Below are positions 1 through 64,000 of a DNA stretch of 64,000 bases, piece after piece. Both the position numbers and the translations under genes were made by a program. Source of the stretch: a virus (lineage: Duplodnaviria > Heunggongvirae > Uroviricota > Caudoviricetes); the IMG/VR virus record IMGVR_UViG_3300018481_000018, positions 3,759 through 67,758 of that record; one strand, written 5' to 3'. Every line of letters starts with the position of its first letter. Within the stretch, counting starts at the first letter, position 1. The notes beneath the pieces are model-generated. The model made no database searches. It was not told where the DNA came from and saw nothing but the letters and a program-made list of their open reading frames with translations.

Positions 1-1
1 T

Positions 2-463
2 CCGTTCGAGATCGGGGCTCCCGTGATGCTCGATCCGGCCACTCCTGGCTTCATGAAGGCCGCCACAGAGGCGGTCGCTCCGAGCCAGAACACCGGCATC
101 GTGATCTTCGAGCACATCCAGAACAAGTCGGATGCTCTCACCACCCAGTACGACGCTCCTCACAACCAGGTGCCTCTCGGGCAGTACGCCCAGATCATGC
201 ACGGTCCCGGAGCGAAGGTCTGGTTCAAGGTCACCACGGACAAGACCCTGTACGACGGCCGAGTCCAGCCGGGCGGCAGCCTGCTGGTCGCCGGCCTCAA
301 CCTCTCGACCCTGGCGATCGGTTCCGGCCTCGTGCCGGATGGTGCGGGCAAGTACCGCTCCACCGATGGCTCCGGCACCGCCGACGTCGGTGGTGTGGCC
401 TGGATGGTCGTCGAGCAGGTCAACCCCGCTACCGGTCGGGTTGAGGCCCGACTGACCTTCTGA
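2..463 (+). CDS. Capsid decoration/cement protein, 5' end truncated by the window
   Basis: Frame is open from position 2 (PFEIGAPVMLDP...) to TGA 463; Gly-rich beta-type sequence directly upstream of the major capsid gene. Confidence 0.6.
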   Translation, partial: PFEIGAPVMLDPATPGFMKAATEAVAPSQNTGIVIFEHIQNKSDALTTQYDAPHNQVPLGQYAQIMHGPGAKVWFKVTTDKTLYDGRVQPGGSLLVAGLNLSTLAIGSGLVPDGAGKYRSTDGSGTADVGGVAWMVVEQVNPATGRVEARLTF

Positions 464-479
464 GAGGAGGAGAACTGCC

Positions 480-1421
480 ATGAGCGACACCGCAATCAAG
501 AAGATGGTGGACTCCTTCGGGCGTACCCAGGAGGAGCGGACCAAGCAGCTCGAGATCATGGAGGAGGCGAACCTCGAAGCCCGCGAGAACTGGGACGACC
601 CCCAGTACCGTCGGGAGTTCGCAGCCGAGCTCACCGAGAGCATCCTGCTCGGGTTCGACTTCGAGACCCTGATCGACCGGTGGATCGACACCGAGCGGAC
701 CGACTTCAACGGTCGGATCTTCATCCGCGAGGCCGGCGGTCTGAAGGCGTTCTACATGGCCCGGGGTGGCTACATCGAGGCCAGCGAGCTGACGGCGGAG
801 ATCTCCGAGGTCCCGCGCGACATGCTCGGTGTCCACGTGTGGGAGTTCGAGGACAAGTTCCTCACGAACTTCGCCGAGAGCGCGCAGACCCTGCGTGACC
901 TCTCGATCCGTCGGATGGACGCGGAGATCAACCGCCGCGTGCACACCGTCCTGGCGGAAGCTGTCCCGAGCTCGTCCCCGTACTACCTGGCCACGCCGGG
1001 GCTCTCCAAGCCCGGAGTGGACGCGGCGATCGCTGCCGTCCAGGACGCGTCCGACGCTGGCAACGTCGTCATCGTGGGTCGCCCCACCATGACGCGCCAG
1101 ATCATGGACTTCGACGGGTACGGCAACGAGACGCTGGAGGAGATCCGGCGCAACGGCGTCCTCGGTCAGTACCGAGGCGTCCCGATCATCGAGCTCAAGA
1201 ACTTCAAGGACGAGGATGGCGTCGCCTACCTCCCCTCCAACGAGATGTGGATCATGACCCGGGACACGGGCAAGTTCGCGTTCTTCGGCGGGCTCAAGTC
1301 CAAGGAGTTCATGGAGCTCGACAACTGGTACTGGCACTACCTCGCGCGGCGTGACACTGGGGTGCTCGTGCACCACCCGGAGCGCGCTCGTCGCCTGGTG
1401 GACACCAGCCTGCCGGCCTGA
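480..1421 (+). CDS. Major capsid protein (HK97-like fold inferred), 313 aa
   Basis: Strong SD GAGGAGGAG; size; GVLGQYRGVPII motif typical of capsid proteins; followed by a hairpin; position before head-tail genes. Confidence 0.8.
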   Translation: MSDTAIKKMVDSFGRTQEERTKQLEIMEEANLEARENWDDPQYRREFAAELTESILLGFDFETLIDRWIDTERTDFNGRIFIREAGGLKAFYMARGGYIEASELTAEISEVPRDMLGVHVWEFEDKFLTNFAESAQTLRDLSIRRMDAEINRRVHTVLAEAVPSSSPYYLATPGLSKPGVDAAIAAVQDASDAGNVVIVGRPTMTRQIMDFDGYGNETLEEIRRNGVLGQYRGVPIIELKNFKDEDGVAYLPSNEMWIMTRDTGKFAFFGGLKSKEFMELDNWYWHYLARRDTGVLVHHPERARRLVDTSLPA

Positions 1422-1427
1422 TCGACC

Positions 1428-1470
1428 CATAGCACGGGGCCCCTGCCTTCGGGTGGGGGCCTCTGCTATG
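1428..1470 (+). terminator. Hairpin terminator after the capsid gene
   Basis: CATAGCAcgGGGCCCC...TTCG...GGGGCCtcTGCTATG imperfect inverted repeat just after stop 1421. Confidence 0.65.
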
Positions 1471-1493
1471 TTCCGGCTCGGGCTGGCCGCCTA

Positions 1494-1526
1494 GACGAGA
1501 CCCTCGCCGTTGGCGGGGGTCTCGTT
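1494..1526 (-). terminator. Hairpin terminator for the antisense 75-aa gene
   Basis: GACGAGACCCTCGCC-GTT-GGCGGGGGTCTCGTT stem 4 nt beyond stop 1530. Confidence 0.6.
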
Positions 1527-1529
1527 CCG

Positions 1530-1757
1530 TCAGACCCAGATCCAGTCGGTACGTACCCAGTTCAGGCGATCGGGCTGGAGCATCAGGAAGGCCGCGTAGC
1601 CCTGAGCTTTGCCGTTGGTCTCGGCCAGCAGGATGGCTGGATCGTGGTGCTCATCCCACTCCTTGCCGCTGATGTGCCACCGCTTGGTGTGCTCGGGCAT
1701 AGGCTGTTCGGGGATCACTCCAGCGACGACTTCGACGATGACCTTGGCTGATTCCAT
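1530..1757 (-). CDS. Small hypothetical protein, antisense to the structural operon (75 aa)
   Basis: Fills an intergenic gap exactly; high GC3; TAATGT hexamer 6 nt before ATG (leaderless); own hairpin. Confidence 0.65.
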   Translation of the reverse strand: MESAKVIVEVVAGVIPEQPMPEHTKRWHISGKEWDEHHDPAILLAETNGKAQGYAAFLMLQPDRLNWVRTDWIWV

Positions 1758-1794
1758 ATCCGAACATTAGCCTGAGCAGTGCGTGTCGAGGTGA

Positions 1795-1821
1795 ATCCGA
1801 ACGTGTGTCTGGACGATGATC
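1795..1821 (+). promoter_or_regulatory. Putative late promoter/activator site ATCCGAAC-N4-GTCTGGAC-GATGATC
   Basis: Same dimeric motif recurs at 7309, 8518, 29214 and 40827 upstream of late genes. Confidence 0.5.
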
Positions 1822-1860
1822 ACCGAGGAAACTGACACGGACCTGAGAGGACTACCCACC

Positions 1861-2460
1861 ATGGCACGGACCGGAAGCATCACCGAGCAGGACCAGGACT
1901 TCATGGAGACCTGGGAGAACATCGCCACTCGTCAGAACGCAGTCGTCCGCCTGGACGCGCGCGGCGAGGAGAGGCAGGAGGTCATCACTGGCCGCCGCAG
2001 CTTCATGCTCACCACCGAGGAGCGCATCATCACCGAGGGCAAGATCCTCGACGACAAGAACAACCCGTTCAAGAACGGCGACTTCCGCCCCGTCGTGGTG
2101 CCGGACTCGGTGACGGTCCAGAGCAACCCGAACGCGCTCTCCGATGAGGAGATCACCCAGATGTTCACCGTGGGCGAGGCCGCCTGGCCCCAGCTGCTCG
2201 GCACCATCGACTCGGTGGCCACTCTGCGTCGGATGCTCGACCTGGCCGAGAACCACGAGAGCCTCACCATGAAGCGCTTCCGTGACATCGAGCACCGGCT
2301 CCTCGAGGCGCGAGGCGGCGAGCGTCCCAGGCTCACGAGCAATGATGAGACGCTGACCAAGTTCCTGGACGACAAGCCGACCAACTCCAGCAACAACCCG
2401 CAGAACGGCCAGAGCAACCCGCGCCGGACTCAGGGTGGTCGTTCCTCCGACTACCGGTGA
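1861..2460 (+). CDS. Head-associated hypothetical protein
   Basis: SD GAGAGG before ATG 1861 (track start 1816); between capsid and adaptor genes. Confidence 0.65.
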   Translation: MARTGSITEQDQDFMETWENIATRQNAVVRLDARGEERQEVITGRRSFMLTTEERIITEGKILDDKNNPFKNGDFRPVVVPDSVTVQSNPNALSDEEITQMFTVGEAAWPQLLGTIDSVATLRRMLDLAENHESLTMKRFRDIEHRLLEARGGERPRLTSNDETLTKFLDDKPTNSSNNPQNGQSNPRRTQGGRSSDYR

Positions 2461-2520
2461 AGCCGGCTGCGTCTGGACCTCCGTAGAGCCGATGCACATG
2501 GCAGACGTGAGGAGGTTGAG

Positions 2521-3033
2521 ATGGCTGTGGAACTGCGCGACTACGTGGAGTCGCTCAAGCGTGAGATCGAGCCGCCCGGCGCTGACCTGTATCCCAGCGT
2601 GACCGAGACGGAGTGGGTCGGGTACCTCTCCGACGCGTTCTGGGAGGTCAGGCTCGATGGGTTCCTGCCCGCCTTCCAGACCCAGGATGAGGGTCCGGAC
2701 ATCGAGGTCGTGCCGGTCGACCCCTCTGGCGCTGACATCACCCAGCGCGACATGGCCCTGGTGATCCTGTATGCCGGCGTGAAGGTGCTGCGCAACAAGA
2801 TCCTGAACATGACCACTGGCCTGCGTGCCAAGGCGGGCCCGGTCGAGTTCGAGCAGGAGATCAGCGCGAACATGCTCTCGGAGATGCTGCGACAGCTGAA
2901 GGCGACCAAGGACCGGATCATCGAGGACCTGGATGACCAGACCAGCGTGCTGTACCTGGATGCCTACTCCACGCGGCTCTACTCGCCTCTGAGCTACTAC
3001 GGGGGCTACCAGCTGTCTGAGGGCGGTGGCTGA
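2521..3033 (+). CDS. Head-to-tail adaptor (gp15/gp6-like)
   Basis: SD AGGAGG; 170-aa helical protein; first of the head-completion genes. Confidence 0.55.
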   Translation: MAVELRDYVESLKREIEPPGADLYPSVTETEWVGYLSDAFWEVRLDGFLPAFQTQDEGPDIEVVPVDPSGADITQRDMALVILYAGVKVLRNKILNMTTGLRAKAGPVEFEQEISANMLSEMLRQLKATKDRIIEDLDDQTSVLYLDAYSTRLYSPLSYYGGYQLSEGGG

Positions 3034-3533
3034 TGGTTCAGCCGAACCCCTCGCTCGGGATCTCGGTGGACTTCCCGAGCGACACGGTGCGCAATGCCCT
3101 GCTCTTCGCCATGCAGATGGGCTCACCCAACGACACCACTCGCCAGGTGCGGTTCATCAAGAAAGCTCCTGGCCGGCAGTACTTCAAGGGCCTGGTCGAG
3201 CAGTTCCAGCCTCCGGTCGGGACGCTGCGCCTGGATCGAGACGGGCGTCCACTTGACCCAGAGGTGCGGATCGTCCAGACGCCTGACGAGGAGATCGACG
3301 TCGACGTAGCTATCGAGCTCACCGAAGCCAACGCCGACGAACTGCCGGTCGGCAACTTTCGGCCCGTCAAGGCGACCATCACGCTGATGGAGCCCGAGTA
3401 CGCCCAGATCCAGGGCAGTCGCGAGGTCGAGTTCAACACCGATCGCTACGGTTTCGCCTACGAGCTCGATACCACGGCCCTGTTCGACCTGGACTTCCAC
3501 ACGCTCATCTTCTTCGCCCTGAACGAGAGCTGA
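3033..3533 (+). CDS. Head closure/stopper-like protein
   Basis: TGATG coupling to upstream gene; size and synteny. Confidence 0.45.
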   Translation: MVQPNPSLGISVDFPSDTVRNALLFAMQMGSPNDTTRQVRFIKKAPGRQYFKGLVEQFQPPVGTLRLDRDGRPLDPEVRIVQTPDEEIDVDVAIELTEANADELPVGNFRPVKATITLMEPEYAQIQGSREVEFNTDRYGFAYELDTTALFDLDFHTLIFFALNES

Positions 3534-3535
3534 CG

Positions 3536-3640
3536 ATGGAGTGCGTGAGCTGCGGGCGGGAGTTCGATCCCATTCGGCACCGCTGGCTCTGTCCCCACTG
3601 CAAGCACAAGAATTCCTGTTGTGAAGGAGGCCCGTTGTGA
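3536..3640 (+). CDS. 34-aa Cys-rich zinc-finger microprotein (MECVSCGREFDPIRHRWLCPHCKHKNSCCEGGPL)
   Basis: Not in ORF track; fills the gap between 3533 and 3637; GTGA overlap with next gene; CxxC...CxxC...CC. Confidence 0.6.
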   Translation: MECVSCGREFDPIRHRWLCPHCKHKNSCCEGGPL

Positions 3641-4260
3641 CCGTCACTGGAGGCTATGTCCGGCACCGGGATCGCATGGTTCAGGAGTCGGTCTACCAGG
3701 ATCTGCGCGACACCCTGATTGCCTGCCGGTGGCTGGAGGGCACTACCTCCAAGCCGGTGGCCGACCCGTACAACGCCGGCGTGTGGGGTGTGGTGACTAC
3801 GGCGGCCATCGAGCTGTTGCCCTTGCTCGAGAATGACCCTGTGGTCTTGATCGACTACTTCCCCGAGGCTGAGGGCGGTTCGGTGGCCGGCGAGCCTTCG
3901 ACTGGCAAGACCGAGATCAACACGTTGGCGCTGGACAATGGGACACGCGTCGGAACTGCGCCGGTCGAGCTGGGTAACCAGTCGGCCGAGCTGATCACCT
4001 ACCGGTTCAACCTGGCTTTCTACGCAGCCAGTGATGGCCTGGCCCAGGCTGTGCTCGGGGACCTGGCCGATCGCTACCGAGGTCGTCTGGTGCGTCCTGA
4101 GGTGATCGAGCTCTGGAACTTCAACAGTGCGGCGGTCGACCCGGTGGTCCGGATGGAGGTCGAGAGCTACTCCTTCACGCAGAACACCGATCAGCAGATC
4201 GCCCCGCATGAGGTGAACCTGTACTTCGCGGAGCTTGAGGTCGAGGACCAGGTGGACTGA
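3637..4260 (+). CDS. Tail terminator/tail completion protein
   Basis: 207 aa; SD GAAGGAGG; synteny upstream of the major tail gene. Confidence 0.5.
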   Translation: MTVTGGYVRHRDRMVQESVYQDLRDTLIACRWLEGTTSKPVADPYNAGVWGVVTTAAIELLPLLENDPVVLIDYFPEAEGGSVAGEPSTGKTEINTLALDNGTRVGTAPVELGNQSAELITYRFNLAFYAASDGLAQAVLGDLADRYRGRLVRPEVIELWNFNSAAVDPVVRMEVESYSFTQNTDQQIAPHEVNLYFAELEVEDQVD

Positions 4261-4427
4261 TGGCCCAGGCTTTGAGCCATCTGAACGGGCGTCTGTTTTG
4301 GTGGTGGGCCGTTCCGAGCTACTTCGGCGGAGCTGTCATCTGTTGGGCAGTTGCGCGTCTTCTGCGCAGCTGGTGGGAGATCGAGCACATGATCCGATCA
4401 CATGAGCGTCATTTGAGGCCCGCCTGA
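4260..4427 (+). CDS. Possible 55-aa Trp-rich membrane microprotein
   Basis: TGATG coupling at 4258-4262; LFWWWAVPSYFGGAVICWAVA hydrophobic segment; atypical codon use. Confidence 0.3.
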   Translation: MAQALSHLNGRLFWWWAVPSYFGGAVICWAVARLLRSWWEIEHMIRSHERHLRPA

Positions 4428-4488
4428 TCTCCATCTGACGGGCTAGGACGCCGACAGACCCACTGGAAACTGGAAGTGGGTGTTGTAC

Positions 4489-4761
4489 ATGGACGTGAGC
4501 TTCGACATGAAGAAGTTCCTCCGGATGAGGCGAGACCGGGCGGTCGGGTCGATCTTGGGATACGCCGAAGCGGAGATTGGGCCGAAGCTCACGAAGGCGG
4601 AGTGGGAAGCGCTGCGGCGGGTCGTGTTGGACGCCACGAACAGCTACCACGACACCGTGCTCGACCTCGTGAAGTCTGATGACTCGACGAGGAACGACCA
4701 TCTGATCTCTCTCCTGGAGAGCGTGGACCGGGGACTGGCTCGTCAAGCGCAGCCGCACTAA
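4489..4761 (+). CDS. Hypothetical protein
   Basis: About 90-aa ORF with typical codon bias in the neck region. Confidence 0.6.
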   Translation: MDVSFDMKKFLRMRRDRAVGSILGYAEAEIGPKLTKAEWEALRRVVLDATNSYHDTVLDLVKSDDSTRNDHLISLLESVDRGLARQAQPH

Positions 4762-4827
4762 TCCGGACGCGTGTTCATTCCGGCTCCTCATGAGCCGATA
4801 CCGGGGTAACACAAGGGAGGTGAGACC

Positions 4828-5487
4828 ATGCCGCAGTTGACCGTGAAGGTGAAGGACCGCCGGGGAACTGTGCACGGTGGTCTCGACCGCCGGATCAAGC
4901 AGTTCGTCGACGCTGAGCAGCGCGCTCGCACGATGGCCGCGCGCGCCGCGACGACGAGTACGCGCGCCAATGTCACCTACCGCCGCGACATCATCCCCCC
5001 TCGCCCCGGCCGGTCCTCGACTGGTGGCCGGATGAAGCAGGCCCTTCAGTGGGAGCCCAAGAACGGCATGGTCGAGTTCGACATGGCCAAGGCTGACCGC
5101 GAGGCTCCCCACTGGATCATCCAGAACGTGGGGACGGGCAGATCCGCCACGCTGAAGAAGGCGAACGTCTCCAACCCGACCGGCCGACCCAAGAAGGGCG
5201 CGACCTACAAGCGTCGCATCCCCTCTCAGGTGGGCCGCCCCATCGCCCCAGGACTCGTCTTCGCCACTGGCGGCCGGTACTCCCAACCCGGCAGCCGGCG
5301 CAACGAGCAGCTTCATCTGATCTCCAGCGTGTCCGGCGCGCCCACGGTGCCGGTTCGGATGCGCATCCAGAAGGAGATCCCTCCCCAGCGCTTCGTGCAG
5401 CGAGGTGGGGAACATGGCTTCCGCGAGTACAAGCAAGGCGTGCTCGCGGCAGCACGGCAAGCCTTCAAGAAGAGCAACCGGCCATGA
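4828..5487 (+). CDS. Basic neck/minor capsid protein (HK97 gp10-like position)
   Basis: SD GGGAGG; very Arg/Lys-rich; EAPHWIIQNVGTG and PPQRFVQRG motifs; precedes major tail. Confidence 0.5.
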   Translation: MPQLTVKVKDRRGTVHGGLDRRIKQFVDAEQRARTMAARAATTSTRANVTYRRDIIPPRPGRSSTGGRMKQALQWEPKNGMVEFDMAKADREAPHWIIQNVGTGRSATLKKANVSNPTGRPKKGATYKRRIPSQVGRPIAPGLVFATGGRYSQPGSRRNEQLHLISSVSGAPTVPVRMRIQKEIPPQRFVQRGGEHGFREYKQGVLAAARQAFKKSNRP

Positions 5488-5565
5488 GGGTGGCTGGCGC
5501 TCAGGGGCGCGTCGTGGACACATCAACAAGCCCAATGCCTATTAGAACGGAGGTGAGTTAGGCAC

Positions 5566-6882
5566 ATGGCGATCAAGGCAGGACAGATCCTGCATGTGGC
5601 GAATCAGTTCGTCGTCGACCGCATCCAGACGGCGGGCCCTGGCCAGCTGAACATCCCGCAGGAGAAGGTCTTCGAGCTCGGCAACTACCGTTCCGTGGGC
5701 ATCGTCCGCGACGTACCCGACCTGACCTTCTCACTCGAGTGTCTCGACGTGGACACCGAGGTGGAAGCAGTGCTGGTCGGTTCAGTGAACCCGTTCGCTG
5801 ACGCGACCAGCACCAAGTACGAGCTGGCCAACAACCGGCCGATCGACATCATCAGCCCCTGGAAGACCCCGCATGGGGCCTTCGAGGCGGTGCACGGTGT
5901 CGCGGTACCGAACCTGTATCTGGAGAGCGCGAGCTACCGGTACGGGTTGGCCGAGAACGCGGGTGAGACCTTCTCACTGCGCGGCGACTCGATCTACTAC
6001 ATCCCGGGCACCCCGTGGCAGGACATCTTCCTCGGAGACGACGCAGGACTGGTCGCCGATGAGTGGACGTTCGAGCACGGTCCGGCTCTGGCCTACTCTG
6101 AGGGTGGCGTGACTCGTTACGCCCTCTCGGTGAGCGTGAACGGCCAGCGCCTGGTGCGAGGTACCGACTACTCCGAGACGGCCGCAGACGTCACCCTCCT
6201 GGGCGATTACTCCGGCCTCGGCTCGTCGGACACGATCTCGATCGTGTACGGCGCGGACGGTGCCACGGACGGCGCGACGTACCCACAAGCGGGTCAGTCG
6301 CCGTTCGGCGCAGGCGACGGTCACCTGACCCATCAGGGCACGACCGTCAAGCCGGCAGCCATCCGGGGCAAGGACATCGACGTCTACTTCTCGACCGCGA
6401 TCGCGGGCGTCGACCTGGGTTCGGGCGTCGGTGCGCCGCACGAGATCCGCTGGCCGGATGTCCAGAGCGCCAACGTCGACTGGTCGGTCACCCTCGAGGA
6501 GGACCGCGAGTTCGGTAACCCCAACGCGATCGGCCGCGATGCGACCGACGTGCCGGCGGTGACTGGAGCCGTGGAGCTCAAGCCGCGATCGGTGGAGGCG
6601 TTCTACACGCGCCTGCGTCAGATCACCGGCGTGAACGATGTCCTCAAGATCATGGGTCCGCAGTCGTCCCTCGCGGGCGCGCTGCGCATCGAGCTCCGCA
6701 ACCCGGAGTCCGGTGGTACCACGGCCTCGGCCGCTGGCACGGTCCTGAAGACCCACTACATCCCGGCGGCTCGCTTCACGATGCCCGGCTACACCGGCAC
6801 CGTGCAGCAGAAGCTGAGCGCCACGCTCAACTTCGAGTCCGACGACGGTGTGCTGGAGACCTTCAAGGGTCCGCGCGTCTGA
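5566..6882 (+). CDS. Major tail (tube) protein, 438 aa
   Basis: SD GGAGG; followed by terminator and chaperone/TMP genes; beta-rich tube-like sequence. Confidence 0.75.
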   Translation: MAIKAGQILHVANQFVVDRIQTAGPGQLNIPQEKVFELGNYRSVGIVRDVPDLTFSLECLDVDTEVEAVLVGSVNPFADATSTKYELANNRPIDIISPWKTPHGAFEAVHGVAVPNLYLESASYRYGLAENAGETFSLRGDSIYYIPGTPWQDIFLGDDAGLVADEWTFEHGPALAYSEGGVTRYALSVSVNGQRLVRGTDYSETAADVTLLGDYSGLGSSDTISIVYGADGATDGATYPQAGQSPFGAGDGHLTHQGTTVKPAAIRGKDIDVYFSTAIAGVDLGSGVGAPHEIRWPDVQSANVDWSVTLEEDREFGNPNAIGRDATDVPAVTGAVELKPRSVEAFYTRLRQITGVNDVLKIMGPQSSLAGALRIELRNPESGGTTASAAGTVLKTHYIPAARFTMPGYTGTVQQKLSATLNFESDDGVLETFKGPRV

Positions 6883-6893
6883 CAGCTGAACCG

Positions 6894-6933
6894 AGAGAGG
6901 CCCTCCGCCGCGTAGGTGGAGGGCCTCTCTTTC
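6894..6933 (+). terminator. Intrinsic terminator after major tail gene (possibly bidirectional)
   Basis: AGAGAGGCCCTCC...GGAGGGCCTCTCT 13-bp stem followed by TTC. Confidence 0.75.
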
Positions 6934-7290
6934 ACTCCGGAAAGAGTGAGATGGAAGGGAGGATTGCCTACCTCCGAGGGCCCTCGCGTTGGCGAGTTTC
7001 GAATCGTCAACGAGCCCATCTACAGTCTCGGTGCTACCCAGCGCGGATCGCCGGTCGGACTGGCTACCGACCCTGCGTCGCCTTTCATCGTCCGGTTTCG
7101 CGCCAGCAAGCTGGCGATCCTCCGACTTAGGGGCCCTCTCTCGAGTTCCCACGGCTAATCGGGACGTTCCACTTCTGCAAGCCTTACCTCCTCCAGCCGC
7201 CACGCGTTCAGCGACTGGACTTGGCTCTCGGCCACTTCCCGCCGAGGTGCGCACCTCGGCGTTGAAAGAGAACCATAGGGGCTCAATCCG
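6934..7290. ncRNA. Candidate structured non-coding RNA
   Basis: About 460-nt gap without a credible ORF; nested helices GAGGGCCC/GGGCCCTC, GGATCGCC/GGCGATCC, GGTCGG/CCGACC, GCCGAGGT/ACCTCGGC. Confidence 0.3.
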
Positions 7291-7308
7291 AACATAGTCA
7301 AGTTCTCT

Positions 7309-7335
7309 ATCTGGACGGTCGTCGAGACGATCAAC
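7309..7335 (+). promoter_or_regulatory. Putative late promoter motif ATCTGGAC-N4-GTCGAGAC-GATCAAC
   Basis: Matches the 1795 and 40827 copies; about 60 nt upstream of the chaperone gene. Confidence 0.45.
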
Positions 7336-7397
7336 AGGTGACTCCCGGCTAGGCGGAACGGTGGCCGGACCGGTCTGAACCTGACTAGGAGCTGCGC

Positions 7398-8327
7398 ATG
7401 GCGAACATCAAGGCTCGGCGGAAGCTGAGTGACCTCTACAAGACGGGGGTCGAAGTCCGATTCGGGCCCGGCGGTCCGCAGATCGGCAAGGAGCCGGACG
7501 GGAAGATCGGCGGTCTCATCCGGGACGCGGATGGCAAGGAGATCCCTCCCGGCGCGGAGGACATCCAGATGTGGATCCAGCCGCCGAATCCTCTTCACCG
7601 CGACATGGCGATGCGCGACGCCCAGGCTTCGCGGGCCAAGGCGCTGGTGCGCGCCAAGCGGGACGAGGAGTCCGAGGAACACCTCACCGTGATGGCCTTC
7701 CTGGCTGACATGAGTGACGAAACGCTGCTCGAGTACTGCCTCATCCAGCAGCAGGACGAGTTCCGCCAGGATGCGATCCGCGAGGTGCTCGGCCAGGACG
7801 AGTGGGAGGACATGCAGTCCTACCAGGACGCCATCCGCCAGTACGAGGAGAGCGAGCTGTCGCAAGAGGAGCTCGAGAAGGACGAGGAGTGGGTCGCTCT
7901 CAACGAGCTCGACATCAAGTTCGGCAAGCAGGTCGGTGATCGGGAGAGGGAGATCCGAGACGCTGCGCGCTCGGGCCTCCAGATCCAGCTTTCGTCCGGC
8001 CGGGGCAACCTGGAGCGCAAGGCGCTGAAGTTCCGCTCCGATCAGGTCGGCACGCAGGCGTTCATGCACCGTTACGAGCAGGAGATGCTCTTCTACTCGG
8101 TGCGCGACTTCGAGGACAACGGCGTGCTGTTCTACGGCTCTTCTCGGGAGTTCCAGGGTGAGCATGACGAGATCAAGGCAACCGTCGCGGCGGCCCTGGC
8201 TCCCTTCATCTCTGAGTCGGCCGAAGCAAAAAACTGGCAAGGGGTGGTGTCTGGCTTGGGCTCGTCAGAGCCGCCCAAAGAGCAGGAGACTTCCGGAGCC
8301 TCTACCCCCGAGGATGCGAACGCGTAG
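7398..8327 (+). CDS. Tail assembly chaperone (gpG-like)
   Basis: Between major tail and TMP; acidic, helical; carries an in-frame slippery heptamer near the 3' end. Confidence 0.75.
   Translation: MANIKARRKLSDLYKTGVEVRFGPGGPQIGKEPDGKIGGLIRDADGKEIPPGAEDIQMWIQPPNPLHRDMAMRDAQASRAKALVRAKRDEESEEHLTVMAFLADMSDETLLEYCLIQQQDEFRQDAIREVLGQDEWEDMQSYQDAIRQYEESELSQEELEKDEEWVALNELDIKFGKQVGDREREIRDAARSGLQIQLSSGRGNLERKALKFRSDQVGTQAFMHRYEQEMLFYSVRDFEDNGVLFYGSSREFQGEHDEIKATVAAALAPFISESAEAKNWQGVVSGLGSSEPPKEQETSGASTPEDANA
8228..8234 (+). other. -1 programmed ribosomal frameshift site A AAA AAC
   Basis: gcA AAA AAC in the 7398 frame; the -1 frame is open from 8228 (KKLARGGVWLGLV...) into the 8351-8605 ORF. Confidence 0.8.
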
Positions 8328-8605
8328 CAGACATTCCCTGGTACCTCCAGGTGGCAATTGAACAGGCGTTGACAGTGCTGGGTTGGTACGAGAATGCCGA
8401 CCCAGACGAGGTTCCACCCGAGCGACTGTGGGAGGACCCTGTGGGACTTGAAGAGTGGTGGAAGTGGGTCAAGGAGAAGCACGCCGACGGGCGTGAGGAT
8501 GTAGCTCCGTCCAACAGGTCTGGACGCTCGTCTGAAGATGATGACGATGAGCATCCAGACCCTGGAATGGCCGAGAACGACATCGCTAGGTACTTGAAAG
8601 ACTAG
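8228..8605 (+). CDS. Tail assembly chaperone C-terminal extension (gpT part of the G-T fusion)
   Basis: -1 frame continuation ending at TAG 8605, which overlaps the SD of the TMP gene. Confidence 0.75.
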   Translation, partial: KKLARGGVWLGLVRAAQRAGDFRSLYPRGCERVADIPWYLQVAIEQALTVLGWYENADPDEVPPERLWEDPVGLEEWWKWVKEKHADGREDVAPSNRSGRSSEDDDDEHPDPGMAENDIARYLKD

Positions 8606-8616
8606 GAGGCGCGGTC

Positions 8617-11600
8617 ATGGCGAATGAGGACTTCTTCCTCAGTTTCGGCTCGAACGCGCGTTCCTTCTCGCAGCAACTGATCCGCGATCTTGCGCCCGCC
8701 AAGAAGGAGGTCGCGGCCCTTCAGGGCATGCTCGACAAGCTCGAGACTGATGCCAACGGCTCCAAGGCTCCGCTGCTCAATGCCCTCCAGAAGACGGCAG
8801 GGGCCGGTGCTGGCGGCGGCCGAGGTCAGTCGGCGTACGGCCTCGACCAGATCCATGAGGCGGTCACCGACTTCCGCAAGGACATGGGCGACCTGTCGCG
8901 GGAGCTCAAGACCATCGTGGCCGGCATCAGGGCCAGTCAGGGCGCTCGAGGACGAGTGGCTCGGGGCGATCAGACCTACTGGGATCCGGGCGTCAAGCAC
9001 TTCGTCAAGACCCAGGACGTGCGAGCCGGTCAGTACCCCGATGCGTTCCGTGGGGGCTCGATGCCGATCGACCCTGCTCTCATGCGGGGAATCGCCGCAC
9101 AGGCGCAGCAGGGCGCGCGTCCTGGTGTTGGTCAGCCGTTGAAGATCTCCGGCATCGAGGGCGTGAAGCTGGACCAGGCTTCGTTCGACCGGGTGGTCAA
9201 GGCGATCCATGAGGTTCGCGACGAGGTGCGCAAGATCGCTGTCAGGCCGGTGGCCGGCGGGGACACTCCTGCGCCCAAGACGACCGTGGCGCAAGCTGCT
9301 GGGTCGACACAGGCCACGGCAACCGCCTCTCTGGAGCAGCGCGAAGCGGCACTGAAGCGCAAGCTGGCTGAGATCAGGGTCAAGGCCGACCGGGTGGCTG
9401 CCCTGATGGCCCAGGCCGGTCATGCGGTCGAAGACAACATGGGCGAGATCGTTGCCGAGCTGACTCAGACCGAGAACGCGGTCAAGTCCGAGCTGGCCAA
9501 GCTCGAGCGCGAGACCACCGGCATGACTCGGGCTCAGCAGTCCACGGCTCGCCAGGAGGAGGCACGCAAGAACCGTCCGCCCGACCTGGATGAGGCTGAG
9601 TACGACCGGCGTGTGCAGATGCGTCAGCGGCTCAACCTGGCGCTCAACGAGGGCGCGTTCATGGGCTCCGTTGGCACCGGCAAGGGGCAACTCCAGCGGG
9701 CCGACCTGGTGGCGATGGCCGACCAGCTGACCAAGATGGGCTTCGCCACGCCCTACACCTCCAAGACGCGCGTGCCGGAACTCGCTCAGAACGTCGTCTC
9801 GGGCCGTCAGGCGATGCTGGCGCAGTACGGCCCCGAGATCCCGACCGAGCTTCAGACGGGTCGCCGAGTCGTTGCCGACAAGGTGAGTGATGCGGTTCGC
9901 AGCATCATCGCTAGCGCCAACATCAGCGCAGTCCAAGCGGCCGAGGAGGAGGCGGCGCGCGAGGGCATTCGGGCTGCGCGGCAGGCGGGCTACCTGCCCA
10001 AGGATCCGACCGGGCGGGCTACGACCAACATCGGCGAGGGGGCCACTTCCCTGGCCGGCCAGCGCATCAGCGGCGGCATCGGCGTTCCTCCGGGCATGGT
10101 CAAGGGTGCCGAGTACGACGATCAGATCTTCAAGTACCTCCAGGGCCTGAAGACGCTCCAGGATCGCTCCCTGGGCCGCGCGGCCAACCTGGCGATGGAC
10201 CCGAACTACGACCCTTACCGGGTCAACGTCGCCCAGGAGATCACCGGTCAAGGTGATGAGGCTCGTGAGGCACGGCAGGCGTTCCGCGCTTTGCGACGGG
10301 CAACGCTGGAGCTCGACGATCTGGCTGATGAGTTCCAGACCGCTGCGCAGGCCATCGACAAGAACGAAGACTTCATCGAGCGCGCCACCAACCGGCTGCG
10401 CCGGGCTGCGGCCGGCGAGGCGCTGACCCCTGACCAGCGCGCCAGGGTTCAGACCGATCCCGAGAACATCAAGGCCGCTCGCGCCAACATCGAACGACTT
10501 CAGACCCTCATGTCCAGCGACAAGTTCAAGGGACTCCAGGAAGTCTTCGAGGACCCGACCTTCCAGGAGGGCCACGGGAACCGGCAGATCTCGCGTGCTC
10601 AGTACATGCGTCAGATCGAGGACATCTCCAAGCAGGACCGGGAGATCTTCACTGCCGATGCCGCACGGCTGGCAGCGACCCGGTATCGGTTGGCTGGTGG
10701 CACCAAGGACACCTACATCTCCGATCTTCCCGGACTGAAGCCGTCTCGACGCGGCTTCGACTACACGAGCCCGGAGGGTCGCGACACCCAGATCCTCAAG
10801 GAGCTGAACCAGTTCTTCCGGTCCACTCAGTCGGGCCTGAGGCGCGAGGGCGAGATGCTGAAGGACGCCGAGAAGACCGGCGACTTCACCGATGTGATCG
10901 GGCAGATCCGCAAGACCGAGAACGCGGCGACCGGCTACCTGAACCGGCTGGAGAAGATCGTCGGCTTCGCGCCGCCCATCGAGCAGGTGCTCGGCCGGCC
11001 GGTTACTCAGGAGAAGAACCGCGAGTCCGAGATCCGGCGCAACCTTCAGTACGAGCGGGTGATGGAGGAGCGCGATCGCAAGCTCAAGCCGCAGACTCCC
11101 GAACAACTCCTCGAGGGCGCGAAGCGCGCAGAGCACGATGCGAGCGTCAAGGAGGCGGCCACCAAGAAGAAGCTGACAGCCGTCGAAAACGAGCTGGCAG
11201 CGGTGGAGAAGGCCGAGGCCAAGTCTCGCCAGAAGCTGATCTCTGGGCTCGATGCTGATGCTCGTGCCGCCTTTGAGTCGGTCGAGGCTAAGCACAAGGA
11301 GGCGACCAGCAGGCTCCGGGCGGCCGACAAGGAGCTCCGTCGGGAGCCCACCATGAAGGCCGACGACATCAAGTACGGTGCGCGTCGGGACCCGGCAACC
11401 GGTGCGTACGTCGACCCCTTCAAGCGGTCCGAGCTGGGCTACGACATCAAGGACGCCAGCGGCACGCCGTTGGGCTATGGCCGATCTGAGGCGGCTGGGC
11501 GTACGGAGAAGCTCCTCGACCAGGTGAACACTGCTGAGCGCGACCTGGCGCAGGCTGAGGCCGACCTGGCTGCGGCCACCGGGATCGAGACAACCGAGAC

Positions 11601-14600
11601 CGAGCGTCTGTCGCGGGAGAAGCGCAAGCTGACCCGTGAGCTCGAGGCCCAGACCAAGGCTGCTGCCGCCGCCAGGACCCGGCGTACGGAGTATGAGAAC
11701 GAACTGCGTGGAGTCTCCTCGAAGGTGCCCGACGTGGGCACGCAGGAACAGCGCACGGCAGCCAAGGAGGCCAGCAGCGAGCTCCGGGAGCTGGCCGAGG
11801 TCCTGGAGCGCGCCACGGCCGCGCAACGGCGTCTCACAGCGATTCGTGACGAGCTCAAGAAGCCCGGTGCGGACACGGCGGCCCTGCGTGCCGAGCGGGA
11901 TGCGATCAAGGGAGCCGAGGGCTACCTGTCGCAGAACGAGATCAAGGCGATGCGCAAGCAGTACCACCAGCAGCTGGCTGCCGGGGTGGCTGCCGGTGGC
12001 GCGGGTGCTGGCGACGGCGGGAAGCCGCCGACCGCGAGGGCCGCCGCAGGCGATGGCGACGACAACAACATCCTGCGCCAGATCCTGACGGTGCTGAACA
12101 ACATCCACCGCACGCTTCAGACGGGTGTTCGAATCACCGGGGCGGGTGCGACCCGCACTCAGAAGGTCGACCCGGCGACTGGCCAGCCGGTCCGGCGGCA
12201 GACCTCAACCTCGAGCCTCTACACAGGCACGGCAGGTGGAGCCGCAGCCGGTGGCGACGAGCGCGCGCTGGCCGTTGCCGCTGCCGCTCAGGAGCGTGTC
12301 GCACAGCGACTGAAGAAGGCGACCCGGGAGCAGGGCGTTGATCTCGAGTACACCGCCGAGATGCAGCGGCTCTACACCGCTGGGCTGACTGAGCACACGT
12401 CTCGGGAGAGGGCGCTGGCCGAGGAGAAGCGCAAGAGCGCCGCCCTGACGCGCACCCAGGCTCGCCAGGCGCTCGATCTCTCCAATGCCAAGGCCCTCCT
12501 GGATGACAGCGCCCGTAAGGAGCTTGCCGATCTGCGCAAGCTGGCGGCGGCTGGGGCCTCGAACGAGAAGATCGTGGAGCAGCAGGCTCGGGCGTACGCC
12601 GCCCTGGACCGAGCGATGGCCCAGGCCGGCGCGAGCGCGAACGACCGGAAGTTCTACGCTCAGCAGTTGCTCTCCGAAGCGAACGTCCGTCCAGATCCTC
12701 GGGACCCGAGCAAGACCGTCCAGGGCCCGCGTGTTACCCGGACCGAGGTCGACGAGGTTGCCCGTTCCGCGCGTTCGATCAACTTCGACGGCCTGACCAA
12801 GGCCGCCGATGAGGCGGGCCTGACGGCCCGGGATGCCATCGCCAAGCGGATGTTCGGCGAGACCGGTTTCTGGGGCCGGATCATGGGCTCCACGGGCGCG
12901 TTCATCGTCAGGAACTTCGCAGCTGGCGCGGTCTTCGGTATGACTAACGCGCTCCAGGAGGTCATCTACCAGGGCATCATCACCGAGTCGACCTGGATCC
13001 GGGTCAGTGATGCTCTCGAGCAGACCGGACGTTCGGCGGGCGACCTGCGCTCAAGCCTTCAGGACATCTCCGCTGACTATGGTGTCGCGCTCAACGACGT
13101 GTACATGACCGCCGCCGGCCTGGCCGGCGTGTTCGAGGACGTGGGGGACATTTCCTCCGCCACACGGATCGTGGCTCAGCTTCAGGCCATCTCGATGGGG
13201 GCCCTGACCGCTCAGGAGTCGATGGGCGTCCTGGCCTCGATCACCGCCGCGTATCGGGACGACCTGCGCGAGGGTGAGGACGGCCTCCGGCAGGTCGCTG
13301 ACATTCTGACGGTCGTCCAGAACGTGATCGGCACCAATGTCGAAGTTACCTCTGAGGGCGTCGGCGCGTTGTCGGGTCTGGCTGAGCAGTTGAAGATCCC
13401 GCTTGCCGAGATGTCCGTCTACGTCGCGCAGATCGCCAAGCTCACGAACCAGACCGGTGCGGCGGCCGGCGAGCAGTTCTCCCGAATCCTCGCCGCCTTC
13501 CAGGGCGGCCGGGGCCGGGCGGCACTGGCCGAGGCTCTGCCCGATAGTGGCATCGAGCAGTTGCTGGGGGAAGGCGAGTACGGCCAGGCGCTCCAGGTGC
13601 TTATGCGTGAGTGGGACGGCCTGAGCGATTCTCAGCAGCGCAACCTGGCCGTAGCCGTAGCGGGCCAGCGGCAGGCGCGAGCCTTCGCGGCCCTGATGAG
13701 CGACACCGGCAAGACGCTCGAAGCCACCGCGCGAGCTCACGATGCCAACGGCGAAGCCCAGAAGCGCGCTGATGCGATCGCGGCGACCCTGAACGGGCGC
13801 ATCCAGCGACTCTCGGCGAACTTCCAGAACCTGGCGCAGAACCTGATGCGTTCGGGCCTGCTGAACGTCTTCGGGATCCTGCTGGGTGGCGTGAACCTCC
13901 TCCTCAGCGGCCTCAACAAGTTCATCTCCGCGATGAACGACATCACCGACAACAACCCATTCCTGAACATGCTGAAGAACTGGGCGTTCGGTCTCGTCGG
14001 GCTGATCGCCGCACTCAAGTTGGCCCAGGTCGCCTTCACGGGCTTCCGCAATGCCTACAAGACTGCCGCTGCCGGCGAAGGCGTGATGGGCGCGTTCATC
14101 GCTGGCGGCAGGGGCGTCGACAACGACAGGGTGCGACTGCGTGACACTCTCCCCACGGCTGGGGCGTACCTGACTGGACAGTCGAATCCGGACACTCGTC
14201 GATATGGCTCCAGCCAGCGAGTTGAGGACGCACGAGCTCGGCTGGCCAACGCGGATGTGAACAAGGAGGGGCGCGCTCGTACGGCGCTGCTGCGGGCCGA
14301 GGTCACTGCGGCTCGTGCCGCCAATGCCAGCGCTCGGGGCCTGAGCGCGGGGCTCGGAGCAATGGCCACAGCTGGTGTGGCTGCGCAGCTCGCCATGGTG
14401 GGCGCTGCGATCGCTCTCACCATGTACCTGGCCGAGAGCGCCAAGCGCAGGCAGGAAGAGGAGGACGCTCGCAAGTCCGCCGAGCGGTACACCGCTGAAG
14501 GTGGCTTGAAGTCCCCGACGATGTTGGCTGAGGAGTACATCGGCCCCGACAGCGAGATCCTCCGACAGCGGTTGGAGCGGCGCTCCTCGGCCTCTGCCTT

Positions 14601-16980
14601 GGCTAGCAGCCGGACTGGCCTCAGCGCGGTCACGGCCGGCATCCCAGGGATGCGGGGCGTTTCCAACCTGCTGGGTGGAGACTTCTTCGGGTTCGGCGAC
14701 GATGATCCCGCCGCGAAGTGGCAGGAGTACTACGGCCTTGCCGATGAGCAGGTCGCCAAGGACATGGCGGCTCTGGAGGAGGCGCTCGACAAGAGCATCG
14801 CTCAGGTTGATGGTGGCCGCTCCGAGCTTCAGACTCGATCGGAGGGCGGATTCTTCGACTTCGGCGCGCTTGCTGCTGAGCTAGCCCTGGTCGCGCACGA
14901 CGCTCTGGACCCGGCCAAGATCACGATCGGGGAAGCCGAGGCTCTGGCTGCCGAGGTCAACGACGAGGTCGCGGCGGCCCGGGCTGAGATCCTGGCTGAT
15001 GACAGCAAGAGCGCTGAGGAGGTCAACGACGCTCTGGCTCAGCTGGAGGAGATCCAGCACGTAGCCAACGAGAAGGTGACCCAGGTCCTGCTGCTGGCGC
15101 GGGGTATGCAGGAGATCGACATCCTCTCCTCCGACCAGATCAAGCAGCTCGATGAGATCCGTCCATTGCTCCAGCAGATCCAAGCCGAGGGCATCAACAT
15201 CAACGACGACCTGTTCGGCGCGGGGCTCCAGGGAGCGATCGAGCAGACCGGGGTCCCGGACGCCTCCAAGGTGGGCGGCATCCTGCGCGTCCTGGGAGAG
15301 GGCGGGCTGTCGCGAATCGACGCGATGAAGCAGGACCGCAAGATCCTCGAGGAGCAGTACAAGTCGGCTCAGGCCCGGTACCTGGCGGCCGTGAGCGGCG
15401 AGACGGCGTACGACGAGGAGCAGATCTCCGAGTTCGAGTCGGTCATGCTCGCCAAGCTGGGCGAGCTCATCTCGTCGACCGAGGCCATGATCATGGCGGT
15501 GGTGCAGGAGTCCACCACTCTGGCGGAGTTCGCCGCCACGCAGGGCCGGTACGGTCGGGCTGCGGCTGCTATCGACGCGGGACTGGCTGAGATCGCCGGC
15601 CTGCGCGATCGGGCCTCGGAGTCCCCCGAGCTACGCGCCCAGCGCGACCTGCTCGAGTCGCAGCAGTCCCAGAAGGGTGCCGAGTACCGCGCTCAGGAAA
15701 AGAACACGCGTCTGCAAATGGCGCAGGCCCAGAGTGGCTCGTCACAGCGCGATGCCGCTCTCGAGGCTCGGATCACGCAGAACAGCTACATGGCGCTGGT
15801 CAATGCCCGGAAGGCTGCGCAGGCGGTGGGTGCGCAAGGTCCACCGATGGCTGCGATCCGGGCGGCGAAGATCGCGTGGATCAACGCCGAGCTCTCCCTG
15901 ACCCAGCAGGCGCAGGCGGCCAACATCGCTGCCATGACGGCGGCGGCGGCCAGCCTGTGGAACGGGATCGCGGTCGGCCAGGCACAGGAGGCCATTGCAC
16001 TCCAGCAGTACAACGACGCGGTGACCAACGCCGGTGCCGGCTCGGCCGAGGCGCTCAATGCTCTGGCCGGGTACACCAGCGCCCAGCACTCCACCCAGCA
16101 GACGATGGACCAGGTGGCTCAGGCAACTCGTGATGCGGTCCTGGCCTCCATCCCGCAGGGCAACGCGGTCCGGATTGCTCAGGTCACGCTCTCGCACGCT
16201 CGGGCAGCCCTGGCGGCGGCGGCGAAGTACGGTCATCACTCGGTGGAGTACCAGTCGGCCCTCGCTCAGGTCTACTCGGCCCAGCAGGCGCTCGTGCAGG
16301 CTGAGGCTGACGCGGCCCTGGCTCGGATCGGCGTCACCATCGCACTCGCAGAGGCGGCCGGCAACACCGTCAAGGCGGCCTTCCTTCAGCTCAAGCAGGC
16401 TCGGGCTGCCCTTCGGTTCGCCCTGAGGCGTTCAGGTGGGGCTAACAGTGCCGAGGTGGCAGGCGCTCGTGCCGAAGCGATCTCGGCGCAGGCCGCGCTG
16501 CGTGACGCCAAGCTCCAGGACGACCTGGACACGATCGACTTCAACTTGGAGATGGGCCGGATTACGCAGGCGTCGGCCATCGCTGCCCTGCGTGAGATCC
16601 TGCGCACCCGGGACCTGACCAAGCAGCAGCGCCGCGACCTGTTGCTCCAGATCAAGGGCATGCAGGAGGAGATGTCCGAGGGTATCTGGAACTTTGGCGA
16701 CATCGACCTTCCCAAGCCGTACCTGATGAAGCGCTACATCGAGCAGCGCAAGAGGGCGAATCAGGCGCAGGTGGACGCGCGAGTGGGCGCGCTGACCACG
16801 GAGGCTGCCGCGTCCAGTCCGTTCAACGCCGCATCCGGCGCAGGTGCCTACAACGACAATCGGAACATCGAGATCGTGATCACTGGCGGCAACGAGCGCC
16901 GGATCAGGGAGATCTTCCGGGAGATGGTCGGCAAGCCGGCCCGAACGCGTACGGCTGCTAGCCGGCGAGGGCGGAGGTGA
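8617..16980 (+). CDS. Tape measure protein, 2787 aa
   Basis: Very long Ala/Glu/Arg-rich helical ORF after the chaperones; TP901-type core-like segment at about 12900-13850; hydrophobic segments at about 13860-14030 and 14370-14430. Confidence 0.9.
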   Translation: MANEDFFLSFGSNARSFSQQLIRDLAPAKKEVAALQGMLDKLETDANGSKAPLLNALQKTAGAGAGGGRGQSAYGLDQIHEAVTDFRKDMGDLSRELKTIVAGIRASQGARGRVARGDQTYWDPGVKHFVKTQDVRAGQYPDAFRGGSMPIDPALMRGIAAQAQQGARPGVGQPLKISGIEGVKLDQASFDRVVKAIHEVRDEVRKIAVRPVAGGDTPAPKTTVAQAAGSTQATATASLEQREAALKRKLAEIRVKADRVAALMAQAGHAVEDNMGEIVAELTQTENAVKSELAKLERETTGMTRAQQSTARQEEARKNRPPDLDEAEYDRRVQMRQRLNLALNEGAFMGSVGTGKGQLQRADLVAMADQLTKMGFATPYTSKTRVPELAQNVVSGRQAMLAQYGPEIPTELQTGRRVVADKVSDAVRSIIASANISAVQAAEEEAAREGIRAARQAGYLPKDPTGRATTNIGEGATSLAGQRISGGIGVPPGMVKGAEYDDQIFKYLQGLKTLQDRSLGRAANLAMDPNYDPYRVNVAQEITGQGDEAREARQAFRALRRATLELDDLADEFQTAAQAIDKNEDFIERATNRLRRAAAGEALTPDQRARVQTDPENIKAARANIERLQTLMSSDKFKGLQEVFEDPTFQEGHGNRQISRAQYMRQIEDISKQDREIFTADAARLAATRYRLAGGTKDTYISDLPGLKPSRRGFDYTSPEGRDTQILKELNQFFRSTQSGLRREGEMLKDAEKTGDFTDVIGQIRKTENAATGYLNRLEKIVGFAPPIEQVLGRPVTQEKNRESEIRRNLQYERVMEERDRKLKPQTPEQLLEGAKRAEHDASVKEAATKKKLTAVENELAAVEKAEAKSRQKLISGLDADARAAFESVEAKHKEATSRLRAADKELRREPTMKADDIKYGARRDPATGAYVDPFKRSELGYDIKDASGTPLGYGRSEAAGRTEKLLDQVNTAERDLAQAEADLAAATGIETTETERLSREKRKLTRELEAQTKAAAAARTRRTEYENELRGVSSKVPDVGTQEQRTAAKEASSELRELAEVLERATAAQRRLTAIRDELKKPGADTAALRAERDAIKGAEGYLSQNEIKAMRKQYHQQLAAGVAAGGAGAGDGGKPPTARAAAGDGDDNNILRQILTVLNNIHRTLQTGVRITGAGATRTQKVDPATGQPVRRQTSTSSLYTGTAGGAAAGGDERALAVAAAAQERVAQRLKKATREQGVDLEYTAEMQRLYTAGLTEHTSRERALAEEKRKSAALTRTQARQALDLSNAKALLDDSARKELADLRKLAAAGASNEKIVEQQARAYAALDRAMAQAGASANDRKFYAQQLLSEANVRPDPRDPSKTVQGPRVTRTEVDEVARSARSINFDGLTKAADEAGLTARDAIAKRMFGETGFWGRIMGSTGAFIVRNFAAGAVFGMTNALQEVIYQGIITESTWIRVSDALEQTGRSAGDLRSSLQDISADYGVALNDVYMTAAGLAGVFEDVGDISSATRIVAQLQAISMGALTAQESMGVLASITAAYRDDLREGEDGLRQVADILTVVQNVIGTNVEVTSEGVGALSGLAEQLKIPLAEMSVYVAQIAKLTNQTGAAAGEQFSRILAAFQGGRGRAALAEALPDSGIEQLLGEGEYGQALQVLMREWDGLSDSQQRNLAVAVAGQRQARAFAALMSDTGKTLEATARAHDANGEAQKRADAIAATLNGRIQRLSANFQNLAQNLMRSGLLNVFGILLGGVNLLLSGLNKFISAMNDITDNNPFLNMLKNWAFGLVGLIAALKLAQVAFTGFRNAYKTAAAGEGVMGAFIAGGRGVDNDRVRLRDTLPTAGAYLTGQSNPDTRRYGSSQRVEDARARLANADVNKEGRARTALLRAEVTAARAANASARGLSAGLGAMATAGVAAQLAMVGAAIALTMYLAESAKRRQEEEDARKSAERYTAEGGLKSPTMLAEEYIGPDSEILRQRLERRSSASALASSRTGLSAVTAGIPGMRGVSNLLGGDFFGFGDDDPAAKWQEYYGLADEQVAKDMAALEEALDKSIAQVDGGRSELQTRSEGGFFDFGALAAELALVAHDALDPAKITIGEAEALAAEVNDEVAAARAEILADDSKSAEEVNDALAQLEEIQHVANEKVTQVLLLARGMQEIDILSSDQIKQLDEIRPLLQQIQAEGININDDLFGAGLQGAIEQTGVPDASKVGGILRVLGEGGLSRIDAMKQDRKILEEQYKSAQARYLAAVSGETAYDEEQISEFESVMLAKLGELISSTEAMIMAVVQESTTLAEFAATQGRYGRAAAAIDAGLAEIAGLRDRASESPELRAQRDLLESQQSQKGAEYRAQEKNTRLQMAQAQSGSSQRDAALEARITQNSYMALVNARKAAQAVGAQGPPMAAIRAAKIAWINAELSLTQQAQAANIAAMTAAAASLWNGIAVGQAQEAIALQQYNDAVTNAGAGSAEALNALAGYTSAQHSTQQTMDQVAQATRDAVLASIPQGNAVRIAQVTLSHARAALAAAAKYGHHSVEYQSALAQVYSAQQALVQAEADAALARIGVTIALAEAAGNTVKAAFLQLKQARAALRFALRRSGGANSAEVAGARAEAISAQAALRDAKLQDDLDTIDFNLEMGRITQASAIAALREILRTRDLTKQQRRDLLLQIKGMQEEMSEGIWNFGDIDLPKPYLMKRYIEQRKRANQAQVDARVGALTTEAAASSPFNAASGAGAYNDNRNIEIVITGGNERRIREIFREMVGKPARTRTAASRRGRR

Positions 16981-16983
16981 CAC

Positions 16984-17325
16984 ATGGCATCGGACTACTT
17001 CCTGGAGAAGCGTGCGGAGGTCATTGAAGAGGCTGACGAGGTATCGCTGCACACCGGTGACCCAGGGCCCGATGGCCTAGAGAACGAGGTCACTGGGGGC
17101 ACGCCGGCGTACGCGCGGGTGGCGATCACTGGATGGGCCTCGGGGGGGGTGGGGGTTCGTGATGCCACCCTCGCTGGAGCCTTCGACGTCCCAGCCGATA
17201 CCGATGTTGTCTTCGCTGGGCTGTGGAATGGGGCGCAGTTTCTCGACGACGTGCCGGCGCTGGTGAACGTGATCAACCAGGACACGGTGACGATCACCGT
17301 GCTGCGCTACACGGTGGTGGACTGA
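16984..17325 (+). CDS. Small tail/fibre adaptor-type protein (VSLHTGDPG family)
   Basis: VSLHTGDPGPDG..EVTGG..AYARVAITGW motif common in small phage tail proteins; SD GGAGG. Confidence 0.55.
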   Translation: MASDYFLEKRAEVIEEADEVSLHTGDPGPDGLENEVTGGTPAYARVAITGWASGGVGVRDATLAGAFDVPADTDVVFAGLWNGAQFLDDVPALVNVINQDTVTITVLRYTVVD

Positions 17326-18167
17326 TGGCGCTCACGATTCCTCTCGTGAACCTGGAGGATGTGGTCTCCTACGGCCTGGAGGCCGAGGACTCCATGGTCA
17401 CCGACCTGATCCTTCAGCTGCACACCCCACAGATCGAGTCCGCTCCAGGTGCCCTGTCGGTGTCGGTCGTCGACGGGGGCAACACCGTGGACTTCCACTT
17501 CGAGATCGACGGCGAGGAGGTGTTCGTGATCGAGCCGGATTCAGACGGGGGTCTGGATCTGGTTACGGTGCCGGTGCCGGATCTCGTTGTTGCCGATGTT
17601 CACATCATGCAGCCAGGCACTCACACCGTCACGGCTATCCAGGGCTCTTCGGTGGGCAGCGCCGACTTCGAGATCATCAACCCACCCCCACTGCCGCAGG
17701 TCCCCCCAGGTGCGGACCTTCCGCCAGTCGCGGTGCCGGGGGCGATCCAGCCCACCGGATACGCGCGCTGGGTGTTCCAGGACCTGGCGGTGGACGGCCT
17801 GGGGTCGTGGATCATGCCGATGAATCCCTCGGAGTCGGATCCGCCGTACGCCGCGCGCAATCTGAGTGCTGGCCCGAGTTCGGCCGGCAACGTGTTCCAC
17901 GTCTGGGAGGGCGAATATCAGCCCGAGGAGTGGTCGTTCGGCGGCGTGTGCCCGACTGAGACGATGCGCGAGAAGCTCGAGGAGTACTACGCGCTCAATC
18001 GGCGGTTCTACATTCATGACCATCGTTCGCGGGCCTGGACCGTCACCTTCCAGAGCTTGGAGCTCGTGCCACGTCTGTCGACCAACTGGGAGCGCGAGCA
18101 GACCGAGCAGTTCCACGACTACGAGGCGACCGTGCTGGTCACTCATCCGGAGTGGGTGCAGCTGTGA
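17325..18167 (+). CDS. Minor tail protein: Ig-like N-terminal part plus distal-tail-like C-terminal domain
   Basis: TGATG coupling at 17323-17327; C-terminal half is similar to the next gene. Confidence 0.6.
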   Translation: MALTIPLVNLEDVVSYGLEAEDSMVTDLILQLHTPQIESAPGALSVSVVDGGNTVDFHFEIDGEEVFVIEPDSDGGLDLVTVPVPDLVVADVHIMQPGTHTVTAIQGSSVGSADFEIINPPPLPQVPPGADLPPVAVPGAIQPTGYARWVFQDLAVDGLGSWIMPMNPSESDPPYAARNLSAGPSSAGNVFHVWEGEYQPEEWSFGGVCPTETMREKLEEYYALNRRFYIHDHRSRAWTVTFQSLELVPRLSTNWEREQTEQFHDYEATVLVTHPEWVQL

Positions 18168-18553
18168 GTGTGGTGCGGTGGCAGCTTGAGGAGATGGCGA
18201 CAAGTACCGTTCACACGGTCGAGGTCAATCCCAATCAGATGTCTGGGTACCTGCCAGACAAGAGCTTCACCTTCTCCTCCAGGGTCGACGCGGCGGGACG
18301 TGTTGCTGGTGTTCGCGGGAAGACGAGGCCGGCCGGCTTCACCTTTGAGGGCGTGATCTTCACCGAGACACACCACGATGCCTTGCTCGAATGGGCGGGC
18401 AAGGCGGGCAAGATTCGGATCACCGACCATCTTGGACGGGTGTTTGAAGTCATGACGCAGGGGGTCAAGTTGGTCGAGCGCAAGCCGACTCCACTCAGGG
18501 CATGGCGCTTCACCTACGTTTTCGACTGCATGCTGCTGAGGAGGATCTCGTGA
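18164..18553 (+). CDS. Distal tail (Dit-like) protein
   Basis: GTGA overlap; WQL..EVNPN..FTFEGV..TDHLGR pattern; position after TMP. Confidence 0.5.
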   Translation: MSVVRWQLEEMATSTVHTVEVNPNQMSGYLPDKSFTFSSRVDAAGRVAGVRGKTRPAGFTFEGVIFTETHHDALLEWAGKAGKIRITDHLGRVFEVMTQGVKLVERKPTPLRAWRFTYVFDCMLLRRIS

Positions 18554-20847
18554 GGCCCATTACCAGCAAGATGCAGGAGGGGTGGGAGCGCGAGGACAAG
18601 ACGGGTGAGTACAAGCCTCATGCACGGGTGACCATTCAGCGTCTCCAGCTCCAGAAGTTTCCCTACGACACTGCCAAGGCGGATGGCGGGGACTGGGATC
18701 ATCAGCGGTATCGCAAGGGCGTGCACACCTCGGTCATCTTCGGTGACGAGTCCAATCCGATCGAGTTGCGCGGGATCAAGACTCTCTCGTGGAGCCGTTC
18801 CCTGGATCAGGATGTGGCGACGTGCACCCTGGAGCTGATCAACAGCGAGGTGCAGGTGATCGGCGATGTCGACGCAGAGCCCGAGCGGTACGACGACCCA
18901 GGTGCCCTCACGTACAACCGGGGCATCATGTACGACGAGCACGGGTGGCATGCCGATCCTGATGCGCTGACCGACAACCCCTGGGGGTATGTGGATGATC
19001 GCACCTGGCGGAACCTGATCGTGCCGGACCGCCTGGTCAAGACGTTCGAGGGGTACGGAGTCGACTACGACGTTTCGCCGTACGAGGACGAGAACCTGAT
19101 GATCACCGGCGTCTGGCTGATCGACAAGGTGAACTACACCGACGATGGGACGATCAAGGTCGAGATGCGTGATGTGGGGCGCATGCTTCTGACGCACATC
19201 TGTTTCCCGCCGGCGGTGCCGTACGCGGAGTACCCGCTGACCTTCTCCAAGATCCAGTCCGTTCAGGTCCCCGGGCGCGACGTCAGGGGCGGGGAGTGGA
19301 TCAGTCTCCAGGGGTTGGCTACGGCGCACTCCTCGAACTCGGCCTACATCGGCGAAGGGCTTACCGACCCGCCCTTCCCGTACTACGTCAGCGCCAAGGG
19401 GCACGTGAACGGCCACCATCCCAACCACGCGCTGCACGTCAACTCCGGCGACCGCGAGAAGTACTGGATGTCGACCGGTCAGACCACGCGGAACAGCTTC
19501 GTGTGGTGGGAAGCTGAGGTCGACTTCCCAATGGACATGGCGGGAATCCGGATCGACCCGGTTGCCGGGCCGTATCGGATCTACATCTCGGTGAAGACCA
19601 CCGACGACGGCTGGCTCGGTCGCAGGAAGATCCCGTACGACATCACTACTGAGGACATCGACAACGGGGCCAAGATCCCCTTCGTGCAGTCGGTCTGGGC
19701 TGATCGGTGGAATCGCTTCGACGTCATCTTCAAGCGGAAGTACGCCAACGTCAGGAAGATTCGGCTGACCTTCACCAAGCTGAAGGACATTCGCGCTGGT
19801 GAGTACCCCTGGCGGGCGATGCTGAAGGACATCAAGGTCTACGGCGGCAACTACAACGAGCTCTACTTCGAGAGGGGCACGGTCACCAAGGTCGTCGGCA
19901 ACTACAGGGACTACACCGGCATCGTCAAGCAGATGTGTGCGTGGGGCGGGTTCTGGTGGCCTCCTCCAGGGCTGGGGCGTCACTTCTGGCCTATCAATGG
20001 GGACGACAATCAGTACGTTCCCTACGACCATCTGGATCCCAGTTTCGTGAATGGCCGGGTGTGGGGGACGTTCCAGGCGACCGGTACGGCGGCTCAGGCC
20101 GATCTGACGGTCGACCTTTTCGACAAGCGTCCGTTCATGGACGTGATCAACTACGTGCGTGATGTGGTCGGCTTCATCTTCATGATCGACGAGTGGGGTG
20201 GCGTGGTCTGGCGCATGCCCAATCTGTACAAGGCGGGCAACTACCTGGCCCCTGAGCCGACCGACTTGGAGTCACGCGCTCGGCGTTCGCGCACCACCAA
20301 CTACGTGACCTTGGACAGCGAGGAGACGTTGCTCGAGTACAGCACCGAGCTGAGCTCAGAGAACATCAGAGAGCGGATCTTCGTCGCCAACGTGACCGGC
20401 AAGATCGGCATCGTGATCCGGGGCTTCAACCCGACCTACATCGGGTTCCGGCGGACTGCGGGCTGGACCGATCAGAACTTCAAGACCAAGCGCGAGACTC
20501 GCGTGATGGCGGACATGATCGCTGCCGCACAGATGTTCGATTACCGACGGACGTCTGTAGTCACTCCGGGCAACCCGGCCATCCAGATCGACGACCAGAT
20601 CCGGGTCTTCGAGCAGACCACCAACGAGACCTACTTCCACTACGTTCTGAGCATCAACAGTGAGCTCAGCATGGAGACGGGCGAGTGGAAGTACACCCTC
20701 AACACGCACTGGCTGGGTCACGATCGCGAGGATGCGTGGGTGGTGGATGTGCACAAGCTGGATCAGGTCACCCAGAACTACCTGAACGTGCTGGGCAACA
20801 ACGACGGCATGGGCGATCTACAGGCCGAGATTGTGGAGGGTGGCTGA
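18550..20847 (+). CDS. Baseplate hub/Tal-like minor tail protein with inserted beta-sandwich domain
   Basis: GTGA overlap; LSWSRSLDQDVATCTLEL N-terminus and GNPAIQIDDQIRV C-terminus typical of hub proteins. Confidence 0.6.
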   Translation: MRPITSKMQEGWEREDKTGEYKPHARVTIQRLQLQKFPYDTAKADGGDWDHQRYRKGVHTSVIFGDESNPIELRGIKTLSWSRSLDQDVATCTLELINSEVQVIGDVDAEPERYDDPGALTYNRGIMYDEHGWHADPDALTDNPWGYVDDRTWRNLIVPDRLVKTFEGYGVDYDVSPYEDENLMITGVWLIDKVNYTDDGTIKVEMRDVGRMLLTHICFPPAVPYAEYPLTFSKIQSVQVPGRDVRGGEWISLQGLATAHSSNSAYIGEGLTDPPFPYYVSAKGHVNGHHPNHALHVNSGDREKYWMSTGQTTRNSFVWWEAEVDFPMDMAGIRIDPVAGPYRIYISVKTTDDGWLGRRKIPYDITTEDIDNGAKIPFVQSVWADRWNRFDVIFKRKYANVRKIRLTFTKLKDIRAGEYPWRAMLKDIKVYGGNYNELYFERGTVTKVVGNYRDYTGIVKQMCAWGGFWWPPPGLGRHFWPINGDDNQYVPYDHLDPSFVNGRVWGTFQATGTAAQADLTVDLFDKRPFMDVINYVRDVVGFIFMIDEWGGVVWRMPNLYKAGNYLAPEPTDLESRARRSRTTNYVTLDSEETLLEYSTELSSENIRERIFVANVTGKIGIVIRGFNPTYIGFRRTAGWTDQNFKTKRETRVMADMIAAAQMFDYRRTSVVTPGNPAIQIDDQIRVFEQTTNETYFHYVLSINSELSMETGEWKYTLNTHWLGHDREDAWVVDVHKLDQVTQNYLNVLGNNDGMGDLQAEIVEGG

Positions 20848-20848
20848 C

Positions 20849-22774
20849 ATGTCGGGGATGGGGTATGAGGACTTCGACCTGGAGAATCGTCGAGGCGAGG
20901 TTGAGCGTCACGACGAGAACAGCGGTCGGATCGCAGAGGCGTTCGCGCGGATGCGGTCGGCCGGCCAGGGTTCGATCGAGTTCTCCGAGCGGGTGGACTT
21001 CGGTCTGACCTTCATCGAAGAGCCCTTCATGTCCTACGGCTCCCACGTTGACACCGACGAGCTCGACAACCTACTGGACTCGAATCCGACCAGCACCTTG
21101 CAGACTCCATTGCCGATCTGCACCGGCTACATCACCGAGTGGGATCGTGATGACCGAGGCTTCTATGTCGGAGCCTGGGTGGGTGTGCGCGTCTGGTTCC
21201 CCTACGAAGCAGACGTGTGGCCAGATCTCGAGGTGGAGATCTTCCATCACTACTCGTTCAAGGCGGTGGCCATCAAGGACGTGCCGATCGATCTTGACCG
21301 CGACTCGCTCGAGACTGACACCATGGAGCGGGAGGTCTCTGACCGCGTGCCGGCTGATGGTGGCGAGGTCGACGAGGACCTGGAGCTGCCGGACGAGGGT
21401 GGCGACGGTGGTGGCGACGGTGGCGATGGTGGTGGCGGAGGCGGTGGTGGTGGCGGTGGTGGCCCCACTGACCCGGATGATGGCGAGGGTGGCGACGGCG
21501 GTGGTGTCGATGGCGGTGGAGGACCTCCGATGGGCCCCGGGCCGTACGTGACGCCCCGATCCTCCAAGGCCGTTCACGAGGCGTACGGCATCTGTCAGCA
21601 CGTCAACTTCCAGACCTCTGGCAACGTCCACGCCAGTGCGGCCAACCAGGCTGCGATCATGGACCGCTACGGCCAGATGAAGGTCCATCAGATGCGGTCG
21701 ATGTATGCGCCCAACAGCTCGAGCGCTTTCAACGCTGCGGTCGACGGCTGCCGGGATCATGACGTCATGTGGAATGCGACTCTGGCCGCCCGTCAGGAGA
21801 ACGGAACGATCAACCTCTCCGAGGCGCAGATCCGGGCCAAGATCACGACGGCCGCCGAGGACCATGCCGACATCATCGGCTGGTTCGAGGGCATCAACGA
21901 GCCGAACTTCCCTTCCGACCCAGACTGGGTGGACAAGGTGCTCGAGGTGCAGTGGATCATCTGGGACGAGTGGAGCCAGCACCCCGAGCTCGACCATGTG
22001 AAGATTCTCTCGCCCTCCATGCACGACACCCGCCTCGATGCGTCCAATGGCGCGCACTGGGAGATGTTCGCCAATGCCGAGATCACGCGCGGTGGCGATA
22101 CCTACCAGGGCAAGGACCTGTGCCACATGGCGGCGGTCCACAACTATCCTGGCGGATCGCTGCCGGACACGAAGCGCAACCAGCGAGTCGGGTGGGTCTA
22201 TGACGCCTTCGGGGATGGCTTCCCGGTGAAGCTGTCCGAGTGGGGCTACACGAACGCGACGAACAAGTCGGGGCGGATCGGCGGGCACAAGGTCACCAAT
22301 GAGGCCGCCGCCGCCGCGTACTCCGCTCAGGGCATCCTCGACCATGCTCGGCTCGGCTACGAGCTCTTGCAGTACGAGTTCCTGGACGATGTGAACGCGG
22401 CCAAGAACGACACCGAGAAGAACTTCGGGCAGTACCGTGTGACGTCTACCTCGCCCTCATCCTGGACTCCAAAGCCCAGCGTCGCGGCGATCACCAACGT
22501 CCTGTCGGCGCTGAAGGATCCAGGCTCGTCCTATTCCACCACCGATGTCACACTCGACACCTCCGACATCCCCTCGAGTGTGCGGTGGCTGGTGACTCAG
22601 AAGCGCACCGGGGTCACCACGATCTGGCTGTGGCGTCACGTGGAGATGTGGAACCCGAACACCGAGACGCCGATCAACGTCAGCACCGTGAGCGTGCCGA
22701 TCACCGATGTCGTCGGGACTCGCAACATCACCGTGGGCACGATGCCGGTGGCCGTGAACGTGCGGCTGAGCTAG
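20849..22774 (+). CDS. Tail-associated protein: N-terminal structural domain, Gly/Asp linker, clan GH-A glycoside hydrolase
   Basis: FEGINEPN (acid/base), AVHNYPG and KLSEWGY (nucleophile) motifs; poly-Gly linker at 21400-21530. Confidence 0.65.
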   Translation: MSGMGYEDFDLENRRGEVERHDENSGRIAEAFARMRSAGQGSIEFSERVDFGLTFIEEPFMSYGSHVDTDELDNLLDSNPTSTLQTPLPICTGYITEWDRDDRGFYVGAWVGVRVWFPYEADVWPDLEVEIFHHYSFKAVAIKDVPIDLDRDSLETDTMEREVSDRVPADGGEVDEDLELPDEGGDGGGDGGDGGGGGGGGGGGGPTDPDDGEGGDGGGVDGGGGPPMGPGPYVTPRSSKAVHEAYGICQHVNFQTSGNVHASAANQAAIMDRYGQMKVHQMRSMYAPNSSSAFNAAVDGCRDHDVMWNATLAARQENGTINLSEAQIRAKITTAAEDHADIIGWFEGINEPNFPSDPDWVDKVLEVQWIIWDEWSQHPELDHVKILSPSMHDTRLDASNGAHWEMFANAEITRGGDTYQGKDLCHMAAVHNYPGGSLPDTKRNQRVGWVYDAFGDGFPVKLSEWGYTNATNKSGRIGGHKVTNEAAAAAYSAQGILDHARLGYELLQYEFLDDVNAAKNDTEKNFGQYRVTSTSPSSWTPKPSVAAITNVLSALKDPGSSYSTTDVTLDTSDIPSSVRWLVTQKRTGVTTIWLWRHVEMWNPNTETPINVSTVSVPITDVVGTRNITVGTMPVAVNVRLS

Positions 22775-24735
22775 TAGAGCACCTGGCCGGAGTCGAGCAG
22801 GCCGAACAGGATCGCGCCCTCCCCGGCCCAGTCGATGTCGGGGATGCCGGGGTCGGGGAAGATCCGGTAGCGCGAGGGTCGAATGGTCGACCGGAATGCC
22901 AGGAGCAGGTTGTTGAGGTAGTCGGCGCGATCGAAGTTGCCTGTGGTGATGGAGGTTGGAGGGTCTGCCACCAGGTGGTGGTTGCTCAGGACGGTGAACC
23001 TGATGACATCGTGCACGAGAAGCTCGGTGGGCAGCTGGAGCCAGGAGCCCATTCCGCCGATGGTGTCTCCGAGGTGCTCTTGGGAGGCCGCGTAGTTCTC
23101 GGGCGAATCCCCTCCTTGGCCCCACCACTGGTTCCCCACCCAGGGCTCCCACTTGCCAGGCACATGAGTGTCGTTGTACGGGTCAGGCCCTTCGCCGGCG
23201 TACCACTTGGCAACCATGTCGACCTGAGTGCTGTTGTCAGTGCCGACATACTGATCGAAGGCGTAGTCGATGTCGATCAGGGTCGAGAAGTCGTTCTCCC
23301 ACTCGAAGATCTCGTTGGGCTGGGGCGTCGGCATGTAGGGGATCTCGGAGATGGTGGTCGTTCCGACTCCACTGCGCGTTTCCTCCTCGAGCCACACGTC
23401 GGGCCTGATGGAGAAGGCTCCCGCATAGACCGCAGTACTGATGTTGCTGGCGAACCCGAAGGAGCCAGGATCGACATCGTAGGTCCACCCCACTGAGACC
23501 CCAGCCGGCCCGAAGGTACCCCATCCGGAGTCGATGTCGGTGAAGCCGGTGAAGACTGGGCAGACGCCGGGACTGGGGGACTCGAAGCCGCCGTCAGTGG
23601 TCCAGTACCAGACTCCTCCCGAGGCCCAGAAGCGGCGACTCCAGCGCCAGTCGCAGGCGATCGCGCTGGCGTCGTCGTAGACCGAGGGCTCGCCGAAGCC
23701 AGTCCAGAATCCCCGGTCGCCGCCTCGGAAGTTCGAGCGGAAGTGCATCTCCATATCCTTGGTGACGCCCTCGTCCCAGAAGTGGCTTTCGTCATCGAAG
23801 CACCACACCCTGATTTGGTCCGGAGGCTGCACCCACTCCGGCTCCTCGGCGAAGTCACCGATTCGGACGACCGCCCGAATGTAGGGCCAGTCCGAGGATC
23901 CGAAGGCGCGGATCCAGTACGTCACTCCCGCCTCCACTTCCAAGACCATGCGGCCTTGGTTCCTGGGCGGGTAGCCGAATCCGCCCGGGAAAGAGGATGA
24001 GGAGCCGACGAACGGGCCGAACGCCGAATCCCTGTACACGGTGAGAGTGACGTTCGGCCCCGGCCCATCGCCTTCAATGTCCGGGTTGAGGTAGTGCGAA
24101 AGCAGGGCGTCGATCGAGATCCGGCCCGACTGACTCGCGGTGTAGGTCCACCAGACGCCGTTGCCCTCTTCGTCTCGAGCCAGCATGGTGGGATAGCTGA
24201 CCGACATCTCGGTCAGGACCGCTGGCGGTACGGCGTCATAGGCCCTGCCAATCGGCCACTGCGTCGAGGCGGCCGGGAACTCGAAGCTTGATCCTTCGAG
24301 AGTGAGCGGGGAGACGTCGATCTCGAAGTGCATCGAGTCGGCCACGCCCAGATAGTCCCCACCCCAGCGCACCACGCCATCGACTTCATCCAGGATCGCG
24401 TGCACCTCGTCGATCTGGGCCTGAGTGAAGACGGAAGCCGTGGGCACGCCGTTGGGGTTCTGGGTGGCATTGAAGTCGATGGCGGTAGCTGAGGCGTGGT
24501 TCGACCATACGCTCGGATCGTTGACGTTCGCTCGATAGTTCCAGCCGTAACAGCCCGAGCTCTGGTTCACCGGTTGGACGCGGCTGTGCACGGCGGAGGC
24601 GACGTACTTCAAGACGTCGTGCACCTTCCCGCCGCGCACGCCGCCATAGAAGGTCACGCCGGCGACCTCGAAGGGCTCGACGTCGATCGCGCCCGCGTCG
24701 GGCGAGACCGGCCAGCCATTGGGTGAGGTGGCCAT
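22771..24735 (-). CDS. M15-family Zn peptidase (endolysin-type) fused to PPC-like and unknown domains, 654 aa
   Basis: MATSPNGWPV start (TGATG coupling at 24735); SNHASATAIDFN and RWGGDY..DSMHFEI Zn-ligand motifs; GVWWTYTASQSG...EAGVTYWIRAFG PPC-like pattern. Confidence 0.7.
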   Translation of the reverse strand: MATSPNGWPVSPDAGAIDVEPFEVAGVTFYGGVRGGKVHDVLKYVASAVHSRVQPVNQSSGCYGWNYRANVNDPSVWSNHASATAIDFNATQNPNGVPTASVFTQAQIDEVHAILDEVDGVVRWGGDYLGVADSMHFEIDVSPLTLEGSSFEFPAASTQWPIGRAYDAVPPAVLTEMSVSYPTMLARDEEGNGVWWTYTASQSGRISIDALLSHYLNPDIEGDGPGPNVTLTVYRDSAFGPFVGSSSSFPGGFGYPPRNQGRMVLEVEAGVTYWIRAFGSSDWPYIRAVVRIGDFAEEPEWVQPPDQIRVWCFDDESHFWDEGVTKDMEMHFRSNFRGGDRGFWTGFGEPSVYDDASAIACDWRWSRRFWASGGVWYWTTDGGFESPSPGVCPVFTGFTDIDSGWGTFGPAGVSVGWTYDVDPGSFGFASNISTAVYAGAFSIRPDVWLEEETRSGVGTTTISEIPYMPTPQPNEIFEWENDFSTLIDIDYAFDQYVGTDNSTQVDMVAKWYAGEGPDPYNDTHVPGKWEPWVGNQWWGQGGDSPENYAASQEHLGDTIGGMGSWLQLPTELLVHDVIRFTVLSNHHLVADPPTSITTGNFDRADYLNNLLLAFRSTIRPSRYRIFPDPGIPDIDWAGEGAILFGLLDSGQVLY

Positions 24736-26000
24736 CAGGACTTCGACCTCATCGGTCTGAACGCGCGTCTGTTCTTGTCGTCGATCTGGCGGTTCGGCTC
24801 CTCTTCGGGCTCTTCGCCGGGCCCTTCGCCTTGCGCTCCAACAGCCAGAGTCGCCCATCCGTAGAGCGGCAGGGACGGGTTGGGCGGGATGAGGGTGTCG
24901 TACCCCCCGATCAGATAGATGTACTTGTCGGCTCCCACGCACGCGATGGAGGTCACGTCCCAGTAGACAGAGACGAAGCCTGGAACGAACTCGGGAGTCA
25001 AGCCCACCCCTTCCTCCATGACTGCGTACACGATCTGCTCGTCGATCCGGTCCTGGCAGGTGACGATGGTCTTGCCGGCGAACGCGTCTCGCTCCACGTC
25101 GATCAGGAAGGGAGAGAGGCCGAAGTAGGCGTTGGAGATCGAGGTCCCACCGGCCCATACCAGGTCGCTGTCCAGCTTGTAGGTGTGCACCACGCCGCCA
25201 GTGTTGGACTTGGACACTCCCACGTGCCACCCCCCGTCGTCATGTATCGGGGCCAGCGCGGCATAGCGCGGGTAGTTCGAACCGAATTCCGGGCCCAGCC
25301 AACCAGGATCGGACCAGGTTCCCGGGGTCCCGCCCGAGATCGGCCTGGTCCAGACGGTTGTGTGCCCTGAGCCGCTGAACCAGTACTCGCCGAGCAGAGC
25401 GAACTCCTCGCTCTCGGTGTTGATCGCGCACCCGTGGACCCAGGCTGGCCACGGGAAGCTCTCATCGCCGCTGGGTGTTTCAGCCTCTTCGATCACCGTT
25501 CCGGTGCTGACTTCAAAGACCAGCGAGAACGACTTGTCATCCTCGCTCACCGTGCCGTTGTTGTGCACGATGAACAGACGGTCCTCTTCAGGCCAGGAGG
25601 AGGCGAAGGCGTCTTCTTCTGCGGTGCCGACCGGATGCGCGAAGAGCCAGTTGAAGTTCAGGTCCAAGGTCGTCGTGTTCACGTCGACCTTCCCGACGTA
25701 GAGGGAGTAGGTCTCGTAGTCAGACGACTCCGCGATCACCAGGGCGGACCCGGCCGTCCAGGGCACCACGTCGATCAGGCTCAGGGAAGGCGTTTCCGGG
25801 CGGGTGATGGTCAGAACATCGCCGATCTGAGGTCCTGTGTGACTGATGGCGACCAACTGCGTAGCCGTCTGTGGGTAGTAGTCGACGGAGAAGCCGGCTA
25901 GGGCGACGTCCTCAGCCACGCGTACGAGGCGTCCGTGGCCCGTGTCATAGCTACCTTCTGGCCCTTGGGTGATGCTCACGAGTCCGGAGAAGTCGGTCAT
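24735..26000 (-). CDS. Virion-type protein, possibly beta-propeller, 421 aa
   Basis: ATGA overlap with upstream gene; beta-rich, acidic; in the opposite-strand block. Confidence 0.55.
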   Translation of the reverse strand: MTDFSGLVSITQGPEGSYDTGHGRLVRVAEDVALAGFSVDYYPQTATQLVAISHTGPQIGDVLTITRPETPSLSLIDVVPWTAGSALVIAESSDYETYSLYVGKVDVNTTTLDLNFNWLFAHPVGTAEEDAFASSWPEEDRLFIVHNNGTVSEDDKSFSLVFEVSTGTVIEEAETPSGDESFPWPAWVHGCAINTESEEFALLGEYWFSGSGHTTVWTRPISGGTPGTWSDPGWLGPEFGSNYPRYAALAPIHDDGGWHVGVSKSNTGGVVHTYKLDSDLVWAGGTSISNAYFGLSPFLIDVERDAFAGKTIVTCQDRIDEQIVYAVMEEGVGLTPEFVPGFVSVYWDVTSIACVGADKYIYLIGGYDTLIPPNPSLPLYGWATLAVGAQGEGPGEEPEEEPNRQIDDKNRRAFRPMRSKS

Positions 26001-26698
26001 GAGCCCACCAGGGAAGAACGGACGTACTGGCCGGTGGCACGCCCCACCGAGTGGGGCGTGAACAGACTGCGGCGACCGTTGTCATCACGACCGGGGATCG
26101 GCTGCTCGCTGTCGACTCCATCGGGCGGGTCGGGCTCGGTGATTGGGTACCGAGCGATGTCCAGCCAGGTGTGGGGCCCGCCTGGTTGCCCGTAGATGTT
26201 GCCGACCTGGCTCGAGCCTGCGCTGACTCCACTGACGCTGGTCAAGATGATGATCGCCAGGCTGCCTTCGACGGTCGCTTGGCCGGTGGAGGTTCCCCCG
26301 TCATTCAAGGCGGCGATTCCCAGAACGCCTGAGACGAAGCTGGTGCCGGCGGACGCGCCGGTGACGCCCAGGGCCATGGTGAGGGATCCAGAAACAGACG
26401 CCTGTCCAGAGCTTGCGCCATCAGCACCCACGGCCAGCAGGGTGAGCTCGCCGGCTACGGCGCTGGTGCCAGCGGCTCCGCCGAAGATCCCTCGCGTGGG
26501 AGACAGGTCTCCAGAAACAGACGCCTGTCCGGAAGAGGATCCCTCGACGCTGATCCCGCTTGCGGGCGTGTAGTCCAGCTCGCCGACGACGGTCGAGGAC
26601 CCAGCCGCGACGCCTTCGAGCGTGGCCGCCTCTCCAACTTCCCACCAGCGCTCAGCGGGATGAGACTCCTGGGTTGCGCCATACCATGGGGCTGCCAT
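25997..26698 (-). CDS. Gly/Ser/Ala-repeat fibre-like protein, 233 aa
   Basis: Repeated GxSxGxSxVSGxL units; exact 21-bp repeat at 26387-26407 and 26510-26530. Confidence 0.6.
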   Translation of the reverse strand: MAAPWYGATQESHPAERWWEVGEAATLEGVAAGSSTVVGELDYTPASGISVEGSSSGQASVSGDLSPTRGIFGGAAGTSAVAGELTLLAVGADGASSGQASVSGSLTMALGVTGASAGTSFVSGVLGIAALNDGGTSTGQATVEGSLAIIILTSVSGVSAGSSQVGNIYGQPGGPHTWLDIARYPITEPDPPDGVDSEQPIPGRDDNGRRSLFTPHSVGRATGQYVRSSLVGS

Positions 26699-26707
26699 GG
26701 CCAGTCG

Positions 26708-27661
26708 TTAGGGCGCGTCCGCGTGCGGCACGGCGACGATGACGGACCTGTGAGCCGAGGAGGTCTGCCCGATCCCCGCATCCCCGAGCGCCCCCCACTG
26801 GACGGAGCCGTTGCCCGACGCGCCGGTGGTCTTGTTCACCGCCAGGAGCTTGTAGATCACATCGTCGTAGGTCACGAAGGAGCCGACGGGCGGCAGGCTC
26901 AACGGACTGGTGTCGAAGTTCGTGTTCACGCCTGCGTAGAAGAGGTGGGAGAGCCGTCCCCGGATCCCGTCCACGTCGCCGAAGAACACGTAGGGCGAGA
27001 GGTAGTAGTTGTCGTCCGGACCGACTCGGGTGGTGACCGGACTTCCTGACAGGGAGGGGAAGTCCAGCGTGAGCAGGTTGCCCGGCGTCCAGGGGTTATC
27101 GCCGATGGACTCTGAGGCGTACGCCTTGTGCGAGTTGAGGCTGTAGGCGTCGGTGCTCGTGGACTGGGTGGCTCCAAAGATGACCACCGGCTCAGGGTCC
27201 ACGCCGGAGTCGAAGTAGGGCACCAGGTCGCACATGAAGATGTAGTTGCGCACGGAGCCGTAGGTCACGTTGTCGGCATTCGCCTCTCCAGGGCGGGGCC
27301 CCTCGACCATCAGGAAGAAGTGCTCCTTGGAGATCGAGAGCGTCCAGTAGATCCAGTTCGTTGCCGTGGTGCCAGCGGCGATGCCCTTGTAGTTCAGGTA
27401 CCGGGTGGTGCCGGTCTTATCGCCCAGGGTGGTGCCGTCGTAGGAGGTGTATGCCGCCACGATCATCCGGGCGGTGCCGATCCCACCCGTGTCAGCCAAG
27501 TCGAGCACCATCTGTGCGCCACGAGTGGTGGTGCACTTGTAGGTGGTGGGTCGGGTGCCGGAGTTGGGGCGCGTCCAGTCAGCGTTGGCCAGGATCGCGG
27601 TGTTGAGGTCGGTCATGAGGTCGGCGGCGAAGGACTTGCCCTCGGTGAACGTGATGGCCAT
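26708..27661 (-). CDS. Virion structural protein, 317 aa
   Basis: MAITFTEG start with TGATG coupling at 27661; Thr/Gly-rich beta composition. Confidence 0.6.
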   Translation of the reverse strand: MAITFTEGKSFAADLMTDLNTAILANADWTRPNSGTRPTTYKCTTTRGAQMVLDLADTGGIGTARMIVAAYTSYDGTTLGDKTGTTRYLNYKGIAAGTTATNWIYWTLSISKEHFFLMVEGPRPGEANADNVTYGSVRNYIFMCDLVPYFDSGVDPEPVVIFGATQSTSTDAYSLNSHKAYASESIGDNPWTPGNLLTLDFPSLSGSPVTTRVGPDDNYYLSPYVFFGDVDGIRGRLSHLFYAGVNTNFDTSPLSLPPVGSFVTYDDVIYKLLAVNKTTGASGNGSVQWGALGDAGIGQTSSAHRSVIVAVPHADAP

Positions 27662-28299
27662 CAGGATGCTCCTACCGTGTCGAGGGCCTTGGCGTCGCGG
27701 CCCTTGTAGACCCACGCCTCCGATTCGAGCGGGTCGCCGGGAAGGTCGAAGTCGTCGATCACTTCGCCCGTCAGATCCGGAATGGGTGAAACGATGTCGG
27801 TGGCGGTGAATGAGTTGATCGTGCTGCTGATTCCACGGATGCCGACGCCGGTGTCGGTGACCAGCGAGAAGTCATCCTCGTGAGCGATCACCAGCTGGGT
27901 GTCGGCGTAGCAGTACACGACGCCATCTATCGAGACCACGCGCAGGGACTCTCCGGATGCTCGCAGGTTGCCGGTCGATGCGAGGGTGGCGAACGTGCCT
28001 GCCGCGCGTCGATAGAGGCCGACAACGGCTGCGTTCACCTGAACGTAGGTGAGGTTGTTGAGGTCGCGGTAGTGCAGCACGATTCCGGAGTTGCTGGGGT
28101 TCGCCGTCAGCTCGATGGTGATGTCCACGTCGTGCGAGAACGTCGCGTCCGCGATCGCGACTCCCTCAGTACTGCTGATCGAGGCGTGATTCGACACGAT
28201 GGTGAAGTTCGCCGGCCCGACCTGCGTCCAGGTCTCGCCGGTGTCGGCATTCCCCAGAGCGCCATTGGCGCGGTTGAACGAATCAGTGATGGTTGTCAT
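27661..28299 (-). CDS. ConA/LamG-like beta-sandwich (lectin-like) protein, 212 aa
   Basis: DSFNRANGALG..GETWT N-terminus and alternating beta strands typical of phage lectin-fold tail proteins. Confidence 0.5.
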   Translation of the reverse strand: MTTITDSFNRANGALGNADTGETWTQVGPANFTIVSNHASISSTEGVAIADATFSHDVDITIELTANPSNSGIVLHYRDLNNLTYVQVNAAVVGLYRRAAGTFATLASTGNLRASGESLRVVSIDGVVYCYADTQLVIAHEDDFSLVTDTGVGIRGISSTINSFTATDIVSPIPDLTGEVIDDFDLPGDPLESEAWVYKGRDAKALDTVGAS

Positions 28300-28303
28300 G
28301 CGT

Positions 28304-28717
28304 TCAGGCCGTTCGCCCTCGGGTGGCCTTCTTCAGGGCGACCTTCTCCTCGCGCCTCTTCTGTGCCGGATTCTTCTCAAGCTCTGCGGCGAGGGCGAGG
28401 ATCAGGCCGGTGTCGCTGGCGTCGCAGGTGACCTGTCGAGACTGGGACTCGGACTTGATGACCACGATCTCGGGGTAGGTGATCATGGCGGGGATGCCAC
28501 TGGCGGTGGAGGACTGGGTGTTCTGTTCGGTCATGATCCACACGTCGCCACGGCGCAGCACGTAGTCCTTGGTCACCGTGCCCACGGCCACCGTCTCGCC
28601 GGGACTGCTCCCAGGCCGCTTGTACTTCTCCGCCTCCTCGGCGGTGAAGGTCTCCCACTCCTCGGTGGTCATGGCCTTCTCGAAGCCAGCTGCCTCCAAC
28701 TTCTCCAGGTCGAACAT
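28304..28717 (-). CDS. Hypothetical protein, 137 aa
   Basis: SD GGAGGA before ATG 28717; TGATG coupling. Confidence 0.65.
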   Translation of the reverse strand: MFDLEKLEAAGFEKAMTTEEWETFTAEEAEKYKRPGSSPGETVAVGTVTKDYVLRRGDVWIMTEQNTQSSTASGIPAMITYPEIVVIKSESQSRQVTCDASDTGLILALAAELEKNPAQKRREEKVALKKATRGRTA

Positions 28718-29130
28718 CAGTCCTCCGTAATGACGAGTGAGCCGGGCCCGAACGAGGCCGTGTCGCCGGTGAGCAGGGTCCTGGGCGTCGTGAGATCGCC
28801 TCCGTAGAGGATGTTGCCACTCGAGGATGCGTCGAGGATGTAGAAACTCAGGGCCTCTGGCCACGCGCCTGAAGCGGTGGGGAAGGTCAGCGTGGTTCCG
28901 TTGGTCTTCGTGTTCGAGGAGGTGTGGGGCCAGGTCGTGGTGTTGTTCGTGGCCGCGACTCGGGCGGCACTGCCGGTGGTGATCTCGCTGAACGAGGCTC
29001 CGGTGGCGCTGTCGCTGTACAGCGCGGAGCTGAGTGCGACGTAGCAGATCGAGGCCGGTGTGTACGTCTCGGCCCCCAAGATGTGGTTGAGAATCGCGCT
29101 CTCGAGGTAGTTGCTCTTCGATCCAGGCAC
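28717..29130 (-). CDS. Small tail fibre/adaptor protein (SNYLE..ILNH family)
   Basis: KSNYLESAILNHILG..YVAL..N..TLTFPTASGAW..FYILDASSSGNILYGG..GDTASFGPGSL matches a widespread phage tail family; start 29130 or 29139. Confidence 0.7.
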   Translation of the reverse strand: MPGSKSNYLESAILNHILGAETYTPASICYVALSSALYSDSATGASFSEITTGSAARVAATNNTTTWPHTSSNTKTNGTTLTFPTASGAWPEALSFYILDASSSGNILYGGDLTTPRTLLTGDTASFGPGSLVITED

Positions 29131-29213
29131 GTCCGTCACTCCCAGGTTCAGTTCCGGCTAAGCATCAGTTCCAGGTGCTTGCTCCATCGGCTCAACTGGT
29201 CTGGAGATTGCCA

Positions 29214-29245
29214 TTCTGAACGTGCATCTGGACTCGGATCCGACC
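29214..29245 (+). promoter_or_regulatory. Three 12-bp-periodic RTCYGRAC-like repeats in the divergent gap
   Basis: TTCTGAAC-gtgc-ATCTGGAC-tcgg-ATCCGACC upstream of the holin. Confidence 0.45.
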
Positions 29246-29282
29246 GATGTGCAGGGCAGAGAGTTCCCACGAAGGAGGAATC

Positions 29283-29705
29283 ATGGATCGACTGAAGACG
29301 CTGGTACGTGAGCCAGCGCTGCTGATCGACTTCGTCGAGACGGCCGTCATCATGGTGGTCGCGTTCGGCATTGGGCTGACCGGAGACCAGCAGACCTACA
29401 TCGTGGCGGCCGTGATCGCCGTCCTGGGCCTGTTCAAGGCGTTCGTCACGGAGCCGTTCGCGGTGGCCGCAGTCACCGACGTGGGGCGCGCACTCCTGTG
29501 TCTGGCCATGTCGTTCGGAGTCGGGCTGACGTCAGACCAGATTGCCATCGCGGTGACCGCCCTGGGCGCAGCCACCACCCTTCTGATCTCGTTGCGAGTC
29601 ACCCCGTCGTACGACCCCGTGGTCAGCCCCACCGGTGCCGGCTCTGGCCCCGTGACGGGCAAGGTCGGGATCAGGGCCCAAGGTGCCCCTCCTCAGGGAG
29701 CCTGA
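29283..29705 (+). CDS. Holin (4 predicted TM helices, internal duplication)
   Basis: SD GAAGGAGG; REPALL N-terminus; GIGLTGDQ/GVGLTSDQ duplication; hydrophobic. Confidence 0.65.
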   Translation: MDRLKTLVREPALLIDFVETAVIMVVAFGIGLTGDQQTYIVAAVIAVLGLFKAFVTEPFAVAAVTDVGRALLCLAMSFGVGLTSDQIAIAVTALGAATTLLISLRVTPSYDPVVSPTGAGSGPVTGKVGIRAQGAPPQGA

Positions 29706-30132
29706 GACGACTGCGGACGGACGTCCGAACCTTCGCGGGGGATTCTTCGTGAAGGTCTATGTGCTGATGGCGGCCCTCGCCATGGGCATGTCGGGGGCGT
29801 TTATCGTGGGCGGTGAGGCTCGGTTCTCTTCACCGAGCTTCACCGTTCCCGCACAGCTGGTCCAGGCACTGCCGTTCGGCTCAAACGTGGCGTGGGGAAC
29901 GTTCTTCTTCTGCTATGCCATAGCGCTCATCTATACGCTCGGTCGGTCGGGTGCGATCCATGTACTGCGGTTCGGCATCGCGTTGTACTTGTTCTTGGCG
30001 ATCAGCTTCGGAGGCTCGGTCGTAGTTGACACCAAGGCGGCGGCGAGTGGGGCCATCACCTACATTGCCATCGCTACGCTCCATCTGTTCCTTCAGGACC
30101 ACCTCTCGAGCCGAGGTTGGGAGAGGTGCTGA
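29683..30132 (+). CDS. Multi-TM membrane protein of the lysis cassette
   Basis: Four hydrophobic segments; the true start may be GTG 29749. Confidence 0.6.
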   Translation: MPLLREPETTADGRPNLRGGFFVKVYVLMAALAMGMSGAFIVGGEARFSSPSFTVPAQLVQALPFGSNVAWGTFFFCYAIALIYTLGRSGAIHVLRFGIALYLFLAISFGGSVVVDTKAAASGAITYIAIATLHLFLQDHLSSRGWERC

Positions 30133-30572
30133 ACGTGTCTCCTACGCGGGATCCGCTGACCGGGATTCCTTCTTCTCGACACCCGTTTCAGTTCTGGGCC
30201 ATGATCGCCATGGCCCTCAGTGGCGCGAGCAACTTCTTCCTTCCTGGCAGCGAGATCCTTCAAGAGGGCCTCGATCCACTCATGCACAAGGTGTGGGCAC
30301 TGACGCTCATGCTGTCCAGCCTGCTGGTCATGGTGGCGGCGTTCTGGCGAGACCGGATCACGGGCTTGCTGATGGAGCGTGCCGGGCTGTTCACCCTGGG
30401 TACGATCACCCCGGCGTACATCATCATCGTGACCACACTTTTGAGCTTCAGCTCGGGTGCGATCGGGATCGCTCTGACCGGTTCGATCGGAATCGCCTCG
30501 TTGTGGCGGGTGCGTCACATCAACAAGGAGCTCAAGACCCTTCGGATCATGATTGCGAGGGACTTCGAGTGA
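30126..30572 (+). CDS. Multi-TM membrane protein of the lysis cassette (RHPFQ motif)
   Basis: SD GAGAGG; four hydrophobic segments. Confidence 0.6.
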   Translation: MLNVSPTRDPLTGIPSSRHPFQFWAMIAMALSGASNFFLPGSEILQEGLDPLMHKVWALTLMLSSLLVMVAAFWRDRITGLLMERAGLFTLGTITPAYIIIVTTLLSFSSGAIGIALTGSIGIASLWRVRHINKELKTLRIMIARDFE

Positions 30573-31012
30573 ACGTCGTCATGCTCGCCTTGCTGGTCGT
30601 TCCCCTGATCGCTGACGCGACGGTCAACGCGATCGTTCAGGTACTCATCTCCCTGGGTGGAGCCGGCCTGCTCGTGCAGCTGCTGCTGCTGCGGCAGAAC
30701 CGTCGCAAGATCGGCGGCGAGGCGTCGGCCAGTGAGGCCAACGCCGCCAGCACCCTGTCGGGCGCGGCCATGAGGATGGTCGAGAACGCCCAGCTCAAGG
30801 AGCGCGAAGCAGAGACGCGTGCCGACGCGCTTCAGGACCGGCTCGACGTTCACTCCCGCGAGCTGGAGAGCCGGGGATGGAAGATTCATTACCTCGAGAT
30901 GCGGGTCAACATCTTGGAGGGCCTGCTCACGGAGAGCCAGATCCCGATCCCACCGAAGCCGGTCACTCACGATCAGACCGGCCACACGCCTCCCATGGAC
31001 CAGCCCTCCTGA
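30569..31012 (+). CDS. TM plus coiled-coil protein (lysis accessory)
   Basis: GTGA overlap; N-terminal hydrophobic helices, RQNRRK, heptad region LKEREAETRADALQDRL. Confidence 0.65.
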   Translation: MNVVMLALLVVPLIADATVNAIVQVLISLGGAGLLVQLLLLRQNRRKIGGEASASEANAASTLSGAAMRMVENAQLKEREAETRADALQDRLDVHSRELESRGWKIHYLEMRVNILEGLLTESQIPIPPKPVTHDQTGHTPPMDQPS

Positions 31013-31022
31013 TCGCACAGGC

Positions 31023-31083
31023 TGTGGAAAGCCCTGTGGAGACAGGCGTCTGGCTGTGGATACGCGTGTGGATAGGCGTCTAT
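31023..31083. repeat. Four TGTGGA(N)AN DnaA-box-like elements in a 32-bp tandem duplication
   Basis: TGTGGAAAG 31023, TGTGGAGAC 31035, TGTGGATAC 31055, TGTGGATAG 31067. Confidence 0.6.
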
Positions 31084-31236
31084 TTCGGCGTGTTGCTTGC
31101 GCGATCACGCTGGGCGGGGTAGAACTCATCCAGCGGAGTCGTACACCCAGACCTCGTGTACCGCAGGATCCGCACCAGCCACTTCACTACCCAACTTGTC
31201 CGACCGCTGCCAACCTTCGGACACCCAGCCGAAAGT

Positions 31237-31255
31237 ACCCATGCCGCTACCGACC
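31237..31255 (+). promoter_or_regulatory. 19-bp element ACCCATGCCGCTACCGACC shared with 35005
   Basis: 18/19 identical to 35005-35023; both are intergenic and upstream of replication genes. Confidence 0.45.
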
Positions 31256-31314
31256 TGGGCTGTCAGTGCTGTCCCCTTGACTAGCACCATGAGCCCCTCC
31301 GATCACACAGCACC

Positions 31315-31698
31315 ATGAGCGAGCGCTCTGTCAGGTGCCCCAGGTGCCCCTTCTCCTTCGCGTCGCTGGTGGATGCGGGCGATCGCCACGCCTACCAGTG
31401 CCCGACCTGCGAGTGGGGCAAGCCGACGACAGATCGGCGTCCTGGCAACCGGCCTGCTGACGTGTGCGCTCTCTGCGATCAAGCCATTGACCTGACCACC
31501 AGCGATCACCACCTCTACCTCGGCTCCGGGTGGGTCCATGGCGGTGGGCGCGAGAACATACCGATCCACGCTTCCTGCTCGGAAGCGATGCGCGCCTACG
31601 AGCGCACCGGGACGCTTTGGACGAACGGTTGTTCTTGTCCAGAGCGCTGGCATCAGATCACTGGCGAGCACATGCGGATCTGCGAGCTGGCGGCATGA
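31315..31698 (+). CDS. Zinc-finger protein, 127 aa
   Basis: CPRC, CPTC, CALC..H, H..C, C.C motifs. Confidence 0.6.
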   Translation: MSERSVRCPRCPFSFASLVDAGDRHAYQCPTCEWGKPTTDRRPGNRPADVCALCDQAIDLTTSDHHLYLGSGWVHGGGRENIPIHASCSEAMRAYERTGTLWTNGCSCPERWHQITGEHMRICELAA

Positions 31699-32516
31699 GG
31701 GTCAGGCAGAGTGACTTGAAGATGTGGGGCAAGTGCCCCCTGGTCTACAAGTTCACCTACCTCGATGGGCTGGCGCGCGAGCAGTCCGGCTCGCTGACCT
31801 TCGGCTCGATCATCCACGACTGCGTGCTCTGGATGGAGGTCAACCAGGACCTCGACGGCGCGATCGCGCGCTTCCAGGAGCTCTGGATCCAGCCGACCTT
31901 GCTCGATCCCACCTACCAGCCCGAGTACTACGTGCGCGGCACGTCGTGGAAGAAGTTCATGGAGAAGGGTCCCAAGATCCTCAAGGACTGGTGGGGCATC
32001 GTTTCGTGGGACTCCTCTCTCGTTCTAGCTCGCGAGCACTACTTCGAGGTTCCCATCGGCGACGGCCACACTCTCTTCGGCACTGCCGACAAGATCGAGA
32101 TTGGCTACCGCGCTGACATCAACCAGCAGGTCCTGAAGATTGTCGACTACAAGACCGACAACAAGAACCCGACGTACGACTACCTGGCTGAGGATCTCCA
32201 GTTCTCCTCCTACGCCTATGCCTCCACCCAGCGCGAGTTCTGGGTCAACCTCGGCGGCGACGCCGCGTGGCAGAAGTACCGCGATCTGCTCAGGTACGGC
32301 GAGTGGGTCCAGCTCACCGGCCCGAAACGGATGGACGCCGGAATCCGCGAGCAGCGGCACTACAACCGGATCGAGATGGCGGTCGACGCCCTGGCCGACT
32401 CGGTCGCCATGCGGATCTTCGTCCCCAACATCAGCGGCGCGACCTGCCGCTACTGCGACTTCCGGAAGCCGTGTGGCCTGCCGGAGCTTGATGAGAATGG
32501 AGAGCTAGTCCAGTAA
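31695..32516 (+). CDS. PD-(D/E)xK exonuclease, Cas4/RecB-like
   Basis: SDLKMWGKCPL..F, GSIIHD, E..F, GTADKI, IVDYKT, QFSSYA and C-terminal CRYCDF..PC Fe-S motif; ATGA overlap. Confidence 0.85.
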   Translation: MRVRQSDLKMWGKCPLVYKFTYLDGLAREQSGSLTFGSIIHDCVLWMEVNQDLDGAIARFQELWIQPTLLDPTYQPEYYVRGTSWKKFMEKGPKILKDWWGIVSWDSSLVLAREHYFEVPIGDGHTLFGTADKIEIGYRADINQQVLKIVDYKTDNKNPTYDYLAEDLQFSSYAYASTQREFWVNLGGDAAWQKYRDLLRYGEWVQLTGPKRMDAGIREQRHYNRIEMAVDALADSVAMRIFVPNISGATCRYCDFRKPCGLPELDENGELVQ

Positions 32517-32562
32517 CCCCACAACACCGCAACCACGCAACCACGCAAGAGAAAGCAGACAC

Positions 32563-34269
32563 ATGTCCCAAGTCGCGATGTTCAGTAGGACCGGGAGCGC
32601 AGACTTCCCGGACTACCTGAAGTGCATGATCACCGGACCCCCGAAGTCCGGCAAGACGTCCCTGCTCGGCACCGTCCCGAACATCCTTGTTCTCGACACC
32701 GAGCCGCACGCCAACAACCTCCAGTCGATCGCCCATCTGGACGTCCCGTTCAAGGCGATCCACTCCACCGACGAGCTTCGGCAGGCGCAGTTCGTCCTGA
32801 GCCAGGACGCCTTCAGGATCCAGGCTGCGCAGGCTCTCGGGATGCCTGACATCGAGGCTGTCGCCATCGACACTCTCGACACGCTCCAGGGCATCATGAA
32901 GAAGGAGCGCATGCGTGAGCAGCGTGCGACCAAGTTCTACCGGGACGACTGGGGCTGGTTGAAAGACGAGATGATGGCCATCGTCCAGTCCTTCACGGCG
33001 CTTCCGATGCACGTCTTCTTCATCGTGCACACCAAGAGCTCGAACGTCGGGACCGAGGACAACCCCAAGACCGTGATCCTGCCGGGCCTCGAGGGGGCCC
33101 TCGCAGAGAAGATCGCCGGCGAGGTGGGCTACTCCCTGCTGTCCTTCCGCAAGGAGGAGATCAAGCCCGACGGCACGAAGTACACCAAGTACTGGCTGCG
33201 CGCTGAAGGCGATGAGACCTACGAGTACCTGGGGAACCGGGCCGCTGGCCGACTGCCGGATGTGATCGAGCCCGACTTCAAGACCTTGCTCGATGCCGCC
33301 CTGGCGAACCGGCCGACCACCTCGCATCAGAACGTGGCTGTCGACCTGGGGATTCAGACGACCGCCCAGATGCCGCAACAGGGCCAGACGAGCAACACGG
33401 CGGCGGGGACTGCTCAGGTCACGCCATCCACTCCGGCCAACTCCACTGGCCCAGCTCCAGTGGCTCAGAATCCGGGCCAGCAGCAGTCTCCGCAGCAGGC
33501 TCAGCCGCAGGGCACCCCGCAGAACCTGCCCGCCGACTCCGATCCGATGAATGCGGCCGCCCTGGGTCACGTCAAGAAGGTCTACGACGCCCTCCAGGTC
33601 ACGATGCCCGAGGACAAGATCATGGCTCTGAATCTGGGCCAGGCTCGCGGTCTCGTGCGGATGTGGAAGGCCGTCCAGACCGATGCCGAGTCGGGTTCGG
33701 GTACAGGCCACCCGGAGATGGTCGATTACCTACGTGGACAGGGCTTGCTGCCTGACGAGGGCGCGGCTCAGCCCGAGCCCGAGAAGAAGGTCGAGGCCGA
33801 CCTGCACGGCACGATCGAGCAGGTCAAGGCGTACGTCGGCGATGATCTGGGACGCGCGAACGAGGCGTTCGAGGTTGAGCGCACCGGCAAGAACCGGACC
33901 TCGCTCATGTCGTGGCTGGAATCGAAGGGCGCTTCGCATGGCGGAGTTCAGACACCCGTCCAGACTCCCGAGCAGCCAGCCGAGCAGTCGGCGACCCCCG
34001 ACGGACCGGCGGAATCGGCCCCAGAGGCCCCGTCGGAAGGGGTTACTTCCGAGCCTCAGGCAGCCGATGCACCTTCCACTGAGGACCAAGCGGTAGCCAA
34101 CGTGCAGGAGGCTCTCGGCGGCGAGGTCGTCGGCGGCGGGATCAACCCCGAAGCGGCTTGCGAGCAGTGCGGGAACCAGATCGACGATGTGGATCTGGCG
34201 CAGCTGGGCAAGAGCCGGTTCGGGCGCATCCTGTGCGTCGCGGACTACATCGCAGAGACCAAGAAGTGA
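32563..34269 (+). CDS. AAA_24/Sak4-like ATPase with long Pro/Gln linker and C-terminal Zn finger
   Basis: ITGPPKSGKTS Walker A, VLDTE, AIDTLD, FIVHTK; CEQC..CVAD at the C-terminus; sits between exonuclease and SSB. Confidence 0.75.
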   Translation: MSQVAMFSRTGSADFPDYLKCMITGPPKSGKTSLLGTVPNILVLDTEPHANNLQSIAHLDVPFKAIHSTDELRQAQFVLSQDAFRIQAAQALGMPDIEAVAIDTLDTLQGIMKKERMREQRATKFYRDDWGWLKDEMMAIVQSFTALPMHVFFIVHTKSSNVGTEDNPKTVILPGLEGALAEKIAGEVGYSLLSFRKEEIKPDGTKYTKYWLRAEGDETYEYLGNRAAGRLPDVIEPDFKTLLDAALANRPTTSHQNVAVDLGIQTTAQMPQQGQTSNTAAGTAQVTPSTPANSTGPAPVAQNPGQQQSPQQAQPQGTPQNLPADSDPMNAAALGHVKKVYDALQVTMPEDKIMALNLGQARGLVRMWKAVQTDAESGSGTGHPEMVDYLRGQGLLPDEGAAQPEPEKKVEADLHGTIEQVKAYVGDDLGRANEAFEVERTGKNRTSLMSWLESKGASHGGVQTPVQTPEQPAEQSATPDGPAESAPEAPSEGVTSEPQAADAPSTEDQAVANVQEALGGEVVGGGINPEAACEQCGNQIDDVDLAQLGKSRFGRILCVADYIAETKK

Positions 34270-34324
34270 AGCCGCAGCGACGGCTACCGCATACCTCAAC
34301 TGAAACGGAAACGGAGATCGCATC

Positions 34325-34942
34325 ATGGCAAAGCTGAGGGTCGAAGAGCAGCAGGAGTTCTCGCTCCTGCCGGTGGACACCATCCTTCTGTTGAAGGTGG
34401 ACGAGCTCACCGAGAAGCCGATGACCACCAACGGTCGGGACTGGACCAAGCTCGAGATCAAGTTCAAGATCCTTCAGGTCATCGCGACCGGCGACGGCTC
34501 TCCCGTCCAGAACTACGAGGACCAGATCGCCGGCCCCATCTGGGGCGGCGTCTCGCTCCGGCTGACCGAGCACCCCGAGAACAAGCTCCGCATGTGGGCC
34601 GAGGCGATCCTCGGGATCGAGATGGGCGTCGGTTTCGAACTGGACACCGAGGTCTTCATGGGCCGTGAGGTCAAGGGCATCGTCTCGCAGTACCCGAAGA
34701 AGGCGGTCGACCCCAAGACCGGCCAGCCGTTCAAGGGTCACCAGGTCGAGTCACTGATTCCCAACACGGCGGCTCCCTACACGCAGGCCCCGCAGCAGCA
34801 GTACGCGCCGCCCGCGCAGCAGTACGCACAACCGCAGCAGTCGGCACAGCAGCAGTACCCGGGTCAGCACCAGACTGTTCCTGGCGCAGACCCGTGGGCA
34901 GCACCAGGGGGAACATTCGGCGACGACGAGCCGCCCTTCTGA
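34325..34942 (+). CDS. Single-stranded DNA-binding protein
   Basis: OB-like N-terminus, Gln/Pro linker, acidic tail GDDEPPF. Confidence 0.7.
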   Translation: MAKLRVEEQQEFSLLPVDTILLLKVDELTEKPMTTNGRDWTKLEIKFKILQVIATGDGSPVQNYEDQIAGPIWGGVSLRLTEHPENKLRMWAEAILGIEMGVGFELDTEVFMGREVKGIVSQYPKKAVDPKTGQPFKGHQVESLIPNTAAPYTQAPQQQYAPPAQQYAQPQQSAQQQYPGQHQTVPGADPWAAPGGTFGDDEPPF

Positions 34943-34947
34943 CATGA

Positions 34948-34980
34948 AGAGGGACCGGCGCTGCCAACGCCGGTCCCTCT
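34948..34980 (+). terminator. Hairpin terminator after SSB
   Basis: AGAGGGACCGGCG-7nt-CGCCGGTCCCTCT perfect 13-bp stem. Confidence 0.7.
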
Positions 34981-35004
34981 CAGTCCCCCTGCTAACACCT
35001 CAAG

Positions 35005-35023
35005 ACCCATGCCGCTACCAACC
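35005..35023 (+). promoter_or_regulatory. Second copy of the 19-bp element (ACCCATGCCGCTACCAACC)
   Basis: Matches 31237-31255. Confidence 0.45.
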
Positions 35024-35054
35024 GGAAGGAACCTCGCGTGTCAGCGCTCAGTCA

Positions 35055-35070
35055 ATCCGAACATTCGGAT
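35055..35070. promoter_or_regulatory. Palindromic operator-like site ATCCGAA-CA-TTCGGAT
   Basis: Perfect 7-bp inverted repeat about 70 nt upstream of primase-helicase. Confidence 0.45.
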
Positions 35071-35138
35071 AATTGCAAGGTCTCTCGGAACTTTTATACC
35101 GGCTTGACTGGACTTGTCGCCCGAAGGGGTGGTAACGG

Positions 35139-37385
35139 ATGGTGAAGCTGACGCTCGTTGCAAACAACGCTCGTCCCAACAGCAATCTGGCCGCGCATCG
35201 CACGAGCGCCACCGAGGGTGAAGCCGCGAAGCGCCTCTTGGAGTCCCAGGGGTACGTCTGCAAGCGCAAGGCCAACGGCCAGTACGAGTTCCCCTGCCCG
35301 TTCCACGAGGGCCCCGGCTCCATCGAGCCGCGCAAGTCGGCCAACTTCTACATGAACGTCACTACCTCGGAGTACTTCTGCCAGTCCGCGTCGTGCGGAG
35401 AGCGCGGGAACCTTCAGTTGCTCGAGCGTCACTTCGGGATTGGCGTCGACGACGAGTACATCGCGCTCTTCAAGGATCGGGACACGCGTCTGAAGGAGTT
35501 CGAGCGCAACCTGACCAACGCGCTGCGCAAGCCCTTCTACGAACACGGGCTGACGGACGCGACGATCGAGCGCTTCCGGCTGGGCTACGAGCCCGAGCAC
35601 ACCGAGGAGTTCGAGGACGAGGACGGCTCGCGCAAGACTCGCATGATCCCTGGGCGGTACGTGATCCCGTACCTCGAGGGCCGCCGGCCGAAGTTCTTCC
35701 GGTACTACTCGCCTGACGGTGACCCGAAGTGGAAGTACACCTGGGAGTCTGGCGCGGAGGGCACGCTCTACAACGGCCAGGACGCCATTGGTGATGCTCA
35801 GGGGGTCGTCTACCTGTGCGAGGGCGAGCAGAAGGCCATGCTGCTGGTCCAGATGGGCTACGCGGCCGTCGCGGTGCCAGGAGCCAGTCAGTGGAAGGAC
35901 GAGTTCCAGGCGGCGTTCACGCACGCCAAGAAGGTCATCATCGTCTACGACAACGACAACCCGCTCTTCCACATCTACGACAAGCCCGAGCAGGGCATCG
36001 TCTGTCGGAAGTGTGCAGGCCGGCAGCTGGATCGCTGCCAGGGTCATAACCCCGGCCAGGAAGCCGCCATGAAGCGGTTGGAGCAGATCGGCTGGCGCGC
36101 GAAGAACGTCCTCCTGCCACTACCGGACGATTCGGTGAAGAAGACCGACATCAACGACTTCTTCATGCGCGATGGGTTCACGAACGCCGACTTCGCCGAG
36201 CTTGCGACAGGCAAGCGCGCGACGCCGTACCGAGTTCAGACGTTCGCCGAAATCACGGCAAGTCCTCCCGAGGAGGCGCAGTTCCTCGTTGAGAGCGGCA
36301 TCCTGAGCAAGGCCGGGCGGCTGCTGGTGGCCGGGAAGCCGAAGGTGGGCAAGTCGATCTTCGTCGACAACCTCGTGCTGTCCCTCGCCTCGGGGATCCC
36401 GTTTCTCAAGAGCGGATCGTTCCCAGGGTTCCAGATCGACCACCCGACCAGGACTCTGCTGCTTGACCGCGAGTTGAGCAAGTGGGCCTTGTTCAACCGG
36501 CTCACCGATCTCTCTGATGATCGTGCCGGGTACAAGGCGGCAGCTGAGAACCTCCTGATCGACCACGACCACCTGATCAGGCTCGATCAGGCCAACGCGC
36601 ACGACACCCTGCTAGCCCTGGTGGAGCAGAACGGCGCTGAGGTGGTGGTCCTCGACACTGCCTACAAGTTCTTCGGGGGCGATGTCGAGAGCTCATCGAG
36701 TCTCATGAAGGGCTTCGAGGTTCTGGACCGGATCATCCACCAAACTGGATGCTCGTTCGTTCTCACCCACCACCACAAGAAGGGTCAGGGTGGCAACGGG
36801 AAGCAGAACACCGACATCGCCGACCCGGACAACGTGGCGGGCTCGTTCCTGTGGACCGGCTGGCCGAACGCGACGATCCTGCTGAACTACCTCAACCGCT
36901 CGGTCGAGAACCCGTTCAACGCGATCGCCACGTTCACCGCCTTCCGTGATGCGGCACCACCCGAGCCGGTGGCGATCTACCGCGATCGGAACTCGATCAG
37001 CTACACATCCATCGAGCGCTACAACCACGAGGAAGCCGACCTGGCCGCTGGCAGTCGAGTCACGGTTACCAAGCCGGATACCGACACCGTGGAGCAGATC
37101 CTGCTCGAGCTCGCTCCGGTCACCGAGGACGAGTTCCTGCACATCGCCGCGAGCAAGTTCGGGGTCTCGATCCCAACACTGAAGCCGTACTACATCGACG
37201 CCATGTCGCGGGGGAACTTCGAGAAGACGAAGAGCGCCCCGCCCATCCTCAAGTTCGTCCACGAGCCGGAGGAAGAACAGTCCTGGGAAGCCGAGCATGG
37301 CCTGCCTGAGAAGCCGATGCCAGCCAACGCCGGCGTCAGCCTCGAGGACGTGCCCATGTTCGAAACAGCAGGGGTCATCGAGTAA
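35139..37385 (+). CDS. Primase-helicase (Zn-binding, TOPRIM and RepA/AAA_25 helicase domains), 748 aa
   Basis: CPFH..C..C Zn motif; YLCEGEQKA and YDND TOPRIM motifs; AGKPKVGKS Walker A; VVLDT; LTHHHKK. Confidence 0.85.
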   Translation: MVKLTLVANNARPNSNLAAHRTSATEGEAAKRLLESQGYVCKRKANGQYEFPCPFHEGPGSIEPRKSANFYMNVTTSEYFCQSASCGERGNLQLLERHFGIGVDDEYIALFKDRDTRLKEFERNLTNALRKPFYEHGLTDATIERFRLGYEPEHTEEFEDEDGSRKTRMIPGRYVIPYLEGRRPKFFRYYSPDGDPKWKYTWESGAEGTLYNGQDAIGDAQGVVYLCEGEQKAMLLVQMGYAAVAVPGASQWKDEFQAAFTHAKKVIIVYDNDNPLFHIYDKPEQGIVCRKCAGRQLDRCQGHNPGQEAAMKRLEQIGWRAKNVLLPLPDDSVKKTDINDFFMRDGFTNADFAELATGKRATPYRVQTFAEITASPPEEAQFLVESGILSKAGRLLVAGKPKVGKSIFVDNLVLSLASGIPFLKSGSFPGFQIDHPTRTLLLDRELSKWALFNRLTDLSDDRAGYKAAAENLLIDHDHLIRLDQANAHDTLLALVEQNGAEVVVLDTAYKFFGGDVESSSSLMKGFEVLDRIIHQTGCSFVLTHHHKKGQGGNGKQNTDIADPDNVAGSFLWTGWPNATILLNYLNRSVENPFNAIATFTAFRDAAPPEPVAIYRDRNSISYTSIERYNHEEADLAAGSRVTVTKPDTDTVEQILLELAPVTEDEFLHIAASKFGVSIPTLKPYYIDAMSRGNFEKTKSAPPILKFVHEPEEEQSWEAEHGLPEKPMPANAGVSLEDVPMFETAGVIE

Positions 37386-37403
37386 CAACTACCTGGAGGT
37401 GCC

Positions 37404-37562
37404 ATGAAGAAGAAGCCATGTCCCGTGTCCGATGACGGTCGCCAGAAGCACTACTTCGTCAAGAAGGTCGGCGAGTTCACGTGCGTCCACTGCGGAACGA
37501 TGTCCAACCGGATGCAGCGGTGGGAGCTTGCCCCAATGCCGGTTGCCGAGGCCGCAGTCTGA
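37404..37562 (+). CDS. 52-aa Zn-finger-like protein (MKKKPCPV...KHYF...CVHCG)
   Basis: Not in track; SD GGAGG; C..H..CxxC. Confidence 0.6.
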   Translation: MKKKPCPVSDDGRQKHYFVKKVGEFTCVHCGTMSNRMQRWELAPMPVAEAAV

Positions 37563-37566
37563 AACA

Positions 37567-37601
37567 GAGAGCGGCGGCCAGAAGAACCGGCCGCCGCTCT
37601 C
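37567..37601 (+). terminator. Hairpin after the replication operon
   Basis: GAGAGCGGCGGCC-9nt-GGCCGCCGCTCTC 13-bp stem. Confidence 0.6.
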
Positions 37602-37721
37602 AGGACTGCCACGTCCTGTGACCATGCGTCACTACCCGAGAGGAAGTCTGACAGAGATTCTGGCTAGCGCCAACACATTCAGACGCGTGTCGGATTTCTT
37701 TCCCAAGCCCTAGGAGGCTCG

Positions 37722-37880
37722 ATGATCGAGGTTGAAACATCCGTTGTGATCCACGCCGGCGAGCCGCGCGTGCTTCTCCAGTTGCCCTACGGGCACATCG
37801 TCGTGCGGCCCGAAGATGCGCGGCAGATCGCGGCACAGCTCACCATGACCGCCGAGGACGCCGAGAGGAGTCTTCTGTGA
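37722..37880 (+). CDS. 52-aa hypothetical protein (MIEVETSV...)
   Basis: Not in track; SD TAGGAGG; VRPEDARQIAAQL helix. Confidence 0.55.
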   Translation: MIEVETSVVIHAGEPRVLLQLPYGHIVVRPEDARQIAAQLTMTAEDAERSLL

Positions 37881-38379
37881 TCAGCCGATACCACTTGCTC
37901 TGTACGGGTTGCTGGCACTGGAACTCGCACAGGCAGTCATCTGATGGGCGATGTGCGAACTGCTCGGCCGCACCCGAGTCCCTCTTGATGTTCAACCCCA
38001 GGGAGCGGCGCGCCTTGGAGTGCTCCATCGCTTTCGAGAGCGCCCACGCCTAAGTAGACGTGCGTCTGTACTACCGGGGTTGATGCGTCCCCGTTACCCG
38101 CACATCGCCGGAGTAGTTGGCCGGTCCAACCCAGGTCAGAGCTGGTTGTACCTCTATGCCGGTTGAGGCCCGGCTTCGTGAATGGCGTATCAAGATACGC
38201 ACGCACTCAGCGGCAAGATGGCGGTCCACCTAAGCAGTGGGCGAGGGGCGACGGTGCAGAACCGCCCCGCCGGCGAGGCGATGCGGCGGAGCCGCTCTGG
38301 CTCTTCGGGTAGCGCTCAAGACGCTGATGTGCGGCGTGTCCTACCCGAACAAACGGGCATCTGGATCCAGGATGAGCAG

Positions 38380-38574
38380 ATGCACACGTACATCGAGTAC
38401 GAGTCCGAGCACCTGGTGGCGATCATCGGGCCCTTCGGTTCGAGATGGATGGCCGATGACTGGGCTCGCAAGATCACCGACAACGACAGCGCTTCCTGGA
38501 GTGGGATCACCGTGATGAGTCCTGAGGAAGCGGTAGAGGCCCTGAGGCTGAGTAAGACGGGATCGCTCTCATGA
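38380..38574 (+). CDS. Hypothetical protein, about 64 aa (IIGPF motif)
   Basis: 3' half of track ORF 38182-38574 has typical codon bias; start uncertain. Confidence 0.5.
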   Translation: MHTYIEYESEHLVAIIGPFGSRWMADDWARKITDNDSASWSGITVMSPEEAVEALRLSKTGSLS

Positions 38575-38681
38575 CTCGTCGGCCCTCATCCACTCGTCCT
38601 CCCAGGACCGGGCTTCGCCCTCTCGCTTCGCTCGCCCTGGTGCGGGCGGCGGCTGAGACCTCCTCGCGGGGATGGTGAGAG

Positions 38682-38831
38682 ATGTACGAAGTAGTGCTGA
38701 GGCTCGACGCGCCGACTGCTCACTACGACGTGGGTCAGGTGGCGGCAGCCGTTGGCCTGGCCATGAGCGACTACGAGGGCACCAAGGATCTGGAGCTTCA
38801 CGAGATTCGGGTCGAGAGGGAAGACGCGTGA
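38682..38831 (+). CDS. 49-aa hypothetical protein (MYEVVLRLD...)
   Basis: Not in track; typical codon bias; SD-like GTGAGAG. Confidence 0.45.
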   Translation: MYEVVLRLDAPTAHYDVGQVAAAVGLAMSDYEGTKDLELHEIRVEREDA

Positions 38832-38860
38832 CCATCGGGCAACCAAACAACCTGAGGAGA

Positions 38861-39199
38861 ATGATGAGCAAGATCCTGGCCCTTCTAGGGGCCCTTGTAG
38901 CTGCGACGGTGCTCGTGGTCACGTTCCTGACCCCCGCTGCCGCGACGGTGCAGACCATCGTGGTTGAGGTTCCCACCACTCGTCAGGCGGGGGCGCAGAC
39001 CTTGCAGTTCGGGTGCGGTAACGGCGCTAAGCCGGTCGCGGCCGGATACGCGCTGAATGCGACGGCGGGACTGGCATCGGTACGCGTGATCGAGTCGAGG
39101 GTCGCCCTGGACAACGACTATGTGTGGAACTTCAAGGTGCTGCCCGGTAGCGCGAAGAACCTGACCGTCTCGGTCTCGCTCACCTGTGTCCGGCAGTAA
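38861..39199 (+). CDS. Secreted protein with Sec signal peptide and two Cys, 112 aa
   Basis: SD GAGGAG; MMSKILALLGALVAATVLVVTFLTPAAA; Cys pair (GCG, TCV). Confidence 0.65.
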   Translation: MMSKILALLGALVAATVLVVTFLTPAAATVQTIVVEVPTTRQAGAQTLQFGCGNGAKPVAAGYALNATAGLASVRVIESRVALDNDYVWNFKVLPGSAKNLTVSVSLTCVRQ

Positions 39200-39202
39200 T
39201 CC

Positions 39203-39691
39203 ATGACTTCAGACGAGCATCAGAACATCGCGATTCCGGTCGGCGAGTTCGAGGGTGAGTTCATCCGCAACTTCGAGGGCAGGCTGCCGGCGCTGACGCT
39301 GGACATGCCCGAGGGGTACCGACGAGGCACGCATCTGAAGCTCGAGGTTGAGGTGCGGATCCGCAACGTCGACTTCATTGAGGGCAAGAGCCGCAATGGT
39401 GAGCCCGGAGATCTGTCTCGGAACCACGTCTTCGCCCTAGAGGAGATTCGGCTGGTCGACGCGTGGGATCCGGCCAACCGGCCGAGCAACGTCAGTGGCA
39501 ACCTGGCGGCCGACAGCTGGGAGGAGACGTTTCTCGACTTCGTGCACGGCGATACTGACGAGCTCGACTTCGACGGAGAGCTGGTGCCTCAGCGGGTCCA
39601 AGACATGCTCAAGGCGTACTGGGACGCGTTCGGCGGCGTTTCGACACCTGTCGGAATGCCAGCGCCAGCCGATGATGATGTGGAGTTCTGA
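39203..39691 (+). CDS. Hypothetical acidic protein, 162 aa
   Basis: Clean ORF with typical codon bias. Confidence 0.65.
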   Translation: MTSDEHQNIAIPVGEFEGEFIRNFEGRLPALTLDMPEGYRRGTHLKLEVEVRIRNVDFIEGKSRNGEPGDLSRNHVFALEEIRLVDAWDPANRPSNVSGNLAADSWEETFLDFVHGDTDELDFDGELVPQRVQDMLKAYWDAFGGVSTPVGMPAPADDDVEF

Positions 39692-39897
39692 TGCGTCGGT
39701 TCGAACTTCAGCGGGACGAGGACGTCAGCGGCGTCTCAGGCACGGGGGTCGTAGCCGAGGGCCTCGAGTTCACTGACGGGCGTGTGGTGTTGCGATGGCT
39801 CAGTGAGCATCGCTCGACGGTTATCTGGGACTCGATCGAATCGGTGGAGGTCATCCACGGTCACGATGGCCGCACGAAGATCAGATGGGTCGACTGA
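39691..39897 (+). CDS. Conserved small phage protein (RDEDVSGVSGTGVVAEG family)
   Basis: Recognisable actinophage motif; TGATG coupling. Confidence 0.7.
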   Translation: MRRFELQRDEDVSGVSGTGVVAEGLEFTDGRVVLRWLSEHRSTVIWDSIESVEVIHGHDGRTKIRWVD

Positions 39898-40160
39898 TGG
39901 GCCTCAAGCACGGATCCCGGAAGGCGCGCTCACAGTCTCCCAAGAGGGTTCGTCGGCGGGACCTGAAGAAGCCCACAGGCCAGGGCTACGACCCGCGCGT
40001 CCTGCTGATCCAGTGCCCAGTGTGTGAGCGGGGCGTGGGTCAGCATTGCGTCAGCACCGGCAGCAATGGATCCTGGAGCGACTACAGTTACAGCGCGCCC
40101 GGGAGAGAGTTGGAGAATCCTCACCCCGATCGCGTGGCGCTGGCTCGAGGGCCCCGGTGA
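39897..40160 (+). CDS. Zinc-finger protein (CPVC..GQHC..HPDR)
   Basis: TGATG coupling; Cys/His motif. Confidence 0.55.
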   Translation: MGLKHGSRKARSQSPKRVRRRDLKKPTGQGYDPRVLLIQCPVCERGVGQHCVSTGSNGSWSDYSYSAPGRELENPHPDRVALARGPR

Positions 40161-40483
40161 GCAGGTACACGGGACTTCCCGAGGCCCTGCGCCAGGAGGT
40201 TCTGACGCGTGACAGTTTCCGCTGCCGCTGGTGCGGGGCGACGAATCAGGGCGGGGATCTCCATCACATCGAGTACCGGCGTGGGTACTCCTATGACCGG
40301 CTCGACAACTTGATCACGCTCTGCCGGCTGCATCATGGGTTCGTGCACGGGACTCCGCTGAAGAACGGTGACCGGATCACGAAGGCTCAGGCCCAGGAGG
40401 TTCTGCGCTGGCTCGTCGAACATCCGGGCACCACGGGCAGCTCGAGGTGGCGAGCTGTGAAGCGTCGGATCGCCATGTCATGA
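40157..40483 (+). CDS. HNH endonuclease
   Basis: RDSFRCRWCG..DLHHI..NLITLCRLHH motif; GTGA overlap. Confidence 0.85.
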   Translation: MSRYTGLPEALRQEVLTRDSFRCRWCGATNQGGDLHHIEYRRGYSYDRLDNLITLCRLHHGFVHGTPLKNGDRITKAQAQEVLRWLVEHPGTTGSSRWRAVKRRIAMS

Positions 40484-40716
40484 AAACAGACGAGCGTTCA
40501 GAATGTATCGTGCGCGTTGTGAAGTGCCCCACATGGTGCGATGAGCGGTGTCCAGCTGTGTGCCATGAGGTTCATGTGCATGCGAACCGACGGCACGAGC
40601 CAGAAGACTGTCCCGGCGTGAAGGATCGGCTTCAGGCGGCCTGCGTCGAGTGTGGGAACGACGACCCGACCGAGGGGTACAAGTACTGCTCGGACTGCCT
40701 CGAGGCGCTGTTCTAG
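40480..40716 (+). CDS. Cys-rich hypothetical protein
   Basis: ATGA overlap; multiple CxxC/CxxxC. Confidence 0.5.
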   Translation: MKTDERSECIVRVVKCPTWCDERCPAVCHEVHVHANRRHEPEDCPGVKDRLQAACVECGNDDPTEGYKYCSDCLEALF

Positions 40717-40719
40717 CCC

Positions 40720-40860
40720 ATGTTCAGGCGCTTGGTCGACTGGCTCATGCCGTGGTTCGTTCGAGGTGGCTGCGGCGACTACCAGGCGTGCTGCCCGGAC
40801 TGCGAGCAGGAGTGGGGTCGACCGCAATCTGAACGGCCGTCTGGACGATCAACCACCTGA
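40720..40860 (+). CDS. Possible 46-aa Cys-rich microprotein
   Basis: Not in track; GCGDYQACCPDC; overlaps the 40827 motif. Confidence 0.3.
   Translation: MFRRLVDWLMPWFVRGGCGDYQACCPDCEQEWGRPQSERPSGRSTT
40827..40853 (+). promoter_or_regulatory. Putative late promoter motif ATCTGAAC-N4-GTCTGGAC-GATCAAC
   Basis: Best copy of the motif, directly upstream of the second fibre cluster. Confidence 0.5.
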
Positions 40861-40875
40861 GCAGAGGAGGTGGCG

Positions 40876-41310
40876 ATGGCGGCGGCGGTACGGAACCTGG
40901 TGATCGAGCAGGGCACGACGTTCACGCTCGGATTCAACTGGCACCTGGAGGGGCCGGATGACGTGGACGGGAACCCTACGGTAGGCGACCCCTACGACCT
41001 CACGGACTGCTTCGCGCGCATGCAGATCCGTCGCAAGCAGGGCGATCCGGTGCTGGTGCAGGCCACGTCGGCCGAGCCCGAGGACGCTGAGGCGATCGAG
41101 GAGGGTGCGGGGCGGATCGTCCTGGGTGGTGTGACTGGGCGGATCGACATCACGCTCACCGACGAGGACACCGACCAGATCGCGCGCCCGTGTGTGTATG
41201 ACCTGGAGATCGTCTGGCCGATTCAGCCAGGAGAGCTCCGTCCGCACGTCGACAGGCTTCTTCAGGGGTCGATCACCCCGAACATCAACATCACCCAGGA
41301 GAGCGAGTAA
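40876..41310 (+). CDS. Ig-like virion accessory protein (IEQGTTF family)
   Basis: SD GAGGAGG; NLVIEQGTTF, ARMQIR, YDLEI, RLLQG motifs. Confidence 0.65.
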   Translation: MAAAVRNLVIEQGTTFTLGFNWHLEGPDDVDGNPTVGDPYDLTDCFARMQIRRKQGDPVLVQATSAEPEDAEAIEEGAGRIVLGGVTGRIDITLTDEDTDQIARPCVYDLEIVWPIQPGELRPHVDRLLQGSITPNINITQESE

Positions 41311-41768
41311 TGGGTGCTGAGGGAATCGTCGTCTTCGACGAGCCGGGCGGGCTCAGCGTCCTCGAGGTGGATGAGGAGGGCGATGGCAACTTCCTCGTCA
41401 TTGACTCTCCCGAGGAACAGACGCGCGTTACTTTGGCCGGCGAGCCTGAGCAGGATCTGCTGGTCGTCACTCCGGGCGGGCCTCCGGGCCCCAAGGGAGA
41501 AGATGGAGACCCCGGACCGGAGGGGGATCCAGGGCCTCCGGGTACGCCAGGTGCGGATGGAGCCGGGTCCTACTACGAGGAGTTCGGTTACGCCTCCCCT
41601 TCAACGCTATGGACGATCGTCCATAACCGCGAGTCGTTTGGTCTCAACGTCGAAACGGTCGATACCAACGGTGACCTGATCGAAGGCGTCGTCGACTTCG
41701 TGGACATCAACACGATCGAGGTTCACTGGTACTACCCGACAGCGGGCACCGCCCGCGTGTTCCGCTAG
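41310..41768 (+). CDS. Collagen-like (Gly-X-Y) fibre protein
   Basis: GPPGPKGEDGDPGPEGDPGPPGTPGADG; C-terminal WTIVHN..GLNVETVD module. Confidence 0.75.
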   Translation: MGAEGIVVFDEPGGLSVLEVDEEGDGNFLVIDSPEEQTRVTLAGEPEQDLLVVTPGGPPGPKGEDGDPGPEGDPGPPGTPGADGAGSYYEEFGYASPSTLWTIVHNRESFGLNVETVDTNGDLIEGVVDFVDINTIEVHWYYPTAGTARVFR

Positions 41769-41781
41769 AAGGAGAGAGAGC

Positions 41782-43437
41782 ATGCCGGCAAAGTTGTGGG
41801 GCGGTCAGCAGAACGCCAACAAGATCCCGATTCTCGGCCTGGTCCCCGAATCCGCCTCGTCCGAGCCTTCCGCCCCGGTCAATGGTCAGCTCTGGTTCGA
41901 CACCAGCGGCTCGCCGGCGCGCCTGAAGGTGCGTGAGAACGGCGCGTGGGTGCTCGCTTCGCAGGCTGGCGTGGTCCTGGCGGCTGACTCTGCTGGTGGT
42001 GACCTGACCGGCACGTTCTCCAACCTCCAGATCGCGGCCAACGCGGTTGGCACGACGGAGATCGCGAACGACGCGGTTACCCTCGCCAAGCTCGCCAACA
42101 TCGCCACCGACAGCCTGATTGGCCGGGACACCACGGCCGCTGGCGACCCGGAGGTCATCTCGGTCGGCGGTGGTATCGAGTTCACCGGTTCCGGGGGGAT
42201 TCAGACGAGTGCCCATACTGGCGACGTCACCAAGACGGCCGGTGGCACGGCGACTACCATCGCGAGCAACGCGGTTACCCTGGCGAAGCTGGCCGACATG
42301 GCCACCGACAGTCTGCTTGGTCGCGACACGGCCAGCACTGGCGATCCCGAGGTCATCGGGGTCGGTGGCGGCATCGAGTTCACCGGCGCTGGTGCCATCC
42401 GGACCACGGCCTTCACTGGCGACGTCACCAAGACGGCTGGCGGCACGGCGCTGACGATTGCCAACAACGCAGTCACGGTCGCCAAGCTGGCCACGGCGGT
42501 CACGCTGGCCTCTGTCGCGGCCGCCAATGCTTCGGCGGGCGACATCTCCGCGTCCAGCCAGAAGATCACCAACCTGGCCCCCTCGGCGGCGGGCACCGAT
42601 GCCGTCAACCGCAACGAGCTCGACGCAGCGCGCCAGGGATTCGCTGGCGCGAAGGACCCGGTTCGGGTTCGCGTGGGGACCAACGTCACGGTGGCCAGCC
42701 CAGGAGCCACGCTCGACGGTGTTTCCATGTCGGCCGGCGACCGGGTGTTGCTGAGTGCGCAGACCACCACCACTCAGGCCGGTATCTACGTCTGGAACGG
42801 CGCGGCGGTCCCGATGACCCGCGCCCTGGACGCCGATGCCGCAGGAGAGGTCAAGGACGGCACGACTGTTGCCGTCTCGGAGGGCACGACGGGTGGGAGC
42901 ATCTTCATCCAGACTGCCACTCCGTCTGGCGCGCCGGGTTCGTGGTCTGAGGCGTGGATTCAGTTCAACACCGGGGGCACGACCTACACCGCCGGCGCTG
43001 GTTTGGTCGGTACCACCACGTTCGACGTGGTGGGCACTGCGAACCGGATCTCGGTGGCGGCCGACTCCATCGACATCTCCGCGAGCTATGTCGGCCAGGC
43101 GTCTATCACCACGCTCGGCACGATTGCGACGGGCGTCTGGAATGGTACGGACATCGCGGTTGCGGACGGCGGCACCGGCTCGTCCACGGCGGCCGGCGCG
43201 CGGACTAACCTCGGGGCTACCGGCAAGTACGCCGTGACCCTGGGCGCGCTGACCGCAGGAGCGGAGGCCACGATCACGCACAACCTGAACAGCACCGATG
43301 TGGTCGCTTCCTTCAAGACGGTCTCCGACAACTACGACATCCTGATGAACTGGCGCACCATCGACGCCAACTCGATCGGCGTCACGGCGGATGTCGCCTT
43401 CTCGGCCTCGGCGGTTCGCGCTGTGGTCATCGGCTGA
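41782..43437 (+). CDS. Fibre/decoration protein with 66-aa tandem repeats, 551 aa
   Basis: KDPVRVRVGTNVT..GDRVLL..Q..GIYVW module; ITHNLNSTDV C-terminus; 198-bp repeat. Confidence 0.7.
   Translation: MPAKLWGGQQNANKIPILGLVPESASSEPSAPVNGQLWFDTSGSPARLKVRENGAWVLASQAGVVLAADSAGGDLTGTFSNLQIAANAVGTTEIANDAVTLAKLANIATDSLIGRDTTAAGDPEVISVGGGIEFTGSGGIQTSAHTGDVTKTAGGTATTIASNAVTLAKLADMATDSLLGRDTASTGDPEVIGVGGGIEFTGAGAIRTTAFTGDVTKTAGGTALTIANNAVTVAKLATAVTLASVAAANASAGDISASSQKITNLAPSAAGTDAVNRNELDAARQGFAGAKDPVRVRVGTNVTVASPGATLDGVSMSAGDRVLLSAQTTTTQAGIYVWNGAAVPMTRALDADAAGEVKDGTTVAVSEGTTGGSIFIQTATPSGAPGSWSEAWIQFNTGGTTYTAGAGLVGTTTFDVVGTANRISVAADSIDISASYVGQASITTLGTIATGVWNGTDIAVADGGTGSSTAAGARTNLGATGKYAVTLGALTAGAEATITHNLNSTDVVASFKTVSDNYDILMNWRTIDANSIGVTADVAFSASAVRAVVIG
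42061..42490 (+). repeat. Two and a part copies of a 198-bp (66-aa) repeat
   Basis: AVT(L/V)AKLA at 42073, 42271, 42469; differences are mostly synonymous. Confidence 0.8.
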
Positions 43438-43482
43438 TCGGTGGTACAAACGACCATCCGAATCCGAACAAAGGGGTGATCC

Positions 43483-45378
43483 GTGCCGAAGCCGAGTGGG
43501 GTGATCCCCCAGATCCTGGCTCTGGCGAGCACGCCTTCCGGCAACCCGCCAGCAGGCGCGTTGTTCCTGTACTTCAAGAGTGATGGCCTGCTCTACAGCA
43601 AGAACTCCTCGGGCGTCGAGGCGGCCGTTGACCAGGGCGGTGGTGGTGGTGCTGCGGTGCAGACCAGCGCGCCGTCCTCACCTCCCACAGGATCGCTCTG
43701 GCTGGACACTGATGAGGAGCCGGCCGCCGTCACCAACCTGGTGACGACCGACACGACCCAGACGATTACCGGGCAGAAGACGTTCGGCGATGGGTTCGGC
43801 GTCACCAACGCCGACTTCGGCGTCTACCTCGGGTCTGGTGGTGAGGGCGAAGGGTTCTTCGTCTACGCCCAGGATGCGTCTGTCGGCAACCCCGCCAGGA
43901 CCGCCACTCTTACGTTGCAGAGCTCTCGGTGGAGCGGGTCTTTCGTGGAGCCGGTTCCCGTTCAGATCTACCCAGATCCCGCTACGGGCGTGTTTACAAT
44001 CTCCGCTCCAGGCGTCGCGGGCTACACCTTCAATTCCATCGGGCTGACGGGCGCGACCCAAGCCAGCCGCTACGTTGGTGCAACCACCAGCGGCGCGCCC
44101 GGGTCGGGCACTTTCGCGACGGGCGATTTCGTCATTGCCCGCAACGGCAAGCTCTGGATCTGCACTTCAGGCGGTAGCCCAGGAACCTGGGCCGACCCCA
44201 CGGTGCATAACCACGATGCGACCTACCAGCCTCTCGATGGCGACCTGACGTCCATCGCTGCCCTGACTACCACGTCGTACGGGCGCACCTTCTTGACACT
44301 GGCCGACCAGGCCGCGCTCATGGCGCTCGTGCAGGCTTCCTCGGAGACCGCTCAGGGCAAGATCGAGCTCGCTACGCAGGCCGAGACGAATACCGGCACT
44401 GATGACGCGCGGGCCATCACGCCGCTCAAGTTCCAGACTCGGCTCGCGGCGTACGCGCAGCCGCTCGACTCTGACCTGACCTCGATTGCCGCGCTGACCA
44501 CTACGTCATATGGACGGGCGTTTCTATCTTTGGCGGACCAGGCGGCCTTGCTGGCGTTGCTTCCCACCAGCTTCTCGCGGACGACTCTTGCTGCGAGTGG
44601 ACTGACGGGCGCGACTTCGGCCAGCCGCTATGTCGGCGCGACAGCTAGTGGCGCACCTGGCTCGGGAACATTCGCGGTGGGCGATTTCGTAGTCGCGCAG
44701 AACGGCAAGATCTGGGTCTGCACCTCGGCGGGCTCTCCGGGCACGTGGGCCGACGCCGCAGCGACGCCGGCCAACATGATGACCACGAACACCTCGCAGT
44801 CCATCACGGCTGGCGTGAAGACGTTCTCGGCGGGGCAGTTGCTGATGACCAGCAGTGTGGCGAGCAACGCGGAGCCGTACTCGGATGCCAATCCGCCTCA
44901 GACGCTCGTCCATACCGAGACGACCGCGCCCTCAACTCCGGCGTCTGGGTACGGGGTCACCTACGTCAAGAGCTCTGACAGCCTGCCCTACTTCAAGAAC
45001 GACGGGGGCACTGAGTACCTGCTGGCGCATGCGATTGAGCCGTACACCTTCTCGGTCACCGGGGCCCTGACCACGCAAACAGGCAAGTCCAGGATCTATC
45101 TCGAGGGCAACTACATCTTCGAGACGTGTCGAGCGGCGGTGAACACCGCTCCGACTGGCGCAACGATCCTGGTGGACGTGAACAAGAATGGGACGACCAT
45201 CTATACCACCCAGTCTGCGCGGCCGACGATCGCGATCTCGGGTTTCAGCGCGACCGGCAACAGCCCGGCGGTCACCACCTTCGCCTCAGGTGATTACATC
45301 ACCGTCGACGTCGACCAGATCGGGTCTACGATCGCCGGCTCGGATTTGACGGTGACCATCCGGTTGCGGAGGGTCTGA
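43483..45378 (+). CDS. Tail-fibre-like protein with A-B-C-B-A module order, 631 aa
   Basis: Duplicated GLTGAT.ASRYVGAT..GAPGSGTF and QPLD.DLTSIAALTTTSYGR modules flanking ASETAQGKIELATQAET. Confidence 0.7.
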   Translation: MPKPSGVIPQILALASTPSGNPPAGALFLYFKSDGLLYSKNSSGVEAAVDQGGGGGAAVQTSAPSSPPTGSLWLDTDEEPAAVTNLVTTDTTQTITGQKTFGDGFGVTNADFGVYLGSGGEGEGFFVYAQDASVGNPARTATLTLQSSRWSGSFVEPVPVQIYPDPATGVFTISAPGVAGYTFNSIGLTGATQASRYVGATTSGAPGSGTFATGDFVIARNGKLWICTSGGSPGTWADPTVHNHDATYQPLDGDLTSIAALTTTSYGRTFLTLADQAALMALVQASSETAQGKIELATQAETNTGTDDARAITPLKFQTRLAAYAQPLDSDLTSIAALTTTSYGRAFLSLADQAALLALLPTSFSRTTLAASGLTGATSASRYVGATASGAPGSGTFAVGDFVVAQNGKIWVCTSAGSPGTWADAAATPANMMTTNTSQSITAGVKTFSAGQLLMTSSVASNAEPYSDANPPQTLVHTETTAPSTPASGYGVTYVKSSDSLPYFKNDGGTEYLLAHAIEPYTFSVTGALTTQTGKSRIYLEGNYIFETCRAAVNTAPTGATILVDVNKNGTTIYTTQSARPTIAISGFSATGNSPAVTTFASGDYITVDVDQIGSTIAGSDLTVTIRLRRV

Positions 45379-45626
45379 TGTGGAAGGTCCGAGCTGACTG
45401 CACCTACACGTCGTCCGGGAACAAGAGCACGCGACAGGCGGCTGCTCAGGGCGTGGTCGACAGCTACCCGGCCGCGATTGTCTCCGACGACCCGGGTGCC
45501 AGGTTCCCGGGTGGACTGATCTCGCATTCGTCGACTCGGTTCACTGTCTCCTATGACTTCGTGATGTCGGCCGTCACGGCGTCGGCCAGGAATAGCACTC
45601 TGCTTTCGATTCATGAGGCGGTCTGA
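45378..45626 (+). CDS. Small fibre-associated protein, 82 aa
   Basis: TGATG coupling at both ends. Confidence 0.55.
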   Translation: MWKVRADCTYTSSGNKSTRQAAAQGVVDSYPAAIVSDDPGARFPGGLISHSSTRFTVSYDFVMSAVTASARNSTLLSIHEAV

Positions 45627-47278
45627 TGGCCGTCGTCTACGGTGCCGCTGGGTCGGTCGTCTACTCCACCGGCAATCCGTCTCCGACGTATCCGTCTGGC
45701 GGAACGGCGAGCCGCTTGTATGGATACCTCATGGTGGTGGGGACCAAGCCCGACACCACTCCCGCTTCCACGCCGTCTGGATGGACCCTCCTCGGAGCCG
45801 TCGCGGGAGGGGAGGGCAGTACGGGAATTGACCAGGGCCCGACCCGGCTCGGAGTGTTCTACCGGGAATCGCTGAGCATTCTGTCTGGGTCAGTCAGCGT
45901 GACCGTGACTGGGAACAACATCTCGTGGGCTGTGATCCATCGGTGGGAATGCTTGACCACTGAGGCGTTCGATTGGGGCATCTCTACCGGGGCGGACGTG
46001 GCTGGCGGCACGGGGTTCTCGGCGGTCACCTCGAGCGTCGCGGCAGGTTTCTTCGCCACCGGCGACGGCCTCATGGTCGCCAACTGCTTCCCTACCGATA
46101 CCAATCCCACCTGGGGCACTCCGACTCTGACCGCTCAGGGTGGTGGCACCATCACACTGGGAACGGTCACGGTGCGCACGACCGCAACCAGCTCCAGCGG
46201 TCAGGACATCGGTGGCCGGGTCGTCTCCGCGATGCCTACCGCCAGCAGTGTGGGGGCTGGCACCTTGACCTACGCCGCGACCCTTTCGGGCACCACGACT
46301 AACGCTCACGGTCCGGTGACCGTGATCCGAGTTCGCGCCGCCATTCCTCCCCCGAACGCGCCGACCGGGTTGACCGCGACCGGCACGAGCACGACGCAGA
46401 TCGACGTGTCGTGGAACTCGGTCGCTGGTGCGACCGACTACAACCTGGAGCGCTCGGCGGATGGCGCTACGGGCTGGGCGCGCATCAACGGCTCCGCGCC
46501 TCAGACCGGTACGTCGTACAACGACACCGGGCGCACGGCGTCGACCACCTATTACTACCGGGTGTCTGTAACCACCTCTGCCGGTACGTCGGCAGTCTCT
46601 TCGACCATTCCTGGCCGGACGTTCAATGTGCCCCCATACTCTGAGGACTTCGAGGAATACATCGGTCTTGCGGTGGGCACATGGGGACCTGACTGGACGA
46701 TCAGTGCGCAATCGCCCAGCACTCTCAACTCGTTCTTGCTGGGGGACGTGAGTGGATGGGCGAGTATCTACCCCGACGACTCAGGTGCCGCGCAGGGTCT
46801 GCTCAAGGTGACCACCCAGACCGACCAGGGCGTGCTTCTCTTGTTGCAGCTCGGTGCCAGTGCAGCCTTGCGGGTCTCTCTTCGCGCTTCGGGCGGTTGG
46901 ACCGCTGGACCACCACCCGTGAATGGCTACTACGCCCATCTCAGCACGACTGATGCCAACACAATCTCGAAGATGGTCAGTAGCTCGGGCTCTGACTTGA
47001 CCCCCTCGGGGACGACGTGGACGAATCCGACCGCTAGCACCGACTACAAGTTCCGCATGGAAGTGGTTGGGACGACCATCCGAACTCGGCTCTGGGCGGC
47101 GGCCGGTGGCGAACCTGGTACTTGGCGTACAGCCACCGACGTCAGCATCAGCTCGGGGGTCCTAGGACTCTCGGTCGGGTCTGGTCCTGGCGTGGACATC
47201 AGCGAGATCGAGTACTACGTCCCCGCCGGTGGTGGTGGCGAGCCGGCTTCGTTCGCGGCTTTCGGGGTTCCGCTCTGA
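45626..47278 (+). CDS. Adhesin-like protein with fibronectin type III and lectin-like domains, 550 aa
   Basis: PNAPTGLTATGTSTTQIDVSW..YNLERS..TYYYRVSV FN3 pattern at about 46345-46610. Confidence 0.7.
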   Translation: MAVVYGAAGSVVYSTGNPSPTYPSGGTASRLYGYLMVVGTKPDTTPASTPSGWTLLGAVAGGEGSTGIDQGPTRLGVFYRESLSILSGSVSVTVTGNNISWAVIHRWECLTTEAFDWGISTGADVAGGTGFSAVTSSVAAGFFATGDGLMVANCFPTDTNPTWGTPTLTAQGGGTITLGTVTVRTTATSSSGQDIGGRVVSAMPTASSVGAGTLTYAATLSGTTTNAHGPVTVIRVRAAIPPPNAPTGLTATGTSTTQIDVSWNSVAGATDYNLERSADGATGWARINGSAPQTGTSYNDTGRTASTTYYYRVSVTTSAGTSAVSSTIPGRTFNVPPYSEDFEEYIGLAVGTWGPDWTISAQSPSTLNSFLLGDVSGWASIYPDDSGAAQGLLKVTTQTDQGVLLLLQLGASAALRVSLRASGGWTAGPPPVNGYYAHLSTTDANTISKMVSSSGSDLTPSGTTWTNPTASTDYKFRMEVVGTTIRTRLWAAAGGEPGTWRTATDVSISSGVLGLSVGSGPGVDISEIEYYVPAGGGGEPASFAAFGVPL

Positions 47279-47302
47279 GATGATGGTTAGAGGAGGATTC
47301 AG

Positions 47303-47692
47303 ATGAGTGTCCTGAAGGTCAACGCGGGCACTTCCGGCTCGCCGGAGTGGGTGCCGATCGTCGCCCTGCCTCAGTACTTCCCGCGCGTGACATCCACCGC
47401 GAGCACCGCCACGCTGACCGTCAACGTGGCCACCACTGACCTCGCGGCCCTGACCGCGCAGGCGGCCGGCCTCACGGTGGCGGCACCTACCGGCACGGCT
47501 CAGGATGGTCAGTCCTTGCTGATCCGGATCAAGGACAACGGCACAGCTCGAGCGATCTCCTGGAACGCGGCCTTCCGGGGCATCGGGGTGGTGCTGCCGA
47601 CTTCGACGGTCGTCTCCAAGTTGATGTACGTGGCAAGCAAGTGGAACAGCGCGGACTCCAAGTGGGACGTTCTCGCTGTCGGTCAGGAATGA
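47303..47692 (+). CDS. Fibre tip/accessory protein, 129 aa
   Basis: PTG..DGQ.LLIRIKDNGTARAISW..KWDVLAV motif common in phage fibre proteins. Confidence 0.6.
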   Translation: MSVLKVNAGTSGSPEWVPIVALPQYFPRVTSTASTATLTVNVATTDLAALTAQAAGLTVAAPTGTAQDGQSLLIRIKDNGTARAISWNAAFRGIGVVLPTSTVVSKLMYVASKWNSADSKWDVLAVGQE

Positions 47693-47699
47693 GGATGCT

Positions 47700-48143
47700 A
47701 TGGCCGTGACGATCATGAATGTCTCGCGGGGCATGTGGGGCTACTACGCCTCCTTGCCTGCCGCGAACGATGCGATCCTGGCCGTCCCGCTGGAGTCGTC
47801 CGGACTGGAGGGCACCTCCACGCTCCAGGACTACGACACTCTGAGTGCGCTGCTTGCTGGGGCTAGCAACGAGCAGACCACGATGGCGCGCAAGGTGGTC
47901 ACCGGCGTCACCTACTCGTTGGACGACAGTGGGAACAAGCGGGTCTTCGACTTCGATGATGTCGAATGGACTAGCGCGAGTGGCTCAGGGGTCGGCGGGC
48001 TGTTGATCTGCTACGACCCGGACACGACTGGCGGCAGCGACTCGGACATCATCCCGATGTTCTTCGATGACTCGTTCGTGAATGCCTCGCCCACCGGCAC
48101 GGTCACCTATGCCGTGCACGCGTCCGGGCTCGCCGAAGCGTGA
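47700..48143 (+). CDS. Small tail/head fibre adaptor-type protein, 147 aa
   Basis: DYDTLSALLAG..NE..MARK..FDFDDVEWT..LLICYDPDT motif seen in actinophage structural proteins. Confidence 0.55.
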   Translation: MAVTIMNVSRGMWGYYASLPAANDAILAVPLESSGLEGTSTLQDYDTLSALLAGASNEQTTMARKVVTGVTYSLDDSGNKRVFDFDDVEWTSASGSGVGGLLICYDPDTTGGSDSDIIPMFFDDSFVNASPTGTVTYAVHASGLAEA

Positions 48144-48170
48144 TCACATACTTCGGGGAGGGAGGTTGAT

Positions 48171-50039
48171 GTGTCGATCACTCCAGGCACGATCAGCAAT
48201 GAGGATGGCGTCAGCACGGTTCAGACGGAGATCCTGATCGACGCGCCTTCGGGCATCACGACCAGCCACTATCTCCTGGCGCTCGTGCAGGGCAACAACA
48301 ACACCGCGCCGCCCGACCAAGATGGCTGGACGACATTGCGCGGCTCCAATGGCACGGGGTTGTACCAGGCCGTCTATGGCCGGTTTCACGATGGGTCGGC
48401 TGACTACCTGTTCGACGGCTTCCCGAGTGCGCGACTGTCCGGGCAGATCATGCCCTACCTTGGGGTCGACCCGACCACGCCGATCGACGTCACGATCGGC
48501 GCTTCCTCTGCTGGCACCACTGACTTCGCGTGGGACAACATCACCCCGGTCACCGCAGGGGCCTATATCGTCGGCCTGGTCTCGGTGCTTCAGAGCCTCA
48601 CCACTACCTATGACATCGCCTCGCACAACTTCGACAACCAGCGCGGCACGACTCTGACGCCTTCGGGTGGCGCGGACGCCGGTGGGGCGATCTTCGACAA
48701 GGCGTGGTTCTCTGGCGTGTTCAGTCCGTCAGTGACTTCGACGGAGGCAACCACCCGCACCAGGGCCTGCGTCCTTGCGCTGCGACCCGCCGAGCTTGCC
48801 GAGGGCGGTGGTCACTACGCCGAGACGATCACGGTTCGCTCTGGCATGAGCCTTGTGGACGGCATTCCAAACGAGCAGCCAAACTCGTCGTTCGAGAGCG
48901 GGACGTCGGACTGGGGCGACCAGACCGGACCGGCGGCCACCTTGGACTTCCCTTCCACGGCGGGGGCTCCTGACGGCACCTATGCAGCTCGCCTGTCGGT
49001 CAGCGGCACGGGCACGCCCGCCTTCCGAGCCACTGGTGCCAACCGTATTCCCATCACCAGCGGGATGTGGGGCGATTACCTGACGGCCTACGGTCAGTTC
49101 CAGTGGGGCACGGGAACTCCTGGCGCGGCTCGGATAGATGTGCAGTTCATGGATGTCAGCGATTCGGTGATTCAGACGAACATCGGTTTGCAGTTCTTCG
49201 CTGCTACCGACTCCTGGCTGAGGGTGCAGCAGAACAACAACCAGATCCCGACCGACGCGGCGTGGGGACTCATCCGGATTGCCATGCCGGACGCTGTTCC
49301 CGGAGTCTCGCTCTACACCGACTGCCTGCATGCCGTCATCGGAGCCGACATCCCTGACCTGGGGCCACATCCGGCTTGGGTGGAGTACGGTACCTCGACC
49401 GTCACTGGCGGGCACTACGTCGAGACGGTCACGACTCGCTCCGGAACCGTGGGGCCTGCGGGACCTGCGATCAACCGGCAGCGGAACGCCTCGTTCGAGT
49501 CGGGCCTCGAGTACTGGGACACGTCCGGGCCGGCCGCGATCTCGTTCCCGACCGACACGTACCAGCAGCTCTATGGCGCGCGTGTGGCCAGGCTCCGGTC
49601 GACAAGCGATTCCGCCACGCCGCAGATGCGGTCCACCGGCGAGAACCGAGTCGCGATTGACGAGTCCGAGTACGGGCTGTACCTCAATGCGTATGCGAAC
49701 TTCCGGTGGGAGTCCGGCACGCCCAAGGGGTGTCGGATGGATGTTCAATTTCTCGACGAGACCGACACGGTGGTGCAGAGCAACATCGGAACGGAGTTCA
49801 CCCCAAGCGCCGGGTCGTGGGTCAGGATCCTCAACAACGACAACGTGATCCCGGATCCGTGCCACGAGATGCGTCTCCGCTTCGTCATCATCGACGCGCA
49901 GACCAATGACTCGATACTGATTGAGGACCTGTATGTCGACGTCGGGACGAACATCCACAACGATGGGCCGCATCCCGAGTGGGCCCTTCACTCCGAGGAC
50001 TTTCCCTATGCCGCAGGTCGTTTCTTTCAACTCACGTGA
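48171..50039 (+). CDS. Adhesin with two tandem carbohydrate-binding-like (CBM4/9-type) modules, 622 aa
   Basis: NSSFESGTSDW and NASFESGLEYW modules repeated at 600-bp spacing. Confidence 0.65.
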   Translation: MSITPGTISNEDGVSTVQTEILIDAPSGITTSHYLLALVQGNNNTAPPDQDGWTTLRGSNGTGLYQAVYGRFHDGSADYLFDGFPSARLSGQIMPYLGVDPTTPIDVTIGASSAGTTDFAWDNITPVTAGAYIVGLVSVLQSLTTTYDIASHNFDNQRGTTLTPSGGADAGGAIFDKAWFSGVFSPSVTSTEATTRTRACVLALRPAELAEGGGHYAETITVRSGMSLVDGIPNEQPNSSFESGTSDWGDQTGPAATLDFPSTAGAPDGTYAARLSVSGTGTPAFRATGANRIPITSGMWGDYLTAYGQFQWGTGTPGAARIDVQFMDVSDSVIQTNIGLQFFAATDSWLRVQQNNNQIPTDAAWGLIRIAMPDAVPGVSLYTDCLHAVIGADIPDLGPHPAWVEYGTSTVTGGHYVETVTTRSGTVGPAGPAINRQRNASFESGLEYWDTSGPAAISFPTDTYQQLYGARVARLRSTSDSATPQMRSTGENRVAIDESEYGLYLNAYANFRWESGTPKGCRMDVQFLDETDTVVQSNIGTEFTPSAGSWVRILNNDNVIPDPCHEMRLRFVIIDAQTNDSILIEDLYVDVGTNIHNDGPHPEWALHSEDFPYAAGRFFQLT

Positions 50040-50053
50040 GGAGAAACAGATAC

Positions 50054-50560
50054 ATGTCCAAGTTCATCCCCACTCTTGACCTCTATGCGCGCATGGTGCT
50101 TCGAGAGGTGGGTGTGCCGACGGGCTTGGTCACGATCTTGAACGACGAAACCCAGGAGATTCCGGGCGCAGCCGGCAAGTACGGCCTTCGAGAGAGTACG
50201 CCGATCTCGGAGTCCTTCTGTCAACATGTTGTGGCGAACAACGCGCCGTTGATCATTCCGGACGCTCGTCTGGACTCGCGCGTGTGCGACAAGCCTTCGG
50301 TCACGAAGGGTGCCGTGGTTGCTTACATGGGGTATCCGTTGCGGAACTCCAAGGGCAAGACCATCGGGTCAGTCTGCGCTATCGACTCCGAGCCGCGCTC
50401 GTGGTCGGATCCTGAGCTCGAGGCGTTACGGGATGTGGCGCATGCGACGACGGCGGAGGTCATCAGGCGCGAGGTCCAATGGCGTCTGGAGTGGGCCTGG
50501 ACGATTGCTGCGGCGTTCATCGTGGTCACGCTGATCATGGGGATCATCCTCTTTGCGTGA
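50054..50560 (+). CDS. Stand-alone GAF domain protein with C-terminal TM helix, 168 aa
   Basis: SFCQHVV..PLIIPDARLD.R..AYMGYPL..GKTIGSVCAIDSEPRSW..ELEALRDVA GAF pattern; WAWTIAAAFIVVTLIMGIILFA tail; SD GAGGAG. Confidence 0.8.
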   Translation: MSKFIPTLDLYARMVLREVGVPTGLVTILNDETQEIPGAAGKYGLRESTPISESFCQHVVANNAPLIIPDARLDSRVCDKPSVTKGAVVAYMGYPLRNSKGKTIGSVCAIDSEPRSWSDPELEALRDVAHATTAEVIRREVQWRLEWAWTIAAAFIVVTLIMGIILFA

Positions 50561-50860
50561 GGGGGGCCCTGGTGGCTGGCTCTCGCCTGACGGCCGATCC
50601 TGTCCACAACCTCGGCTCTCATCACCACCTGGGCCCCACAGACACGATCGCCTCGGATCTGACGACCGTGAGGTGTCGCAGACCGCCTCTCGGCTCCACA
50701 GGGCCCCCATTTCGGCCCAGCTTCCCCGGTCACCAGCGGAAAGGTCCTCATCAGTGTCAGTCGGTGGACGGTCTGACGACCCTGCCCTCTCCTCAACCCA
50801 GGCTTCCCTGAGCGCTGTCTTCCCTGCACGCTGCACGTGAGGAGGAGGGCAGCTTGAACG
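50561..50860. ncRNA. Candidate structured RNA region with imperfect hammerhead-like core on the minus strand
   Basis: Long stems 50562-50575/50696-50708 and 50782-50795/50838-50852; minus-strand GUC-stem-CUGAUGA-G...C-GAAA. Confidence 0.25.
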
Positions 50861-50920
50861 TTCGGAATGGTACACGACACGGCTGACGCCTCACGCGTGA
50901 CACGTGACGCGTTAGCGGGA

Positions 50921-50971
50921 AACAAAAAAAGGGCCCCTCCCCGCGCGCGTACTGCGCACAGAGAGGGGCCC
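50921..50971 (-). terminator. Intrinsic terminator of the leftward early operon
   Basis: GGGCCCCTC/GAGGGGCCC stem with a T7 run on the minus strand. Confidence 0.75.
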
Positions 50972-51117
50972 TAGTACCTGACATCCGCGTGGTCGTACCA
51001 CTGGTTAGGTTGCTGCCACCCGGCCTCCCCCGTCAGCCTTCCCCCGCGCCATGCGGCTTCCTCTGACGGGATCGTTGGAGAGGTGCAGCCCCGCCTGTCA
51101 GGGGGCGGAGTCTGGGT

Positions 51118-51252
51118 TCATCGGTACACGCCACACTTGCGGCAGATGGCTCGGATGAGCCGGTTGCCGATGTAGCGCTCATGCTTGTCATTCAGGGGCG
51201 TGAAGTCGTGCGCAGGCCCGTCATGGGGGCAGGGTTCATGCCATTCGGCCAT
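51118..51252 (-). CDS. 44-aa Cys/His microprotein (CPHD..HDF..ICRKCG)
   Basis: SD GGGAG before ATG 51252. Confidence 0.5.
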   Translation of the reverse strand: MAEWHEPCPHDGPAHDFTPLNDKHERYIGNRLIRAICRKCGVYR

Positions 51253-51253
51253 G

Positions 51254-52036
51254 TCAGACTCCCACTTTCGTCGGGAACGCAACCTCGAGCCAGCTGTACC
51301 CCAGGGTCTCGGTGTCGAGCAGGATGGCGTTGCGCGAGCGCTGGCCAGGGCGGTCAGCATCTCGATCCAGGCTCACGAACCTGGTCTCGTCGACCTGTTT
51401 CTCGCCGGCCACGTGGAAGTGGCCGTGGATGAACAAGGCGGGCTTCACGCCGTCCACGGCGATTCGCATCAGCTCCTGACCTTCGCGCGCGTAGGCGAGC
51501 CCGGCATCGGTCCAGAAGGCTCCGGGGCTGTCCAGGATCTTCTGGACCTCATCCGTGCCGCCAGCGGGCGCGTCGTGGGTCAGCATGACGTCCGCGTAGC
51601 CGTCAGCCGCTGCTTTCTCGACGTCGGCCAGGGTCAGCATCTCCTCGGGCCACCAGGTGTAGCCCTTGGTCCGGCTGGGGAAGTCGATCGACGGCGCGCC
51701 GCCCAAGGATAGGAACGAACGCCCGTCCAGTTCGAACCGGGTGTTGCGTTCCAACACGCAGATGCGCTCGCCGATCCATGCCTGACCGTTGCGGAAGGGC
51801 AGCTGGTTGATGTAGGCCCAGTTCTCGTGGTTGCCAGGAGTGATGTAGAGCGTGATCCCCAGCTCTTCGCAGACCTGATCCACGAATCGCGCGTAGCCCT
51901 GGCCGTGCCGGGGCCAGCCGATGCCGAAGTCGCCCACGTGCATGACGGTCGTGATGCCCTGCTTGGCCAGCGCGTGCAGCATGGCGTGGCTGTAGATTGC
52001 GTTGCCGTGCCAATCGCCGGCCGCTCCGATCATCAT
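51254..52036 (-). CDS. Calcineurin-like metallophosphoesterase
   Basis: GDWHGN, HVGDFG, PGNHEN, THDAP, HGHFH motifs. Confidence 0.85.
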   Translation of the reverse strand: MMIGAAGDWHGNAIYSHAMLHALAKQGITTVMHVGDFGIGWPRHGQGYARFVDQVCEELGITLYITPGNHENWAYINQLPFRNGQAWIGERICVLERNTRFELDGRSFLSLGGAPSIDFPSRTKGYTWWPEEMLTLADVEKAAADGYADVMLTHDAPAGGTDEVQKILDSPGAFWTDAGLAYAREGQELMRIAVDGVKPALFIHGHFHVAGEKQVDETRFVSLDRDADRPGQRSRNAILLDTETLGYSWLEVAFPTKVGV

Positions 52037-52506
52037 CAGAGCCCCCTTTCTTCGTTGTAGGAATCCACGTCGAGAAGTTCGATGGTGATCCTGCCCATGC
52101 TGTTGGTGACGTGGACAGGTACGAAGAACTTGATCACCTCATCATCATCCCCACCCACATCGAGGGGGATCGCCTTGCCGATCTCGAGTCTGGCGAGTTT
52201 CGTCCTGTTGACCGGGCGGCCGAACTTGGCTTCCTGGCCGGGCTCTGGCTGCCCCTCGAGTGCGAGTTGTTCTTCTACGCGCTTCGCTTCGGCCGTGATG
52301 AGATCGGTGACCCCGAGCTCAGGGAAGCAGTGCTCGCAGGCGTTCGCCGGCAGGACCTCGAAGGGCCAACTCCACTTCACGTAGCGTCCGCACTTGGTTC
52401 GGACGTCTGTTCGATTTCGTCGAGCCGTCGGCTCTCGACCACTCTGGAGCTTGTGGACCTTGCTGAGCAGTTCGTGCGTACGAGTTGCTCGGCCCACTCC
52501 CTTCAC
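52036..52506 (-). CDS. Hypothetical protein (KC..ACEHCFP)
   Basis: GTGA overlap at 52503-52506; start uncertain. Confidence 0.5.
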   Translation of the reverse strand: MKGVGRATRTHELLSKVHKLQSGREPTARRNRTDVRTKCGRYVKWSWPFEVLPANACEHCFPELGVTDLITAEAKRVEEQLALEGQPEPGQEAKFGRPVNRTKLARLEIGKAIPLDVGGDDDEVIKFFVPVHVTNSMGRITIELLDVDSYNEERGL

Positions 52507-52733
52507 AGGGCGTCTCCCGCTCGGTTGACGAACCCCAGTGGGGCGTTCGGAGAGTTGGGGTTGACGGCGGAAAGCATCCTGCTCATCTCGGCGCGATCCC
52601 TTGCTTCTGGGTCGCTCAGGATCCAGCGGATCAGTTCCGGCTTGCGCTTCCCGTGGGAAGAGCCCGGCATGTCCTCGGCCAGTGCCGCCAGCGCCTCGCG
52701 GCCAGTGTTCTCGAGCCAGTCCTCGAGCTCCAT
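52503..52733 (-). CDS. Small helical protein (Rho-N/HeH-like)
   Basis: SD AGGAGG; LAALAEDMPG..GKRKPELIRWI pattern. Confidence 0.5.
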   Translation of the reverse strand: MELEDWLENTGREALAALAEDMPGSSHGKRKPELIRWILSDPEARDRAEMSRMLSAVNPNSPNAPLGFVNRAGDAL

Positions 52734-52735
52734 GC

Positions 52736-53908
52736 TCACCTCCTGAAGTCATAGACCTTGTCGGTCACAATGAGGTCCTTATCCTCGGGCCCCTTGATGA
52801 ATGGTGCGATCCAGATTCGGCGGCGCTCCTTGCGGCCGACGCCGCACGCCTGCCAGCGCCAGTGTCCACGCACCACCCAGCGGTGCGACCACTCCACCAT
52901 GGATTCGCCCTCTTGGCGGTTGGCGTTCTCGTGCCGACGGAGTGCGATGACGGTGACCTTGCCGGGGATGCCAACTCGGGCTGCGCGCTTGCGTGAGGCT
53001 CGGTTGGGCAGGGTCTCCTCGGTGACGACGATCGTCTGGTTGAGCAAGAGGAACAGGGCGTGCATGTACCTGAAGAGGTTGGTTCCCTCTTGGGGCTCGT
53101 CAGACTGGTTGCCGCCCGGGTCGAGGCTCTTGTCTTGATTGGCCACGAACATTGCTTGCTGCTCGGCCGACGGCTTGACCAGGTTCGGGCCTAGGGACAT
53201 GTCCTTGACGTAGTTCGTGAAGTGAACGGTCATCCAGCGTCCGACATCTTGCATGGCGTCGCCCATCTCGGGGACGGATGACGCCTGCACCACGAAGTCC
53301 AGGTAGTTCTCGTCCGGCTCGGTCCAGGCGTCGTTGAAGAACGTCATGGCCAGTGCCGGCCGGTCTTCCGGCTGGGCCGTCAGGGCGGTCACGATCGACT
53401 CCTCGCCCTTGGGTCGTGCGCCGTACGAGGAGGGCCCCCACACCGCCCAGTGAACGAGCATGTTGTAGCCCCGGATGTCCTTGACGTGGATGGGCTGGTC
53501 GAATCGCACGATCCCGCAACCGGTGGGGGCCAGCGAGGGGTCGCAGAGGTCCTCCTCGTCCAGGCTCATGGCGGCGTGCTCAAGTAGCGTGCCCATCTCG
53601 CGGGTGACTCGGAAGGCGTAGGCCGCCTTGACGTAGTTCTCCAAGCCCTTTACCCAGGCTCCACCGCGAGGGAACGCGTCCATGAGATTCATGCTGAAGG
53701 CCCCGTCCTTGGGGAAGCCCTCGTTGAGCAGGTCTTCGATGGCGTCGTCGAGGTCCAGCGCGCGGGGATTGCTGTCGACCCACGTGTTGACTGAGCCGAC
53801 GGCGGTAGTGGTGTGCGCTCCGATGGCGACGAAGGCTCGGAACTGGCCATTCTCAGTCAGTCGGTCCAGGAGTTCGGCCTGGGCAGTGATGATGTCGGAC
53901 GGCTGCAT
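52736..53908 (-). CDS. Conserved phage protein with WVVRGHWRWQ C-terminal motif, 390 aa
   Basis: HRWVVRGHWRWQACG..RIWIAPFIKGP motif widespread in actinophages; function unknown. Confidence 0.7.
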   Translation of the reverse strand: MQPSDIITAQAELLDRLTENGQFRAFVAIGAHTTTAVGSVNTWVDSNPRALDLDDAIEDLLNEGFPKDGAFSMNLMDAFPRGGAWVKGLENYVKAAYAFRVTREMGTLLEHAAMSLDEEDLCDPSLAPTGCGIVRFDQPIHVKDIRGYNMLVHWAVWGPSSYGARPKGEESIVTALTAQPEDRPALAMTFFNDAWTEPDENYLDFVVQASSVPEMGDAMQDVGRWMTVHFTNYVKDMSLGPNLVKPSAEQQAMFVANQDKSLDPGGNQSDEPQEGTNLFRYMHALFLLLNQTIVVTEETLPNRASRKRAARVGIPGKVTVIALRRHENANRQEGESMVEWSHRWVVRGHWRWQACGVGRKERRRIWIAPFIKGPEDKDLIVTDKVYDFRR

Positions 53909-54237
53909 CAGTCTTCCCTCCTGTGGTGGCTGAGGAACTCGCGATCGAGGCTGAAGATCTTCTCGTGGTCCTGCTCACTCCGGGCGATGGTCGGGTTGAT
54001 CGGCAGCTTGTGGACGTTCGCTCGGTAGATGGCGGCTCCGGCGCACTGACGCATGCCGGGGTCGTCCCATTGCTCGTTGGTGATCGTCTTGTGGCAGGCG
54101 ATACCGCCTTCGCCGTGGACTGTTGTGAGCCACTCCTCGGGAGAGTGGGGTCCGAGCCAGCCCGGCGCGCTCACGCGTCTCCAGGGGCAGTCGTTGCACG
54201 GCGTCTTAGTCGCCTCGGGGTACTCGGGAAGTTCCAT
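53908..54237 (-). CDS. Cys-rich protein (PCNDCPW..ACH..QCAG; DUF6283-like)
   Basis: Cys pattern shared with 58910-59338. Confidence 0.6.
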   Translation of the reverse strand: MELPEYPEATKTPCNDCPWRRVSAPGWLGPHSPEEWLTTVHGEGGIACHKTITNEQWDDPGMRQCAGAAIYRANVHKLPINPTIARSEQDHEKIFSLDREFLSHHRRED

Positions 54238-54457
54238 CAACTACCTCTCTGATTGAGGCGATAGCGGCTTCGATCGACGCTTTGGTGGCTTGCATCTCCC
54301 GGTTGTTGGGCGGCTGTGCTCCGTACTTCGTGTACTTGGCGTAACACGGAATGCATAGGAGCGCGCCCTCCCCCACCCAGTCCACTTCGAGCATGCCGGA
54401 CGTGCCGTCGAGGTACGTCCGGCACTCGAAGCAGACGGGTGTTGGATCTCCTCTCAC
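54206..54457 (-). CDS. Zn-finger hypothetical protein (CFEC..CIPC)
   Basis: GTGA overlap at 54454-54457. Confidence 0.5.
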   Translation of the reverse strand: MRGDPTPVCFECRTYLDGTSGMLEVDWVGEGALLCIPCYAKYTKYGAQPPNNREMQATKASIEAAIASIREVVDGTSRVPRGD

Positions 54458-55047
54458 AGATCCGAGTCGCGGTAGTTGACGACCGCGCGGGCGCTCTTGA
54501 GCTGAAGTGCGAGCTGTTCGACCTCGTTCACCACGTACTCGAGGTCCCGGTAGGTCGCCGACGGCTCGTTGATGAACGAGATCATCCCGGGCGTCAGGTC
54601 CATGTAGTGGGCGCAGTCGAATCCGAGCCACCACACCTCGTCCGGCCGGCCTGGTGCCGGAACGTGACAGATCTTGTCGTCACCCTCGTCGGGGTCGCAG
54701 AAGCTGGCGAACGTGAGTCCGCCATGCACCTCGACGTCGGCCTTCTCGTAGTCCTTCCCGTGTAGCGAGTGGCCCGGCGGGAGTCCCACGTAGCCGCACC
54801 ACGAGCCCATGTGGTTGCGCAGGACCAGGCAGTCGAAGTCGGTCACGGGGTCGACCCACTGCACCTTGTCCGGCTCACCGTCCCAGGGGCCCGAGTCCGG
54901 TACCGGCGCGTGCTGGAAGGTGGAGGACGGCGCTCGCCGCATCTTGCGCCGCATGTCGAGCGCCTTCTCGAGTCGGCCGAACTCCCAGGTTTGGAAGTTC
55001 AGGGCACTGCTGAGCCTCTCGAGCGTGGCTTCACTGGTGGCGTTCAT
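54454..55047 (-). CDS. Conserved phage protein (WCGYVGLP..VHGGLTF..GFDCAH family)
   Basis: Recognisable conserved phage motif set. Confidence 0.7.
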   Translation of the reverse strand: MNATSEATLERLSSALNFQTWEFGRLEKALDMRRKMRRAPSSTFQHAPVPDSGPWDGEPDKVQWVDPVTDFDCLVLRNHMGSWCGYVGLPPGHSLHGKDYEKADVEVHGGLTFASFCDPDEGDDKICHVPAPGRPDEVWWLGFDCAHYMDLTPGMISFINEPSATYRDLEYVVNEVEQLALQLKSARAVVNYRDSDL

Positions 55048-55048
55048 G

Positions 55049-55666
55049 TCACTCCTTCACGTACTTGGTCAGTCGCACAACCTCTTGGAAGGCGACGAGA
55101 GCGGTGAGCTCGATGGGTGGGTTCGCGTACTCGATGTACACCCCTCGGAGATCCTGCGCCTTGCCCGTCTCCGGGTCGAGGTGCACGGCTTGACCGTAGA
55201 CACCCCAGGGCTCGTAGTCGAGCACTTTCAAGATGATGGTCGGCTCGCTCTTCAGATGCGGGCATACCGAGAGGGCCAGCGGGATGCACGACTCGCAGGT
55301 GGGGGCCGACATCGTGATGGCCGTGCCGTCTTCCTGGGGAGTGAGTGCCTTCTCGTTCATCAGCCACCGAATCGGACGCTCGTTGATTTTCGTGCCACAG
55401 ACTTGGCACAGTCGCTTCCGCATGGCCGCGCGCTGGCGGTAGGTGTTGATCTGGGAGTACTGCGGGCTGCCGGCACGGGTGATGCCCTCGCGCTTCCAGA
55501 GCACGCCGTTGGCTTCGCGGTTCTCGTTGCCGTCGGGGTAGTGGAGTCGTACGCCGGTGCGCTCGATGGTCATCTGGTACTTGTCGAAGCTGACCTCGCC
55601 ACTCCATCGCGTGATCCATGGGACGGGGCGGTCTTTGTGCTGATGCAGGGTGTTGGGGTCGGTCAC
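55049..55666 (-). CDS. Conserved hypothetical Zn-binding protein (PVPWIT..CQVCG..CPHL)
   Basis: GTGA overlap; Cys motifs. Confidence 0.65.
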   Translation of the reverse strand: MTDPNTLHQHKDRPVPWITRWSGEVSFDKYQMTIERTGVRLHYPDGNENREANGVLWKREGITRAGSPQYSQINTYRQRAAMRKRLCQVCGTKINERPIRWLMNEKALTPQEDGTAITMSAPTCESCIPLALSVCPHLKSEPTIILKVLDYEPWGVYGQAVHLDPETGKAQDLRGVYIEYANPPIELTALVAFQEVVRLTKYVKE

Positions 55667-56664
55667 GGCAGCGTCCCTCCCAGGAGCTTGTGGATGAGTG
55701 GGTTCACTACCGCGTCGTGAGACTCTTTGATCTTGTGGTCGTTGACGCGGGCGTAGGCCAGGGTCTGGGCCCGTTGGGTGTGACCCATCATCTTCATGAT
55801 CTGCTCCACGGGCACGTCGTTGTCGAGCATCGTGGTGCCGAAGGAGTCGCGCAGTCGGTGCGGGTTGATGCGCAGTCCCGCACGCTGCCCCAGGTCCGAG
55901 ATGATCTTGCGGATCGAATGCGCGGTCAGTGGTCCACCCTGGGCGTCGATGAACAGGGCGTCCTCGCCAAGCTTGGCGTGAGTTGCCCGCACGCGCAGGT
56001 AGCGTTGGACCACGGTCTTGAGCTCTTCGCCGAACGGCAGCACCTTGGTGTCGTTGGCACTGCCGGCGCGGCTCTTGTTCCGTACCGTCACGTAGTCCAG
56101 GCGGAGGTCCACTCCCACCACGGTCAAGCTCTGGAGCTCGTTCAGGCGCAGGCCCCAGGCGTAGAGCAGGATCAGGATGGCCTCACGACGGTGGTAGTAG
56201 AACGGGCTGATCGAGAACGCCTGCTTTCGATGGGTGTCGAAAAGCAGGGCGATCTCGTCGTCCTCGAGCGGCTTGGGCTTCTTGTCGACTCGACCCACTC
56301 GGATTCGAACCCAGGGGCTCTGGTCGATGTGCTCGCACTCCTCAAGCCAGCCCACCCAGTTGCGGATGTACTTCATCAGCTGCTGGCGGTAGGAGAGCGA
56401 GAGCGGCTCGCCGTCCTGCTTGGTGAGCCTCGTCAGGTGCGCCTGGAAGCGCAGGATGTGGGCCCGCTCGATCTCGTTGGGGTGCTTGACCCCCTCGCCG
56501 GCCAAGAAGGTGGCGAAGTGCGCCAGGCCCACGCGAGCGGGCTTGATGTAGCCGTCAGTGACCTCCTCGGCGGCCAGATTGTCCAGCCATTCCTGCATGT
56601 GGGGCAGCGGGTGCCAGGGCAGCGGGGCGGGGCTCTTGCCGCCGAAGAGCGGCTTGGTGGCCAT
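55663..56664 (-). CDS. Tyrosine recombinase, XerC/XerD-like with SAM-like N-terminal domain, 333 aa
   Basis: YAWGLRLNEL (R), PHRLRDSF (HxLR), MGH and TLAYA (Y) catalytic motifs. Confidence 0.85.
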   Translation of the reverse strand: MATKPLFGGKSPAPLPWHPLPHMQEWLDNLAAEEVTDGYIKPARVGLAHFATFLAGEGVKHPNEIERAHILRFQAHLTRLTKQDGEPLSLSYRQQLMKYIRNWVGWLEECEHIDQSPWVRIRVGRVDKKPKPLEDDEIALLFDTHRKQAFSISPFYYHRREAILILLYAWGLRLNELQSLTVVGVDLRLDYVTVRNKSRAGSANDTKVLPFGEELKTVVQRYLRVRATHAKLGEDALFIDAQGGPLTAHSIRKIISDLGQRAGLRINPHRLRDSFGTTMLDNDVPVEQIMKMMGHTQRAQTLAYARVNDHKIKESHDAVVNPLIHKLLGGTLP

Positions 56665-56891
56665 CAGGCCGGCCGCTCTTCGTTCTCCGTGTGTTCCTCA
56701 ACCCACGGCTTGACCAGGAACGCCACGACTTCGAACCGGTCGTCGGCGGACTCCCGCTTCTCGTAGTACTCCATCAGGCACAGGCCGTGGAATACGGCGC
56801 TCTTGCAGTCCTCGTGTCCGCATGGGGCGTCGAACACCGGAGAGTGTTCGATGACTTCGCGGCAGCCGAAGCAGATGGGTCGGTCCTGCAT
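56664..56891 (-). CDS. RING/PHD-like Zn-finger protein, 75 aa
   Basis: CFGC..PCGHEDC..FHGLC; TGATG coupling at both ends. Confidence 0.6.
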   Translation of the reverse strand: MQDRPICFGCREVIEHSPVFDAPCGHEDCKSAVFHGLCLMEYYEKRESADDRFEVVAFLVKPWVEEHTENEERPA

Positions 56892-57424
56892 CACGCTCTC
56901 CTTGCTCGTAGTAGTTCTTCCAGTTCCATTCGGGCCGACTGGTCGCCCTGCATGGCGCGCTTCCAAAGGGGCCCGATCTCCGGGTCCTCGAGCATGCGCA
57001 TCGCCTCTTCTTCGACGCCTTCTCCGTACTCCGGGTGGCCGCCGATCTCGAAGGATTCCATCAGGAGCCGCATGAGGTCCTCGTACTCCAAGGTGTCGCT
57101 GGTCTCGCACCCGTGGGGGCAAGCCATCTCACCCGTTCCGACTCCCCAGGCGCGGCAGATCAGTGGCCGGGCCTCGTAGACCGAGCAGCCCACGCCGCCG
57201 TCCCGAGTGCCGAACTTGAGGGCTGGGCAGTACAGTTTCTCGCCGGCCGCCCAGGCCGCTGCGCGTTCGGGGTCGAACAAGGGGATGTCCACTCCCAGGT
57301 CGGTGATGCGCTCGCGTTCGGCGGTGCTCATGTCGATCGGGCCGCACGAGTTCCAGCACAGACCCTTGCAGGCTACGGTCGGAAGCTTGTCGTACAGCGC
57401 TTTCAGACGTTCGTTCGTATTCAC
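56891..57424 (-). CDS. YkgJ/FliB-like cysteine-cluster (CxxxCxxxC) protein
   Basis: ACKGLCWNSCG..CPAL..CSVYEARPLICRAWG. Confidence 0.75.
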   Translation of the reverse strand: MNTNERLKALYDKLPTVACKGLCWNSCGPIDMSTAERERITDLGVDIPLFDPERAAAWAAGEKLYCPALKFGTRDGGVGCSVYEARPLICRAWGVGTGEMACPHGCETSDTLEYEDLMRLLMESFEIGGHPEYGEGVEEEAMRMLEDPEIGPLWKRAMQGDQSARMELEELLRARRA

Positions 57425-57684
57425 TTGGGGTCGAGTTTCTCTGAGATCTCCTGGAGTACTTTCGTCTGCTCCTGAATGGCGCTGGCCACGTAAGACATGT
57501 TCGTGGCGAGGTGCGTCAACTGGGGGAGGTACTGGATGATCTGCTGTTCGGTGTCGCTCCGCATCGCCAGCAGGTTGTTCTGGCTCTCGAGGGTGGCCTG
57601 GAGCAGGCTGACCTGCTGTTCGAGCTTGGCGTTCTGCTCGGCCAGGTGGGCGTTGACTCCCTCGGTTACGGCATCGCTCACCAT
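57421..57684 (-). CDS. Coiled-coil hypothetical protein
   Basis: Heptad-rich 87-aa ORF with overlaps at both ends. Confidence 0.55.
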   Translation of the reverse strand: MVSDAVTEGVNAHLAEQNAKLEQQVSLLQATLESQNNLLAMRSDTEQQIIQYLPQLTHLATNMSYVASAIQEQTKVLQEISEKLDPK

Positions 57685-58130
57685 TCGACTTCCTTCCGGG
57701 CTGCGGCGCGGATGGACTCCTGCGCCGCGATCATTTCTGCGTCGCTCGGGGTCAGGGTTGCTACATACTCATCAACCTCTGCCAGGAACTCGTTGAACGT
57801 GGGCTCATGGCCGTACCAGTTGAGCTTGTGATCATCGGTGGCGAGCCAGTCCAGGGCGGCGGTGAGGTGAGGGAACCAGCGGATCCCGTTGTAGAGGCTG
57901 TCGCGCAGTTCGATCGCCTCGGCCAGTGAGGTCGCGGCCTTGGCAGCGTCGCAGCCGGAGCAGGAGCCCCAGCCGTACGTCATGTACCCGTAGTCCGCGC
58001 CCTTGCGGACGAGCAAGAACGAGTCGCCCTGGTAGTCGTTTTGCTCCGTCTCCACCAGGACGTCGACCTCCATGGTGTTGATCAGATCGCCGTAGTTCGT
58101 GCCCCAGTTGTCGAACTTCGGGTTGCGCAT
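57678..58130 (-). CDS. Conserved phage protein (DYQGD..YGWGSCSGCD family)
   Basis: SD GAGAGGAGG; recognisable motif. Confidence 0.7.
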   Translation of the reverse strand: MRNPKFDNWGTNYGDLINTMEVDVLVETEQNDYQGDSFLLVRKGADYGYMTYGWGSCSGCDAAKAATSLAEAIELRDSLYNGIRWFPHLTAALDWLATDDHKLNWYGHEPTFNEFLAEVDEYVATLTPSDAEMIAAQESIRAAARKEVEW

Positions 58131-58141
58131 GGTTCCTCCTC

Positions 58142-58450
58142 TCAGTCGCCGATCCAGCCGGCGCGTACCAGCTCTTCGGTCGAGTCGAACGTCTTGAACT
58201 TCACCCCTTCGAGCTGCTCGCCGATCATGCCGGTCTTGAACTCCCAGAGGTTCTTGAAGTAGACGGTCCAGTGGCCGTGGCGGTCTAGGGCCCCAGCCAG
58301 GATCACTCCGACATCTTCGTCGTCCGGGTAGCCCTCGTCACCCCGATTGATGTTCTTGACCGGCAAGAGGGGCCAGCGCGGCCAGCCCGCATCCGTCTCG
58401 ATCATCTGAATCTCGTCGCGAACTTCCTCTTCGCGCATCGTCCAGGTCAT
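58142..58450 (-). CDS. Hypothetical protein (WPRWPLLPVK..GWIGD)
   Basis: SD AGGAAGG; ATGA overlap. Confidence 0.65.
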   Translation of the reverse strand: MTWTMREEEVRDEIQMIETDAGWPRWPLLPVKNINRGDEGYPDDEDVGVILAGALDRHGHWTVYFKNLWEFKTGMIGEQLEGVKFKTFDSTEELVRAGWIGD

Positions 58451-58695
58451 GACCACGCCTTCCTCACGAGGGTGTCGAATCGCCTGCCGCCGGGTTTTCC
58501 CAGGAAGGCGCGGCCCACCGATTCGGCCGCCTCTGCGACGCTCACGAGTCTGCGCGTCCGGGGGCGCTTACCGTCCACCTCGACGAGGAAGCGCGGATCC
58601 CACTCCAGATACCACTTGCCGCTCCGGTCGTAGCGGACCGCCTCGAAGGGGCCGCGCTCGTCATGTCCCTCACCGTGGACCGTGCGGTCGCTCAT
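58447..58695 (-). CDS. Hypothetical protein (EAVRYDRSGKWYLE)
   Basis: ATGA overlaps at both ends. Confidence 0.6.
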   Translation of the reverse strand: MSDRTVHGEGHDERGPFEAVRYDRSGKWYLEWDPRFLVEVDGKRPRTRRLVSVAEAAESVGRAFLGKPGGRRFDTLVRKAWS

Positions 58696-58913
58696 CCGAG
58701 GTCCATGGGGTTCTGATCCTCGCGGTTCATCAGCTCCAACCGGAGGGCTGCGCCGATGGCGTCGAGATCCCACAGCCATCCCTGGAGGCGCTGTTTGGAC
58801 TCCTGCTCGAGGACTGGATACTTCGGCTTCCCTGCTACGGTCATGCCGAGCGTGTAGAGGGTCGCCGAGGCGCTGTCGATGGCGCGTTCGAGGTTCTCCT
58901 GGGGAAGGTTCAT
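58692..58913 (-). CDS. Hypothetical protein, 73 aa
   Basis: SD GGAG; ATGA overlap. Confidence 0.55.
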   Translation of the reverse strand: MNLPQENLERAIDSASATLYTLGMTVAGKPKYPVLEQESKQRLQGWLWDLDAIGAALRLELMNREDQNPMDLG

Positions 58914-59338
58914 GTGTTGTCTCCGATCTTCTGAATGAGCTTGGCGACCCGCTTTCTGGCTGCCGGGCTCGGTTCGTGGTACTCGGCCATCCCGTGATCG
59001 TGGGCCTCCTGCCCGGAGTCGAACAGTGGGACGGGCGTCTCGTAGTCGCAGACCTCCTCGTAGTTCTCCGGGCTGATCCACCCTGAGCTGACGCCGATTC
59101 GCATAGCGGCATTGGTGGCCATGTCGTGGCAGCCCACCCACCCGGCACATAGCCGGCCATCCTGCTGGTGGCAGTAGAAGAAGCCGCGATGCGCGCCGGC
59201 CTCGATCTGCTCCCAGGTATCTAGGTCGTATCTCGGTAGCTTGACGTACTCCGATTCGTCCCAGATGCCTGAAGGCACGTCCCTGCGGTACGGACAAGTG
59301 CCGCAGGGACGTGCCGCTGGGAGGATGCTGTCGCTCAC
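58910..59338 (-). CDS. DUF6283-like Cys-rich protein
   Basis: PCGTCPYRRDVPSGIW..EY.KL..YD..FYCHQ..LCAGWVGCH. Confidence 0.65.
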   Translation of the reverse strand: MSDSILPAARPCGTCPYRRDVPSGIWDESEYVKLPRYDLDTWEQIEAGAHRGFFYCHQQDGRLCAGWVGCHDMATNAAMRIGVSSGWISPENYEEVCDYETPVPLFDSGQEAHDHGMAEYHEPSPAARKRVAKLIQKIGDNT

Positions 59339-59889
59339 GGCAGGTCCTGCTCGAACGTTGAGTCGAAGTTAGCGTCGCCCGGCAGGTTCCCCTCTCGGTC
59401 CGGCCAGAGGATCTGGAGCGCCCGAGCGTCGGGGAACTTCTGAGTGACTCCGTACATCTCGGCCGCCTCGAGGTCCTGGATCTCGCGGAGTCGAACCGGT
59501 AGACCTTCGAGCACCTCGTTCAGCTCGTCGCCCGCCTCAACCGGCGTCTCGCCATCGATGTCGGCGAGCCGGTTGATCATGTACTGCATCGTTTGTGGCG
59601 CGAGCCCTCCGGTCACGAAGAACTCTGGCCTGTCGAAGAACGCGCGACCCACCGAGTAGGCGAAGAGCGTTCCTCCCTCCTCGTCCGGGAAGACGGCGCG
59701 CACCTCGTGACCGAACTCGAGGATCCTGTCGCGTTCGCGCTTGGCCAGGTACAGCATCTTGTCCGGGTGGATCGAGAGGTGCTCGTCGCAGATGTTGCAG
59801 TCGTTGTCGGAGCCGGGCTTCAGTTCGAACGGGTGTCCGATTTCGTGGTCGACCACCCGGGTGGGGTCAGGTCCGCACACGTCGCACAT
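59335..59889 (-). CDS. DUF4262-like protein with N-terminal Cys/His motif
   Basis: ILEFGHEVRAVF..FAYSVG..RPEFFVTG..LQILWPDREG.LP. Confidence 0.65.
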   Translation of the reverse strand: MCDVCGPDPTRVVDHEIGHPFELKPGSDNDCNICDEHLSIHPDKMLYLAKRERDRILEFGHEVRAVFPDEEGGTLFAYSVGRAFFDRPEFFVTGGLAPQTMQYMINRLADIDGETPVEAGDELNEVLEGLPVRLREIQDLEAAEMYGVTQKFPDARALQILWPDREGNLPGDANFDSTFEQDLP

Positions 59890-59890
59890 G

Positions 59891-60208
59891 TCAGCCCTCC
59901 TTGTTCCATGGGGTCGATGGCTGCTTGATCTCGCTGGTGAGCTCGGCCCGCAAGGCTCGCGCCTCCTGCTCGCTGCACGCCTCGTTGAGTACCCGGCCGA
60001 TGAAGCAGTTGGAGCACTCGCGCGGGCCTTCGCCTCCGATCTTGCCGCCGACGACGCGGGGAACGTCGGGAGCATCGTTGCCGCAGGTGCGACAGGTGGT
60101 GACGGGTCCTGGCCAGTCGGTTGGGACGTACTTACTCATCGACTCTCCCTTGTGCTTGTGGGCCTGGTAGAACTCCTCGGTCATGGTGACCTGATACTCA
60201 GGCGACAT
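59891..60208 (-). CDS. Zn-finger hypothetical protein (CRTC..CSNC)
   Basis: Alternative start ATG 60139 also has an SD. Confidence 0.55.
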   Translation of the reverse strand: MSPEYQVTMTEEFYQAHKHKGESMSKYVPTDWPGPVTTCRTCGNDAPDVPRVVGGKIGGEGPRECSNCFIGRVLNEACSEQEARALRAELTSEIKQPSTPWNKEG

Positions 60209-61376
60209 TGGTCGCCCCCTTTCCAGCGGCAATGAACTCCTCGGCTCGTGCGATGCCGAGATCGGTGAGTCGTCTTCCTCGCGGAGTGCGATCCATCAGC
60301 CCACGCTCGACCAGGAAGCCTTCGATGGCCTGGAGGCCAGGCTTGGTCTCGCGCAGGATCTGCTGGATCGCAGCCTCGCCCACGATGTACTCCACTGTCT
60401 CGTCCTTCGTCATTCGAGCGAAGTACTGGCGCATGGCCGTGAGGTAGTGGATGTGGACTCTGGTTAGGCCATCGGGCTCTACCTCCAGGAACTCCAGGAG
60501 CTCTTGGGTGGTGGGGGCTCGTCCGAAGGTGTCGGACATCGCCCGAGCGGCCAGGACCATCTCTTCGAGGATGCGAGGAGTGCCACGGGACGCTCCTGCG
60601 ATGTCGGCTGCCAGTTCGTCGTCGATCAGGTCGCCGGCTTCGTGTCGGTAAGCGAACTGGACGGTGATCTTGGCCAGGTCCGGCCAGGAGTAGGCGCTGA
60701 AGTACGGCTTGTACTTGAACCGGTCGAGCACCGTCTTGGGCAGCTTGCCCGCGTCGGTGGTCGCGCCGATCACTGTGATGTCCGCCAGCGGGATGACCTC
60801 GCCGGTGGGCATGTAGGCCACCTTCTCTTCGAGCACCTTGAGCAGGATCTCTGCTCCGCGCTGGCCGTTGTCAGCCAGCTTGTGGATCTCGTCGATGAAC
60901 AGGATGTCCCGGTTGCCGAGCTTCTGCATGCACTCCACGAGCGTGTTGATGTTGAACGGTGGCACGATCTCGTAGATGTCGACGCCCATCATCTTGGCGA
61001 CGAGCCTGGCCATGGTCGTCTTGCCGACGCCGGGGTAGCCGGACGCCAGCAGGATGTGAGGCAGCGCCTCGTTGCGCACCTTGGCCGAGGTGACGTAGAC
61101 CGAGAGCTGTTGCTTGAGCGGCTCTTGGCCGACGTACTCGTCCCAGTCGGCGGGCATGTCGATCGCGGTGAAGTCCAGCGCTTCGATGGGCCGTGCGTTC
61201 TCCTCCGGGTCTTCGTTGTGAACGTGGACCTCGATGTTCATCTCGGGGTCGCCTCGACCGCCCAGCCCCTGGAGGAGCTGAGCGGTCTGGCGATCCTGAC
61301 CGTGACGAAACAGGGCATACGCGGTGCCCGCGTCGAATGCCCCGAAGTCGTCAGTGAAGTCGTCGTCCTCGTACAT
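60198..61376 (-). CDS. ruvB: RuvB-like Holliday junction branch migration AAA+ ATPase
   Basis: WDEYVGQE, PHILL.GYPGVGKTT, ILFIDEIHKL, IGATT, DRF, SRGTPR, IE.FLV..GL..RTPRGR motifs. Confidence 0.85.
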   Translation of the reverse strand: MYEDDDFTDDFGAFDAGTAYALFRHGQDRQTAQLLQGLGGRGDPEMNIEVHVHNEDPEENARPIEALDFTAIDMPADWDEYVGQEPLKQQLSVYVTSAKVRNEALPHILLASGYPGVGKTTMARLVAKMMGVDIYEIVPPFNINTLVECMQKLGNRDILFIDEIHKLADNGQRGAEILLKVLEEKVAYMPTGEVIPLADITVIGATTDAGKLPKTVLDRFKYKPYFSAYSWPDLAKITVQFAYRHEAGDLIDDELAADIAGASRGTPRILEEMVLAARAMSDTFGRAPTTQELLEFLEVEPDGLTRVHIHYLTAMRQYFARMTKDETVEYIVGEAAIQQILRETKPGLQAIEGFLVERGLMDRTPRGRRLTDLGIARAEEFIAAGKGATNVA

Positions 61377-61445
61377 GCGGCCTCCTAGGGCCTAGATTGC
61401 CTGAAGGGTAGGACATGTGTGCGACCAGTGTCACGCACCTCGCCG

Positions 61446-62003
61446 CTAGTCCCCCAAGATCCTCTCAAACAGCGGGAGCGACTGGCTGGCAGCGCCTTCC
61501 TTGAGCGGGCCCAAGGTGCCGTTGTCGTCCACCATCTGTCCGTGTCGGTGGTAACGGTTACCCTCGTCGCGCTGCTCGGCGTACCACAGCAGGCCGAGGT
61601 GAAGCAGGCCCTCCTTGATGGCCTCGTTCACGGCCTCGTCGTCGCTCACGTCAACCGGCGGCCCATAGCTCGAGCCGACCAGGGTGCGCTGGGCGATGAA
61701 GGTCCAGGTTGCGTCCATGGCCTTGGCCTCGCGGTGCATTCGGTCCACGAACTGGCCGAGGGTCTCGTCGTCGTCGGGGATGAAGATTCGCTGCTTCTCC
61801 TGGTTAGCCACCAGTGCCAGTGGCTGCATGTAGGTCTCGGCAGCGATCCATGCCGTACGGACTGCGCGCAGCTGCTCCTCGACGAACTGGTTGAACGTGT
61901 CGAGCCGGTCGTTGGTACGAGGTACTTCGCTCTTGGCGCTGCTCTCGCGGAGGAAGTCCTCCACACTTGCGTCGTCAAAGATGCCGTCGTACTCATCGGT
62001 CAC
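61446..62003 (-). CDS. Hypothetical protein, 185 aa
   Basis: GTGA overlap at 62000-62003; typical codon bias. Confidence 0.6.
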   Translation of the reverse strand: MTDEYDGIFDDASVEDFLRESSAKSEVPRTNDRLDTFNQFVEEQLRAVRTAWIAAETYMQPLALVANQEKQRIFIPDDDETLGQFVDRMHREAKAMDATWTFIAQRTLVGSSYGPPVDVSDDEAVNEAIKEGLLHLGLLWYAEQRDEGNRYHRHGQMVDDNGTLGPLKEGAASQSLPLFERILGD

Positions 62004-62272
62004 GTAGAGCCCCCGAGGTCGTCGTTGAAGAACGTCCCGTCGTTGCCCATCTTGAGCAACTCCGCTTTCACCTGGTCGTCTGGTACTGGCACGGTCACCC
62101 AGTCGCCCTCGAGACCCACCATCCCACCGTCCCAGGACTCCTGCATGAGGTAGCCCAGCGGGCCGTCGTAGGCGTGGTTGTACTCGCCCCACGTCTCCTC
62201 GCCAGAGAGGGCTGGGTCGTCGGAGCGATGCAGGACGGTGAAGGTGATCGTGGTCTTGCTGACCTCAGTCAT
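62000..62272 (-). CDS. Hypothetical protein, 90 aa
   Basis: SD GAGG; overlap with upstream gene. Confidence 0.6.
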   Translation of the reverse strand: MTEVSKTTITFTVLHRSDDPALSGEETWGEYNHAYDGPLGYLMQESWDGGMVGLEGDWVTVPVPDDQVKAELLKMGNDGTFFNDDLGGST

Positions 62273-62588
62273 CGTCCGCCTCGCTGAGTTGGTTCAGCAG
62301 ATCCTCGCCGGGGTGGTACTGGTACACGTCTTGGTACAGCCCCAGCCGAGGGTTGGCGGCGATGTGCGCGTCGGCGTTTGCCTCGTCGCTGTCGAACAGC
62401 GGCTTGCTGGAGACGATCTGAGCCTCGAGGGCGGGGTCGTTGCAGCACTCCACCGCGTCGTACGCCTGGTCGAGGTCGTCTTCGTTCTCGAACTTGAGGT
62501 CGAGGTAGTCCAGCTCCGTCTCCGAGCCGCAGGTCAGGCAGTGCACGTGAGTGGACATGGCCCACAATTGGTCCTCGGTGTACTTCAC
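62265..62588 (-). CDS. Cys-containing hypothetical protein (HCLTCG..ECC)
   Basis: GTGA overlap at 62585-62588. Confidence 0.55.
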   Translation of the reverse strand: MKYTEDQLWAMSTHVHCLTCGSETELDYLDLKFENEDDLDQAYDAVECCNDPALEAQIVSSKPLFDSDEANADAHIAANPRLGLYQDVYQYHPGEDLLNQLSEADDD

Positions 62589-62818
62589 GGCTTGTCCTTC
62601 CGGTGCTCGGTCTTCTTGGCCCTGCGCTTGGGCCACTTGCCGGTCTCCCGGAACTTGGCCACGTCCGCCTCGAGCTCCTCATGGAAGAGGCGCTTGCGCT
62701 CCTCATCCAGGGCGATCAGGTCGCTGAGCCACTCGTCCTGCTTGATCCGTTCCATGTGCAGGGCGTGGCCGGGGGCGCACAGCTCTTCGACGCTGCGCTC
62801 TGGGTGTTGGTAGGTCAT
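62585..62818 (-). CDS. Hypothetical protein, 77 aa
   Basis: SD AAGGAGAG. Confidence 0.6.
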   Translation of the reverse strand: MTYQHPERSVEELCAPGHALHMERIKQDEWLSDLIALDEERKRLFHEELEADVAKFRETGKWPKRRAKKTEHRKDKP

Positions 62819-62859
62819 GACTCTCCTTGTTGGCCTCTAGGGCCTCAGTGTGCGTGCGG

Positions 62860-63084
62860 TTAGTCAGGCGGGGGAAGGGTAACGCGTTGAGCGCGCGATG
62901 CCTCGACTTCCCGCCTGGCCTGTTCTTTCAGGGTGCGGTGCATCCACAACATGATGGGAGTGTCGCCAGCGGCCTCCTCGAACATCGAGGCTTCCTCGCC
63001 CGAGAACTTCATGCGCAACTTGACGTTGCCATGGTCATCTCGGGCGAGGAAATGCGTGCTATGCCGCCGGCGACTCTCAGGCAC
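62860..63084 (-). CDS. Possible ribbon-helix-helix DNA-binding protein
   Basis: VKLRMKFSGEEASMFEEAAG..IMLWMHRTLKE beta-alpha-alpha pattern. Confidence 0.45.
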   Translation of the reverse strand: MPESRRRHSTHFLARDDHGNVKLRMKFSGEEASMFEEAAGDTPIMLWMHRTLKEQARREVEASRAQRVTLPPPD

Positions 63085-64000
63085 CAGTCACTACCTTTGC
63101 GTTCGTGTTCTTCTTCTCTCGGATCCTGGGCACCAGGCTCATCACCTGCTGGGAGTACATGCTGATCTCGCCAGCCGCGCGGTCGGCCCGAGCGCCGAGC
63201 ATGCCGTTGTACTCCTTGACCTTCTGCGCCATCTCGGCCGCACGCAGAGCGTACTGGTCGAAGGTCTTCTCCTCGATCGAGCGGTCGGGGTCCTGGAGGA
63301 TCTTGGCGACCTCACTCATGAGGCGCTCGACCTCCTCAACCGTCTCCTCCTCGAATGCCTCCAGGATCATGTCGCGCTGCTCGGTCAGGTTCAGCAGCGG
63401 CAGGGCGTGGAACTCCGATCCGACGCTGCGTACCCACTCGCCGAGCTTGGCGATCTCGTCGGCGTGCGTCTGGGAGACGAAGTACAGCCCGCCGGAACCC
63501 TTCACGCAGATGCCCGAGAGTCCGTAGATGTACTCCCGGACGAACGTGCGGACTGCGTGGCTGTCCATGTAGGCCAGCAGGTGGTTGAAGCGGTCCTCGA
63601 AGGTGATCAGCTTCTCGGTCAGCCACTGGTCCTCGTCGGTGGTCAGTGGCATGGAGATGTGGTTCGTCGTGCGCCGGGCCTCCACGCTGTGGCCCTTGTA
63701 CTCGCCCTGGATCTTGGAGCCTCGAGTGTGGAACAGCTCGGCCACCTTGTCGTAGGCCAGTCGGCGCTTCTTGCCCTCCTGGACGATGGTGCGCTCGAGG
63801 ACGAGGTGTCGGTAGGACTGCACCCCATCCTCACCCAGCGGCCGGACCAGGAGTTCGGACTTGATGCCCTTCGAGGTCTCCGGGAACCGGTGCCGGAACT
63901 CGACGCTGGCCTTGCGGAAGGCGTCGATCGGCCGCAGGTTCTTGCGCAGCGTGTCCGTGGACAGGCCGGCGGCGGCGAGATCCCGCTTTGCGTTCGCCAG
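63077..64000 (-). CDS. Conserved phage protein (RPIDAFRKA motif; DUF6744-like), 5' end outside the window
   Basis: Frame is open to the window edge (LANAKRDL...); GGLYFV motif. Confidence 0.6.
   Translation of the reverse strand: MANAKRDLAAAGLSTDTLRKNLRPIDAFRKASVEFRHRFPETSKGIKSELLVRPLGEDGVQSYRHLVLERTIVQEGKKRRLAYDKVAELFHTRGSKIQGEYKGHSVEARRTTNHISMPLTTDEDQWLTEKLITFEDRFNHLLAYMDSHAVRTFVREYIYGLSGICVKGSGGLYFVSQTHADEIAKLGEWVRSVGSEFHALPLLNLTEQRDMILEAFEEETVEEVERLMSEVAKILQDPDRSIEEKTFDQYALRAAEMAQKVKEYNGMLGARADRAAGEISMYSQQVMSLVPRIREKKNTNAKVVTGA

Follow-up and report, generated by a model that had tools for sequence, protein, structure and literature searches.

The window, by which we mean the whole 64,000-nt stretch of DNA analysed here, comprises bases 3759-67758 of a 144,413-bp IMG/VR virus record (98% complete according to CheckV), has a G+C content of 64%, and derives from a 144-kb soil phage of actinobacteria. 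A run of plus-strand genes extends from ~41.8 kb to 50.04 kb, with PHROG matches to head-decoration, tail-fibre, or tail families, or with none; those at 43483-50039 have tail-fibre or tail matches or none, and all lie on the same strand with small gaps between them. The last of these, at 48171-50039 on the plus strand, encodes a 622-aa tail-fibre-like protein and ends in a TGA stop codon at 50037-50039. It is followed by the gene that is the subject of this work, which together with its translation signal and the terminator to its right is located as follows.

50038-50043, plus strand: Shine-Dalgarno motif GAGGAG, read from the sequence, with a 10-nt spacer to the ATG at 50054
50054-50560, plus strand: open reading frame of the GAF-plus-membrane-anchor gene, encoding a protein of 168 aa (P0001)
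50930-50972, minus strand: strong intrinsic terminator with a 19-bp stem and a T run, which ends the convergent minus-strand operon

The start at 50054 is backed by the homologue on contig L002, which begins at the same residue, and the gene is translationally close-coupled to its upstream neighbour; no promoter-like site was found upstream of it. It is the final gene of a late rightward structural/tail-fibre operon. A sequence-only reading of this DNA had described a Shine-Dalgarno sequence overlapping the stop codon of the last adhesin gene, in a gene that closes a late operon, and both descriptions are borne out by the overlap of the GAGGAG motif with the TGA and by the position of the gene at the end of the plus-strand tail-fibre run. 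To the right of the gene, ~370 bp without a credible ORF lead to the minus-strand terminator and then to a block of convergent minus-strand genes of replication type, among them those for a metallophosphoesterase, a tyrosine recombinase, and a RuvB-like ATPase. The GAF gene therefore sits where the late module meets the leftward replication module, a type of junction at which variable genes gather. The same leftward block contains two minus-strand genes of the DUF6283 type, at 53908-54240 and 58910-59338 (one with a strong match, E 1.5e-33, the other with a weak one, E 2.6e-4), which are probably diverged paralogues.

[quoted passage not shown]

50072-50473, plus strand: GAF domain, residues ~7-140 (Pfam, a 47-sequence alignment, the structural model, and superposition on 4zmu with Z 21.0)
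50408-50491, plus strand: last GAF helix and juxtamembrane helix, residues 119-146 (alignment, model, and structure search)
50492-50557, plus strand: C-terminal transmembrane helix, residues ~147-168 (sequence and comparison of homologues)

Pfam assigns residues 7-131 to the GAF family PF01590 (E 8.1e-13, 49.5 bits against a cut-off of 22.4), with a further match to GAF_2 (PF13185; E 5.7e-8, 33.5 bits against a cut-off of 28.6), and no domains other than GAF families were found in P0001 with Pfam at E values up to 1. Two unannotated PHROG families with a GAF domain, phrog_14602 (E 4e-28) and phrog_27950, also match the protein, and the NCBIfam library returned nothing meaningful for it. The AlphaFold2 model of P0001, built with the 47-sequence alignment (pLDDT 95.6, pTM 0.88), has a canonical three-layer α/β GAF core and a single unbroken helix, residues 119-167, which joins the last GAF helix to the membrane helix. 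The 19 residues 150-168 have a mean Kyte-Doolittle hydropathy of 2.7 and are preceded by an aromatic WAW belt and by Arg138, Arg139, and Arg144; no residues follow the hydrophobic stretch and no signal peptide is present. Since the hydrophobic helix lies at the very end of a protein without a signal peptide, P0001 is predicted to be tail-anchored in the inner membrane, and its GAF domain should face the cytoplasm. The single C-terminal hydrophobic helix and the basic residues before it recur in the phage homologues P0002, P0003, and P0005. Pfam, AlphaFold2, and hydropathy thus agree with the earlier description of a complete GAF domain that has no output domain and is followed by one C-terminal transmembrane helix. 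A homodimer prediction with two copies of the protein (alignment A3) gave a median score of 0.30 against a mark of 0.42.

Searches of structures and of cellular proteins relate P0001 to the sensor domains of bacterial signalling enzymes. Among PDB entries the best match is 4ZMU, the GAF domain of the Pseudomonas aeruginosa diguanylate cyclase Dcsbis (PA2771), with a Foldseek E value of 2e-12 and 30% identity; chain 4zmu_A superposes with a VIA Z score of 21.0 (rmsd 2.4 over 149 residues, 28-30% identity), other GAF structures reaching Z ~15-16. Dcsbis also has the cysteines of the SFCQ and CAID motifs, and by sequence and fold the P0001 domain is placed in the Dcsbis-type sensor-GAF subfamily. 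By calorimetry, the Dcsbis GAF domain showed no binding of cAMP or cGMP; its NKFDE motif is degenerate, its pocket is large and hydrophobic, and it dimerises via a four-helix bundle of GAF helices (PMC4937426). In GAF-containing phosphatases, kinases, and cyclases, output is controlled by regulated dimerisation, which acts through the linker helix (PMC12143880). In the ESM Atlas structure search, P0001 superposes over its full 168 residues on SpoIIE phosphatases, kinases, and cyclases of Actinomycetota, where it covers the GAF domain and the linker helix (TM by query 0.84-0.91); residues 119-146 thus match the signalling or linker helix of the cellular sensors, whose distal part the membrane helix represents.

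The subfamily is very large, with about 24,000 representative clusters at E below 1e-3 in an exhaustive HMMER search. When the ten best cellular matches were scanned for domains, SpoIIE was found in 6/10, HisKA in 1/10, PAS in 1/10, and GAF domains only in 2/10; GGDEF proteins also occur among the cellular relatives. The earlier statement that this GAF subtype heads PP2C/SpoIIE, GGDEF, and histidine kinase sensors accordingly stands, SpoIIE or HisKA being present in 7/10 of the best matches. The nearest cellular proteins, at most 50-52% identical to P0001, come from soil Actinomycetota (Nocardioides, Actinoplanes, Modestobacter, Geodermatophilus, and Streptomyces), and identity to the N-terminal GAF domains of Actinomycetota sensors is 45-52% across the whole domain and linker. 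Like these GAF-GAF-SpoIIE (PP2C/PPM), GAF-HisKA, and GAF-GGDEF proteins, P0001 carries the invariant residues of the subfamily, with the cysteines of SFCQ and CAID among them, and ends its GAF domain in a long C-terminal helix. In contrast to them, it has no output domain, the distal half of its linker spans the membrane, and its gene belongs to a late phage operon. A membrane helix after the GAF linker was absent from all cellular relatives inspected, which continue into another domain, and 185,579 species genomes yielded only multidomain cellular GAF proteins at 50% identity or less, and no GAF-plus-anchor protein.

Comparison of the window with L002 indicates which parts of the protein are maintained. 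In a codon alignment of the two genes, 45 codons have silent changes only and 38 carry an amino-acid change, amounting to ~68 changes at roughly 130 silent sites and ~52 at roughly 374 replacement sites. These counts, made by hand and hence rough, and not derived from a codon model, give a dS of ~0.9, a dN of ~0.15, and a dN/dS of roughly 0.15-0.25; by this estimate the gene is under purifying selection. Replacements cluster in surface loops 28-32 and 42-45 and in the membrane core, and the substitutions between homologues in the membrane helix are all hydrophobic for hydrophobic. The best-conserved part of the protein is residues 131-151, identical in the three close homologues except at position 141. 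A strict juxtamembrane segment followed by a membrane core that is free to vary as long as it stays hydrophobic fits transmission rather than a passive anchor. Within the GAF domain, 11/11 family-invariant columns of the 47-sequence alignment are kept (Gln34, Gly41, Ser54, Cys56, Val59, Tyr91, Gly93, Pro95, Gly105, Cys108, and Trp117). Because all of the invariant residues, both cysteines among them, are retained, P0001 probably retains ligand sensing. At the nucleotide level, codons 133-150 (50450-50503) differ between the window and L002 at 4 positions in 54 nt, the whole gene being ~24% divergent; silent sites are nearly fixed in this segment, which adjoins the conserved, RNA-like region downstream.

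The combination of a GAF domain with a C-terminal anchor is very rare. Only four distinct sequences of this design were found in 1.8-5.8 billion proteins, namely P0001 itself and the following three.

P0002, on contigs L002 and L003: 79% identity to P0001
P0003, on contig L087: 74% identity to P0001, cut at its N terminus by the contig end
P0005, on L004 and L005 (109-kb ENA contig): 48% identity to P0001

The reading frame is intact in four contigs. No GAF-plus-anchor relative was present in 50,697 phage GenBank records, in which the sole match was a GAF-PAS ORF of at least 659 aa (L088; MT838032.1, 1931-5323); that record is an 'UNVERIFIED Bacteriophage sp.' scaffold from human faeces and looks bacterial rather than phage. 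IMG/VR scans with peptide patterns of P0001 and of the 47-sequence alignment likewise gave no further relative of this design, and a search with the C-terminal 49 residues alone returned three close relatives and nothing else. The gene is also absent from five distantly related phages that share with the window a gene of the tail region encoding a 147-aa protein (47700-48143). Its rarity and its absence from these five phages indicate an accessory gene and not a core lysis component. The sequence-only reading had supposed that this is not a standard phage gene, and the searches of phage databases agree; given also that the GAF subtype heads cellular sensors, its proposal of a captured host sensor domain is well founded as regards host origin.

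P0005 is closer to cellular GAF domains (55% identity to P0153 and P0019) than to P0001 (48%). The phage proteins nevertheless share residues that are missing from the cellular consensus, namely Gly24 in PTGLV, Pro81, Tyr94 in GYP, Lys102, and an A-T-x-A-E-V run at 131-136. Judged from these sequences, the phage proteins may form one old family in which the P0001 clade has evolved fast, or else the anchor was gained on two occasions; if two phage lineages did gain it independently, as the closeness of P0005 to cellular GAF domains would allow, the design would be a case of convergent evolution.

The gene neighbourhoods of the homologues have the same general character. In L002, the GAF gene directly follows homologues of the window genes 45626-47278 (74% identity over the first 242 residues) and 47303-47692 (129 aa, 67% identity), and the window has two extra genes, 47700-48143 and 48171-50039, where L002 has none. 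The fibre set therefore varies between the window and L002 and the GAF gene stays last, which points to a distal fibre/adhesin set that varies in cassette-like fashion. The extra genes encode the 147-aa protein, which belongs to phrog_26662, and the 622-aa protein, which has two internal repeats of ~190 aa and no family match. Contig L004 is phage-like, with many small ORFs without families and two endolysin-type genes; for a 311-aa protein encoded on it, homologues without functional annotation occur in Bacillus phages and in a mangrove-soil Caudovirales genome. There the GAF gene, with a convergent gene beyond it, ends a rightward run of virion-type and endolysin-like genes. The preceding gene, whose stop overlaps the GAF start, encodes a 48-aa protein with two hydrophobic helices (L004:9855-10001, also present in L005). 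This protein is a possible membrane partner; no homologue was found in the window's phage. The only family match of the 48-aa protein is a weak one, to DUF5699. Downstream synteny is not shared, the gene after the L004 GAF gene being unrelated to the metallophosphoesterase of the window. That gene, L004:10612-11403 on the minus strand, directly downstream of the GAF-anchor gene, encodes a surface protein in which a Pro-Thr repeat is combined with an Excalibur calcium-binding domain and an LPXTG cell-wall anchor, by these sequence features a host-type sortase substrate on a phage contig.

The DNA between the stop codon of the GAF gene and the terminator of the convergent operon is itself conserved, and contains two smaller elements.

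50561-50930, no strand assigned: conserved non-coding stretch, ~84% identical to L002 outside indels and also found in L087
50563-50637, plus strand: long-range stem of 13 bp, rich in GC, in which 50563-50575 pair with 50625-50637; it begins 3 nt past the stop codon
50857-50869, minus strand: copy of a promoter-like motif of this phage (CATTCCGAACGTT), pointing leftwards at the 3' end of the GAF gene and kept in L002 and L087

The 370 bp past the stop codon are ~84% identical in the window and L002 outside indels, compared with ~76% for the gene and ~48% for the silent sites of the gene. The indels in this stretch are of 1, 2, 3, and 10 nt, and because they break the frame, a coding function is ruled out for 50561-50930. 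The 13-bp stem has one compensated pair in L087 (C-G to A-U), and possibly marks the end of the late transcript. Single-sequence folds of the stretch gave z of about -2 on either strand; no Rfam family (E up to 1) or tRNA was detected in it, no second copy is present in the phage genome, and none turned up elsewhere when viral and metagenome contigs were scanned for exact patterns. In the hammerhead-like core noted in the stretch, GAAA reads AAAA in L087. This pattern of conservation probably marks an RNA element, which could belong to the late transcript as its 3' end or be transcribed from a small convergent RNA gene.

We looked elsewhere in the phage for functions to which the GAF domain might be connected. 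No SpoIIE, STAS, or HATPase_c_2 (RsbW-type) domain is encoded in the 144-kb genome, which rules out a split sensor with its output encoded elsewhere in the phage. The lysis cassette lies 20 kb from the GAF gene, with a holin at 29247-29705 (phrog_9752, E 3e-16), and the GAF gene is not part of this recognised holin cassette. The lysis region (29247-30572) is unusually rich in membrane proteins, the holin being followed by two overlapping genes for four-helix membrane proteins. PADLOC defence families gave no match to P0001 or P0005 at E values up to 0.1.

We tentatively regard P0001 as a ligand-gated membrane device or switch, expressed late and possibly serving lysis timing, antiholin-like control, or permeabilisation. 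This interpretation ranks first among those considered, as a possibility rather than a probability, because the presumed pocket residues are kept, the gene is late, the GAF helix is continuous with the membrane helix, and SpoIISA and holin T provide precedents. A host-type cytoplasmic GAF sensor would have had its output-coupling helix converted into a membrane-spanning helix, and the protein would be made late, together with the tail fibres. The GAF domain would bind the ligand of its subfamily, probably a hydrophobic compound and, to judge from the one relative tested, neither cAMP nor cGMP; a ligand-dependent change in the pairing of GAF and linker helices would then be passed straight to the membrane helix, so that a membrane event at the end of infection is triggered, delayed, or modulated, whether this be permeabilisation, the timing of lysis, or the control of another membrane protein. 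Such a protein would be expected to bind a ligand, to dimerise, and to act on the membrane or on lysis. In keeping with a late membrane switch, the L002 and L004 homologues also come last, after tail-fibre-like genes in the one and virion and endolysin-like genes in the other. However, the recognisable holin cassette 20 kb away excludes the GAF gene, the family is very rare and absent from the five phages that share the tail gene, and the likeness to SpoIISA and holin T is one of fold and design only, the topology differing from both. Many holins carry charged or strongly polar residues in their membrane helix, and the membrane helix of P0001 is without them. A more specific version, in which a host stress-sensor GAF domain has been turned into a one-piece membrane switch whose signalling helix is itself the effector, forming a metabolite-timed lysis clock or an antiholin, we consider unlikely; if it were true, the phage would read the same metabolite as the host stress phosphatases and use it to time the breaching or sealing of the membrane.

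Ranked second, and rather unlikely, is a dominant-negative decoy, which would form mixed dimers with a host GAF-SpoIIE protein, kinase, or cyclase through the four-helix bundle and hold them inactive at the membrane, thereby blunting a host stress or sigma-factor response. The close relation to Actinomycetota sensor GAF domains over the entire domain and linker (45-52% identity) would permit such mixed dimers, as would the dimerisation of the subfamily through GAF helices (PMC4937426); a sensor truncated before its output is a classical dominant-negative design, and the phage itself encodes no partner of the SpoIIE, STAS, or RsbW type. However, neither the 185,579 species genomes nor the protein collections contain a cellular protein above ~52% identity, so that no specific target of a decoy is evident. 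Host takeover genes are, moreover, usually early, whereas this gene lies in a late operon, and the strict juxtamembrane conservation would be left unexplained. Less probable again, and third in rank, is another late role at the membrane, such as superinfection exclusion or the recruitment of a protein to the membrane, with the GAF domain acting mainly as a protein-binding module. This would suit a rare, accessory protein encoded at the late/replication junction where variable genes gather, and a gene that stays in place as the fibre genes differ between the window and L002. Virtually nothing of P0001 is exposed outside the membrane, however, and exclusion would therefore have to act from the cytoplasmic face; the retention of all family-invariant residues also favours ligand sensing over a scaffold.

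Phage sponge proteins are an established strategy, and a small-molecule sponge, in which the GAF pocket sequesters a host signal such as a defence second messenger, is ranked fourth, as a doubtful reading. The family-invariant, presumed pocket residues are kept, and some GAF domains bind cyclic nucleotides, with 1mc0, 5w10, and 1ykd among the fold matches. A sponge for cAMP or cGMP is nevertheless disfavoured by the closest solved relative, the Dcsbis GAF domain (28-30% identity), which binds neither and in which the NKFDE motif is degenerate and the pocket large and hydrophobic (PMC4937426). A sponge would need neither a membrane anchor nor a conserved juxtamembrane helix, placement in a late operon is atypical for counter-defence, and PADLOC gives no match. 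Of the three functions put forward in the sequence-only reading, the sponge for cyclic nucleotides has lost ground, and a decoy and a lysis-timing sensor are both still candidates. That reading had also allowed for a decaying host fragment, and this possibility, widened here to a neutral remnant whose hydrophobic tail is accidental, is essentially excluded: the missing output domain and the scarcity of homologues would suit a fragment, but the frame is intact in four contigs, dN/dS is ~0.2, changes in the anchor are hydrophobic, the invariant residues are kept, and the same design recurs at 48% identity in a different, 109-kb phage contig. What probability these named readings leave over belongs to something else.

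Sensory input to lysis and other late decisions of phages is well understood in few model systems, among them T4 lysis inhibition and arbitrium-type signalling. If a host stress-sensor domain is indeed wired to a membrane helix in P0001, it would be a very compact coupling of a host metabolite to a membrane event. As a stand-alone GAF protein of 168 residues, P0001 lends itself to ligand fishing more readily than host enzymes of several domains do, and through it the ligand of a very large GAF subfamily (~24,000 representative clusters) could become accessible. Were P0001 instead a decoy, it would show how a phage can use domain mimicry to jam partner-switching or two-component signalling. The rarity of the family limits the general impact unless the mechanism proves to be new.

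Membrane-tethered GAF-like proteins are known on phages and mobile elements, but the architecture of P0001 fits no described family: it is without an output domain, the domain order of SpoIISA is reversed in it, and its topology is opposite to that of holin T. SpoIISA of Bacillus subtilis is a membrane-attached toxin whose GAF fold dimerises via a helical bundle and has a putative effector pocket that is conserved; the intact toxin causes membrane lesions like those of holins (PMC3057836). P0001 resembles SpoIISA (PDB 3O6Q) in the attachment of a cytoplasmic GAF fold to the membrane. In SpoIISA, however, three N-terminal membrane helices precede the GAF domain and there is a dedicated antitoxin, SpoIISB, whereas the helix of P0001 is C-terminal; P0001 has no Pfam match to the SpoIISA family (PF14171), and no small partner gene adjoins the GAF gene.

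Like holin T of phage T4 (PDB 6PX4/6PXE), P0001 would be a late membrane protein of a phage, combining one membrane helix with a globular α/β domain; in holin T, this domain receives the lysis-inhibition signal via the antiholin RI. Foldseek aligns the P0001 model with 6px4_B (E 8e-7, TM 0.56/0.65), and T-type class III holins are found among the viral fold matches (BFVD ranks 5, 10, and 12). In contrast to P0001, with its C-terminal helix and cytoplasmic domain, holin T has an N-terminal helix and a periplasmic globular domain. There is no Pfam (PF11031) or PHROG holin match for P0001, so the resemblance is at the level of the fold; sequence identity is ~11-13% to holin T and 10-13% to holin T and SpoIISA taken together, a likeness of fold and design only. 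In the signal-gated transmembrane effectors of defence systems that use nucleotide signals (Pycsar PycTM, CBASS Cap14/Cap15, and type III CRISPR Cam1), ligand binding to a cytoplasmic domain leads to membrane damage, the same logic as is proposed here for P0001. The ligand-binding folds of these proteins differ from that of P0001, and they serve host defence and are paired with a signal synthase, whereas no synthase gene lies near the GAF gene; P0001 and these effectors are nevertheless alike in that a cytoplasmic domain of small-molecule-binding type is fused to a membrane helix.
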